From Isurus oxyrinchus (Eukaryota): a DNA stretch of 64,000 nucleotides. Location of the stretch: contig JANJGN010000015.1 of the NCBI GenBank assembly GCA_026770705.1, positions 81,468,001 to 81,532,000 on the forward strand. Reading direction: 5' to 3'. Below are positions 1 through 64,000 of the stretch, piece by piece. How positions within the stretch are numbered: position 1 is the first letter of the stretch; every line of letters starts with the position of its first letter. The notes beneath the pieces were generated by a model that made no database searches, was not told the DNA's origin, and saw only the letters and a list, made by a program, of their open reading frames with translations. A program made the position numbers and the translations under genes.

Positions 1-1070
1 CACTATAGCAGGAACTGATTATCTTGTCACTGTAGACTACTATTCTGACAACTGGGAGGTAGACTAGCTAACTTCAGTGACAACAGGGGAGATAATAGAA
101 TGCTTGAAAACACACTTCAGTTGTTACAGCATTCCAGACATTGTGATGAGTGACAATAGCCCTCAGTTCACGAGCGAACAATTCAGCCATTTCTCAAAGG
201 ACTGGGAAATTCAACACTATATATCATCTCCGTACTATCCCCAGTCGAATGCAAAGGCTAAGGCGGCTGTGAAAATCACCAAAGGACTCATCAAGAAATC
301 AAGTATGCATTTGTGTTAGATTTGCAAGGCAATCCTTAAGTGGAGAAACACACTGGAAGGCATGGAAATTAGTCCAGCCCAAAGACTAATGGCATGTCGC
401 ATCCAAAGTACTCTTCCAATTGCAATAAAGCTAGTGAATCCAGAAGTAGTAATGGGCATTGATGAAAAAAATAAAGGTGAAATGGCAGAAAGCTATATTT
501 CATTTTGACAAGACTGCCAAACTATTGCTAGAGTTGAGCAATGGACAGCTTGTCAGTGTACAAAATTTCAATGCTCTCGACAGGAGTCAGTCCATGTGGA
601 AACTTGAGACATGCATAGAACAGTTGACACCTCAATCATACATGGTGGAAGTGAGCAACCAAATATACTGGAGCAACCACAGGCATACACAAACAACTAG
701 AGAAGCCAAAACAAAAACAGAAAATGCTGGAAAAACTCAGCAGGTCTAACAGCATCTGTGGAGAGAAAGACAGAGTTAATGTTTCCAGACTGTATGACTA
801 GAGAAGCTGTTCCTTCACTTTAGCTGGTCAATAAGAAAGATGGCATCTCACCAGCTACATAGAGTACAGAATGACCATCACTCCCAGAGGTCCACCGTTA
901 CCCAACAACGGAAGTGGAACAGCAACAACAGTTGTGAGGGCAACAACAGGTGCCACAGGAATAACTCTCCCCCGAGAGGGAACATTATCCAGACAAATAG
1001 CCAATGACAATGCGCACGTGCACCATTAAGAGACCTGCCTTATTTAATGACTATGCAATGCACGTGTAGA
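1..1070 (+). pseudogene. Ty3/Gypsy integrase core and C-terminus, decayed
   Basis: Reads DYLVTVDYYSD...IPDIVMSDNSPQFTS...SSPYYPQSN (rve DDE core, ORF 77..319), continuing in ORF 459..749; in-frame stops present. Confidence 0.85.
707..796 (-). mobile_element. Penelope-like element 3' terminal fragment inserted in the Gypsy integrase
   Basis: Carries ctggaaaaactcagcaggtct shared with the PLE at 28607-30783; flanked by 11-bp direct repeat actagagaagc (696-706, 797-807). Confidence 0.8.
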
Positions 1071-1180
1071 GACTGACGAGAATAACAAACAGTTTGCTAA
1101 TTGCATGAGAACAGTTGTGGTATAGTGGGTAACTTGGGTAACTCATGAATATACATGCAAAGTTGTCTGTTGTTCATTAT

Positions 1181-1349
1181 GGGAAAGGGGATGTTTGGGT
1201 TTTGAAATGCAGTCACTACTACATGTCCTACCTGGCTTACCATAGTCATGTGAACTGTACCATGTGGTACACCTTGCAGGCAGCCATGATACATTCAATT
1301 CAATAAAGACGCCACATAGAATGAGTTTGAGCTGCTAATAGGGTTAACA
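1181..1349 (+). repeat. Polypurine tract plus short putative 3' LTR of the Gypsy element
   Basis: gggaaagggga (1181-1191) directly followed by TGTT...AACA (1192-1349) containing aataaa. Confidence 0.5.
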
Positions 1350-1589
1350 TCAGGAGCACCTGATACTGATGTGACAAATGATGTAATTGTGGTGTAATGT
1401 CAAATGATGAAGAAACTGAAATCTGGAGGAAAGCAGAAGTGCAACCTGGTGTAGAGCACTGAGATGTAAAAAGATCTGTAAATAAACAAGAATGGTTTTT
1501 ATGGATAACAGTCTATGGTAGCATTCTTAAGGTAATAGGCAAACCCTATAGAAACCCCATCTAGACCCTGAACACAAGACAAAATATCT

Positions 1590-2480
1590 ACCCTTCAGAA
1601 TCTTGCATGTTTCAATGAGATCACTTCTCATCCTTCTAATCCCTGAAAGTACAAACCCAATTTACTCAGCCTTTCACCATGGGTTGACTCTCTCATCACA
1701 AGAACCAATCCAATGAACGTTTACACCCCCAAGGCAATATATCCTTCCTGAGAAAAGGAGATCATAACTGCACAATGTATTCCACATGTGGTCTCCCCAA
1801 GGACGTATGCAATTGTAGCAAGACTTCCTTGTCTTTGAAAAAGTGCTGGTGATGTGTTACAGTTCACTCAGGGAGTCCAAATGCTGTGATAACATGCACT
1901 TTTACATGCATTTTGTAGTCAGGAGCTATGGATAGTGATGGTAGAGGCTCCAATGTTCTTTCCATCACATGGCTGACCAGCAATCTTTCCTGATCTTACC
2001 ATCTGTTCTTGGTGTATGTTGGATTTGAAGGTTGTTCCTCAACCTGTCTGGCCGCGTTATGAACGTACCTTCCTTGACCATTAAGTCTAGGGGTAAGACT
2101 TGGACCTGGAGCTTCTGCCTCAGATGTAGGAACATTACCCACTACACCACAAGGCCTTCTACATCTTGTGATAGTCCCTTGCAATAAAAGTGAATGTGCC
2201 ATTTGCCCTCCTAATTGCTTGCTGTGCCTGCTAACTTTCTGTGTTCCTTGTATGAGTGCACAAAAGACTCTCTCTTCATCAACATTTAGAAGTTTCACTC
2301 CTTTTAAAAAGTATTCTGTTTTGCTATTCGCGTTACCAAAGTGAATAACTTCACACTTCCCCACATTATACTCCATCTGCCATCTTGTTGCCCACTCACT
2401 TAACCTGTCTATATCTCTTTGCAGCATCTGTGTGTTTTCCTCACAGTTTGCATTCCCACCTGACATTGTAAACTTGGATG
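1590..2480 (-). mobile_element. CR1 LINE ORF2 C-terminal fragment, interrupted by a SINE
   Basis: LQRDIDRLSEWATRWQMEYNVGKCEVIHFG in ORF 1996..2466 is the CR1 RT C-terminal motif. Confidence 0.85.
1840..2156 (-). mobile_element. tRNA-derived SINE
   Basis: Reverse strand starts ccttgtggtgtagtgggta (A-box-like) ... ggtccaagtc (B-box-like); lies inside the CR1 fragment; 3' limit approximate. Confidence 0.55.
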
Positions 2481-2529
2481 CATTAGATCACTCATGGCAT
2501 GCGTGTACTAATATGGGACAAGTACAAAT

Positions 2530-2750
2530 GAACATATGAATTAGGAGCAAAAGTAATCAATTCAGTGCTCGAGCCTGCTCCTGCCATCCAGTAGGATCAT
2601 GGCTGATCTGATTGTGGCCTCAACACCACTTTCTTGCATACCCCCAATCCCCTCTGACTCTCCTGTCAATCAAGAATCTGTCTGCCTCTGCCTTAAAAAT
2701 ATTCAATGACCCTGCCTCTACCACTCTCCACATACTCATGACCCACTGAA
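2530..2750 (-). mobile_element. CR1 3' UTR fragment
   Basis: Similar to other CR1 tails in the window (gagcctgctc...gatcatggctgatctg). Confidence 0.65.
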
Positions 2751-2794
2751 TCTGAAGCAAAGTCTCCATGACACATAGGTTTTTATTTTACTCT

Positions 2795-3090
2795 CTTACA
2801 GGATGTGGGCATCACTGGTTAGCCCATTTATTGCTCATCCCTAATTGCACTTGAGAAGTTGGTGGCGAGCCACCCTCTTGAACAGTTACAGTCCATCTAG
2901 TATAGGTATACCCATGGTGCTGTTTGAGATGGAGTGCCAGGATTTTGACCCAGTGACAGTGAAGGAACAGCGATATAGTTCCAAGTCAGGATGGTGTGTG
3001 ACTTGGAGGGGAACTTGCAAGTGGTGATGTTCCCATGCATCTGCTGTTCTTGTCCTTCTAGGTGGTATTGATCATGGGTTTGGAAGGTGA
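2795..3090 (-). mobile_element. LINE 3' end (partner of the SINE at 14531)
   Basis: ggatgtgggcatc...atttattgctcatccctaattgc is the reverse complement of the SINE tail at about 14842-14915; coding remnant YHLEGQEQQMHGNITTCKFPSKSHTILTW. Confidence 0.7.
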
Positions 3091-4200
3091 CATCAGTTTG
3101 TAACATAGTTTTCTCTCTCTCCAAAGGAAAACAATGGCATAGAAGCACACCACAGAAAAAACACCTGACCAGCATCATTGGAAACTGTGTGTCTGGAGGA
3201 AGAAGACAAGTGTCACTGCAGGTCCTTAAAGCTCCAGACATTCATCCCAGCCTCCCACCCTATATCACTTTGTAGAAAGAATAGATTAGAAAATGTCTTC
3301 TCTCCCTGAGTTGTTACAGATAGACCTACAGTGATCTGTCAAGCTGCTTTGTCAAAATTATACCCAAATCTACTACATTTTAGCGATCTGAGCGATCAAC
3401 TAATCTTAGACACTGTTACGATACTTTAAGATGATTTAAATGGTCAAAGTATCCCTTAGTTGTACATTACCGATGGGAAAATCCATCAACAATTATCACC
3501 CCAGTGGACATGAATTAATTATTTGGAGATAGTGGGTTCTAATAGATTGATTTGTTTCCAATACACAGATGTACTCCCTTTAAGATGGAAATTTTGATTT
3601 TGAGCCGGTTATAGTTAGTACCAACGCCAGGAGTAGATTGAGAAAACAGAACAGCTAAGGAAGCTGGTTAAAATACTAATGAGAAACATTTAAAAAATGG
3701 AAAATTGGAAAGCAGTGCTTTGTGCTCTGACAAGGAAGGAAAATTATAAAAAGACAACGAGAAACAGAGAATAATTGCAGCCTAGAAATTTAATTCAATC
3801 AAAACTCCCAAACAGACAGCGCTTGCATCAAAAATGTGAAAATCCAAATAGATTAAAAACAATATGAAGAAAACACAAATTTAGCCACATCAGTAGATTA
3901 CCTTCGACAGGTAGGTGCAAGGAAATTAACATGGAAAGTTAAGCAAAAAGAGGTGAATTTAAACAAATTTTTAAATAAAAGATCGAGTTAATCAATTCCT
4001 TAAGTGGCATTCTCAAAAAACAGGGAAACCAAATTAGTGCAGGTGACATGAAAAAACATATGCTGTGTGAAAAGGAAATGCAGGAATGGAGAAGAGTTAA
4101 AATGTATGATGCCTACCATAGCCACCATCCTCACTTACCCACAAGATAGGGAGAGCACCAATTCTTCATGGAAAGAGGTAAACTATAGTAATTATGGTTT

Positions 4201-4439
4201 TGTTAAATGTTGGACTATACCTTTAAGAATAGTCCTGTGATGTAAGATCACATGATCTGTGTAAACCAATGTGTTAGCAGTGCAGGCTACCTGCATAGTC
4301 AATGTAGAGATAGAGGTTGAATTGAAAGCACGTGTGTAGCTGCTGCTGGCTGTATTGTAAATAAACCTAATGTTTCCACTTAGAAAGTTGTCTGCAGATC
4401 AACTCTATTATATATAGGTGACAAGGCCACACTACAACA
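4201..4439 (+). repeat. Putative solo LTR inserted into the retroviral pol
   Basis: TGTT...AACA termini and internal aataaa; no TSD seen. Confidence 0.4.
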
Positions 4440-5607
4440 TAAACCTAAAGAATTAGCAGAGTCTGGGAGCAAGCTTGTGCATAACTGAGGCATGTGCAAG
4501 AGGACTAGGGTCTGGAAACATGATCTCTTCACCATGGGTCAAAGTATTTTTTTTTCCGACGATGCTTCTTGAAATTTTCTCAAGGGCTATTTTTTGAGTT
4601 TCAGGGGTTCCTTTCTCATTTTCACATGAAGCATTCAGGATACTTTTCTTCTTTAATTCCTTGGTATTTTTTCTTACATTTGGATTCTAATCGCAATTTC
4701 CAATTTGCATTAATAAACTAAGATGAAATTAATCTCGAGGTCTAACTATTTGATGCAATGAAACAGAAATCACAGGATTATAACAGAAGAGCAAAGGAGT
4801 AAAACCTACAGAAAAAGTTTAATGTAAAAAATGAGATTCATCTAATCAAGAATTTCAATTTTACGCCAATTGAGCTTCGCTCACAACTTTGATGAATGTT
4901 TCCTCGCTGTGCAGGATAAATTACATCCTTGCAACTCAATTCTGGTTTATGATACCTTTTTAGAAACGTCAATTCAAAGTACTGAGTTACTGAACAGAAT
5001 TTACAAAAACTGAACCACCAGATAATGCTCTATTATCTCTTCCAAATAACCCCCGGTAGAGTGGGATACACAAACACAAACACGTACACACGCACACACA
5101 CACAGTCTGGGCTGCTGCCCACCAATGCCGACTCCTTACATGGTGCAAACCCACGGCAGGCCAGGACACAGTTTAAGCTGGATTCACCAGGACCTGGAGC
5201 CGGGTCCTAGTTAGTCTCTGCTGGCCGGGGAACAAGCAATGGACAGAGAGTGAGCATGGAGCCTGTGGCAGCTCTGTAAAGGAAGTGACCCATTTAATTA
5301 CAAAATTAAGGTGTTAATTAAATTAATAGAAGTTGAGAAAACAAAATACACTATATAGCATTTGCTAGTGCAAAGAAGCTCATTAAAAAGACGACACAGA
5401 AGCGCAGGTATTCGTAAGAAAATTACTGTTGGAAAACAGCCAAACACCTGTGACAGAAATTAGTTGGTTAAAACAAAATGACCCTCAAAGGTTCACATAA
5501 AAACAGCTAAAGTAAGGATTGATAAGACTTATTAAAATAATTGTTTTTGTGGTATACAATGGACAATGCCAGCCTGTTTCAATGAACCATAGAGAGAAAA
5601 GTCCATG

Positions 5608-6072
5608 ACCAGAATTTTTTGTGGCCTATGCGGACGCCCGCCGGTCCTAACTCAGCATTAAATTATGCGTAATGACGTCTGGACCGGTTCCTCACGCCAC
5701 CTCGTGTAATTACGGTTGGCGGATGCGCACAAATGTCGGAAGCATGCTCATTGTCAATAAAAGGGCCTATTAAGGCCATTAAAGGTCCAATTGTCTTGAA
5801 TTTTGAGAGGCCTGTGCAGTTTTACATTTGGTGCACGGGTCAAATGGGCAGCCGGGATTCGGGATTATTCCGACTTTCTGGATCCAGGGCAGAATATAAG
5901 GGCCAGAAGGAATAGAGAGATGAGGGAGAGTTTCAAATTGAGTTGTGAGACTGTGCATTACTGATTATTTAGTGAGGAATCCTGTTCATTGACATTACTT
6001 TAGCAGGCTTAAATCATTGCTGAGGCTTTCTGCAGTCAAGCCTCTACATAATTCAGGTCAAACCTCTGCCAG
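5608..6072. mobile_element. Harbinger-type non-autonomous DNA transposon splitting the integrase N-terminus
   Basis: CpG-rich insert starting ccagaatttt within AT-rich viral sequence; shares attaaggcc motifs with the Harbinger end at 7369. Confidence 0.5.
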
Positions 6073-7031
6073 GTAAATGAACAAAACATTATTGGCGGCC
6101 TAACATGTTGAAACATTGCAAGACTAATGTTGCAAATTATACAGCTTGTAACCAGGTGAACAAATCTTCTGCCATAAAAGCACCACCAATAACAGTTAAA
6201 AAGGCAGACCATCCATTGGATAAGATTATAATTGATTTTATTGGGCCTTTACCAAATATGTGCTTGTTTGTGTTGACTATTGTACTAATCTTGTATGCTG
6301 TAATCTCACCAAAAATGTTACGGACAGTGCACTTACTAGCGCTTTTGAAAGAGAGTTAATTCTTATTGGAATGACGAGGGTATTGAACTCTGATCGAGAC
6401 GATGTCTTTACTTCTAAAGCCTATCAAGATTGGACAAAAGAAAAAAGATCTCCCTCGAGCTGAGGATTCCTTATCACCCTGAATTAGCAGGGATGGTGGA
6501 AAGGAAAAACTATGAAGTAAAGGTCTGATTAAATGACTTTTGATATGCGGCAGTAAGTGGACCACCATACTAAAGGAGATACAAATGGCTTTAAATAATC
6601 AACCACTACAGTCAAGTGGTACAGTGTCACCTGTAACTCCACATTAATATTGTTTGGTACACATACGAACATACCTTTCACACAGAACACTAGCCTAGTA
6701 ACTGCAGACATTACAGGGCATAGAGTAGAACAGCTACAACTTAAACAGGAAGTCACTCGATGATACATGAAATTGAACAGAAACAGAGAGAACGTAAAAG
6801 ACAGAAAACATTATTTAATAAAGTCTGGTCTCCTCAAATTGGAGAACCAGTACAAGAAAAAAGGAATCCAGCACAGGGTTCATTGAGACCGAAGCAGAAA
6901 AAAACCAATGCAGATAGTAAAAGTCCACAGTGATAGAGTGGTCGAGATTGAATTTATGGGACCAAGTGATAAGAAAGTTATAAAAAAGGTATAAGACAAT
7001 TTAAAAAGGTGTCCAGTTGGATTAGAACACA

Positions 7032-7368
7032 ATGGATATATTCAAACCATTCAAGTATATTCCGATCAGGCAGTTTGCAGATGTACAATAAGTCAGGATA
7101 CAGATGGAACTCTCTCATAAAAAAATTACAACTGCTATCAGAAATACTAAAAATAGCTTGCTCAGCCAATTCAAAATGGAATTTGTAACACTTTCAACTG
7201 AAAAAGCGCGATGGAAACTTACACCCCAAGGTGTCAAAGAAAAGTTAAATGTTACTAAGCCTTTCGGAAAATTACCAAATTCTGCCTTAATATCTGAATT
7301 AAAAAGGCATGAAATTATCAACATAAAAACATGGGTGTGTCCTTATTTTGGCTTTACTATGAAATTAT
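7032..7368 (+). pseudogene. ORF downstream of and overlapping the pol end (env or accessory-gene position), truncated by a Harbinger insertion
   Basis: ATG 7032 is in frame with ORF 7104.. across one stop; same A-rich composition as the integrase; no recognisable motif. Confidence 0.4.
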
Positions 7369-9420
7369 GGCCAGGGTTTTGCCCTCGTTTGGTGGGCATG
7401 GCAGGGGCGAGCGGGAGCGGTCGGGAAGCCCGTGATTGGGCCACAACCGTGATTTCACACTGGCGGGCCAATTAAGGCCCTCCCAGCATGAAACATGCAC
7501 TGCAGCGCTCAGCGCTGCCTGTGTAGGGGGAAGGAGGGCGAGCATGGAAGTTCACGCATGCACGAGGGTGTGCGCAGGTAAAGTTCCCTGAGGCACAGAG
7601 TTGCCTCAGGGAGATGAAGAGTTTGAAAATAAAAAAGAAAGATTTTAAAAATGTTAACAACATGTCCCCTCATGTGACTCAGGGACATGTTAGAAATTAG
7701 TTTGAATTTTTTTTATTTTCGCCATCGTTCGCTAGGCCCAGGGTCTAAGATGGCCCTTCTCATTTTTGCAGATGACTGAGAACTATTGTCACCGAAGACT
7801 GCAGATGACCAGGGAACTGGTTGGTCACATATGCCACCTGCTGCCGTATTTGGCACCATGGGGACATGGAGGGCATCCACTGCCAGTGGCCGTGAAAGTG
7901 ACTGCGGCACACAATTTTTACGCCAGTGGCTTCTTCCGGGGCTCCACAGGTGACCTGTGTGGGATCTCACAAGCCACCATGCACAAGTGTATCCAGAAGG
8001 CCATAGATGTCATCCTCACGAAGGCACAATACTTTGTGCATTTCTCCCAGGATCAGGAAAGCCAGGAAACAAGACTGCTGGGATTTCCACAGATCTCTGG
8101 TTATCGAAAGTGCAGGGTGCCATCGACTGCCCTTGCATGGCACTTAGATCTCCATGGCAATAGCTGGTTTGCAACCACCACAAATGTATCCTGCAGGTCT
8201 GCACATAATTCCCAGGGAGTGTCCATGACTCCTGCATCCTTAACAGGTCTCAGATCCCTGATGTCTTCCAGGGTCTAGAGTGGCTGCAAAGTTGGCTCCT
8301 TGGGGTCAAAGGCTGCCAACAGAGGATATGGTTGATGACTCCCAGGTGGCAGCATCAGGCTACAGTAGAGTGGCAGTATAACCATCCAGACTTTGGTGGA
8401 GCAAGCGACATGCATTTTGAAAATGAGGTTCCGATGCCTTGACAGGTCTGGAGGAGCACTGCAATACAGTCCACCGAGGGTGTTGCGCAACATTGTAGCT
8501 TGCTGCGCACTACACAGACTGGTGCTGCAACCGGGGGAACAACCTGGCAGAGGAGGAGATGGAGGAGCTGCACATCTCACCTGATGAGGAAGATGTTAAA
8601 GAGGATGACGTTGATGAGGTCCTCAAAGGTGAGAATTCTGGCGATGAGGCCATCAAACTTGCCAGATAAGGCAGGCGCACTCAGGAGCCATTCACAGCCG
8701 TAAGATTCGTGGAGGGATGCAGTGAGGACAGTCCTGCATCTTGCATATGTGAACATTTGACTCCTGGGTTGCTGCTGGCAGTGCACATACCCTCTGTACT
8801 CAGGATCATGTCATGGAGAGGCAGAGTGGAGGTCCTGATAGTCACTAGATTCCAGAAGATGATGATGACATGCAGTGAGGACACTCCACATATCTTCACA
8901 TTGCCTCTGTGAATACCTGACTCCTGATTGGCTGAGGGCAGTTCACTTGTGCTCTGTGATCAGGGTCATATTTTGGAGACGCAGCTGTGAAACTTTAAAT
9001 GCACCTGATCCTTTGTCAGCCTTCAGCACCTGACCCCTTCAGGAGCACAGCATCACCGGTCACAGATGCTGAAGAGATGCTGGGGGGTGGGGCAGCCTCA
9101 CCTCAAAGATGCTGAGAGCACTCAGACAGAATGACTCAACTTTGTGACACCTGCCCATTACATTGTGGCAGCAATAAGAAGCACCATTGAGGTGCAGACA
9201 TCAATAATGTGTCCAGGGATTGTGAAGCTTGACCATCACTTGGATCTGAAGGTTACACACTGCACAGGGAAAAGACCCTGGACTGAGACAGGCCTTCATC
9301 CTGTGCAGGAACCAAGATTTCACATCTGAGTGACACGACCAAGGAGCCACAGTCAGGGAGACATTCTTGGGAGTTTATTTACAATATTGAACATTATGTA
9401 CAAGTGACTAACACTCGTGC
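7369..9420 (+). mobile_element. PIF/Harbinger transposon with decayed HARBI1-like DDE transposase (about 7766-8700)
   Basis: LPVAVKVTAAHNFYASG, GDLCGISQ, VQGAIDC, HDSCIL, LKMRFRCLDRSGGALQYSP, ACCALH spread over shifted frames. Confidence 0.9.
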
Positions 9421-9481
9421 CCAGGGTGCTTCCTGATTGGGCACAAGTGCAGTTTATTACTGCCTGAGCCATGTGCTGTTG

Positions 9482-9713
9482 CTGTGGCTGTGCCTGTTCC
9501 TGCTGCTGTGGGATTTCCTGCGGCTGTTCCTGCTGCTGTGGGATTTCCTGTGGCTGTTCCTGCTGCCGTGGGATTTCCTGCGGCTGTTCCTGCTGCTGCT
9601 GTATTCCTGTGGCTGTTCCTGCTGCTGTGGAATTTCCTGTGGCTGTTCCTGCTGCTGTGGAATTTCCTGTGGCTGTTCCTGCTGCTGTGGAATTTCCTGT
9701 GGCTGTTCCTGCT
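9482..9713. repeat. 30-bp minisatellite, about 7 copies
   Basis: Unit cctgtggctgttcctgctgctgtgg(g/a)attt read directly. Confidence 0.95.
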
Positions 9714-12374
9714 AGGGCCCAGAGTCTACAAGGCTTGAGGCCTGAAGAATTGGAGGAGAAAGAGAGAGAGAGGGGTGCTGCAAGACAGGGAGGCCAGGAG
9801 ACAAGGATTTATTTTTCATTACATCTGCGGTGGGTGTCTGGACTTTTGTTTGGTGGGGGCTGTGAAGACCATGTTGCTTTGTAGGGGGAGGAAGACGGCT
9901 GCTGAGGAGACTCAGGGAGAAGGGATGTGTGCATGTGTCTGTTTAAGATCTTCCACCACCCTCTCCCTTCTCAGCCTGCCCATGTCCAAGTCTAGGTAGC
10001 AAGTGCTGCCTGGTGAACAGGGACGGACCTGACTTCCATGTGCCAGGCAGTACCGGCTGCTTGGTGAAGACATCGGCCTCCCACTATGGGAAAAACAGCT
10101 AGGCCCCCACCACCCTGCCCCACTCCGCCCAGTGACATCCACCTACCCTGCACTCTTCTCTTCATTACTCTTTCCTCTTCTGTGCCTCCCTGTTCTTTTT
10201 CCCCCTTTCTCTCCTCCCCTTCCATTGTTATACACCATCAGGAGGGACAGGATGATCCTTCATTTCCCCCTCTCCCCTTTCATAAATGTTGTTGCTACCA
10301 CCGACAGGGCTCACGGTGAGTGTGGCTCATCCCCCAATGCTGCTGCAGAGTCACTGGTGGCCAGGCCATCCACACAACTGTGGAGGGGGCACAATTAGCA
10401 GTGTGGGGCCCGCCAAGAACACCTATGCAGGAGTGACTGTTTCTGTGACCTCCACTGCTCCCGCGGCCCCGTCACTGTTCCACCTCCAGACCAGGGCCAT
10501 GGGGCTACATTCACCCCAAGATGACTGTAGAAATATGCGTGAAGGTTTTGGCTGGGGTTGTTGGCCCCTCAGCCATTGATGCAGCCTCGCACATGTATGG
10601 GAAGGCGGCGTTCCTCCTCAGGTCTGAGTGGGCAGTGCACCTGGCCCTGGCCAAGAGGCTCACTGTGGAACGGACCTATCTGGCAGTGGATACTCTTGAG
10701 GCCTCTGCAGAGCGGCTTGTCTTATCCTTCGTTCACGGAGAGCTCCTCCTCCCCCATCTTCACCAATTGCAGGAGCTAATGGTCTGAGGTGGTGCAGATT
10801 CTGCTTGGCCTCAGGAAACCCGTCTCCGCCATGAGTACTCCTTCCGGTGCCAGGTCTTTGTTCGCCTAGCCCAGAAGGAGTGCATGGAGGGGCGCTTTGA
10901 TGTCACCTTTGAGGGGGTGACTTCTGGTGGGCGGAAGGCGTGCGGTGCCATGCCTGCAAGGAGGTGGGGCACACCCAAAAGAACTGCCCCATCTCCAAGG
11001 CTGCCAGTTTCACTCAGGCGGCTGCAGCTGGCACCTCCCGGCTCCATCTCCGGCCACCACTCCATTTTCTTCCCCGCAAGGGGAGGTGCTGCCAGCAGCC
11101 ACCACCATTTCGGCTGCCGGCGAGGCCGGGGGGAAAGACCCTGAACCACAAGAAAGCCCACCATGTGAAGGCAGCCCTCCCCAACCCCCCTGAACTCCTC
11201 AAACCCACACTGATCTTCAAATCCCTGAAGACACTGGCTCAGGGGGACAAAACACATCCAGCCCCGGCGTTGTGAACGCACGAGCTCCCAGGCCCGTGTG
11301 TGCCTGAGTGCCATGTGCTGGGCCCAGCGTTGCCCCCACACAGGTTCCCGGGTCCAGTGGTGGTGAGGCATGCAACCCCGAGCCAGTGGATTTATTAAAT
11401 AAGGTGGACCTGCCCAAACCCCAGAGGTCGAACGTCCGGGAGGGCTGGATGAGGTGGCAGGGGCCTCGCAGTTGGAGGTCTTCCTAGCCCCCAGCCAACC
11501 CCTGAAGAGCTGCCATCCCTCAGAGGAGGAGGAGGAGGACCTTGTGTCCGCTCCCCCAATGAAAGGGTGGTGGCATCTCCAACCCATTAGTCCTCACTCT
11601 ACTCACTTGGGGGAGCCCAAATCCCTGACCCCTTGCTGCAGTCCCATGAGCCGGGCCCCTCAGGGGTCGGTGAGGGTAACGCCCTTGTGGTGGTGACCCA
11701 CCTTGTACCCCCGAGATGCCATCAGGCCCACCAGGGGACTGCAGCAGCCCTTTCATGGCCCCAACAACTGGGTCATCAGTCAGCAGTGGTGGAAAGCCCT
11801 TCCAACCATCAGCGCCGAGCACCTCCATGCTAGGTCCAGAGCTTTTTCCGGACTTGCCAGGTGACCCAGTGACTGTGGGGTAGTAGGGCTCTTAGCCGCT
11901 GCCACCCTTTGGCCTTTATCCCCAAGAGGAGACCAGAGAGGACCCCTCTGCCCTTGCTCCTAGGGGGTGGGATCGAGGTGGAGGTGGAGCTGACTGGCAG
12001 CTGTGAACCAGCCCCTGTGCTCAATACAGGGGAGGGGTTGGAAGCTGGAGCCGATGACCTGGAGGAGGGCGGGGTTTCGGTGGTGAGCACCGGGGACGAC
12101 GTAGAGTTATTGCCGGGTTAGGTGGTGGATCCCCTGCTGCTCCCCACCAATTCGCCCCTTATCGCTTTAAGGTAACTCCAGGATTTTTTATCAAGTAATT
12201 GCGGTCACCGAGACAGGGTCCAGTCAGCCCTGGAATGGTGGCATTCTTCTCCTCTTGTATTCTGGTCCGCCCGTGAGTCCCTCAAGGCCCCTGGGCTGGA
12301 CTGGAACGCTAAAAGAAGGGTCCACACATTTCTCACTGGGCTCCTGAAGGAGAGGAAGGATTAAAATAGTCCTC

Positions 12375-12618
12375 AACAAAAACAGAATTACCTGGAAAAA
12401 CTCAGCAGGTCTGGCAGCATCGGCGGAGAAGAAAAGAGTTGACGTTTCGAGTCCTCATGACCCTTCGACCGAACTTCGTCATCAAGTTCTGTCGAAGGGC
12501 CATGAGGACTCGAAACGTCAACTCTTTTCTTCTCCGCCGATGCTGCCAGACCTGCTGAGTTTTTCCAGGTAATTCTGTTTTTGTTTTGGATTTCCAGCAT
12601 CCGCAGTTTTCTTTGTTT
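12375..12618. mobile_element. Penelope-like fold-back (inverted terminal) insertion
   Basis: About 100-bp near-perfect inverted arms plus T-rich tail; 14-bp TSD ttaaaatagtcctc (12361-12374, 12619-12632). Confidence 0.9.
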
Positions 12619-12999
12619 TTAAAATAGTCCTCTCCTTCTTGCACTTTGCACTAGGTGATGGGAGCACATACTTCTGACAATGAAGACTACCATAGCCAGC
12701 CTTAACATCAATGGCAGCAGGGACACACAACCCAGGTTTCATAACTTCTCGGTCCTCAGGGATGGGAAGTATGCATTGTGCATCCTGCAGGAAACCCATA
12801 CCATTCCGGGAGATAAAGCCAAGTGGCTCCTGGAGTGGCAAAGGGGGGAGAGGTTCTACTTGAGTCACCTAGATTCCAATTCTGACAGGGTGGCTATCTT
12901 GTTGGCCCCACATTTTCAGCCGGAGATCTTGGGGTCAAGAAGCCGGGCCAGGCCGTTGCTGCACCTTACCCTGCACCTAAGAGGCATGGTGCTGCACTT

Positions 13000-13400
13000 T
13001 GTGGGCACTCAGCCTGTTGAGTTGGAGCTGTGGGGGTCACAAGCAGAGGGGATTTGGATGGGCAGAACATTCCCAGATTCACCTGGGTAGATGGCCCCAG
13101 GATGTCGAGCTGCTGATCCTCGTCCCTATGGGTGCCCAATGGCCTCTGGCTGACTCCTTGAGGAGAAGTGGAAACTGGAATGAGATCAAGCTGCCCTGCA
13201 CTCCTCTTTCATTGAAACTGCTGGAGCCAACTATGGCATCAGCAATAGAGTTCAGTCTGCGCAGCAGTGCAGGAGTGATGTCCTGGACCAAGGTCTCCAT
13301 GGCAGCCGCCATCCTACCAGTGTTGATCTCGGTGCATTGCCATGCTGGTGCCATCATCTCAGCCTGAAGGTGGACAGAGTCCCCTATTGTGCCTTGCAAA
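13000..13400 (-). pseudogene. Fragment of the Harbinger second (Myb/SANT) gene, C-terminal part
   Basis: EINTGRMAAAMETLVQ resembles EVSIGRMADARETQVQ in the Harbinger Myb gene at 38178-38870. Confidence 0.55.
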
Positions 13401-14530
13401 CTGAAATGACCTTTCTTGAATTTTTCTCCCCCATCATTGAGTATTTGGGGTAAATTTGTGAAATTTCCAGGGCAACTCACTCATTTATATTTTGAGTCCC
13501 ACTCCTGACATATGCTAAATTCCCCAAACAATGGTGAAATCCGCATTTACATGGGATCCTTTAAATTCCCTGAGTGTCCATGTGTGAATATGTGGAAGTT
13601 TGCTTACATATGAATGTTTAACAGAGGTATAGTCTTTATCCCTCTTTGGTTCTCTTTTATAAATAATTGGAAGTATTTAAAGCATTTTAATTAATATCTT
13701 TATTGTTACTTTAAATTTGTTAATTGTTTAGTTTTCTGTATGCATTTAAACAAAGCTGCACTATTCTTTGGATGCTTTGAGTTATGTGTTTATGATTTTG
13801 AGCTGATTTTAACAGTGAATATTCCTTGAGTTTACATCCTGGGAATATCACATGAAGGATCTCGGCACTTTGAGTTCATAACAAGAATAAGTACTTTCAA
13901 GGCTCATGGTGCACATCTGGTTGATTGTGTTCATTTCAATTTAAGATTGTGAATCTAGATTTTAGGGAAAATTCTGCAATTTACATTTTACTTTCAAGAT
14001 GCTGGTGTGGATTTGTTTTGACGAAACCAGCTTACTTGCATAACTGTGAAAGCAGAAGCGGCTTGTTTGAAAGAAAGATAAGGTTCAACCATGAACTTAC
14101 GGTTGTTATACTGTCTGGTGGCAGTTAAATTTGAACTTGCCAAAGTGACTTGATTTGATCTGGCTTGTGAAGTTATTTTTTTCTTCAGTTAGAGTCAGTA
14201 TATTTACAATCATTTGGAAAGGTATCTGATAGAAAGAATTAAAAGAATGATTGTGTAATTTACTGAACTTTCATTGAACAGTTGCTGTTATGACTATTTT
14301 ATCTGTGCTGAATTGTATTTAGTTGATAAAACATTGGTCTTAAGTAGATTGCAAATATTGAGGTTAACTAACCTATTAAATTATGAAAACTTGACTTTGA
14401 TTTTGGTCATAATGAAATTCTGATTATTGTAAATCATGTGGAGGTCCCTAATTCAAATATGAGATTACTGCAGAGAAAAATTGGCAGTTTTGAACTTGTT
14501 AAATGCTTACTGTTTTAACATTAGGAACAG

Positions 14531-14920
14531 ATGGTGGTGTCATGGTAATGTCACTGGGCTAGTAATCTATAAACCCAAGTAAATTTTCTGGGAACTCGGG
14601 TTCAAGTCCCACCACAGTAGCTGGTGGGATTTAAATTCAATTTTCAATTAAAAGATAGTCTCAGTAATAGTGACCATGGAACTTTTGTCGATTGTCATAA
14701 AAACCCTTCTAGTTCATGAATGACCTTCAGGGAAGGAAATCTGCCATCCTTACCTAGTCTGGCCTACATGTAACTCCATACCCACAGCAATGTGGTTGAC
14801 CCCCTAACTGCCCTTTGAAAATGACCTAGCAAGCCACTCAATTCAAGACAATTAGAGATGGGCAACAAATACTGACCTTGCCAGAGACAGTGATGTACGC
14901 AACCCATGAAAGAATACGTT
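14531..14920 (+). mobile_element. Full-length tRNA-headed SINE with LINE-derived 3' tail
   Basis: tggtgtcatggt (A-box-like), ggttcaagtccc (B box); tail matches the LINE end at 2795-2860. Confidence 0.85.
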
Positions 14921-15862
14921 TTTTTAAATGTTGGAATTTCTATCTCCCTGACAACAATCTGGAGACACATTGTAGTTGGATTATATTAACCGACCGAAGA
15001 GTTAATTCCTCAGAAAGCTTTGAAAGAACTATGGGGGTTATTTTGGCCAAAAGATGGTAAATGTGTGCTGTGCTCATAAAGGAGCTGGACTGAACCCATT
15101 CAGGCTCATTCCTTTTCCTCCAAGAAGCAGTGGGCCAAACAGGGGACTGGCAGTTCTTCAGTCCTAACAGCGCCACTAGGAGTGGTAGCAACTGCTGGGA
15201 AGCTGGAGGAGCAACCATTGGGAAGGCCTGGAGTAGGGTCAGGGCTCACTGGGGCCAATCGCACAGGCCCTGTGAGGGTGAGTGAGGGATTCAGTCATGA
15301 GGGTGGGAGGGGGAAGGGCACTTCAGGCAGGGTCCACGGACCTCAGGGTGCCCATTCAGAAAAGCTCCCCCATGAGCCTGCCAGGAGGCCATTGGGGTAT
15401 ACCTGGTGGTCTCTCCAGATTTTTAGTAGACAAGTGAGTCAAGGGTTATGGGGGGCAGACGCCAAAGTGGAATTGAAACCACAACCAGATCAACCATGAT
15501 CTTATTGAATGGCAAAGAGTTGAATGGCCTACTCCTGCTCCTAAATCCTATGTTCCCAGCAGTGGCAGAAAAGCAATAGGCACGATCTCACCCGATTTTT
15601 TACCCCATCCCCTCCTCCTAGCCTGCTCCCTATGTCTCTGTAAGATCCCAACCAACCAAAGACTTAATTCCTCAAAATGTTTTAAGGAACAATGGGGGTT
15701 ATTTTGGCCAAAGGATGCTAAATGTGTGCTGTGCTGATAAAGATATTCTAAAAAAAAATACTCAGGCATGAATCATGAGTGGAGTTATTGCCACCAGATT
15801 AACAATCCTATGTTGCAAGATTAACCACAGGGAAATCCTCCAACAATCAGCATCAGCAACTA

Positions 15863-16188
15863 CAAGTCGAGTATCTTTTATCCGAAAGTAGCCCCCTTGG
15901 GGCCTACTGCATTTCAATATTCAGATAGTTTTGGTTTTCGGATCTACCATATATATGGGAGGACTAGGCATACTTACATTACAATAGCCTCAGCCTAGGC
16001 TAGCTGTAGTCTACCAATACTAGGTTGTTTTTCCATTTGCCAACTCTCACACACCCTACTTCTTACCTGTTAACACTTATTACACCTGTAACATAATATT
16101 ACATTGCTTTATTAACATACAAATTAACTGCTTAGCCATTCAAAAACTGTTCAGCTTTTGAATGTATGGATAAAGGATATTCGACCTG
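15863..16188. mobile_element. Tigger/pogo-type MITE
   Basis: TA-caagtcgagtatcttttatcc ... ggataaaggatattcgacctg-TA: imperfect TIRs with TA duplication. Confidence 0.8.
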
Positions 16189-17229
16189 TAGCATGCCAAA
16201 ATGCAAGGTGAAAATGCCCAGAAAACCAGATCTCAAACTTATTCAGTCACTTGACAATAGCATAACATGAACAGGTTAATGTGGCTCTGGCGAATCAGAA
16301 AGCCTTTTAACTCAAGGCACTGCCCATGCTCCATAGAGAAACTAATTAATTAATGAAAAAATCTGGATAAATGTTAGCACATTGGTACAGATGTCAGATG
16401 GATTCAAATTTTAAGTCGAGTGGCAATTTGGATTGGCACAATTGATGTCTTGAGAGATTATCCACAGGATGGATACAGGTAAAGGAAGAACTGGAGAATC
16501 TTTTAATATGTGCACTGTAACTTTCTATACAATGTTACATGATTTTTCTCTCTATTATGATGCATATTATTTATCAAATGAAACTTTAGATGTGTTTATG
16601 TAAATGTAGTATTTAATGTCTGTAAATTCCAAAATCAGCCAAAACGAAAATTAGTTGATCCAGAGTGATTTTCCATCTTTGATCAAAACAGAATGTCAGA
16701 ATGCTTTCAGATGAATTAAATGTTCAAGGTATTTCAGTATCTTTTCCCTGAGTATTTTTAGCGTTAGAGTAATAGTGGAGGAAAGGGATATATTAATCTT
16801 CTCTCTGTGCATGAACAACAAGAGCTTAAAAGAGTAAGGAGAACAGAATGATAAGCACCCATGTTAAAGAAGGCTCATACCCTGATAAGAGGCTTGTGCT
16901 ATACACCACATTTCACGGTCAAAGAAAAAAGGCTTTGAAATTAGTCTATCCCATTTTCTTGTGATGGGATTTGAGATTCGTGACCTGCCTAAACCTGTTG
17001 ATGTGGAGGTAGGAAGCACACAAATGTGGTGCTGCCCCCTCATTTACTTGATTGTAGCAAAAACAGGCTGTCCTGTTGGCAGCTTGAGTGCTCAGAAAGA
17101 CCCTGAGTAACATTCATAGAGAGTACATAATGTAGATAACATACTCAAGTCTACACCATTTAAAGGTAAGCTGCATTGAATTTCAGGAGGCTGCTGCTAA
17201 TTGCTGTTACTGCCATTCTAAATAAGCAA

Positions 17230-17900
17230 AGAGGAACAGCAGGAGAGGGAGAGATTCTCCCAGCCTGATGGATTTGATGCTCTAGTCATGGAAGTGGACA
17301 GGAGTAGAGGGTCCAGGAGGGCCTCAAGGTCAACTTTCAGAAAGGATTGGAAAAAGGTAGCTGGGGGTGAGGTGGGGAGGTGTCAATTCCTCGAGGACCT
17401 GGCAGCAGTGCCAAAAGAAGTCTAATGACCTCGTGTGGGTTCTCAAGATTAGTGCATGCATCTTCACACATAATGCTGTTCAATGCACCACACCCTGTCA
17501 CTCACCTAGCAGCACTCCCTGACATTCTGATTCACCACCTCCTCACACATTTCAATGATGCCAATCTCACACCCAACTCTGCTGCTTCCACATCCCAGCT
17601 ATTTGGCTGTGGCAGGCACATCCACCAAACACAGAACAAGATGACACAAATTAAAAGTTGCTGAGCACAGCTGCTGGGGGACAAGGACATAAGTATCGCC
17701 TGAGCCCCATGGAGGAGATGGCTTTCAGCATGTTGGGGCTGGCAGTGCCAGAGTTCAAGTTATCCAGTGTCACTGAGAACATAGAGGATAACGCTATGTT
17801 CTTGCCTGGAAACCTTCCCAACTCCCAGCTCACCTTCATGCTGCTGTCTGGCATGATGAGAAAGCGGCAGATGGTGTGACCATAGACTTCTTTCCTCCCC
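17230..17900 (+). pseudogene. Harbinger Myb/SANT-like gene remnant
   Basis: RTWQQCQKKSNDL trihelix motif near 17395-17435; downstream LSPMEEMA segment. Confidence 0.6.
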
Positions 17901-18336
17901 ATCTCCTTCACCCCAACCTTCCAGATTGAGTAACATCATGACATCACTGGTTTGGAGGCTACTGGTGCATGCATGGGATGCTGTGGGCATACCCTTCCCA
18001 GTATTGGGTACCCTGGTCATGCTGGAAGCACAGCACACCCCACAGGGATAGCTTCTAGCTTTAGTAGCACAATCTCCAACAGCATTACAGATCCAAACTT
18101 ACACATTTACAGAATAAAAATCAAAGTTGTAGAAGAGATGCAGAGATTAGAAGTAGGGAAAACACCTAACAATGTGGCTTTAGCAAAACATGTTACTATA
18201 TATAGGCATGGGCCCTGCTCAAGGTTGTAATCCCCTCAAGGACAGAACATGGTCAGGAACCACACAGCCATGTGGATAGCTTGGAGGACTGGAACAGCTC
18301 ATCCACAGCTGGTAAACCAGGCTGTATTGTCCCTGT

Positions 18337-18474
18337 TCTGTCGAAGGGTCATGAGGACTCGAAACGTCAACTCTTTTCTTCTCCGCCGATGCTGCCAGAC
18401 CTGCTGAGTTTTTCCAGGTAATTCTGTTTTTGTTTTGGATTTCCAGCATCCGCAGTTTTGTTTTGTCTTTATCT
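18337..18474 (+). mobile_element. Penelope-like 3' terminus, single arm
   Basis: Near-identical to the arm at 12489-12618; 15-bp TSD ctgtattgtccctgt (18322-18336, 18475-18489). Confidence 0.9.
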
Positions 18475-19041
18475 CTGTATTGTCCCTGTGTTGCTCAGAG
18501 TGCTCTCAGGGTCAGTCGGAATCCCATAGCCATGCAGGCAGCCAAGAGACCCAAAAGTGATCACTCTGGGCTTAGGAATCAGATTGTATTATTTGCATGT
18601 CATCTTGTCATTCAATATAACACTGTAGAACTATTAGCCGATGCTGTTGTTGGTCAATGTAGTAAAGCTTTCATAAAAAACACTCAGGTGTGAATCATGC
18701 ACGAAGTGTTATTGTCATCAGACTAGCAATTCTGTGCTGCGATGGTAATATTGCTCAGTCACACCACAGCAAAAATCAACCAAACCTGTTATGCAATTTG
18801 GTTTACAGATCACAGTACAAGCACTGAAAAATTCAATTAATATTCATTTGCCTCTGCTCCGTGACTCAATCTCCAGCCCAGTGTGATACTAAGCATCCAG
18901 GAGATTCCAGATTCCATTTGCCAGTAATTTGCTGATCAATAGTAGGGGATTATCAATATCCTCAGCTCTCTTGGGCTTGGGAAGGGGAGAATTGGCCAGG
19001 GTGCCTGCTCCTGTTGACTATTTGCTAACACCAAAATCTAC

Positions 19042-19174
19042 CTTTGTAGATTCATCCTGCACATGAAAGGTGAGCACTGGAACATCTTGAGGCACCAGCT
19101 CATGCGGAACTTGAGCATTCCATGAGTCTGCACCTTTGTGGCCTTTTGCAGACAGTGCTTTGCCCTCTGTATTT
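19042..19174 (-). CDS. Candidate internal host exon (133 nt), product unknown
   Basis: Acceptor tttctgttcttactttctaacag, donor AAG|gtagat; open frame NTEGKALSAKGHKGADSWNAQVPHELVPQDVPVLTFHVQDESTK; not recognised as a repeat. Confidence 0.45.
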
Positions 19175-19579
19175 CTGTTAGAAAGTAAGAACAGAAACAT
19201 TCCTTCATTTAGGATAACACAATAACAGCACTAATGTTCCACAATTTTGTTGTGACATCACCAGTGTTTAGTTCCTTAACCAGATAAAAAACATAACAAT
19301 ACTTTGATTTATACAATGTTATTTGTATATAAACACACAATTGTAATGTCTGAGTGTTCCAAAATCACTCTTTCAGTGAAGTACCAATCCAATTATTATT
19401 TCAGACCATTCTAATGAATAGAGAAATTCCTGCTGTTCTTCCATATTGAGTGAAGTTGTAATTGATGCTTTTACCCTCCAATCAATATAATGTCCTTTGA
19501 AGAAAGGCCTTTATTATCATTTATTTGAAAGTGATTTGGAGTTCGTTTTTTGGATTTTAATAGATGTGGGACAAAACAA

Positions 19580-20810
19580 GACTGAGAACTATGTGGATAG
19601 CACATTTAGGCAGGTTAAGAGCGTATAGGCAGAGAGGGAATGGATGACCTCCAGACAGCCTAGGAGGACCAAGCAGGTAGTGCAGGAGTCCCCTGAGTCC
19701 ATCTCACTCACCAATTGGTTTTCTGATTTTGATACTGGTGAGGGTGATGGTTCCTCAGAGGAGTGCAGCCAGCGCTAAGTCTGTGGCACCATGGGTAGCT
19801 CAGCTGTACAGGAGGGGAAGAACAAGAATGGAAGAGCAATTGTGGTAGGTGATTCAATAGTTAGGGAACATACAGGCATTTCTGTGGTCATAGACATGAC
19901 TCAAGGATGGTATGTTGCCTCCCTGGTGCCAGGTTCAAAGATGTCACTGAGTGGCTTCAGGATATTCTTATGAGGGAGGGTGAACAGCCAGGATTGTGGT
20001 CCACATTAGTACCATTGACATAGGTAGAAAGGGGGATGAGGTCCTGAAAGTAGATTTAAGAGAGCTAGGAAAGAGATTAAAAAGGCGGACTTCAAAGGCA
20101 GTAATTTTAGGATTACTGCAGTGCCACATGCTAGTGAATATAGAAATAGAACAAAGAACAAAGAAAAGTACAGCACAGGAACAGGCCCTTCAGCCCTCCA
20201 AGCCTGTGCCGATCATGTTGCCCATCATCTAAAACATTTTGCACTTCCAGGGTCCATATCCCTCTATTCCCATCCTATTTATGTATTTGTCAAGCTGCTT
20301 CTTAAACAGCACTATTGTACCTGCTTCCACCACCTCCTCTGGCAGCAAATTCCAGACACTCACTACCCTCTGCGTAAAAAACTTGCCCCACACATCTCCT
20401 CTATAGTTTTGGCCTCTCACCTTAAATCTATGTCCCCTAGTAATTGATTCTTTCACCCTGGGAAAAAGCTTCTGACTATCTACTCTGTCCATGCCACTCA
20501 TAATTTTGTAAACTTCTATCAAGTGGCCCCTCAATCTCTGTCGCTGTAGTGAGAACAATCCGAGTTTCTCCAACCTTTCCTCATAGCTAATAACCTCCAG
20601 ATCAGGCAGCATCCTGGTAAACCTCATCTGCACCCTCTCCAATGCTTCCATATCCTTCTGATAATGTGGTGACCATAATTGCACGCATTAAATAGCTAGG
20701 TAAAGCAAATGAATGCCTGGCTGGAGATAGTGCAGAAAGGAGGACTTTAGATTTTTGAGGCACTAGGCTGGTTCTGGGGCAGGGGGGACCTTAACAAAGC
20801 GGCAGGCTAT
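19580..20810 (+). mobile_element. CR1 ORF1 (SGNH esterase) fragment
   Basis: AIVVGDSIVR and VVHISTIDIGRK motifs; interrupted at 20147-20688. Confidence 0.8.
20147..20688 (-). mobile_element. CR1 3' end
   Basis: QLWSPHYQKDMEALERVQMRFTRMLP; short agaacaaa repeat tail. Confidence 0.9.
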
Positions 20811-20819
20811 GACTTAGCA

Positions 20820-23800
20820 CAGCCATTTGAAAATTTTGAATATCCATAAAGAGGCTAGCATGGAGAGTTGAGGAAAAAGCAATTCCAGAGGTATCGAGTG
20901 GTGTCGGGTTTGCATGCCAAAGAGCAGCAGCACCAGGCTAATACATTCCTGTATGCAGTGGGACCCATTGTGATGGTGTCCTCCTAGGGCAAGGCCCTCT
21001 GCAGATTTTGAAACTGTCCTCAAAGCATTCAATGCACATGTTAACCCAAAATGGAACCTCATAATTGAACGACCACGATTCAATCAGAGATCCAAAAGGC
21101 CAGGGGAATCCACTGAATTGTTCTTTACAGACCTGTATACGTTAGCCAGATTTTGTGGGCATGGTGCATTAAAAGTCAAACTTATTCACGACTGCAACGA
21201 AAATCTGACAGATTTTTCTTGCAGACAAAATATCACCTAATACTCAAACAAGCAGTTCAACATGCCAAACAGATCAAACTAAGGGAGCAAAGTTGTGCCA
21301 TAATCCATGGAAATATTGAGGTTTTGGATGAGTCTGTTTGTTGGATAGGCCCAAAGGTGGCAGCCCTGCCCACTCAAAGGCCCGCCAAATCAGAGGAAAA
21401 AGCGGGTAAACCTACAGCAGCCATTTTAAAGTGCCTATGCAATCTAGTTAAAAAGCACACTGAAGGCAAGATTGTCCAGCAGTGGGCACAAAATGTTTCC
21501 AATGTAGAAAGACAGGACACTTCAAACAGTTCTGTAAATCTAAATATGAAATTAAGGGAAGAAAGCAAGAGAAAAGCAGACAACCCAGGAAATTGGGAAT
21601 AAGAAAAGAGATGGGAATATAGATTTCCTTGGGGAAGTGAAGGGTCAAGAATAAAAGCTCTGGTCAGTTGCTTTAGAAGTTAAAAGCTTTAAAATTGAGT
21701 TCAACTTTGGTACTGGTGCCAGTGTTACAATACTACATGACCATTCGGAATGGCTCAAAGCAGTAGACATCCAACCATCAAGAATTAAATTGCAAGGCCC
21801 AGGTGGTATGGATATTCAAGAAAAAGGTTAGATAACTGCCATTCAGACAGAATCACAAAATTGTTATGGTACAGAAGGAGGCCATTTGGCCATCGTGTCA
21901 ACACCAGCTCTCTGAGCATTTTAACTTAGTGCCAACCTCCTGCCTTTTCCCCATAACCCTGCATATTATTTCTTTTAAAATAATCATCCAATGCCCTCTT
22001 GAATTCCTCAATCAAACCTGCTTCCACCACACTTCCAGACAGACACCCTTAACCACAAGGGGTTTGAGATTACCAAGACCTTCTACATCCCGAACAATGA
22101 AAGCACATCTTTACTGAGCAGAAATGCATGTATACAACTGAGTCTCTGGAAAAGGTAAACAAAGTCCTACAGCAGGACAGCCGGGTACCATTCAGGGAGG
22201 AATTTCCAAGGTTGGATGACAAACCGATGGATTTTGATTCAGCAGCAGCTGGTGAGGTTTATTCATTGAGCACTGGGGCATTCTTTATTACAGAAGCACC
22301 ATCCACTGAACCCCAGGAGAAGATTGCTGATCTCTCAGTTCTTTTCGTATTCCGGTTAGAAGGCATGGAAATAAAAGGCACTGAAGCAGATGGTGACCAT
22401 CTGCTAGAGGAGCTTCTAGACCTAGCTTGGTTTGTTCCTGACAAAGATTATAGCAATGGATGATCCATTGGAGGATGAGGTGCTAAACCTCATTACCCTT
22501 TTTGAATCTACTGCCAAAGCATATGAAATCTCTGTTGTATTTTTTGAGGAATCAGCTATTGATGAGCTGAATTTGTTTATTTGTCCCACTGAACCCACCA
22601 ATGAGATGCATTGTATATTGCTGAGTGACCAAGGTGAGCTGACCAGGGAAAACCAAATGCTTGATTCCAAGTTAGATCAAACTGCCAGAGTGAAGGTAGC
22701 GCCTATTAGTTTGTATGCAAGTGAGTTGACACCCATACCTCAATCTCTTCAACAAGTCATCCTACCACTAAAGTCATCCTTCAGTGCAGAATCAGCGCCC
22801 AAAACTACAGAGCTTCAACAGCTGATGAGTCCTATACAGGAATTTCATCTAGATTCAGCTCTGGAGATTCATTCAATTTTTGAAGATGGTGTAGCCTCAC
22901 CTTGTTATGCTGATACAGTCATCCCATTGCTTACAGTGGAGCATCCCCATGCTGAAGCAAGCATGGAAATGTTACTGCTGTCTACAGAAAGTGTAACCAG
23001 AATCCTAAGTGTAGTAGAGAAGTTGTATTTTCTTCATATCCTGCCATGTCTACATGATTTTCATCATTCTTCTCCTCTTCCAGATTTTTTCAAATCTCAG
23101 ATATTGAATACCTTTTTCATCTCAATGCAACAGTGAATGATAAAGCTGTGAAATTCTTCAACAAGGTTGAAGAAACTGCATCTCCTCAGGTCTTTCTCCA
23201 GTATGTTAAGAAGGAGCAGAAGATTCCAGAGAAAGTTTGTCCTCTTCCTGTTCAGGAGAGTGTGATTGTCCATATCCTGAAATCTTATCACTTGAATTGG
23301 TCTTTCATTGAAAAGGTTTTACGAACCATACAATTTAGTCACCACAGAGATCGCAGCCCAGTTACCAGCAGTCATGGAAAGCTGCTATCTCACTCTGTCT
23401 GTGTTTTTCTTCCAGGGAAAAGACGAGCGATCGCATATGTCCACAATGTTGTTCAAAAGAGCTGAGAACACGGTTGGAGACTGAAACTCTTTATGATAGT
23501 GATTCGGAGCGGTGGAAGGGTAGGAGTTTGATTGAATCTGTAACAGTACAGGAAGTTTACAGAAGCTCAGAAATGTAATGCAAATACTTTAGAATTGGTA
23601 TTAAAATAGTTGAGATTATACTTGAGGGGAAATGTGGAACAATGGGTTAATAGTTATGGTAATGAGATAGTGATGTGCACCATAATGTAACAGTCACATC
23701 AGCAGTCATGTGCAAGAGACTGAGAAGCGGAGATGGAATAGTCAGTACAGAGAAAGATGTACTTACCTAGAAGCTTAGAATGTACTTTTGTGTAAATCAA

Positions 23801-23880
23801 GGAGTTTTTGAAGAAACCCACTGAAGTTAGACCTTAGTCACTCTTAAGTAGTGGGAAACCTTCCCAATCTAGAACAGGCC
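20820..23880 (+). mobile_element. Gypsy-derived element: gag and protease remnants, unassigned internal ORFs, PPT and putative 3' LTR
   Basis: gag FETVLKAFNAHVNPKWNLIIERPRFNQR..PGES; protease-like FGTGASVT near 21705; gaggggaaa followed by tgtgg near 23624-23637; no RT or integrase core seen. Confidence 0.65.
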
Positions 23881-23929
23881 ACAAGTTACACAAAGAGAGT
23901 ATTCAAAGTGGAAACCAAATCACAAACCA

Positions 23930-24420
23930 GTAGGATGCAAGAGACCAGTCAGGAGTGCACTGCAATATTCATGTTGAGAGGTAACAAATGAGATGGGAAA
24001 AGTCGGGCGATATAGAGGTGGAAATGTTCTGTCATTGTGATGGCATGAATATGAGGCAGAAGCTCATCTCGGGATCAAATGTGACACCAAGTTTACGAAC
24101 AAACTGGCTTAATTTCAGACTGTTGCCTATAAGAGGGACAGAGTTAGTAGCTGGAGAACAGAGTTTGGAGCCAAGACCAAAAAAATGGCTTCAGTCTTCC
24201 CAATATTTAATTGGAAGAAATTTCTTCTCATCCAGTACTGAACATTGGTAGATAACCTGGTAACATGAAAATACTGGAGGAGTTGAGAGAGGTGGCGGTG
24301 AGGTAGAGCTGGGTGTCATCAGCATACATGAGAAAATTAATGCTGTGCTTTCAGATGATGTTGCCAAGGGGAAGTTTGTAGATGAGAAATAAGAGGAAGT
24401 CAAGGATAGTTCCTGAATAA
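23930..24420 (-). mobile_element. L2-type LINE RT fragment
   Basis: Reverse strand reads HMYADDTQLY (gtagagctgggtgtcatcagcatacatg on the plus strand). Confidence 0.75.
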
Positions 24421-25606
24421 CATTTCCAATTTCAAAACTCTATTAATTTTGAAACGTTCAATTGAAGTGGCCTCAACAGCTTTCTGGTGGAGAGAGTTTC
24501 ATACTTGTGTGAAAAAATGTTTTCTGAGATCATCCCTGAAGCTCTATTTTTAATGTTATGTCACCTTGTTCTGGACTCTCTCACTAGAGGAAATAGCTTT
24601 TCTACATCCTGTCGTGAACTTTCTTTTACTCTGTCTTATCAAACATATTCTATTCACAGAAATTCTCACACACACTTCATTTTCATCAGCATCTGTAGTT
24701 TCATAAAAAAGGGGTTACCCACATTTTCACCACCTCCTTCTCCATCCACCATTGCCAATCACTCGAACCTCCTCATGGAAACTGTTACCACCTCATTCAG
24801 CTGCCTCGATTCTTAATACATGTTCTTAAATGACTCAATCAATGCATTTCTCAAATACGTCAGAGCTACTCATCATGTATATGGTTGTCACCTTCACTGC
24901 ATGCATTGGGGCCACCCAAGCCTCAGAGTGACTCATAGGGCTGTTGTTCCTCCTTTGCAAGAGAAGAGGGCAGAGGGAGAGAATGAGGACTGGAGACTGA
25001 TCCCCAGCCGGTGGAGGAGGAGGCTTTGGAAATTAGCAGTATCTCTGCCTTACTCATGCTGAATGTGGTAATGTGTTGCTGCAGGGGTTGAAAAATTAAT
25101 CTCTCAGAGCCACACCTCCTATAACAGTTGGCTTTGACACTTAATGAATTGTGATCACTTTAATCATATGCATTTTAACATTTGTAAAGTTCCATGACAA
25201 AATCTTATCCAGTCTCTTCTCTCCTCCAGTCCCATCACACAAATAAAATGAGCCCCTTCTCCGTCATGACATGAACTCCCCAGAGGAGCACATTCCCGCT
25301 GAAGGTGGACCATCACATTACACGTGCATTGCAGGTACCAGTGCAGATATGAGCACATCGGTTGAGCCTGTTAGACAGTTAAATGGGATGTCACATGGTG
25401 ATTGTAACGGTACAAGTGAGCATGAGCAGAGAGTGCTGATGTGGACAGTTGTGGAGAGTTCACGTTAGAGCTGGCAGACAGGCTGAACCCAGGGGCCATT
25501 TGGACACAGACTGCTTCGGCATCTGAGGTGTTGCAAGTGATGCGAAACATTGTGCCATCATCAGGAAACATCTCCACTTCTGGCCTTATGATGGAGGGAA
25601 CATCAT

Positions 25607-27540
25607 TGGCCAGGATTTTCTGCTCTCATTTAATGTGGGCATGAGCGGAAAATCTCGCAAGGTCGCAAAAGTCGGTTTTATGTTATTGTAAAACCAGCTT
25701 GTGATCGTCTGCTCCTACCATCAATGGCGGATCATGTTTCCAGCTGCTGAACTTTAGGAACGTCATTTCCATTAATTACATGTAATTATAACCTCAGCTC
25801 ACCAGAATCATCCCCCCACACTGGATCATGAGACCCTGCACACCGACATGTTTGATAAATGAGGTGCAACTGGCGACCTGCACTTTGTTCCTCAACTTGA
25901 GGACCATTTGCCAACTTTGTTTCAGGCAGTATTTGCGGTATTCAGTGCCAGGCCTCACTGGCAGCACCACATCGGTTTCAGGGGGGTTAACATGAAAGTC
26001 TCAACCCACAAGACCAGCGGTACAGCGGGGGTGTCTTTGCAATGGCTGTGTGGTGAGGGCTTGCTTGGCGAAGGAGAGAAGTAGCCTTTGGCAAGTTTGG
26101 AGGATGCAGGGAGAGGACTTGCTTGATGAAGGGGATGAATCCCTCGGTGTGAGTGAGGATACATGTTTAACAGTGCAAGTGGCCTCACAATGTTGAGGGC
26201 TGAGGTGGACACAGGACATAGACATCTCCACCTAAAAATGTCCAAGGGCTAACTAATGGATATATACCACAAGAGCAATGAGATCAAGGGATACAGGGGA
26301 AGGACTGAGAGATCTATGAGGGAGGGTAATCTTAATGTTTACTTCCTCGGTGATGAAGTGGGATGCATTTTCTATACTCTCACAGGCGCATGTCTAGGGA
26401 ACTGGTCAGTCAGATCTGCCGCCTACTGCAGGATTTGGCGTCACGGGGATATGGAGGGTATCCACTGCCAGTGGCTGTGAAAGTGCCCATGGCGCTCAAT
26501 TTTTACATCAGTGACTTCTTTCAGATCTCCACAGGTGACCTCTGTGGAAATCTCTCAAGCCTCCACCCACAAATGCACCCATGAGATCATGGATACCATC
26601 TTTGTGAGGGCACACAACTTTGGCTTTTCGCCTGGGACCAGGACAGCCAGGATGCAAGAGCAATTAGATTTGCCCAGATCTCGTGTTTCCAACAGGTGCA
26701 GGGTGCAATCGACTGCACTCATGTGGCACTCAGGGTGAGGGTGAGGAGGTCCTTGAAGGCGACGATGATGGGGATGAGGCCCTCGCACTGGCTAGACAAA
26801 GCAGGAGCGCTTGCAAGGCCCTTGTAGCTGCTAGAATTGTGCAGAATGGTGATGACATGCAATGAGGTGACCCCATAGATCCTCACATTGCATCTTTGAA
26901 CTTTTGACTCCAGTCTGGCCTATGGCAGCATGAATACCTCTGTGAGAATGCTCCTGTCATGGAGACACAGTGGAAGCCCTCATAATTGCTTGATTGCAGG
27001 AGGATGATGACGACATGCAATGAGGACACTCCATAGATCTTCATGTAGCCTCTGGAATGTCTGACTCCTATCTGGCTGGGTGAGTATCCTCTTTTGAAGG
27101 GCTGACCACCACTGCCACTGCCACCCAAGCCTGGTTGGTGATGCTGCTGCCCATCCTGCAGCCAGAGCTGGGGTAGAGGACATTGCAGCGGGCCTCCATG
27201 GCGTCCAAAAGGCATTCCAACAATGTGTCATTAAACCTGGGGGCTGCAGTCTTCTTGCCTTTCATGGACATCTCCCCTGCAGCAGTCATGGGCTGAAAGC
27301 ACTGAGATGTGTGCATGCGGTAGACTTTAAATTTGGCGCCCAGCATGATGCAGCAGCAGGGTGATGGTGGGTGAGCGAATGAGAGTCCACCTGCCATGGA
27401 AATGTCGTGTTTTCCGGGAATGCATAAATAATATGGCAGGTTTGAGACAATACGGTGTGAAAACCCACCATCGTGGCCGGTGGATGAAAATGTTATTTTA
27501 CCCACCCACTACCGCACTTAGTTCAAATCTGGGATGATTC
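25607..27540 (+). mobile_element. Harbinger element with transposase remnant (+, about 26360-26730) and convergent Myb/SANT gene start (-, about 27070-27290)
   Basis: LPVAVKVPMALNFY, TGDLCG, VQGAIDCTHV on +; MKGKKTAAPRFND..LLDAMEAR..W on -. Confidence 0.85.
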
Positions 27541-27586
27541 ACTCTTAGTTTCACTTTTGCCTATGAGCAGAACATAGCACAGCTCT

Positions 27587-27867
27587 GAAAGAAAGACAAA
27601 AATACCTGGAAAAACTCAGCAGGTCTGGCAGCATCTGCGGAGAGGAACATAGTTAATGTTTCGAGTCCGAATGACCCTTCAACAGAACTAAGTAAAAATA
27701 GAAGAGAGGTGAAATATATCTATTTTTACTTAGTTCTGTTGAAGGGTCATTCGGACACGAAACGTTAACTGTGTTCCACTACGCAGATGCTGCCAGACCT
27801 GCTGAGTTTTTCCAGGTATTTTTGTTTTTGTTTTGGATTTCCATCATCTGCAGTTTTTTGCTTTTAT
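27587..27867. mobile_element. Penelope-like fold-back insertion, second subfamily
   Basis: Inverted arms around a short spacer; 14-bp TSD catagcacagctct (27573-27586, 27868-27881). Confidence 0.9.
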
Positions 27868-27879
27868 CATAGCACAGCT

Positions 27880-28580
27880 CTAATGTCTTCAAACTTTCTA
27901 CCTTTGTATAAATGTTCCCATATGTCCAGTGGTGAACTCGGCATACTCTCAGAGTCTTTGCAGAAACGCACTAGAACAATTGTGTATGCAGACAAATTGA
28001 TCCTTCACATCACACACTTTTTGCGTGGACTGAAAGAGCGACCTGGCACAAATACTCTTGATGCCAAAGTTGCAGTCGCACAGAGAAAGTTTGGCTCAGT
28101 CTCGTGGGGAGCAACAGTGAGATTATCAGCATCTACCATCAGCAGTTTATTACCAGTCTTGTTAATAATTTAGAAAATCAAATGTTCACAACCATGTCAT
28201 TGAAAGGCTCTCATTCAGCTTCTGCAGCCCTATCCAGTTATGCATTTCTGATTGACCAATTTCGCTTTCTTGACAAAGACAATTGGCCAGCTGAAATGCC
28301 ACCAAGTTATGGAGAATCGGCAAAAGCTTCTCTGTGCAAGTGGTTTAAATTATCAGCTGCTTCTGTAATCAATTCATTCAGAAATTATGTGGAGGAAGCT
28401 GGGCAACACATTCCCCAGGATTTACGACCATTACTAAATTGTATACAAATAATTCTACTCAGCAGTGCAGAATGTCAGTGAGGATTTAATCAAATTAACT
28501 TAATTATAACACCAGCATGCTCAAGAATTCTCATAAGCCGGGTTTCAGCACTCATATTTGTCAGACAACATGCACCCCTC
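27880..28580 (+). pseudogene. hAT transposase C-terminal fragment (KIAA1586-like)
   Basis: ILLSSAECQ*GFNQIN matches the hAT dimerisation motif SxAxCERxFS; LDKDNWP..YGE upstream. Confidence 0.75.
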
Positions 28581-28606
28581 TCCTGATGTGTTGAGATATG
28601 TTACAA

Positions 28607-30783
28607 AACAAAAACAAAATTACCTGGAAAAACTCAGCAGGTCTGGCAGCATCGGCGGAGAAGAAAAGAGTTGACGTTTCAAGTCCTCATGACCCTTCAA
28701 CACAACTGAGTGAATATTAGGAGAGGGGTGAAATATAAGCTGGTTTAAGGTGGGGGGGGAGGGTTGGGGGGAAGAAGTGGGGGGGTGGTGTTGTTGTAGG
28801 GACAAGCAAGCAGTGAAAGGAGCAGATAATCAAAAGCTGTCACAGACAAAGGAACAAAGAGGTGTTGAAGGTGGTGATATTATCTAAACGAATGTGCTAA
28901 TTAAGAATGGAGGGCAGGGCACTCAAGATACAGCTCTAGTGGGTGGGGTGGAAAGACTATCAGGGCATACAAGATTTAAAAATAATGGAAATAGGTGGGA
29001 AAAGAAAAATCTATATAAATTATTGGAAAAAACAAAAGGAAGGGGGAAGAAACGGAAAGGGGGTGGGGATGGAGGAGGGAGTTCAAGATCTAAAGTTGTT
29101 GAATTCAATATTCAGTCCGGAAGGCCGTATAGTGCCTAGTCGGAAGATGAGGTGCTGTTCCTCCAATTTGCTTTGGGCTTCACTGGAACAATGCAGCAAG
29201 CCAAGGACAGACATGTGGGCAAGAGAGCAGGATGGACTGTTAAAATGGCAAGCGACAGGGAGGTTTGGGTCTTTATTGCGGACAGACTGCAGATGCTCTG
29301 CAAAGCGGTCGCCCAGTTTACGTTTGGTCTCTCCAATGTAGAGGAGATCGCATTGGGAGCAATGAATGCAGTAGACTAAGTTGGGGGAAATGTAAGTGAA
29401 ATGCTGCTTCACTTCAAACTAGGACTCCATCTCATTCTCTCAGTTCTTTTGCCTCTGTCGCATCTGTTCTGATGATGCTACCTTCAAAAACAGTTCCTCT
29501 GACATGTCCTCCTTCTTCCTTAACTGAGGTTTTCCACCCATGGTCGTTGACAGGGCCCTCAACAATGTCCGGCCCATCTCCCACGCTTCCGCCCTCACGC
29601 CTCCTCCTCCCTCCCAGAAACATGATAGGGTCCCACTTGTTCTCACTTATCACCCCACCAGCCACCGCATTCAAAGGATCATCCTCCGCCATTTCAGCCA
29701 ACTCCAGCATGATGCCACCACCAAACACATCTTCCCTTCACCCCCCCGGCGGCATTCCGTAGGGATCATTCCCTCCGGGACACCCTGGTCCACTCCTCCA
29801 TCACACCCTACTCCTCAACCCCTACCTATGGCACTTCTCCATGCCCACACAAAAGATGCAACACCTGCCCCTTCACTTCCTCTCTCCTCACCATCCAAGG
29901 GCCCAAACTCTCCTTTCAAGTGAAGCAGCATTTCACTTGCATTTCCCCCAACTTAGTCTACTGCATTCGTTGCTCCCAATGCGGTCTCCTCTACACTGGA
30001 GAGACCAAACGTAAACTGGGCGACCGCTTTGCAGAACACCTGCGGTCTGTCCGCCAGAAAGACCCAAACCTCCCTGTTGCTTGCCATTTTAACACTCCAC
30101 CCTGTATCTCTTGCCCACATGTCTGTCCTTGGCTTGCTGCATTGTTCCAGTGAAGCCCAACGCAAACTGGAGGAATAGCACCTCATCTTCCGACTAGGCA
30201 CTTTACAACCTTCCGGACTGAATATTGAATTCAACAACTTTAGATCTTGAACTCCCTCCTCCATCCCCACTCCCTTTCCGTTTCTTCCCCCTTTTATTTT
30301 TTCCAATAAATTATATAGATTTTTCTTTTCCCACCTATTTCCATTATTTTTAATTCTTGTATGCCCTGCTAGTCTTTCCACCCCAACCTCACTAGAGCTG
30401 TACCTTGAGTGCCCTGCCCTCCAATCTTAATTAGCACATTCGTTTAGATAATATCACCACCTTCAACACCTCTTTGTTCCTTTGTCTGTGACATCTTTTG
30501 ATTACCTGCTCCTATCACTGCTTGCTTGTCTCTATAACCACACCACCCCCCCCCACTTCTCTCCCCCCACCCTCCACCCACCCCCCCCACCCACCCCACA
30601 CACCTTAAACCAGCTTATATTTCACCCCTCTCCTAATATTCACTCAGTTCTGTTGAATGGTCATGAGGACTCGAAACGTCAGCTCTTTTCTTCTCCGCTG
30701 ATGCTGCCAGACCTGCTGAGTTTTTCCAGATAATTCTGTTTTTGTTTTGGATTTCCAGCATCCGCAGTTTTTTGTTTTTAACC
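28607..30783 (+). mobile_element. Penelope-like retroelement, 5'-truncated, with GIY-YIG endonuclease and an inverted copy of about 0.8 kb
   Basis: NLVYCIRCSQCGLLYTGETKRKLGDRFAEH on + (29920..) and the same domain on - (29083..29412); probable TSD atatgttacaa / atatgtcacaa (28596-28606, 30784-30794). Confidence 0.92.
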
Positions 30784-30884
30784 ATATGTCACAACCTGGC
30801 TTTGATGTCACCGATCAGCAGAGGACTCAAGGACAGTCTCTCCCTGTGGCACACTTGTGGACCCGGACCCGTGGTGGAAATCAT

Positions 30885-32017
30885 AGGTTTCAGAAACCCA
30901 AGAAGTGTCATGTTATCAAGTTTTTGAAATTTTGTGGTGATAAAGCGTCTGCAGACCAAGCCACCACTGGAAAATCTATTGATGAGTTTGCTATACTACT
31001 TTCAGAAGAAAATCTTTCATCTGAATAAATTTACAATGCTGACCAAATGAGTCTGTTCTGGTGGCACGTCCCCAGGAAAATGCCAGTAACAGCTGAGGAG
31101 AGTGCACCAGCAGGTGTTAAGGATGCTAAGGATAGGTTGATTGTTCTTGGCTGTGCCAATACAACTGGCACATACAAATGTAAATTGGCTGTAACTGGGA
31201 AGAGCAAATGTCCCAGGAGCTTCAAGGGTATGCGGACATCACCTGTTCACCATTATGCCAATAAGAGAGATTGGGTAACCAGGGACATGTTTTCTGACTT
31301 GTTAGACAGCTACTTTGTATCAGAGGCATGTGTGCAATGTCAGGTAGCTGGACTTGAAAAAAGCTGTTAAATGATGTTGCGCATGGACAATCGTTAAGCA
31401 TATCCCCCTGCTGAAATCTTGGTGAAGAACAGTGTTTTCACTGTTTGCCCGACCCGCAACGTAACATCATTAATTCAGCTGATGGAACAAGGTGATTTTC
31501 GGGTCATGAAATGTAAATGATATAAATGATAAGAACAGTAATGACAAAAATGACACAGTGAATCCAGTAGAGAAAGTGCCCATAGACGATATTATTAAGA
31601 TGTGTGACAGGTTGATAAATGCACTTGACCAATGTGCATTGAAAAGTGAGCAAGAAATAATGTCAATCTATAAAATAAAAGGTAAACTTATGAAACATAA
31701 ACCAATGTTGATGAAACAGTTGAAGCTAGAAGACCATTCAAGAATGCCTCCCAGCAGAGTACATCGACACTCTGAACCCTCTCCTGCAAGCAGAATCGAA
31801 GGTGGTGCCACATTGGGAACTTATTCAGGTGCTCTGCATTTATTATTCAGTGATACATCTTATTCTTCTAGCCATTTTATTGATTTTAGTCCATAGCTAG
31901 CCTAAGCTTTGTCTATTGTAATATAAGTAGGCCTAGTCCTACATGCGGTATCTGAAATTATCTGAAATCTGAAACACGATTGGCCCCAAGGATTTTGGGT
32001 AACAGATACTCAGCCTG
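30885..32017 (+). mobile_element. Tigger/pogo (Jerky-like) transposase remnant with 3' TIR
   Basis: IYNADQMSLFW, KDRLIVLGCANTTG, MDN, NVTSLIQLMEQG; ends gatactcagcctg-TA. Confidence 0.88.
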
Positions 32018-32410
32018 TAAAATGTTGGATAATGAATTTCTAGCTGCGCTGAAGACTAATGATACAAAATACCAAACAGTTCAAATAAAATGCCTATTAC
32101 CTACCGGCACTAATATTTTTCACTTAAAAAGCACAGATTTAGAAATGATATGGCCAACACATTTTCTTAGAGCTCCTCCACCTCAAAATTTCCCACCACA
32201 CCACTGTATGTGCCTAGCCTAAATAAATGAACCTACAACAAGTTTACATGATCCCTTATCAGCAATTGATGTTCATATCATTATAACAACACAATAAAGG
32301 GTAGGGTGAAAATCTAAATATAGACCAGGCTGTTCTTCTGCATCAAGCAGAACTTGATTAAAAAGCACAATTATTAACACCTTGAAGCAGGCATTCCTTT
32401 GCATTGTATG

Positions 32411-32828
32411 TCAGCTGTGGCTCAGTTCATAGGTGTCTTGCTCTGAGTCAGAAGGTTGTGAGTTTGAGTTGCACTCCAGTGCTTGAGCATGTAAATCTCG
32501 GCTGACAATTCAGTGCAGTGCTGGCTGAGACATTAAGCTGAAGCCCTGTCTACCCTCAGATGGACGTAAAAAATCCAATGGCATTGCAGCAGGGGGGTTA
32601 TTGCCGGAGCCCTAGTCGATATTTAATTCTCAATCAACATCACAAAAACAGATTACCTGGTAAACGTCACATTGATGTTTGTGGGATCTTGCTGTGTGCA
32701 GAATGGTTCCTAAATTTTCTACATTACAACAATGACCACACTTTTAAAAAATGTATGCCGTTGACTGTAAAGTGTTTTGGGACATCCTGCGGTCATGAAA
32801 GGAGATATAAAAATGCAAAATGGTCTTT
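32411..32828 (+). mobile_element. DeuSINE (SacSINE1/AmnSINE-like)
   Basis: tRNA-like head gtggctcagtt; Deu-core-like ctcagatggacgtaaaaaatcc...gtttgtgggatcttgctgtg; L2-like tail. Confidence 0.8.
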
Positions 32829-33307
32829 GTAGAGTGTCACAGCAGCCCGCTAATCTGTCCTCCAAATTATTACCAGGATTGCTGAGATGCTGCCCTGGTG
32901 AAGTAGCAGTAGCTCTCAGGATGACTGGATTTGTCCTCCCAACCCTGCCGCTCTGCCAATGCCCTTGCTTGTTGTCTGTTAGCCAGCCAGCCCACCCATG
33001 CCAAGATGGTGCAATCATACTTGTATTGCAGTCAAAGAGCAATTGCTGAGAATTATGTCTCAGGTGTTCTGATACAATGCCTCAGCGCTCTCAGGATTTT
33101 CTTCGGTACTTAAGCCTAGATGAAACCTGTTTCCCCTACATGTGAAGCATTCAAAGGTGCAGAAAAAAATGAATTAATTACAGTACCTTCTGGAGCAGGA
33201 GGACTATCACACAGAACAGAAGACAATTTGGGACTTTCCCATAGACTGATTGATAAGATTTCATACATCCAAACATATGGAATGAATTATTTGCACAAAC
33301 CAGCCAT

Positions 33308-34320
33308 GCCAGGTGTGGAGATGGATCTTTTAAAACATATTTTTAGAAATATGGTAGTATTCTATACAGAAGGGTTTGTGTGTGTATGTGTGTCCATGGT
33401 TAATTAAACTGGGGAAAGGTTAGCAAAGCCAACTTGCCTGTGGGAACTGAGAGATGAAAGGTAAAGGGGCTAGATGTATGCATTTGTAATGAGAGGCTGT
33501 GGTGAAGTTGGGAATTAAAAGTAAATAAGTTGGGTTTTTAAAATTGCATTAGGTGATAGGTAAGGACTTGATTTTTCAGCTGCTAAATTTCAAAGAGAGT
33601 TTAAGGGACTTTTACAACTTACAAAGTTTTCATAAGTAAATAAGGGAAGGTTATTAAATTTTATTTGACCCGAAAATGGAGGCAATAGGAAGACACAAAA
33701 GATTTTTATATTTTGGAAAAGTTGAGTTCAAAGAGGTGCTTAGAACAATGGGATGAAAGAGAAAAAAGTATTTAAGGAAGGATGTTTAGTTAAGTTGAGG
33801 TGGTTGTGTGGGGGAGATGTCCTGGGAAAAGCTGTGAATTTGAGGCAGCCATCCAGTTTCAAGCCAGAAAAGTCTTTGTTTCCAGAAAGCAGTCTGTTTC
33901 TGAACTTCCTTCAGATTTCTACAAGATAGTGGAAGAGATGAGAAGTCATGAGGTATACTTTATTAAAGTAGCAGCAGTTATTGCCTTGGGTAATATTACT
34001 GGATTTTTATGGTTAAAATCTATAACGAAGCTGTTGCCAAATAGTTTACTTGTGTGTTCTGACCAAGTGTATTTTTTTTGGGGGGGGGAATGTTTTGTAA
34101 GACTGTTTCAAATGTGTAATTTTAATCTTGTGTGTTTAAGTTGCTTTTTTCTTATTGTTAATAAATCTTTGTATTTTAAAATCGTAAAAGTGTTACTTGG
34201 ATTCAATGCTCTTGGGATCAACTGTTATCCCCTCATTTTCAAAATATAAAAATGATCAGTAAGACGTTTCCCTCTGGGATTTGGCTTGCTCAATGAAAAA
34301 CATCAGCTGTGATCATAACA
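33308..34320 (+). repeat. Solo LTR related to the Gmr1-like LTRs
   Basis: 3' end tttccctctgggatttggcttgctca...tcataaca is similar to the reverse complement of 40997-41050; start approximate. Confidence 0.55.
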
Positions 34321-34559
34321 CAGGGCAGTTGTCAATTTGTAATCTGGCTGATAAGCTAAAATTGTATGCAGCGTTTTATCAATCTCCACACATTCCTTTC
34401 ACAGAGTCCATTGCTGAAAGGACTTTCAATTGTGCTATTCATGGCCAAATATGGTTCATATTTTCACCTGTTCCTGAATTTGCCAATTCCATTCCATTTT
34501 CAGTAGAAACTTCCCTAATGCCACAAGTCCAATCCCTATCCATTTCTCCATAATTTTAT

Positions 34560-35350
34560 CTATAACAACCCTTTTGTTCTTACTATGTACTGTTGCAGAA
34601 AGCATAAATTTAGACACTACCTCTACAAGACGTAGGATGAAAACATATCTGTTTATATCTCTAGGTTCATGGCAACTACTTTGTTAAAGTTGTGTGCCAA
34701 TGGGAGGCTTACAGTACGACACGGTGGAATCCTCTGATACATTTTACAGATTTCACACTTCTCACTAATATCTCCTATTAGCTTTGTACACTCTTTGTCA
34801 ACTACGCCTTCATCTTGTAGCAGGATTTTTAACCTTTGATAGTTAGGGTGAGCAAATTGTCGATGTAACTTTAAGACAATTTTATTTTTCTCTCTCATTC
34901 TTATCTGATGTCATTACCACCTGTCTAACACTCAGATCATAAGGCTTTGTTAAAGAGATCCACTAATGTCCTGACTGGGTAATCTTCAGATCAACTGATG
35001 TTCCAAAAATAATTGCCTTATCAAGCTCCATGCCAAGTTTCATTTGTGCCTTTTTCAAAGAAAGTTTACTCAATAGCATAGCTATCTCGCTAGAGACGAT
35101 GTCGGTACTTGTAAAATGTCTGGAATAAACCATTTTGTATGGGATTACAACTCTCTTTAGTGACCTCAATGTGTTGTCATTATCAAACCTACAACAGTTG
35201 GTACTGTTATATTCTTTAACCTTGTGTTGATCCTCTCTACTTAATGAATCATGATAACATTTTAAACCAATTTATTCTACACAATATTGAAGTACAAGTA
35301 CTAATTTCAATGCCCTTCTTCAAAATAGCACCATGTGATCTGATATATTT
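34560..35350 (-). pseudogene. GalEa-type Copia protease-integrase fragment
   Basis: KLHRQFAHP...CEIC (HHCC), VSLPLA..FN..VAM, LLSKLSLKKAQMKL..TQSGH; homologous to 51700-52300. Confidence 0.85.
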
Positions 35351-36132
35351 GCCTGAGAGAGCAGACCTCTCCAACCAGCACCACACTCGCCCTGTATTGC
35401 ACTGGAATGTCTGTCTAGATTTCTGTGCCTAAGGACCGAATAATACACTCTGGCACGGAGGCAGGACCTGCACCTAGAAATGGAAGGCTTTCTAACTTGG
35501 GCCTGCCATTGAAACACGCCCCATAAAGCGCAAATTGATTCAATTGAGATCAGAGGGGTGGTTTGAGGCCTACATGTGGTGAGCATCCTGCCCAATCAGT
35601 GTTGGAAGGTGGGATGTCTGGCCTCCGAGGTCATTGGCCGTGACCTGGAACGACTTTAAATCGGAGCTTGGGAGGGTTCAAGATGCAGGTGGAATTGTCC
35701 TTCAGCAGTCCAAACTTCTTGGGCAATTCCTACATCTTCAGTGCATGGGGATTTCCGAGGAATCCCCCTGTGCATCTTGGGGGTACCCCTGGATATGACC
35801 ATCCAGAGCTCAGAAGTTCTGGACCAATGAAGAAAGCAACGAGGCCCAAAGTTGTGCTATTTGGAGTATTAAAAAAAAGTTACAATTCAGGATCAACAGT
35901 CCATTCCAGTCATGTGCAATCTATAAATTAAAATAATGGTTTTGCTGTCCCTACTAGAGATCGCAGAGCCACCGTATGGAAGACTGTGAAATGCATGCGG
36001 TCATATGAGATCCTGAATGCCTGGCCCTGAAATTCTAGGATTCACAGCCTATGTATACCATAATTTTGGGATTGTGGAAGCTTTGTAAATTCTGAATAAA
36101 ACTTATTGAACAAATCTGAAAAGCATGATTAC

Positions 36133-36190
36133 CTTTGCTGCAGCTGTCTAAATTTCTTACTCAACAAAGGTATTTGGTTCAAATTGTCAA
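36133..36190 (-). CDS. Candidate host exon (58 nt)
   Basis: Pyrimidine tract then caacag acceptor; donor AAG|gtaatc; frame DNLNQIPLLSKKFRQLQQ; phase-compatible with the exon at 19042-19174. Confidence 0.3.
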
Positions 36191-37268
36191 CTGTTGCTCC
36201 ATGTAAAAAATTAGAGGGATGGAGAGAAGATGAAAGTTCAGAGGTTTGCAACAAGATTCAAAAGACTGTTGTGAGTGCAAAAGCAAAGAGGTAGAGCCAG
36301 TGCTGGCCTTGTCAGTGATGTTCACTTCCCAGGAACTAGTTAAAAAAGGGCTTCTGGGTTCTCTTTAAGGTTACTTGCTAATCTGTTCCCAAACACTACC
36401 TGCCTCTTAATTCCTTTTTCAGTTCTCCCTTGTAATTTTTATATTTGATTTGCTTCTCTATTGAATTTCTCTGTTTCATTTTAATCTCTATATTGTGGTT
36501 TCCATTTTGGACGCAACTGGCAATCCAGGTATAAATTGCACCCAAAATTAAAAAAAGCTTTAAAATCTGCCGATTAGTACCCTTGCACCTAAAAGAATTT
36601 GATTTTAAGTGCTCTCTTGAAGGACTGACAATGAGTGCAACCGGTGAAAACTCACAGTTGTATTATTTTGCTGTGTGGGCTTGAAAAGTTCCGTGGGTGG
36701 GACAGACTTCTGGTGCAATGTTTTTTAAACCAGTGCAACAGATTGTAGAAACCAAGATCTTCTTTAGAATTACAGCATTCACTTCACTGATTTAAGGTGA
36801 CTTGTGGTGTAAAAACCCACGCATCTGAGCGGAAGCACCAAGCCAAAGCCATTCAGATATAGGATGCCCTATCTTTCCTCCTTCGATATGAATGATATTA
36901 TGACCTTTGGACAATATAAGCTTATGTTTTAAACTGTCTCCTTTAATTCAAGGTGAAATGGAGTTGTGAAGAGGGGTATGTGATGTCCTACTAGTTCTGC
37001 CCAGCAGTAAGCCCAAGTAACTTAGGGCTGAGTTCAGTAGCGGGCAGGAAAAAGGGTGTTTTACCTGCTAGCCACAATGGCGGCTTTTCACGCCATCTTG
37101 TCCCAATCCCACCTCAATAATCTTGCATTCCCGAGAAACACGCTGGGTTGCTGGCGGGGCAGCCTATCATTCACCTGCCCCACCATCACATTAGGCTTTC
37201 AGTAAACCGGGCACCGTATTTAAAGGCCGCCCAGCACTGTTCAAGGGATAGGAAGCAGTTGCGAACTG

Positions 37269-38990
37269 ATGGTTGCTAAAGGGAGGAAACATACTGCCCC
37301 CAGATTTAGCTACTTGTCCCTCGAGCGCCTGCTAGACACAGTGGAGGCCTGCCACGTAGTCCTATGCCTCCCGCTCTCGGTGAAGGTCATCAATCCAGCA
37401 TGGGAGGTGGTGGCAACAGTGGTCAGCACCAACACACTGTGAAAGAGGACAGCCACCCAGTGAAGGAAGAGGATGAATGATCTTACCCATTCCTCCAGGG
37501 TAAGTCACTCCTCTCATCACTTTCAACTCACACACTCACAAACCCATCACACATCCACAGGGATCTCACACCTCAAGGGACAATATCACTAACTCTCACA
37601 CATACCCTCACATCTCCATCAGGCTCATGTCCTCTGGAGCTCGTATCCTCATCCCGTCCATGGCTCCGCTCACCACATAAACATTCCACGCAGTGCCATG
37701 TGTCCTGCTCACACTCTCTCCATCTGTTTCCATACTGGAGAAGCTGGCTCAGTGCAGCAGGGAGAGGTCCCAAACCAAGGGTGGAGTGTCCCACAATAGG
37801 CCCCTCATTCACTTTGAGGAGCATGCCATTGTGCTGACAGGTAAAGATGTGGACGGTGCCTGCAGTGTCAGTGAGGTTGGTGGCAGACACCCATGTGAGG
37901 ATCCTGTACCACATCATCCCTCTCTCAACACAACAGTGAGTGCTCTCTCTCTCCTGCTTTTGACTCTGCTGCCATGCATTCATTATCTCTACCCTGGTTC
38001 ACAGGGAGTTCTGCCAAGTGACTGACACCCTCAGTCAGCCAATCCCTCAGCTCCATCCAGGTCCCCACCTCCAGCCAAAAAGACACCTCCTCCATTGAAG
38101 AGCTGGAAATAAGCAGTCTGGAAGATCCATCACATTGCTTACCCACACCCTCCACCAGCACAGAGACACACACCTCGGTGGGGCCTAGATCTAGAGCAGG
38201 TTCAGGTTCACAATCTGATGGTCACCACACAGACACATCTCCGCAGCAGGAGGAGGCAGGTTTAGCCGAGATCACCGGCACTCGGAGGACTGCTAAGGAA
38301 GAGGCATCTGTGAGGTCCGAGTCAGATGACGTTCCTCTGGATTTGGCTTTCCAGCACATCCTGGAGAGTCTACAGAAGGTGTGGGAGCATCATGCACAGC
38401 TGTTGGAAGCCCTCAGCAGAATGGCACGTGAGTTGGAGGAGTGCATCCACCTGCTCACTGATGAAGTGGTGCCCACATGTGTTTGTATGGAGGTCTCCAT
38501 AGGAAGGATGGCGGACGCTAGGGAGACCCAGGTCCAGCTGAACACAGAGATGTGCGCGGATCTGCACTCCGTTTCATTAGCCACGGGTAAGTTCCTGCAG
38601 TGGCAACATGAGAAGGAAACGGGGCACCTCAAAGACTCACCAGGTGCTCTTTCCCCTCAAGGAGTCAGGCCGGGGCCCTTGGGCATCCGAAGGGAGGAGG
38701 AGCGTCAGCTGGACACCCCTGGGTCATCCACTCAGGAAGTGCAGAGCCTGTCCTCTCCCTCCAAGTCCCCTTCACCTGTGACCCTCTCAACCTCATCCTC
38801 TGTCACCTCAGAGGGAGCAGCTGGCCCACAGGAGGACAGCCAAAGCAAATTGGGGCCCTCAAGGCCTTAGCTCTCCGGAGGATGCATGCCAAAGTCATCA
38901 GAGGCAACATGGCCAACCATTACGCAGGCTGTCTCCACCCCTGCTGTGGATGTCAGGGCAGCACCTAGAAGTAGCCAGCCCAGAATGGTT
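37269..38990 (+). pseudogene. Spliced Harbinger Myb/SANT gene (three exons), decayed
   Basis: Exon 1 MVAKGRKHTAPRFS..WEVVA..RKRMNDL then donor gtaagt at 37500; exon 2 about 37740-37905; acceptor ttcacag ending 38004; long ORF 38178..38870. Confidence 0.75.
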
Positions 38991-39604
38991 TAGAATTTCT
39001 GATCACAAGTGGTTGCATGGGTAAACACGTTTTGTCACTTTATAATCTGAAAATCGATTCACTTTCACTGAATAATGTTTAATGGTGTCTTTCAGCTTCA
39101 TTTACAAACTTCACGAGTCCTCCCCCTACATCTCCCTACCAACCCCCACCCTCTGTCACTGGCAGTTCAACTGCACGCAGCCAACTTACGAGTAATTTTG
39201 GGCGGAGGAGTATATATGTGTCAGGGCCTTTTGAAGCCTCGAGCAAGCACTCTCATGCAAGTGGACCTTTTCTCCATCACACTCATCTCAATGTCCTGAG
39301 CATTTTCAATGCTGACTGCTGGGGTTCTCTTTCATTAGTCCATCTGAGCTGACCTGCATTTCTGCCCACCAACTGATCGCACTCCTATGCTGTATCTGTT
39401 CCCACCCAACATGAGGTTCCTTTCACTTTTGATTTTAGAAGCATGGTACTGGGTACTGGCGAAGGTTGTCTTTCGCTTCCCCATCCTTTCCCCTCCCCCA
39501 GTCACCCATTTTCCTTTCTCCCATCACTATCAACCCCCCTGGCATCACCTTCCACCTCCCCACCATCATCTGCCAACCAGAATTCTTTTCTTTCTTGGAT
39601 GTCC

Positions 39605-39950
39605 TAGAATCATAGAGGTCTACAGCACAGAAAAAGGCCCTTTGGGCCATCAAGTCTGCACTGATCAAACAAGTACCCAACTATTCTAATTCCCATTTTC
39701 CAGCACTAGGCCCATAGCCTTGTATGCCATAGCATCACAAGTGCACATCCAAATGCTTCTTAAATGTTATGAGGGTATCTGCCTCTACCACCCTTTCAGG
39801 CAGTGAGTTCCAGATTCCCACCACCCTCTGGGTGAAAAAATTCTTCCTCACATCCTCTCTAAACCTCCTGCCCCTTACCTTAAACCTATGCCCCCTGGTT
39901 ATTCATCCCTCCACCAAGAGGAAAGGTTCCTTCCTGTCTACCCTATACTA
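39605..39950 (-). mobile_element. CR1 3' end
   Basis: tagaatcataga tail and gagttccagattcccaccaccctctgggtgaaaaa, as in other CR1 ends here. Confidence 0.85.
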
Positions 39951-40019
39951 TAGGATGAACAGGTGAACATCCCTATCTTTCTAAGAATCCTACCCCTATC
40001 CACATTGATCTGCCTGACC

Positions 40020-40705
40020 TCCTCCTTTCCACCCCCAGGGTCCGTGTCTGCCCCCGATTCCCCACCAACCACCTTTGCTGTCCCTTCTACCATTACCATT
40101 GAACCCTCACCCTCCCACCCTACCGGCTCACTCTGCCCTCTCTCATTCTCACCATTCCATCCTAATGTGCCTGCCCTCAATTCACTGCACTGAAGACAGT
40201 CATCAACTCCACAGACCCCTCCCTTGCACGTTCACCTGGACATTCCCCCTGTCTCTTACTTCTTCCTCCAACCTTACTCCTTCCACCCCCCCAAGACTCC
40301 TTTCTCCCCCTGGACTCCTTCCTTCCTGCAGTCTTTCCCCCCTCCGAACTCCTACATTCCCCAACGTCCTGCCCACCTCTGAACTCCTTCCTGCCCCAAA
40401 ATCCTGCCCATTCTGCACTCCTTCCCTTACACCTTCCTTCCTCCCTTACACCTGCCTCCCCAGTTGCCGCATTCTCCCATTACACCCTCCTCTCCTGTAC
40501 TCCCTCCGCCCTCCAAACCTCTCCCCCCCGACACCATTGCTCCCCCACTCCCAACCTCACCTGCTCTGACACCATCATTCCCCCCTCCCAACCTCCCCAC
40601 CCCCCGGTACATCTTCCTCACCAATTCAAACCAAGACCTTCTCTCCCACCTCCCAATACACTTTCTTCTCCCAGTCAAACCTATAACTTCCTCTCCACCC
40701 CCTCA
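40020..40705. repeat. C-rich low-complexity tract
   Basis: Strong C/T skew with many C runs. Confidence 0.8.
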
Positions 40706-40996
40706 ATGATCATCCATAACATACCATGGGCAAGACACTGATTTCCCAAAGCAGACTCTCAAAGGTGACCCGCCACCTTCCATCTTCCGTAAGCTGCTTC
40801 ACGGCAGAGCCATTTCCATGACAATCCACCCAGCATGCCAGGGTCTGGTTGCTGTTGCACTCCAGCATCTTCTGCTCCTCAAATGTCCACTACGTGAGCA
40901 AAGTCCTGACGGTAAGTCCTGACTTCTGCATGTCATAATTGTCAAGATATGTTCTGTTTTCCCACCAATGTGGGTGGTAAATTTGAGGTGAGGAAT

Positions 40997-43900
40997 TATT
41001 ATGATACAGCCTATGGTAAAGGTTGAGTTGCTCAAAACCCAGAGGGAAACTTGAAACAACTGTTGTAGCCCATTTTTGCAATTTGTATGTTTCGAGATGC
41101 AGCTTTTGAATTCAATAGTACTAAGACCAATGAGTCTCAAGGGTTTTTTTTTATAAAACTAAATTAAACATTTATTAATACAAGAAAAATTGTAAGCACA
41201 TACATTTGTCTAAAAAATCTCAATTATAATAACTACAAAAATTCCCTAATTAATCTGATTATCCATTACACCCCTGTTAAAGCAACATAAAAACTCATAG
41301 ATTTAAAGAGACACCTGGAAGAGCACACCCTGGACAGTCAAAAAGATAAAAGCAAAATACTGTGAATGCTGGAAATCTGAAACAAAAACAAAAAATGCTG
41401 GAAAATCTCAGCAGGTCTGACAGCATCTGTGGAGAACTCTGAAGAAGAGTCATACGGACTCAAAACGTTAACTCTGTTTTTCTCTCTACGGACGCTGTCA
41501 GATCTGAATTCAAAATGAGCCTTGGGTCCTTGCAGACAGTCTTGAAGTTTACAGGCTGGAGGCGCCTTACACTTGATGGTGCTTATAATGCCTCTGCCTT
41601 ACACACAATCTCCTTTCTCCTTTATACATATCTTTCTCTTTGAATGTAAATTTTCCATTATATTGCTTGGTTTTTAATTTTACCTCTTCTAAGCATCCTT
41701 TGATTCCACCAATTTCATTAGTAAACTGAAAAAAATAAACAAATTGCTTGGCATCTTCTAGCTAGGTGCAAGATTTCACCCTCTGTTTTGAATGCTTTAT
41801 TTAAAAATGCAAATTGCCTCCTTGACACCTATGTTTCTAAACTTCCCCATGTTTATCTAATTACCATTTCAAACCTACTTCTTTCTATATATCAAAGCCT
41901 CTAGACCAGCTGGCTTTAATCCAATTAAGACACACACACACATAGACACAGACAGGACTAAACTATATTTTAAAAAATAATTCCCAATAACATTATAGAT
42001 GCTAACCTCTTCATGATATCTTCCTCCTTGTCAAAAAATGAACCATCATAATTCTAAAAGATGGCTTAATTTTTAATAACCCATCTTCCACTATTTCTTA
42101 TACTTAACTATATATTTACACTACCAGATGCATGCATTAACATAACAATATACAAGTCCTTACTATCAGCAGAAATCATTCTAGTTCAGTGTCCAGGTTT
42201 TAAAATGTCCAATTTTTCCTTCAAACTCTTGATAATGCATCTGTAAATAGATTCTCTCATCCAGCAACATGTATTATATATAGATTAAATGGTTGCAGTA
42301 ATAAACTCCATCTGAATAGCCTTGCACTTCTTGTCTTGAAATTTGTCCAGAAACTTTAAAGGATTGTGGTCTGTATAAGCAATTGTTTTTGACAAGTTGT
42401 TTGGCAAATAGATGTCAAAATGCTGCAATGCCAACACCAAACTCAATGGCTCCTTTTCAATCATTGATTATCTTCTCTGTTTTGCATTCAACTTCCATCA
42501 AAAATACCCTATCAGTTTTTCAATTCCAATGTCATCTTCTTGTAACAGAATGGCCCCAATGTCTATATTGGTTGCATCAATGGCCAACTTAAATTATTTG
42601 GCGTAATTGGGTACTTCCACAACTGGTGTTTTAATTAATACAGTTTTCAAACTATCAAATGCCATCTGACACTCCAGTGTCCATTGAAACTTCTTGTTCT
42701 TTTTTAATAGTTCAGTCAGTGGAGCAACCACACTGCTAAAATTTGGTACAAATTTCCTGTAAAACCCACTGATGCCCAGAAATCTCAAAATTTCTCGTTT
42801 TGTTATAGGCACTGGGAAATCCATGACAACCTTGACTTTCACATCCCTTGGAGCAACCATGTCCAATAGCATGGCCTAGAAACATAACTTGTGCTTTGCA
42901 AATTCACTGTTTGCCAAGTTCATCACCAGATTAGCTTCTTATAATCTAGTTAAAATTCTTCCAGATGCCTTAAATGCTCATCCCACGTCTGGCTGAAAAC
43001 TATTAAGTCATCAGTATAAACAGCACAATTGCTTAGACCTATAATTAATTTGTCAGTCTTTGAAATTTCACAGGTACATACTTCATATCAAATGGCATGA
43101 TTTTAAACTGATGTAGTCCATTTGGCATCACAAAAGCCGATATCACCTTTGTTCCCTCCAATAACTGTACTTGCCAATATCCTTTTAGCAAGTCAATCTT
43201 TGTGATAAATTTTGAGTATCCCATTTTCTCAATACAATCCTCTAACTGTAGTACAGGATATGAATCTGCCTTTGTCACCACATTCACCTTTCGATAGTCC
43301 ACAGTCTTTGTGTTCCATCCAGTTTCGGTACCAGTACAATAGGCAAACTTCAATTACTGCAACTAGACTCAATGATATCATTGTAAAGCATGAAATCAAT
43401 TTCTTTCTGTGATAACTTTGCCAGATTTAAATTACAAGGATGTTGCCTTATTGAAGATGAAACTGTTATAGAGACATCATGTATAGCTTATTTCCACAAA
43501 TAGCTTTGTATTATTGCAATAGCCTTTTCCAAATCACTTTGACACTTGTCTGGAAGGTGACTCAGTATTGCATTTATGTTTTCAAGTACCCAGTTTATCC
43601 AGTTTGATTAGAGGAAAATCAGAGTTTTGCATTTCTATCTCTTTCTCACTATCTACCACTACTAACATCTCCTTTTGGTCCTCTTCCCTTTCAAAATACT
43701 TTTTAAGCATTATTACATGACACACCCTCTGTTTCTTTCTTCTATCTGAAGTATTTATTAAATAATTTATTTCACTTAATTTCTTTTCGATCCTGTAAGG
43801 CCCACTAAATCTTGCCTTTAATGAGTCACTCAGTACAGCTAACAGAACTAGCAATTTCTCTCCAGCAATAAAACTGTGAGCTTTAGTTTTCTTATCTGCC

Positions 43901-46487
43901 TTCACTTTTATCACTTGCTGTGATATCTTTAAATGTCCCCTAGCTAACTCACATGCTCTGTTTAATCTCTCACTGAAGTTTGATACATAATTCAGGAGAG
44001 TAGTTTCTGGATTTTGACCTACCAATTTCTCATAACTTAATTTCAGTGATCCCCTTACCTTATGACCATAAGCTAGTTCAAAAGGACTAAAACCAGTCAA
44101 TGGAATTCCCCTATCCCAATCCTGTGGATAATCCTGACAGTAAGCATTCATCATAGTTTTCAAAGTTTGATGCCATCTTTCCAAAGCCCCTTGTGACTCT
44201 GGATGATAAGCTGCTGACTTACATTGTCTTATCCCCAAGCTGTTCATTAATTCCTTAAACAGCTGTGACATAAAATTTAATCTGATCTGATTGTATTTCT
44301 TTAGGTAAACCATATCTTGTAAAAAAAATTGTTAACTCTTACACAATCTTCTTAGTTGTAATATTTCTTAAAGGTATTGCTTTAGAAAACCTCAACTTTC
44401 GAATGTCACTTTTACCCTCAGCACCCTCTTTTTTATGCTGAGAAAAAAAACTTCCTGGGAATTTCTACCTACTCTTTCTCTTCCCTGATTACCTACCTTC
44501 CTTTCACCTTCCCACTTTCTATTCTTTTCAGTTTTAAAAGGGTGACAAAAAAAGGATTAGCTCTATGACTAACTCATAATCATCAGCTATCCCAGCTGCT
44601 TGCCTTACAGAATCAATCCTCTGTTCCTCCACATGAGTTCTCACTACTGAAGGGATTGAATCTTTAAATTCTTCCAAAAGAATTAAGTCTCTAAGAGCTG
44701 CATATGTTGTCTCTATTTTTAATGTCTGTCAAATTTACTTTGTTTTATTTTCTCAAACTCATTATAAGTTTGCCCAGGCTGTTTTCTCATATTCCTAAAT
44801 TTCTACCTGTATGCTTCAGGAACCAACTCATATGCACTCAAAATAGCCTTTTCACCATACCTTAATTCACCAATACTTCTTCTGATAGCGAAGCATGTAC
44901 CTCATGTGCTCTACCACCAACTTAGGCTGTAACAATAATAATGTCCAGTTTTCCTGTGGCCATTTCTTTTGTTTATCTATCTTCTCAAATGAAATAAAGA
45001 ATGCTTCAATATCCCTTTCAAACTTTGTAAGAGCTTGTACAAAGTTAAACATCTCCCCAGTGGGTTCTACTCTGGAGATAAATCTATCCTCACCTCCTGG
45101 CATCTCTTTCTTAACTGCCAATTGGAATTCTCTCTCTCTCTTTTTCTCTTTCCTCCTTCTCTATATTCACAATTTCTAACTCCCTTTTCTTTTTCTCTCC
45201 TGCCTTTCTGCCTGTTCCCTTTGGAATGCCCTGTGTCTTTCCTTTTCTTCCAATTGAATTGTTTTCATTTTCAACTGAATTTGAGCCCATTCTAATGAAT
45301 CACCCCTGTCTCTCAAGTATTCCTTCCAATTTTTAATGCTGTGCTATCACATCAATTATGTCTGATTTCTTAACCCCCGCAGGTAATCTCAATTATAGTT
45401 TATCTGCCAACTCTGTTAACTTACTCTTGTATCCTTTTTGTAACCCAATCAGAGTTATATCTACTACTCCCAGACAAGTCTTAGCAATTACCAAAGCCAT
45501 TTTTGCAGTCTCACCACTTCAAAAATAATTCACACCCACTCCTGAATTCAAAGTGCTTCTCATAGTCGTAGCCTTAAGATTCACCAATTCCAAAAAAATT
45601 AAGGAATTTCAAATATATCCCACCAAGGGCCCCCAGTTACTATGACACAGCTGATGGTAAAGGCTGAGTTACTCAAATCCCAGGGGGAAACTTGAAACAA
45701 CTGTCATAACCCATTTTTGCAATTTGTATGTTTCAAGATGCAGGCTTTAAATTCAGTAGTAATGAGGCCACTGAGTCTCAAGAGCTTTTTTTTATAAAAC
45801 TAAATTAAACATTTAATTGTAAAAATTATAAGTGCATACATATGTCTACAAAATTTCTACTATAATAACTGCAAATATCCCATAATTAATCTGGCTCTCA
45901 GTTACATTGCCTGTTAAGGCAACAGTAAAACTCATAGATTTAAAGAGACACCTGGCAGAGCACACCCTGGTCAGTCACATTCAAAATGAGTTTATTTCAA
46001 CCCTGGATCCTTGCAGAGAGACTTGAGATTTATAGGCTGGAGTCTTCTCACATTTGATGGATCTTACAATGCCTCTGCCTTACACATAATCTTCTTTCTC
46101 CTTTATACATATCTTTCTCTTTGAATGTAAATTTTCCATTATATTACTAGGTTTTTAATTTTATCTCTTCTAACAATAACATCCTTTGATTCCAAAAATA
46201 AACACAATGCTTGGCATCTTCTAGCTAGGTGCAAGATTTCACCCATTCTTATGAATACTTTATTTAAAAATGCAAACTTCCCCCTTGACACCTATGTTTC
46301 TAAACATCCCATGTTTATCTAATCACCATTGCAAATCTACTTCTTTCTATACATCAAAGCCTCTGGACTAGCTGGCTTTAATCCAATTAAGACACATACA
46401 CATAGACACACATAGACACAAACACCACTAAACCTATTTTAAAATACAATTTCCAATAACATTATTGACATTAATCTCTTCATGAAA
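40997..46487 (-). mobile_element. Gmr1-like Gypsy LTR retrotransposon (gag-IN-RT-RH), internally deleted
   Basis: Two LTRs (40997-42018, 45638-46487); tRNA-Pro-like PBS 45617-45635; gag 44400-45500; integrase YHPESQGALERWH 43600-44400; RT KIDLLKGYWQ 42900-43450; RH after RFLGISGFYRKF. Confidence 0.92.
41341..41505. mobile_element. Penelope-like terminal fragment inside the 3' LTR
   Basis: Absent from the 5' LTR (compare 45961-45990); contains ctcagcaggtctg and a hammerhead-like core. Confidence 0.85.
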
Positions 46488-47149
46488 GGATGATTCCAGC
46501 AAACAGGGCTTATAATGATATATAGAAGTATGTAGTTCCTAACTTGCGGCGGCGGGAAACATAGCCTGCCATTGACGGGTGGAGCAAACGATTGCAAATT
46601 GCTTTCATGATGACGTAAATCCGATTGTTGGCCTTCCCACCATATTGTCTGCTTATGCATGCCATGAAGTGCCAAAGGGCACAGAAAATTCCATCTTGAC
46701 TTTATTCAAAGTCAAGTGGAAGATTTAAAACCTGGACACAATGGAAGGGGCAGCTGGCCTCACTGCTGTCAGACTTACAGCCTCTCAGGCTGAAGGAGTT
46801 GGGAAGAGAGAACCCAGAACAGGTGCTGCTATGCCAAGTAGAAGAAAAGGACTGCTTTTGGGTTAACTACCCAGCGAAGAGCTGTTGAGGATGGAAAGCA
46901 TATTTGAGGAAACAAGGATATGAAAAGTTAGCGACCATGGAATCACCAGAGAGAACTTAATGATGGGGGGCAGTTCCATTAGATAATGCTCAAAGGGTTG
47001 AGTGAAGGGGATGTGTTTTAAAAGGGTGTTATGAACCTCGTAGAGATTGATAACTCTTAAAAAGATATTTGAACTATGACTGATGAAAAGTTCAAGTTTT
47101 AAGACTTTTACTGTTATAAACAAAGTAAAAGCAACATTGACTCATACTA

Positions 47150-48625
47150 TTTTCATTTTCCAATCCTCACTAGATATAGGCAAGTTACCAGAGGATTGGA
47201 GGTCTGCGAATGTTGTAACATTATTTAAAAAGGGTGTGAGGGATAGGGCAGAAATTTATAGGCCAGTCAGTCTGACTTCGGTGGTGGGCAAATTATTGGA
47301 ATCAATTCTGAGACACAGGATAAACTGTCACTTAGAAAGGCACAGATTGATCAGGGATAGTCAACATGGTTTTGTTGGGGAAGATCATATCTTGCCAACT
47401 TAATAGAATTAAGGAAGATTGTCGAAGGTAGTGCAGTGGAAGTTGTCCACAGTTATTTTAGTAAGGCATTTGATAAGGTCCCACATGGCAGACTGATCAG
47501 AAAAGTGAGATCACATGGGATACAGGGGAAGGTGGCAAGTTGGGTCCAAAATTGGCTCAGTGACAGGAAGCAAAGAGTAAGGACCAATGGATGCTTTTGC
47601 GAGTAGAAAGTGGTTTCCAGTGGCGTTCCACAGGGCTCAGTGTTGAGGCCTTTGCAGTTGTTGTATATATTAATGAGTTGGACTTAAATGTAGGAGGCGT
47701 GATTGGGAAATTTGCAGATTTTTTCTTTAACCATTCACAGGATGTGAGCATCGCTGGCTAAGGCAGCATTTATTGCTCATCCCTAATTGCCCTTGAGAAA
47801 CAGGCAGTGAACTGCCTTCTTGAATCTGCGGTCCATGTTGTTCAAGAAGGCAGTTCACCACCACCATGTGGTTCTCAGAGGGTTGTGCGAGGTGGTGGTG
47901 GAGGAGTCATTAAATATTTTTAAGGTAGAGATAGATAGATTCTTGTTAGGCAAGGAAATCAAAGCTTATCGGGGTTAGGTGGGAATGTGGAAATCGAAAC
48001 ACAAGAAGATCAGTCATGATCTTATTGAATGGTGGAGCAGGCTCAAGGGGCCGAATGGTCTACTCCTGTTCCTATTTCTTATGTTCTTATGTGCACAATG
48101 ACACAAAAATTTGCCATGTAGCTGATAGTGAAGAGAATAGCTGTTGTCTCCAGAACGATATCAATGGTTTGGTTGAGTGCGGCAAATGGAATTCAATCAC
48201 AAAAAGTGTGAAGTAATGCATTTTGGGAGGGAATACTCAATGAACAGGAGGATATTGAGAGGTATAGGGGAAGTGAGAGACTTATAGTGCATGTCCACAG
48301 TGCCTGAAGGCGGCAGGATAAGTGGATTAGGTGGTAAAGAAAGCATATGGAATGCTTTCCTTTATTGGATGAGGTACAAAATACAAAAGTAGGGATGTAA
48401 TGCTGGAATTGTATAAAATGCTGGTTAGGCCACAGCTGGAATTTTGCGTGCAATTCTGGTCACCACATTACAGGAAGGACATAACTGCTCCAGGTGCTGG
48501 AAAGTGGACCAGGTGCTGGAAAGTGGGGTTAAAAATGAGTGGCTGGTTTCTTTCTCCTCTTTTTATGGCCAGTGTAGACATGATGGGCTGAGTGGCCTCT
48601 TTATGCACTGTAACTTTTCTATGGT
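47150..48625 (+). mobile_element. CR1 RT and 3' end, decayed, with nested insert at about 47720-48091
   Basis: PEDWRSANVVTLFKKG, YRPVSLTS, GVPQGSVL, LVRPQLEFCVQFWSPH. Confidence 0.9.
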
Positions 48626-50143
48626 TATATTTTTGTAGGTAACTTATACTCTAAAACAACAGAAAAGATCCATGTGATTTTTAAAATAACTGATAATCCA
48701 ACCTTACTGTTATATTTTACTCTGCCACTTAAGCAGACCCCTCATTCAGTCATATTTTCTACTCTCCATGACTTGTTTCCTTTTCCTTTCCCAGCCAGAT
48801 AACTTTTAATTCAGAACAGACATTTACGATGAAGGTTATCCTGGAGATTTCTTTCTCTAGCCTAAGCTAGGTGCATCTTCCAGGCTCATTTCAATCCTCA
48901 CAAACTTGGTTTCGTCAGTCAAAGCAGGAGCTCCCACCCACATTCTGCATAGTGAACAATAGAGACTGACTGCCTCTATCTCTCTGCTCTCTCTCTCTCT
49001 CTCTCTCTCAGACTTTTGCAGACTGACCTGTCTGTGAAGTTCAGGGATATCTTAAGAAAATCCCTATAAATCGATTCTACAATGGCTTGCTATGGACTCT
49101 TCCCCTCTCAAAGCCCATCTCCATGGCAATGTGACTGTCAGGGGCCCTGCATTCAGGTAGAAATGCTAATTAGTTATCCTTCAGATCTCCAATCCATCCT
49201 ATCTTGAAATTAAATAGGCCGTTGCAAGTATAACCATTTACAAAACCTGACATTCCTAACACCCAAGCTATCTTTCACTTTATTTGGAGATCAAAAATGG
49301 ACCGTGTCCACAGAGCCACAATCTACAAACCTCTAGATAAAAGGGGGGAAAATTGTACTTGACATAATCCTCATCTGATGGCTACATTTGTGTGTGGCTG
49401 CATCAAGTTAGTGTAGGCCCTCAGTACGCAATCACCAAGTGTCAATACGTGCTGAGGTTCTACCTATTCCCAAGTCGTGAAGGCTGCGTCATGGACAGGA
49501 GCGGGGGTCTGTTCAAACAGCACTAATTTTTCCTCTTACCCATCTGTCTGTAAACAGAAAGGTGTTTTGATTTGTTTCTTTTTTAATAAGTGGTGGCTTA
49601 TTTCCCAAACCCCCCAGGTTTTGTGTGATCCAACTCCAACTAATAAGCCCACAGCAAACCCGAGGTAAGATGAACTCAAAAGGTTAGATTATTGTATACA
49701 TTCAAAAACTGTGAAAAAGAGGGTCTGCAACGCCACCCCCCCCGCCACCAATCCCCCCCCAACACTTACAGTAAAAAGACTGATAGAGAAAAGGTTTTAC
49801 AGTACAAAGAGCACAGAAAAAATGAATATTGGTTCACATGAGGTCCAGAGTCCAGAATCAAAGTCCCACGAGGAGCTTCTTCATGGAGGTCAGCGGGCTG
49901 AAAACCGATGGTGTAAGATTCACTTTTCTGTTGGTGTTAACTTCACAAGATAAAATCGGCATGCAGAGATGAATCAGTTTGTAGGTGATGGTATAGAACT
50001 TTCAGCAGAGGCAGGGTAGATGGGGCCAGAGCTCTTTCTGTGTGGCCTGCTAGTCAGATGTTAAAGCAGTAGATTGGCTTGCAGCTCAGGAAGACAATAT
50101 TAACTTGTTCAACAAGCCAGAGACTTAGATCATGTGACCCTAC

Positions 50144-53100
50144 TGTTAATGTTGAATTTGTGCTGCAATAAAATGCAGCTGTCCCCAGTTGGGGAAGGAT
50201 TAGGGAATCATTGTAAGAGTATATAAACCAGTTCATCTCTGACTTTGTTTTGCTATCTTGGAAATAAACCTGTTTTAAGGTACAGGCTAATTTAGGTTCA
50301 TTCTTCCTCAACATACAATCATTGCAATTAACATGGTAGAAGAGGATGAACTTCAAGCCTTGGTTGATCAGTTGCTGAATAAGAAGTTTTTGCCTCTATC
50401 CCCTGAGGGAAAAAAAGAAACATACTGCTGCTGACAAACTCAGTGATGAAATGGCAGAAGGACATTGCAAAATCTGAGACTTTGACTACCCACCCATCTT
50501 TTTTCGGAGGTCAAACCACATCAGCAATGGATAAACGAAGTTACCCCGAAAGAAGCAAGGTATTGTTTTGGCTTTGTCAATACTAGCAAAAAGTAAGATT
50601 AGGAGTAAAGTCTTAAGAGTTGGACATAATGACTTGGGCACTGAGGAGGGATTAGCCCTTCCATTACAGTTTTTAGATAGGTTTTACAAAAAGAATGATT
50701 TGTTGGAAGCATATGTAGCATGGTCAATCTTTGATAGATTTAAGAAAACAGATCAGAATTACCTGGAAAAACTCAGCAGGTCTGGCAGCATCGGCGGTTC
50801 TGTCGAAGGGTCATGAGGACTCGAAACGTCAACTCTTTTCTTTTCCGCCGATGCTGCCAGACCTGCTGAGTTTTTCCAGGTAATTCTGTTTTTGTTTTGG
50901 ATTTCCAGCATCCGCAGTTCTTTTGTTTTATTTAAGAAAACAGATGATCAGTTCATGGAGGAATATATTAAGGACTTTGATAGGTGGTATAAGAGACTGA
51001 AAAAGTTTAACCTAATCTCAGAGTCTGTATTTGCATTTAAGTTACTCGATTGTGCACACATTTCTCATATCGACAAACTTTTGGCATTGGCAGGAGTTCA
51101 AGTCCATGGGAAAGACCCTCTCCTCGACCAAATGGCTGCTGCAATAAAAAGATTTTTGGGAAAACAGTCATTTCCAGTGACTTTCCTATCAAATACAAGC
51201 AACTCTGCAGTAAAGCAAAGGATGGAGGATTTCATACTGAATTTCGAGATCGACAAGATATTAAATGCAGATTCTAGTACAAATATGATGTTGCTGATAG
51301 ATGGTTGTACTTCTACCCAATTTGAGAGTTGAGACAAAAAGCAGGTCTGTGACAGTGACCGTAGGTGTTAAAACCTGAAAAATGCATGGGGAGTAGTAAA
51401 TTGGTGTTATTGGTGTGAGTCCAAGTATCATTACATAATGAATTGTCCGCAGTGAAAGAATTGTGTTTTTGAAGTAATGCATGAGACAGATAATTCCGAG
51501 GCTGACTGCCATGAAGAAATTGTGTGTTTGAATCTGGTGATAAGCATTTTGATGGCTGATTCATTCAACTGTGCACTTTTAGCTAGCAGTTGCACTCCCA
51601 CAGTGTGTGAGGTGGATTGGCTTAACTGCTACCTGGAGTCTCTTGATGAGGCAGACTGGCAGAAGGTTAAGGAATATGAAAGTTCTGCCTGTTTCAAGTT
51701 TAAGGTAATAACATGCCAACATAACGTGTCTTCCAAAAGCATAATCTCCCTGCAAGCTGGGATCAGTCTCTTCATCAGTAGTGATGTAGTCTCTAGTGAG
51801 ATACCTCTATTGTTAAGCTGATCTTGAAGAAAGCACAGATGAAGCTAGACATGGAGAGTGACAGAGTGATTGTGTTCAGAAAAATCGTGGATTTACATTT
51901 TACTCAGTCAGGCCATCACTGCCTGGCATTAATGAAGCCAGATATTTCTCATCAAAGTTCAAGCAGTCTTGTCAACTTCTAGGAATGAAAGTTTGGTGAA
52001 TAAAAAGAACATTATTAGAAAGTTTCACAGACCATTTGCACATCCAGCACCACAAAAACTGAAAGCTCTATTGTGGGATGCTGGAGTGGCTGATGAAGAA
52101 TACAACATGCTTGCCAAGCAAATCACAACTCTATGTGCCAATTGTGTTAAATATCAAAGGACACCACCACATCTTGTTGTGAGTCTGCCACTAGCCAGGG
52201 AATTTAATTATGTGGTGGTAATGGACGTTAGAGTATGGAACAAGGATCAGGGTTTTTTTTTACTACACTTTGTAGATATAGCAACCAGATTTAGCTTATT
52301 TACGGTAATATGTGGTCAGGACAATCGGACCATTGTTGATAAGGTCATGGAGAAATGGGTGGGTACCAGATTAGGAACACCAACAAAATTCCTGGAGGGA
52401 AACTTGTGAATGAGGAATTTCGAGATGTGTAAAAATATTTGAATATCATAGTTATGCATACTTTGGCTGAGAGCTCATTCAGCGTTGGTTTGTGCGAGAG
52501 GAATCATGCAGTGATAGATGACATATTGCACAAAATAGTGACTGATCAACCAGATTGCAAACGGCATTGACATGAGCAGGGCATGCATGGAATTCTTTAC
52601 AAATGGTTTGGGAGGGTATAGCTCGTACCAGTTGGTGTACAGGAGGAATCCAAAGTTGTCTTCAATGCTATTGGATGCTCCTGCTGCTCCTGAAGAGCTA
52701 ATGATAGCTCCTGTTTTTTTCTGCCCACTTGGATGCCTTGCCTGCAGGCAGAAAATCTTTCACCAAGGCTGAAGTGTCCGAAAGAATTAGGAGAGCATTG
52801 CGACACCACATAAGACCATCTGAGGTAAAATTTAGCTAAGGTGATCTGGTTTATTATAAGAGTCTGGGGCAAAAGGAATGGAAAGGCTGAGGGAAAGTTA
52901 TAGGACGTGAAGGGAAAACTGTGATTATTCAACATGGAATCAAACAATAAAAGCTCATTCCTCACAGGTCCTCACAGTCCATTCGGAATGAATTAGCAAA
53001 TACTGACAATGTGATAGATGATGAAGCACCATGTGCCTCCCATACTCATTGATCTTGTGGAGCTGAGCCAGAGGGACAAAATATAATGGATCAGGAGTTG

Positions 53101-55344
53101 GATATCAGTAGAAAATTGGATTGTGGTAAACAGGAACAGGCTAATTTGTCCAAAGGTCAGCTGCCCTAAGTGGGTAACATATCGTCCAGAAGGATCGGAT
53201 AATTGGAGGGATGCAACAAAAGTGGGACGGGCAGGAAAATTTACTGGAAAATAAGAATTGGATGAATACCAGGAAGAGGAAAAACAGTGAAGGCCAAGGA
53301 CAAGGAAAACGGAGTATGAGAATGGAAAGTAAGGAAGCGGAGCTCAAGTTACAGTAATGGGTTGGGTGATGAATCCAGGGTGAGGAAACATTCACAAATA
53401 GTGGATAAGGCCTCTGACTGGGTAAGGACAGGAATCTAATAATAGGAACCTGAAAAAACTTAAACAGGCAAGTAAGGGGTCACAGCCTGACTTGACGACA
53501 AAATAGAATGGAGAATGGCGAGTCATTACGACAAAGTAGCAGAAGCAGGAGACCCCATGACCGAGAGGTTTTTGTAACGGCTTACAAGTTGGGGATAAAG
53601 GTATATGGTAGGCTAAACAGAGGGAGTTGGACAGTTGAAGGCAGTTTCATGTATATTCAGAAGTCCCAAATAGGGATCAGGCAGTTTTATCACATAGTTG
53701 GGTCTGCATGGAAAAGGTCTTACCGGAAGGCTAGATTAGTGTCCCAGGGATTTGAAGAATGCATAATAGATGAAGTCAGAATGGATTTGCCCAAAGCAGG
53801 GAAGGTAATTTTTTATTTTTTCTGGCCCTTTTAGCAGTGTTTTCATGGGAGTGTATGTCAATAGATATAAAAGCTGCATTTCTGAGAGGGTTCACCTCTT
53901 GAGGGAAGTTTTTCTCAAATCTCCTAAGGAGGCATTTGAAGTGGAGGGAAAATTCTGGCAATTGAAAAAGTGCATATACGGTTTAAATGATGCTTCTAGT
54001 GTGCGGTACTTTTCAGTTCGATCAGTGTTGTTAAAGTTGGGTTCTCTCTAACTCAAGGTAGGTTCTGCCATGTTTTACTGGTACCATGGCGTGAAACTGG
54101 CAGGCATCTTCTTAATGCATCTTGAGACTTCCTATGGAGTGGAACTAGTGAGCTTCAAAACAAAGTTATTGACAAGATTAGGACAGACCTTAAGGTTGAG
54201 AGTCAGGCTAATAGGGTCTTTAAATATATTGGATTAGAAATAAAACAGTATAGGTCTGAGGTTACTTAGCATCAGCAATCGTATTTAGAAAGTGTTAGCC
54301 CTATTGCAGTCAGTCAGGCTAAGTCTTTGCAAAAAGATCCAAAGATGAGACAGAACAGCTGTGAAGTCTGATTGGGCAATGAAACTGGCTGGGTGCTCGA
54401 GATGAGGCCAGATGTGAGTTTTGATGTTCTTGAACTGAGTATCATAACGAAACATCCCAAGATCTAGGATATCTTATAGGTGAACAAAACTTAAAAAAGT
54501 TAAAGATGGAGAAATGTGTACTGAAGTATCCATCATTGGGTGATCCTAGAATATAAAATTGATTGTGTTCAGTGACACCTCTCACACAAACCTTGATTGG
54601 TTTTCAACTGCAGTGGGTTTTATAATATTTCTTGCGGGTGAAACTGAAGTGTTGGCTCTTGGTTTCGGAAGCAAAGAAAATAAGGTGACGAGTAAAAAGC
54701 ACCCTGGCTGCAGCGACTCTTGCACTAGTAGAGGCAGTTGACATAGCACTCTTTTTATTTAAAACTTTAGGGGAAATACTAAAAGGGGGAAATGATGAAG
54801 GAAATGTCCCAGTAGAGTGTTATATTGACAATCGATCCCTTAGAGATAATGTACACTCCATAAAGAGTGTAAGTGAAAAAAGATTACGAATTGACATAGC
54901 AAGTTTAAAACAAATGGAGAAAAAGGAAATCTCTAAGCTCGAGTGGGTTGATACAAGTCATCAGTTATTAGATTGTTTAGAAAAGGACGACTTAAGATGT
55001 GAGCTTTTTTTTGGAACTGGGTGACTTATTTTTCTATCTTCAGTTTTTTTATTTCTCTTAAAAGGAAATGCACTTGTGTTCTTTTTTAAAAAGGAAATTT
55101 GTTAATGTTGAATTTGTGTTGCGATGAAATGCATGCTTTACATTGGTAATTAACCATAGCCATCCCCAATTGGGGAAGGATTAGGGAATCCTTGTAAGAA
55201 TATATTAACCAGCTCACTCCGAGCGTCTGGGAGGAACTGGGAGAATCCGTGACTTTGTTTTGCTATCTTGGAAATAAACCTATTTTAAGGTACAGTCTAA
55301 CTTCAGGCTCATTCTTCCTCAACACAGAATTATTGGAATTAACA
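50144..55344 (+). mobile_element. Full-length GalEa-type Ty1/Copia retrotransposon, decayed
   Basis: LTRs TGTTAAT..ATTAACA (50144-50333, 55100-55344); PBS tggtagaagaggatg; PPT 55088-55097; TSD cctac/cgtac; gag CX2CX4HX4C, IN HRPFAHP, RT KARLVSQGFEE and YGLNDA, RH RLRIDIA. Confidence 0.93.
50754..50929. mobile_element. Penelope-like fold-back insertion in Copia gag
   Basis: 16-bp TSD atttaagaaaacagat (50738-50753, 50930-50945); gag frame resumes at FKKTD. Confidence 0.92.
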
Positions 55345-55494
55345 CGTACCTCTCCACAACGTCTTCAACAAATGTTTTTTACCCAATGTTGGAGATTGGC
55401 TTTGTGTTCCTGGCTGATAATGTCTCTGCCATTTTGGTTGGAAGAGGTGCTATTTTTGAGGGTCTAGTATTTAGGAAGTCATTGTCTCTGTAGA

Positions 55495-55708
55495 CAAAAA
55501 CAGAATTACCTGGAAAAACTCAGCAGGTCTGGCAGCATCGGCGGAGAAGAAAAGAGTTGACGTTTCGAGTCCTCATGACCCTTGAATGGACATGAGGACT
55601 CGAAATGTCAACTCTTTTCTTCTCCGCCGATGCTGCCAGACCTGCTGAGTTTTTCCAGGTAATTCTGTTTTTGTTTTGGATTTCCAGCATCCGCAGTTTT
55701 TTGTTTTT
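55495..55708. mobile_element. Penelope-like fold-back insertion
   Basis: About 85-bp inverted arms; 14-bp TSD attgtctctgtaga (55481-55494, 55709-55722). Confidence 0.92.
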
Positions 55709-56059
55709 ATTGTCTCTGTAGAGTCTGACTCTGCTGGCAGGCCTGGTTTATCAAAAACAAATGGTTTTCATGTAGCTCCCTTTGAATTTGGGCTTTGCAG
55801 TCCCCAGGTGGTCTGTTAGTATATCCTTAGAAATAATGAGGTGTAACATTTCCGAAACTGTAAAGTGGCTTCTTTTGTTCTGGTGACTTGCAGAGAATAA
55901 CTTATATACAAAGGATCAACCATCTTAATGGTCTTTGTCACCTGTAAGGTCCAGTTTAAATTTAAGAAATAGCAATGAGGATATATTTTTAGAAGAAAAT
56001 ACAATGTTAGGTTCTGTTCTATCACAGATGGCTCTGGCAACATTACCACAAAGATCTAT

Positions 56060-56992
56060 TCTATCACCTGTTCTTTGTGGGAACGTTTGTGCAGAAAAAC
56101 ACCTTTCACGACAAGTCCATCAGACAGTGGATCTGTTTGTAATGTTCTCGAGGCCCTATGGGAAAAGGAGATGGCGAATCCTGTCAGATAGTTCCCTGAG
56201 CAGATTGTCAAAATCATTTGGCAGAATGCCTCATTGCCAGAACTTGCTAACAAGCACCAAGATGTAGTTTGGCAGGTGGTGAGAAATACCCTCTTGTTCA
56301 GATCCTTCCTGCACCCCGGACTCTCAGTATGCTGTCTTCGAGGCAGCTGTGGTAGAGATGAGACCATCGCTCACCACCTTCTGCTAAGTAGATCTAGAAG
56401 AAAAGGATTGCAATAGTTTTTGTTGGAGTCATCCTGAGCACCCCTGTGCTCCAGAGGCTGTTCTCAGGCATTCACACCGAGATAAACATTTGCTGCTGCT
56501 GTGAACCCAGTGAAAGATGCTCTTTGGTCTGCCTGAAACTTGCTGAATCTTCCAGTGCAAAGAACCATCGACGGTCGAGTGTTGCAGACCGGCGCATTTG
56601 AAGGTTCAGGACTCTGTACTGAGCGACACATCAAAGCTTGGGGCTGCTGCCACAAAGGCACAAAGCTGAAAGGTCACCACTGTTTAAGGCCCTCTTATTG
56701 TAGTACACTGAGGAGCAGGGAACAGTATAAAATCCCCTGGGCTGTATATTTTGTCATGAAATAAACATTATAAATAACCAGTAGCCAGTGCAGACTCAAT
56801 GGGCCAAATAGTTTTTTCCTGCATTAGAAAGATTCTGTGAGAAGGTGTAATTGTAAGTGCCGTGAGGCACCTTAGGGAATCCACATGCTCTATTGAAAGG
56901 AACTGCTCCCATTTACATTTTGTGTGAAGTTAACTTTGAACTGTCACATGGTATACTTTTATAAATTTTATGAATAAAGTATATTTTTGGAA
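56060..56992 (+). mobile_element. Tx1/L1 ORF2 C-terminus and 3' UTR
   Basis: WQNASLPELANKHQDVVWQVVR..C..C..DETIAHHLL (zf-RVT-like); ends aataaagtatatttttggaa. Confidence 0.75.
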
Positions 56993-56994
56993 CA

Positions 56995-58262
56995 ACGAGG
57001 TGAGGACGAGGTCAAGTAGGTTGTTTTGTCTTATTGGTTCCCTGATGCAGAAGGAGGTAGGTGGCAATCTCAGGTGGAGTTTAAGTGCTGGAGATGAGCA
57101 ACTGGCGACTGACTGGGGTTCTAACGCATCAAGCAGGCTGCGAGGCCCTCCTTGCCTGCCTGGGTATGAGAACAGCCACAGGCCATCCTGTGGAGGCATT
57201 TCCCCCCCACCCCCTCCCAGATTCTGCTGAATCTATTTGTGAATTAAAGATTTGAAAAAGTTGGAGGGTACCTCCATTTTGAACACCCTCTTCTCTTACT
57301 TACCTCTCATTAAAGTCAACTGCTCCTCTCCAAGTTGGATTGCCTCTGATTAGCCCTCCAACTTTGAGAGCCCGCTCACAGTCCTGGGATGGAGAACCTG
57401 TCTCCTGTCTCAACGGGGACACTGTATGAAAATCTCAATGAATGACAGTTTCCCCCGAAGGTAGCTTCAGGGCCCAGAATTAGTCCCAACCTCTCTTTTC
57501 TACCTCCAGAGGAAAAATACAGCTCTTGGTGACAGACATTGAAGTCTCCCACCCAGAGCACATTCTGCGCTCTTGCCACCCTTAGTGCTTCCTTCAAGTG
57601 GTGTTCAACATGGAGAAGTACTGACTCATCCGAAGGTAATGAGCAGGGGGTTTCCTTGCCCATGTTTGACCTGATGCCATGAGACTTTATGGGGTCAGAT
57701 CAATGTTGAGAACTCCCAGGTCCAGTCCTCCAACTGTGCCACCACCTCTTGTGGGTCTGTCCTGCCAGTGGGACAGGAAAAGCTAAGGATGGTGATTGTG
57801 GTGTTTGATTCAGTGAGTGTGACTATGTCAGGCTGTTGTTTGACTAGTCTGCAGGACAGCTCTCCCAGTTTTGGTACAAACCCCGAGACATTGGGAGGAT
57901 TTTGCAGGATTGACTGAGCCTTTATCATTTCCAGTGCCTAGGCTAATGCTAGGTGATCCGTCCAGGTTTATTCTTTTTCAACTTTTTGTAGTGATTTGAT
58001 AAAATGGTGTTGCTTGCCATTTCATTGAGAAGTTAAGAACTAACCATATTTTGTGGATCTAGAGACACATGTGGGCCAAGCTGGGTAAGGACAGCAGATT
58101 TACTTCTCCAAAGGACATTAGGTGGCTTTTTACAACAATCCGGTACTTTCATGGTCACCATTACTGAGACCAGCTTTTTATTCCAGATTCATTTAATTGA
58201 ATTTAAATTGAACCAGATGGTGGGATTTGAACTCATGTCTCCATCTGGGGCCTCTGGAATAC
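56995..58262 (-). mobile_element. 5' part of a LINE: SINE-like head followed by APE endonuclease, interrupted at about 57050-57515
   Basis: KLGELSCRLVKQQPDIVTLTES, VLWVGDFNV, REPIRQNNLLDLVLT; 58015-58262 is homologous to the SINE at 14531-14840. Confidence 0.75.
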
Positions 58263-58496
58263 TGCTTCAGCAGTATTATTCCTTTGATTGCATGGCTGCT
58301 GTAAACTGCCTGGGCTGACAGTACCACTAACAGATGAGTCTCCGCTGCTCCAGGATTAGCACATTTCACTGGCACTGCAAATCCCGGAAGCTCAGGGACT
58401 CAGGGAATTCCGCAGGAGAGAAAATAACAAATGCAAAAAAGCACACACAGAACAGAGAATGAGAACAAGCGACTGAAGAGAAAGCATCAGGAGAAT

Positions 58497-58715
58497 CAGC
58501 CATGGCTCAGTTGGTCGCAATAGACTGAGAATGCTATGGTTCAACTCTCAGTCCAGAGACTTCAGCACAAACTCCAGGCTGACATTCCAGTGCAGCACTG
58601 AATGAGTGCTACACTGTCAGAGGTACTATGTTTTTCAGATCTGCCCCCTCTAGTGGATGTAAAAGATTCCATGGCACTATTCAAAGAGCAGGCACATTCT
58701 CCTCCCTGTCCTGGC
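58497..58715 (+). mobile_element. DeuSINE, 3'-truncated
   Basis: tggctcagttgg head; gtgctacactgtcagaggt...ggatgtaaaagattccatggcactatt core. Confidence 0.75.
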
Positions 58716-59164
58716 AAGACAATGCAAACTCTCAGAAATTTATTGCGAGAGGTGATACTTAAATAAAATTAAGCCTCACTGTTAATGATGTGATAGACCT
58801 CTGAAATCTCAGGATTTTTCTCTGTCACTCACAATGACTAATGTTCGAGGCTACGGATGGTGCCAATTACTAAAGTGGGCAACCCGTGAACTGACCATAG
58901 GAGAAGATTGGAAGGTGTGCACCTAATTATCAAGCATGGACCAATAAGGAAATACAGAGGGTGAGCCAGGGCAGGAGATCATGTGTGTGTGTATATATAT
59001 ATGTTGGGAGGTGGGGGTAGTGGGGCAGCTGGAAGCGTTAGGGAAATGTGACACCCTTTATTTCCACAATGGACACAGTAGAGGAGGTTAAATTCCTGTG
59101 GTCTGAGACCTTGATTGCTGCCGTCAAGGGCTCAGACCAGCTCTTCAATGTAACACAAAAATGT

Positions 59165-62083
59165 ATTATTAAACTGTTTATACTTCAATGCAAGGAGTAT
59201 TACAAACAAGGTAGATGAGTTAAGGGCACAGGTAGACACATGGCAACAGGATGTCATTGCTATAACAGAGACCTGGCTAAAGAAGGGACAAAACTGACAG
59301 CTTAATATCCCTGCTTATAGAGTCTTCAGACACAATAGAGTAGGAGATAAAAAAAGGAGGGGGGCAGGGTAGCATTAATGGTTAAAGGATCAATTCCAAT
59401 TGTGAGAAGGGAAGATATACTAAATGGGTCAACAAACAAGGCTTTATGGATTGAGCTTATAAATAAAAAAGGGGCAGTCACACTACTGGGAGTATACTAC
59501 AGACCCCTAAATAGTGAAAGGGAGATAGAAGAACAAATATGTAGGCAAATTTCTGCTTGTAAGAATAAGAGGGCAATAATAGTAGGAGACTTCAACTATC
59601 GTAATATCAACTGGGATTCAAACAATATAAGGGGCACTGAGGGAGAAAAATTCATGCAGTGTGTCCAGGAAAATTTTTTCAAACAATTAGTGACAAACCC
59701 AATGAGAGGAGATGCAATTCTGGACCTAGTCTTGAGGAATGAAGAAGGACAAGTGGGTGAAGTGACAGTTGGCGACCATATTGGGGACAGTGATCACATT
59801 TCAGTTAGATTTAGCATTGCCAAGGAAAAAGACAGAGATAAGGCGGGAGTAAAAGCCTTGAACTGGGGGAAGGCAAATTTTGTAAAAATGAGAAGGGACT
59901 TGGCTGAGGTGGACTGGACAGCACTGCTGGAGGATAAAACAGTGGAAAATCAGTGGAAAGCACTAAAAAGCGAGATCCTAATTGTACAAAATAGACATGT
60001 CCCCTACAAAAATAAGAGTGGTACTGCCAAATCTAGACCTCCCTGGTTGTCTAGAGGAATACAAGGGAAGATCAAATGGAAAAAGAAAGCGCACGATAGG
60101 CACAAAAAAACTAAGCACTGCAGATAGCCGAGACGAATATGGGAAGTGCAGGGACAAAGTAAAAAAGGAAATAAGGAAATCAAAGAGAGGGCATGAAAAA
60201 AGATTAGCAAGTAAAGTTAAAGATAACCCAAAGATGTTTTACCAGTACATTAATGCTAAAAGGTTAGTTAAGGAAAAAGTGGAACCTTTCAAAGATGAAG
60301 ATGGAAACTTGTGTGTAGATGCGGAGACTGTGGGAAGGGTTTTAAATTAACATTTTGTCTCTGTGTTTACAAAGGAAAGGGAGAATGTAAATATAATAGT
60401 TCAGGAGGAACACTGCGAGATATTGGACAGGATAGTGATAAATAGAGAGGAAGTACTCGAAGGGTTGAAATCCTTGAAAGTTGATAAGTCACCAGGGCCA
60501 GATGGATTGTTTCCCAGGCTGCTGAAGGAAGTCAGGGAGGAGATGGCAGATACTCTGAGGATGATTTTCCAATCTTTACTAGATACAGGGGAGGTACCGG
60601 AGGACTGGAGAAATGCAAACGTAGTTCCATTGTTTAAAAAGGGATCAAAGGAAATGCCAAACAATTATAGGCCAGTTAGTTTTAAATCGGTGGTGAGCAA
60701 ATTAGTAGAATCAATCCTGAGAGACAGGATTAACTGTCATGTGGAAAGGCATGGACTAGTCAGGGATGGTCAGCATGGATTTGGTAAAGGAAGGTTTTGC
60801 CTCACAAATTTGATTGAATTCTTTGAGGAAGTGACAAGAAGGGTTGATGAAGTTAGTGCAGTGGATGTTGTGTACATGGATTTTAGCAAGGCATTTGACA
60901 AGGTCCCACATGGCAGATTGGTCAGGAAAGTGAAAGCCCATGGGATTCAGGGTAATGTGGCAAACTGGATAAAAGGTTGGCTTTGTAACAGGGAACAAAG
61001 GGTAATGGTCGATGGATGCCCTTCCGAATGGAAAGTTGTCTCAAGTGGTGTTCCACAGGGCTCAGTGTTGGGGCCCTTGCTATATGTGTTATATATTAAT
61101 GATTCGGATGTGAACGTGGGGGGGCATGATTGGGAAATTTGCAGATGACACAAAGATTGGCCGAGTAGTGGATAGTGTAGAGGATAGCCATAATCTCCAA
61201 AATTATATAGATGGGTTGGTGGAGTGAGCGGTAAAGTGGCAGATGTATTTTAACATAGAGAAGTGTGAGATCATACATTTAGGGAGGTCAAAAAGTTACA
61301 GGGATTACAGAATAAATGGGAATATACTAAGAGGGGTAGATGAAGTGAGAGATCTTGGCGTACAAGTACACAGGTCCCTGAAGGCAGCAGTTCAAGTAGT
61401 CAAGGTTGTAAAGAAGGCATATGGAATGCTCTCCTTCACTGGCAGAGGTATAGAATATAAGAGTAAGGTTATAATGTTGGAATTGTATAAAACACTGGTG
61501 AGGCCACAACTGGAGTATTGTGTGCAGTTCTGGTCACCACATTACAGGAAGGACGTAATAGTTCTGGAGAGAGTGCAGAGGAGGTTTACAAGAATGTTGC
61601 CAGGGTTAGAAAAGTGTAGCTACGAGGAGAGATTGGATAAGTTGGGGTTATTTTCCTTAGAACAAAGAAGGCTGAGAGGTGACTTGATTGAGGTGTACAA
61701 AATTATGAGGGGAATAGATAAGAGTGGACAGGATAAAATTGTTTCCCTTGAAGATTTCTATAACCAGGGGACGTAGGTTCAAGATAAGTGGCGTAGATAA
61801 TGTGGTGTTCTAGATAATGTGATGTAGGGGGGACATGAGGAAGAACTTTTTTACACAGAGGGTAGTGGGTATCTGGAATTCGCTGCCCAAGTTGATAGTA
61901 GAGGCAGAAACTCTAAACTCTTTTAAAAATTACCTGGATCTGCACCCTAAGTGCTGAAGCTGCAGGGCTATGGGCCAGGTGCAGGAAGGTAGGATTAGAA
62001 AGGGCACCTGGGTGTCCTCGGTCTGGCATAGACAAGATGGGCCGAATGGCCTCCTTCTGTGCTGTAACTTTTCTATGGTTCTA
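59165..62083 (+). mobile_element. Nearly complete CR1 ORF2 (APE and RT) with 3' UTR, frameshifted
   Basis: IAITETWL, VYYRP, GDFN, SDH, KSPGPDG, DFSKAFDKV, GVPQGSVLGP, FADD, ttctatggttcta tail. Confidence 0.95.
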
Positions 62084-62199
62084 ATAATATCCTGCTCAAA
62101 ATATACAGCATATCATCACATCAGAACTTTCTAGAAATGGGCCTGGAGTAAAATTCTACCATCGGCCACGCCATTCTTTGATTTCTCTGGAGCAGCATT

Positions 62200-62905
62200 A
62201 CGACAAACATGAATGTGATGTTGGAGGTTGTTGATAACTTCATGTACCTAGGCTCCAGAATACCAGTAATCTGTCATTTGATGCTGAAATTACATGCATC
62301 ACAAAAACTGCAGTTGTTATATCCAAACCTGTGTACTCAGCACACTCCTCTACAGTGGTGAGACCTGGATGAATTATGCGAGGCAGGAGAAAAAACTGAA
62401 CAGTTTTCACCTTCGCTGCCTCTGATGTTTCCTTGGCATCTCTTGGCAGGACAAGATAAGAAGTCTTGGATTGTGCTAATCCATCAGCATATATCCATTG
62501 CTAAACCAATAAAGTCTGCGTCGGCTTGGCCACGTTCATTGGATGGATGATGGCTTTTTATCTTCTGTACGGTGAACTGGCCACTGGGTCACAACCTTCT
62601 GCACACCCATTCTTCCGCCACAAGGCCACCTGCAAGATCATATGGGACATTGACACGGACAACTGGAAGACAGTAAGTCACAGCCGTGACCTCTGGAAGC
62701 TGACTGTTTGGCCTTGGAAAAAGCGAGCCGAAATGAGCAGAGGACGCAGAGAAAAGAGGCCAGCATATCGTGCATCTTCTCATCCCACTCTCTTCCTCGG
62801 CAGAGACTGCCATACCAGAGTGGGGCTCCTGAGCCATGCCAGACGGTGTTTAACACAGTCATCCACATGCCGCAAACCATCGTCTCAGAGATGGACGGTT
62901 GCCAA
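62200..62905 (+). mobile_element. RTE-clade LINE 3' fragment
   Basis: FMYLGS, LLYSGETW, LGHVHWMDDG, LLYGELATG, CHTRVGLLSH. Confidence 0.85.
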
Positions 62906-63249
62906 ACATACCCAGGTAACAGGTAGCATATTTGAAAATCATTTTATAAAGCAGTTTCAGATGCTGTAAAATGTTTTTAAGAGATCAAATAAGCCACTTA
63001 TCAGGTTTACAAATCAACATTCAATGGTTTGCCCAGGAGGGAAAAAATAGTTTAAAAACTGGGAAAGAAGAATACTGGTCTGAACTGTTTTTCCCTCCTG
63101 GGTAAGTTTGTAAAAATATTTTTACACCGAATCTGTTGATATTTGAGTTTGCCGCTTGATTTGTGAGGCGGTGGATTGGCATGTGTGAACATATTATCTG
63201 CTCTTTATCACATTTCTCTATTCCTCCATCCTCCCCTGTCAGGGACTCT

Positions 63250-63620
63250 AAGACGAGCAGGGAGTCTGGGCACTGTGACGGAGCGGCCGACACGGAGCCT
63301 GCGCACTGTGACGGAACGGCCGACACGGAGCCTGCGCACTGTGACCGAGCAGTCGGGGCCTCGCCCGTTGCTCCTACGTGACTGCAGAAAGTGGTGCTTC
63401 CGGTTGAGAGGTGCAGGCGGCCGGAAGTGGAGAGAGGCTGGATGCCGGCTGTTTGTTGGCTTGGAGATGCTCGAGATTTGGGAGCGGAGGAGAGGGGGAG
63501 CCGGAGGGAGAGTCAGCTGGGACAGGTCAGTGTGGGGAAAGGGGGAGCCGGGACAGGTCAATGTGCGGGGAGTACCTAGTCGGTATCGTGGCTAGACCCA
63601 ACCCGCAGCTATTCGACTGT
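63250..63620. promoter_or_regulatory. CpG-rich candidate promoter with opposed ETS sites and a possible first exon on +
   Basis: High CpG density; gcttccgg (63396-63403) and ccggaagtg (63421-63429); donor-like CAG|gtcagt at 63526. Confidence 0.6.
63270..63350. repeat. 33-bp tandem repeat, about 2.4 copies
   Basis: cactgtgac recurs at 63271, 63304 and 63337. Confidence 0.9.
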
Positions 63621-64000
63621 AGAACCCTCACAGCTGCCCCATTATATGGAGATTCAGCTGAATTCTCTCATGATCACAATGGTTGTTTTGTTTTTAATCC
63701 CTGTTTGGAGCAGTGGTTAAAAGGATTAATTCAGTATAGAGGCCTCCTATCTATAGGTGTAACATCGGCCCATTTTCACTTGTTTAAAAGGTTTGCTGCT
63801 GCATTGCCTCTAAGACATGTTTTCACACAGCTCGAAAGGCCAGTGAGAACATTTAGTGGATCAATGTCTTCCATTAAAACAGTTTAGTGCAGTTGAGACT
63901 TCCCTTTAATCCAAAGGAGCACACCGTTGTGCCATCGTATTGTGCTTCACGTTTTATTTGACTTGTGTAAATGGTAAGTTTATACAAAGAGTCTGAAAGC

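Follow-up and report, generated by a model that had tools for sequence, protein, structure and literature searches.

Foamy-like endogenous retroviruses (FLERVs) of cartilaginous fish have been published from the elephant shark (CmiFLERV; PMC5512871) and the small-spotted catshark (ERV-Spuma.0-Sca; PMC10699275). The phylogenetic position of the elephant shark elements is given as unresolved in the account of PMC5512871. As described in PMC10699275, 12 chondrichthyans were screened and ERV-Spuma.0-Sca was reported only in the small-spotted catshark. The element is annotated there at 9220 nt, with LTRs of 866 nt each and an env of 1326 nt that extends as far as the 3' LTR; a Gag domain was not recognised, its age was put at ~36 Myr, and it was reported to group with teleost FLERVs. 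Snakehead-like and epsilon-like ERVs were found in PMC4422223, and the gecko elements ERV-Spuma-Ppi/Gja were called the oldest known in 2019 (PMC6669660). Deep foamy virus history and a Palaeozoic date for retroviruses rest on assumed co-divergence of virus and host and on very few cartilaginous-fish sequences of unresolved position (PMC5512871). A multi-locus elasmobranch family with paired LTRs and loci shared between species is datable by host orthology, with no rate assumption.

The window analyzed here is a stretch of 64,000 nt from Isurus oxyrinchus (GCA_026770705.1, contig JANJGN010000015.1, positions 81,468,001 to 81,532,000 of the forward strand). An earlier reading of its letters, made before any database search (the sequence-only reading), had placed an old and possibly unreported foamy-virus-like integrase at 5560..7010. 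With a probability of about 0.93, the window carries a dead copy, much reduced by deletions, of a foamy-like ERV family that was likely in the germ line of an ancestral shark more than 100 Myr ago. The parts of the element in window coordinates are given below, with copies elsewhere in the genome named by contig (C).

5275..5607, + strand: stub of the 5' LTR (start of U3, beginning with TG, ~335 nt), with 80-85% identity to LTR starts
5608..6072, no strand assigned: foreign DNA of 465 bases at the first deletion junction, outside the provirus and partly a GC-rich interspersed repeat
6073..7030, + strand: decayed foamy-type integrase (second half of the zinc-binding domain, catalytic core, C-terminal SH3-type domain)
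7031..7110, + strand: 5' start of the putative env region, with 82-83% identity to the C18 and C21 copies until 7110
7105..7368, + strand: internal env fragment, with 74-75% identity to the C18, C21, C1 and C9 copies

The integrase (IN) motifs listed by the sequence-only reading were all found on the + strand in the stated order, spread over three frames of 6070-7400. The frameshift-aware alignment that it had proposed was run against a foamy integrase profile and scored 300 over window 6090-7006 (reference residues 83-373); eight shuffles scored 21-29 and the reverse strand 34. The integrase is interrupted by six frameshifts, located near 6256, 6447, 6524, 6646, 6756 and 6898, and by two stops (6534, 6992). 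Its catalytic D, D and E are still readable; in the zinc finger both histidines are deleted and the first cysteine is substituted. A collinear match that includes the C-terminal domain had been claimed, and the alignment to PFV integrase does run from the zinc-finger cysteines to that domain, with 104 of 275 aligned residues (~38%) identical to the PFV-like reference. Pfam matches on the window were, in order, rve (5.4e-5), a weak H2C2 (0.13) and a weak SH3_11 (0.05), and PFV integrase was the best PDB match of two stop-free window pieces (E 2.7e-6 and 2.5e-4). Word-based protein searches with the window piece and with a piece of the C21 copy gave no match; a HMMER scan gave matches.

The foamy-built profile used to read broken copies can favour a foamy placement; unjoined window frames, a control that reduces this bias and does not remove it, gave 44.7, 35.0 and 34.4 bits on the mammalian foamy profile vs at most 28.5 bits on three Gypsy-type profiles. 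A Ty3/Gypsy, GIN or Ginger integrase might resemble foamy viruses through shared ancestry of the core, and Gypsy-type profiles did give the X-joined window row 80-110 bits; the foamy profile gave the same row 180 bits. The window also holds two ordinary Gypsy-type remnants, which served as internal controls: an integrase remnant at 1 to ~1330 (+) and pieces of RT and integrase at ~42200-44400 (−). These genuine Gypsy-type sequences scored 88 on the foamy profile vs 300 for the integrase.

Of the interval 5560..7010, the integrase part was upheld from 6073 on, where family integrase homology begins; its start was not, 5275-5607 being LTR and 5608-6072 unrelated DNA. The stub at 5275-5607 shares 80-85% identity with the beginning of solo LTRs and with that of each of the two LTRs in the C5:58.6 Mb copy. 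It corresponds to the first third of an LTR of ~1.1 kb, lies at K2P 0.13-0.19 from 20 LTRs, and received 22 of the 44 genome DNA matches from the upstream search. That it is an unrelated host repeat was considered and rejected, since other copies run on into family R-U5 and end at the primer site. The DNA at 5608-6072 had no match to family gag, pol or LTR, and 5701-5851 matched unrelated repeats. The expectation that pol would continue upstream once inserts were removed failed, with no tblastn match of the collected proteins (E<=0.01) upstream of 6073 within 2901-7800 and no match to a Pol or Gag HMM either. The sequence at ~4530-5274 is a different interspersed repeat that adjoins the LTR stub, where it is cut off, and it does not continue elsewhere in the window. 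In the window copy the remainder of the LTR is missing along with the primer site, gag, PR, RT and RNase H, and IN has lost its start.

On the 3' side, 7031-7110 was assigned to a putative env by its position in the C18 and C21 copies, where it is continuous with IN. The fragment 7105-7368 sits between the two foamy-Env HMM matches of related copies. It is separated from the env start (to 7110) by a deletion of ~1.6-1.8 kb and is followed by unrelated repeats. No 3' LTR or additional family sequence was found anywhere in the 64-kb window. The window copy is a dead, heavily deleted fragment of a foamy-virus-like ERV, without coding function today. Elsewhere in the window, an AT-rich low-copy stretch (3330-4200) had three weak matches in the rest of the genome, and ORF pieces at ~50800-55050 (+) may derive from an LTR element, now decayed, of copia or a related type. 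A decayed repeat at ~7730-9430 (+) resembles a Harbinger-type DDE transposase and is common to several fetched loci; its related copies in L014 and L017 match DDE_Tnp_4.

The host assembly (G000) measures 4.98 Gb, and a globin exon in it has 1GCW/1GCV, shark haemoglobin, as its best PDB matches (E 2.7e-22), which supports a cartilaginous-fish host. G000 was searched at the DNA level with window 6073-7350. The 30 matches, of 66-84% identity, represent at least 12 dispersed loci including the window and at least 9 short pieces, most of them on C21. Better copies, which the earlier reading had advised looking for, are among the 12 dispersed loci; they show the complete layout of a retrovirus, including gag, env and a primer site of foamy type. 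The order LTR-gag-PR-RT-RNase H-IN-env-LTR was read piecewise in the C9, C5 (three), C18, C1 and C6 copies. In the C9 and C5 copies IN is preceded by protease, RT (with YVDD in C9), connection and RNase H, and the family has a retroviral RNase H after a tether. An RT-less, non-autonomous family, as the C5:58.6 Mb copy taken by itself would suggest, was rejected on the grounds that the C9 copy and two other C5 copies keep PR and/or RT. No intact copy was found, frameshifts or stops being present in 14 of the 14 RT regions read.

On C21, a piece of ~300 bases from the integrase start lies in several copies inside a GC-rich tandem array (74.36-74.37, 72.89, 89.58-89.60 and 105.43 Mb; L026, L047, L048, L050, L052). 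At C6:170.3-171.3 Mb (L016-L018, L022-L024, L104-L109), at least five provirus copies lie in duplicated segments that are 85-96% alike together with their flanks; three of these copies have lost pol and kept both LTRs and a perfect primer site.

The central foamy Gag domain (Gag_FV_central, PF20672) was matched at six places in G000, four of them in the family (best E 7.7e-6), and in 0 of 14 control genomes. An Env HMM was built from six reference foamy Envs (L118-L123); its SU and TM parts were matched collinearly in the C18 and C1 copies (18.6-19.9 bits, iE 4e-6 to 1e-5). These Gag and Env matches are weak and come from other copies, not from the window copy. Towards its C-terminus, the Gag of single copies is so fragmented as to be unreadable. 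The env region of the family measures ~3 kb. In the C18 and C21 env regions, no Pfam Env family was matched, and PF00523 (paramyxovirus F) gave no match at E<=1 in three frames. HMMs of Bel1 and Bel2 had no match in any fetched locus, that is, there was no Tas or Bet homology.

Family LTRs are ~1.1 kb long with TG...CA ends, and two bases past the LTR starts a primer site that is complementary to host tRNA-Lys(CTT) at its 3' end. A perfect 18-nt site, the same as that of 6/6 reference foamy genomes, is present at three C6 loci (L086-L088); the site matches at 17/18 in the C6:171.26 Mb copy and is decayed in three more. The motif occurs 65 times in G000; among eight other matches tested, five end a tRNA-Lys(CTT) gene, two were called tRNA-Asn and one had no tRNA. 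For target duplications, both ends could be located in 10 of 18 solo LTRs; in these, 30/40 flanking positions matched at 4 bp vs 12/50 at 5 bp and 16/60 at 6 bp. Exact 4-bp duplications flank 4/10 solo LTRs, two of which are duplicates of one locus. A 4-bp duplication is not specific to foamy viruses, as most gammaretroviruses are also reported to give 4 bp (PMC4422553).

A region of ~0.9 kb between env and the 3' LTR is common to five copies (L034:7891-8817 and parts of L031, L041, L015 and L019/L020). One frame of one copy contains three hydrophobic stretches. Neither Pfam (under E 0.02) nor PDB gave a match for the region, and a codon-position signal was absent. A receptor-like membrane protein was rejected on the same grounds; the region may represent an accessory gene.

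For placement, the IN piece of the C21 copy was compared with 1.84 billion representatives using phmmer. The top matches were a Logan Gag-Pol (P0001; 1.7e-17) and feline foamy virus Pol (P0002; 5e-17), followed by a three-repeat nematode Gypsy protein, a Scyliorhinus torazame protein (P0004) and a Pelodytes protein (P0005). In PDB the same piece matched PFV at 1.3e-21, the HIV type at 0.08 and Ty3 at 0.14, and the PFV alignment reached the C-terminal domain. Viral contig scans with P0170 and P0025 for orthoretrovirus outgroups gave no match, and because of this the outgroups were three gamma/epsilon-type proteins and Gypsy-type proteins. The trees have no rows named as GIN, Ginger, lokiretrovirus, ERV-L/S, CmiFLERV, CoeEFV or ERV-Spuma.0-Sca.

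The IN tree was computed under LG+G4 from 319 columns and 36 of 105 rows, a selection made for computing speed. The window and five other copies formed a clade (100/100, UFBoot/SH-aLRT) that was sister to two other G000 loci (96/91). The spumavirus-like identity proposed at the outset was supported here, as the family fell inside a 17-row foamy clade (100/99), with which a quick 59-row tree agreed. It formed a separate branch outside the clade of mammalian and frog (P0005) foamy viruses; the node joining the shark clade with P0001 and P0004 (94/84) is not starred. In the RT tree (36 rows), three family copies and 11 other G000 loci made up one clade (100/98) of two lineages. The shark elements and P0001 joined the mammalian foamy viruses (99/96) to the exclusion of Larimichthys P0177/P0197. 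Holding shark and teleost rows together gave p-AU 0.033 in a test that was named after the tree had been seen and that covers one teleost lineage. P0177/P0197 were considered as lokiretroviruses, which was rejected; their QYPLN and YIDD motifs fit the description of teleost FLERVs, and by these motifs they are probably a Larimichthys FLERV.

In favour of the Gypsy-type reading, the majority of the 150 phmmer matches listed are Gypsy-type proteins. Forcing the family to the Gypsy side cost 82 log units and was rejected (p-AU 0.0022), and the grouping with Ty3/Gypsy that had been named as the refuting result did not occur among the Gypsy-type rows sampled. Against it there are also the retroviral RNase H of the family, which follows a tether, its env, its foamy Gag domain and its tRNA-Lys primer site. 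GIN and Ginger elements are not known to have LTRs, RT or env. A Gypsy, GIN or Ginger origin is vanishingly improbable.

The family could also belong to the lokiretroviruses or to another class III group (ERV-L/S, snakehead-like). Neither lokiretroviruses nor ERV-L/S have a labelled row in the trees, and cartilaginous-fish ERV RTs are described as mostly clade III (PMC11089739). The lokiretrovirus Env is reported to resemble paramyxovirus F, with no significant similarity to retroviral Env (PMC7947760); the family Env matches foamy Env, and PF00523 was unmatched in the env frames of two copies. The foamy Gag domain, the primer site and an IN alignment to PFV through the C-terminal domain weigh in the same direction. 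A class III assignment is very unlikely, and a foamy-like ERV family is the preferred identification.

With mammalian foamy viruses (PFV, SFV, FFV) the family shares an IN collinear to the C-terminal domain (~38% identity), an RT with YVDD, the Gag central domain, an HMM-detectable Env, an identical tRNA-Lys primer site and the 4-bp duplication (4 bp is reported for PFV in PMC4422553). Unlike them, it stands on a separate branch, has no Tas/Bet homology, and is endogenous and dead. The tuatara element is described with the same primer site (PMC6669660). Teleost FLERVs have a similarly foamy-like Pol, whereas their gag and env are reported to be without detectable foamy homology (PMC5210030) and those of the family are detectable. 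The gecko elements are comparable as very old foamy elements shared between species (at least 96 Myr; PMC6669660); they are described as a single-copy intact env under purifying selection, whereas the shark family is a multi-copy, decayed provirus.

The window copy could instead belong to a lineage already described from sharks, CmiFLERV or ERV-Spuma.0-Sca, with only the host species new. Both are foamy-like ERVs published from cartilaginous fish (PMC5512871, PMC10699275), with which the family was compared by description only, and the CmiFLERVs may be paraphyletic, in which case one branch could be the clade of the window. By the annotation in PMC10699275, ERV-Spuma.0-Sca differs from the family in LTR, env, post-env region, Gag domain and age: as described, it has a shorter genome, a short env, no post-env region and young LTRs, and the LTR divergence of the family is about four times as great. 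The catshark protein P0004 (S. torazame) lies on a separate branch with P0001 (98/97) and is 29% identical to the window row over 104 columns. Membership in a described lineage is unlikely. The sequence-only reading had called the element possibly unreported, which holds for the lineage and not for the kind, foamy-like ERVs of elephant shark (PMC5512871) and catshark (PMC10699275) having been published. What is probably new is the lineage, set apart from ERV-Spuma.0-Sca by the description of the latter. No report of it was found in the literature searched, a weak negative in which subscription journals were thinly covered.

According to an index listing, 20 sequencing runs contain the stretch or part of it, four from organism A and 16 from organism B. 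No RNA run was among those listed, a result without bearing on expression. Over seven contig pieces from three runs, organism B showed 75 differences in 3987 bases (1.9%). Its contigs bridge the junctions of flank and LTR (5112-5443), LTR and insert, insert and IN, and env and deletion (6599-7473). The element was therefore inserted, cut down by deletions and invaded by nested inserts before A and B separated, and it is shared with a second species.

K2P distances between paired LTRs were 0.122-0.194 at 10 loci, 6.5-10 times the A/B distance; five of these pairs are in one duplicated C6 region, leaving ~6 independent loci, and each pair covers part of the LTR (196-908 sites). With the 0.5e-9 per site per year assumed in PMC10699275, this divergence corresponds to 122-194 Myr, and at 2.2e-10, as assumed in PMC4422223, to 278-440 Myr. 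Both yearly rates are assumptions of those papers, on which the ages depend. The rate reported for the epaulette shark, 7e-10 per generation (PMC10587355), fits a slow clock without supplying a rate per year. Since the window copy lacks an LTR pair, its age is borrowed from the family. Its IN differs from that of other copies by 0.15-0.23 and its LTR stub from solo LTRs by 0.13-0.19, which places it in the same wave as the rest of the family. Entry of the family into the ancestral shark germ line more than 100 million years ago is likely, and the old age read from the decayed letters was corroborated by the paired LTRs of other copies together with the sharing with organism B.

Retention of the fragment through co-option by the host would also account for its presence in two organisms that differ by 1.2-1.7% over the IN and env pieces, and for the catalytic D, D and E that can still be read. 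The six frameshifts and two stops argue against this. The upstream non-viral flank differs by 1.2% and 2.7%, in the same range, and organism B and one organism-A run have further indels inside the fragment. Co-option is extremely unlikely. Between copies, IN differs to a similar degree at the three codon positions (0.170/0.173/0.188), the pattern that decay following insertion should give. The TM part of env has a third-position excess (0.131/0.146/0.233) in five comparisons that all share one reference, a weak sign that may reflect selection on env while the virus spread.

For the foamy-like ERV family, the following history is envisaged. An ancestral virus would have infected the germ line, as established foamy virus biology suggests, with reverse transcription primed by tRNA-Lys as in foamy viruses and a DDE integrase inserting with a 4-bp stagger (compare PMC4422553). 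At least a dozen proviruses would have resulted, together with many solo LTRs formed by recombination. Before organisms A and B split, deletions would have removed most of the window copy, insertions would have been added to it, and it would have undergone neutral decay.

Taken singly, the fragment is ordinary; the points of interest are the probable great age of the family, its foamy-type Gag and Env and its position in the trees. We tentatively propose, at somewhat less than even odds, an undescribed shark-specific foamy-like clade made up of two sister lineages, with over 20 loci, all decayed. It would have kept a Gag, an Env and a primer site of foamy type, would be closer to the foamy viruses of tetrapods than teleost FLERVs are, and would have integrated ~120-190 Myr ago or earlier. 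If true, it would be older than the 96-Myr gecko elements and would offer a direct fossil calibration for marine retrovirus history. If this position, closer to tetrapod foamy viruses than that of teleost FLERVs, holds, teleost FLERVs would be a deeper separate lineage, or early transmission across classes would have taken place.

A second foamy-like lineage in G000 comprises 11 RT loci, all broken (C20:54.83 Mb, L075; C20:44.80 Mb, L077-L078; C16:104.31 Mb, L081; and L130-L138), which form a clade (95/97) sister to the family of the window. The best match seen to foamy Env TM came from L077 (iE 3e-11). P0001, which in the RT tree stands closer to the shark clade than any other outside row, is an intact foamy-like element of 1687 aa; its Gag and Pol share a single open frame, which is not the case in mammalian foamy viruses.
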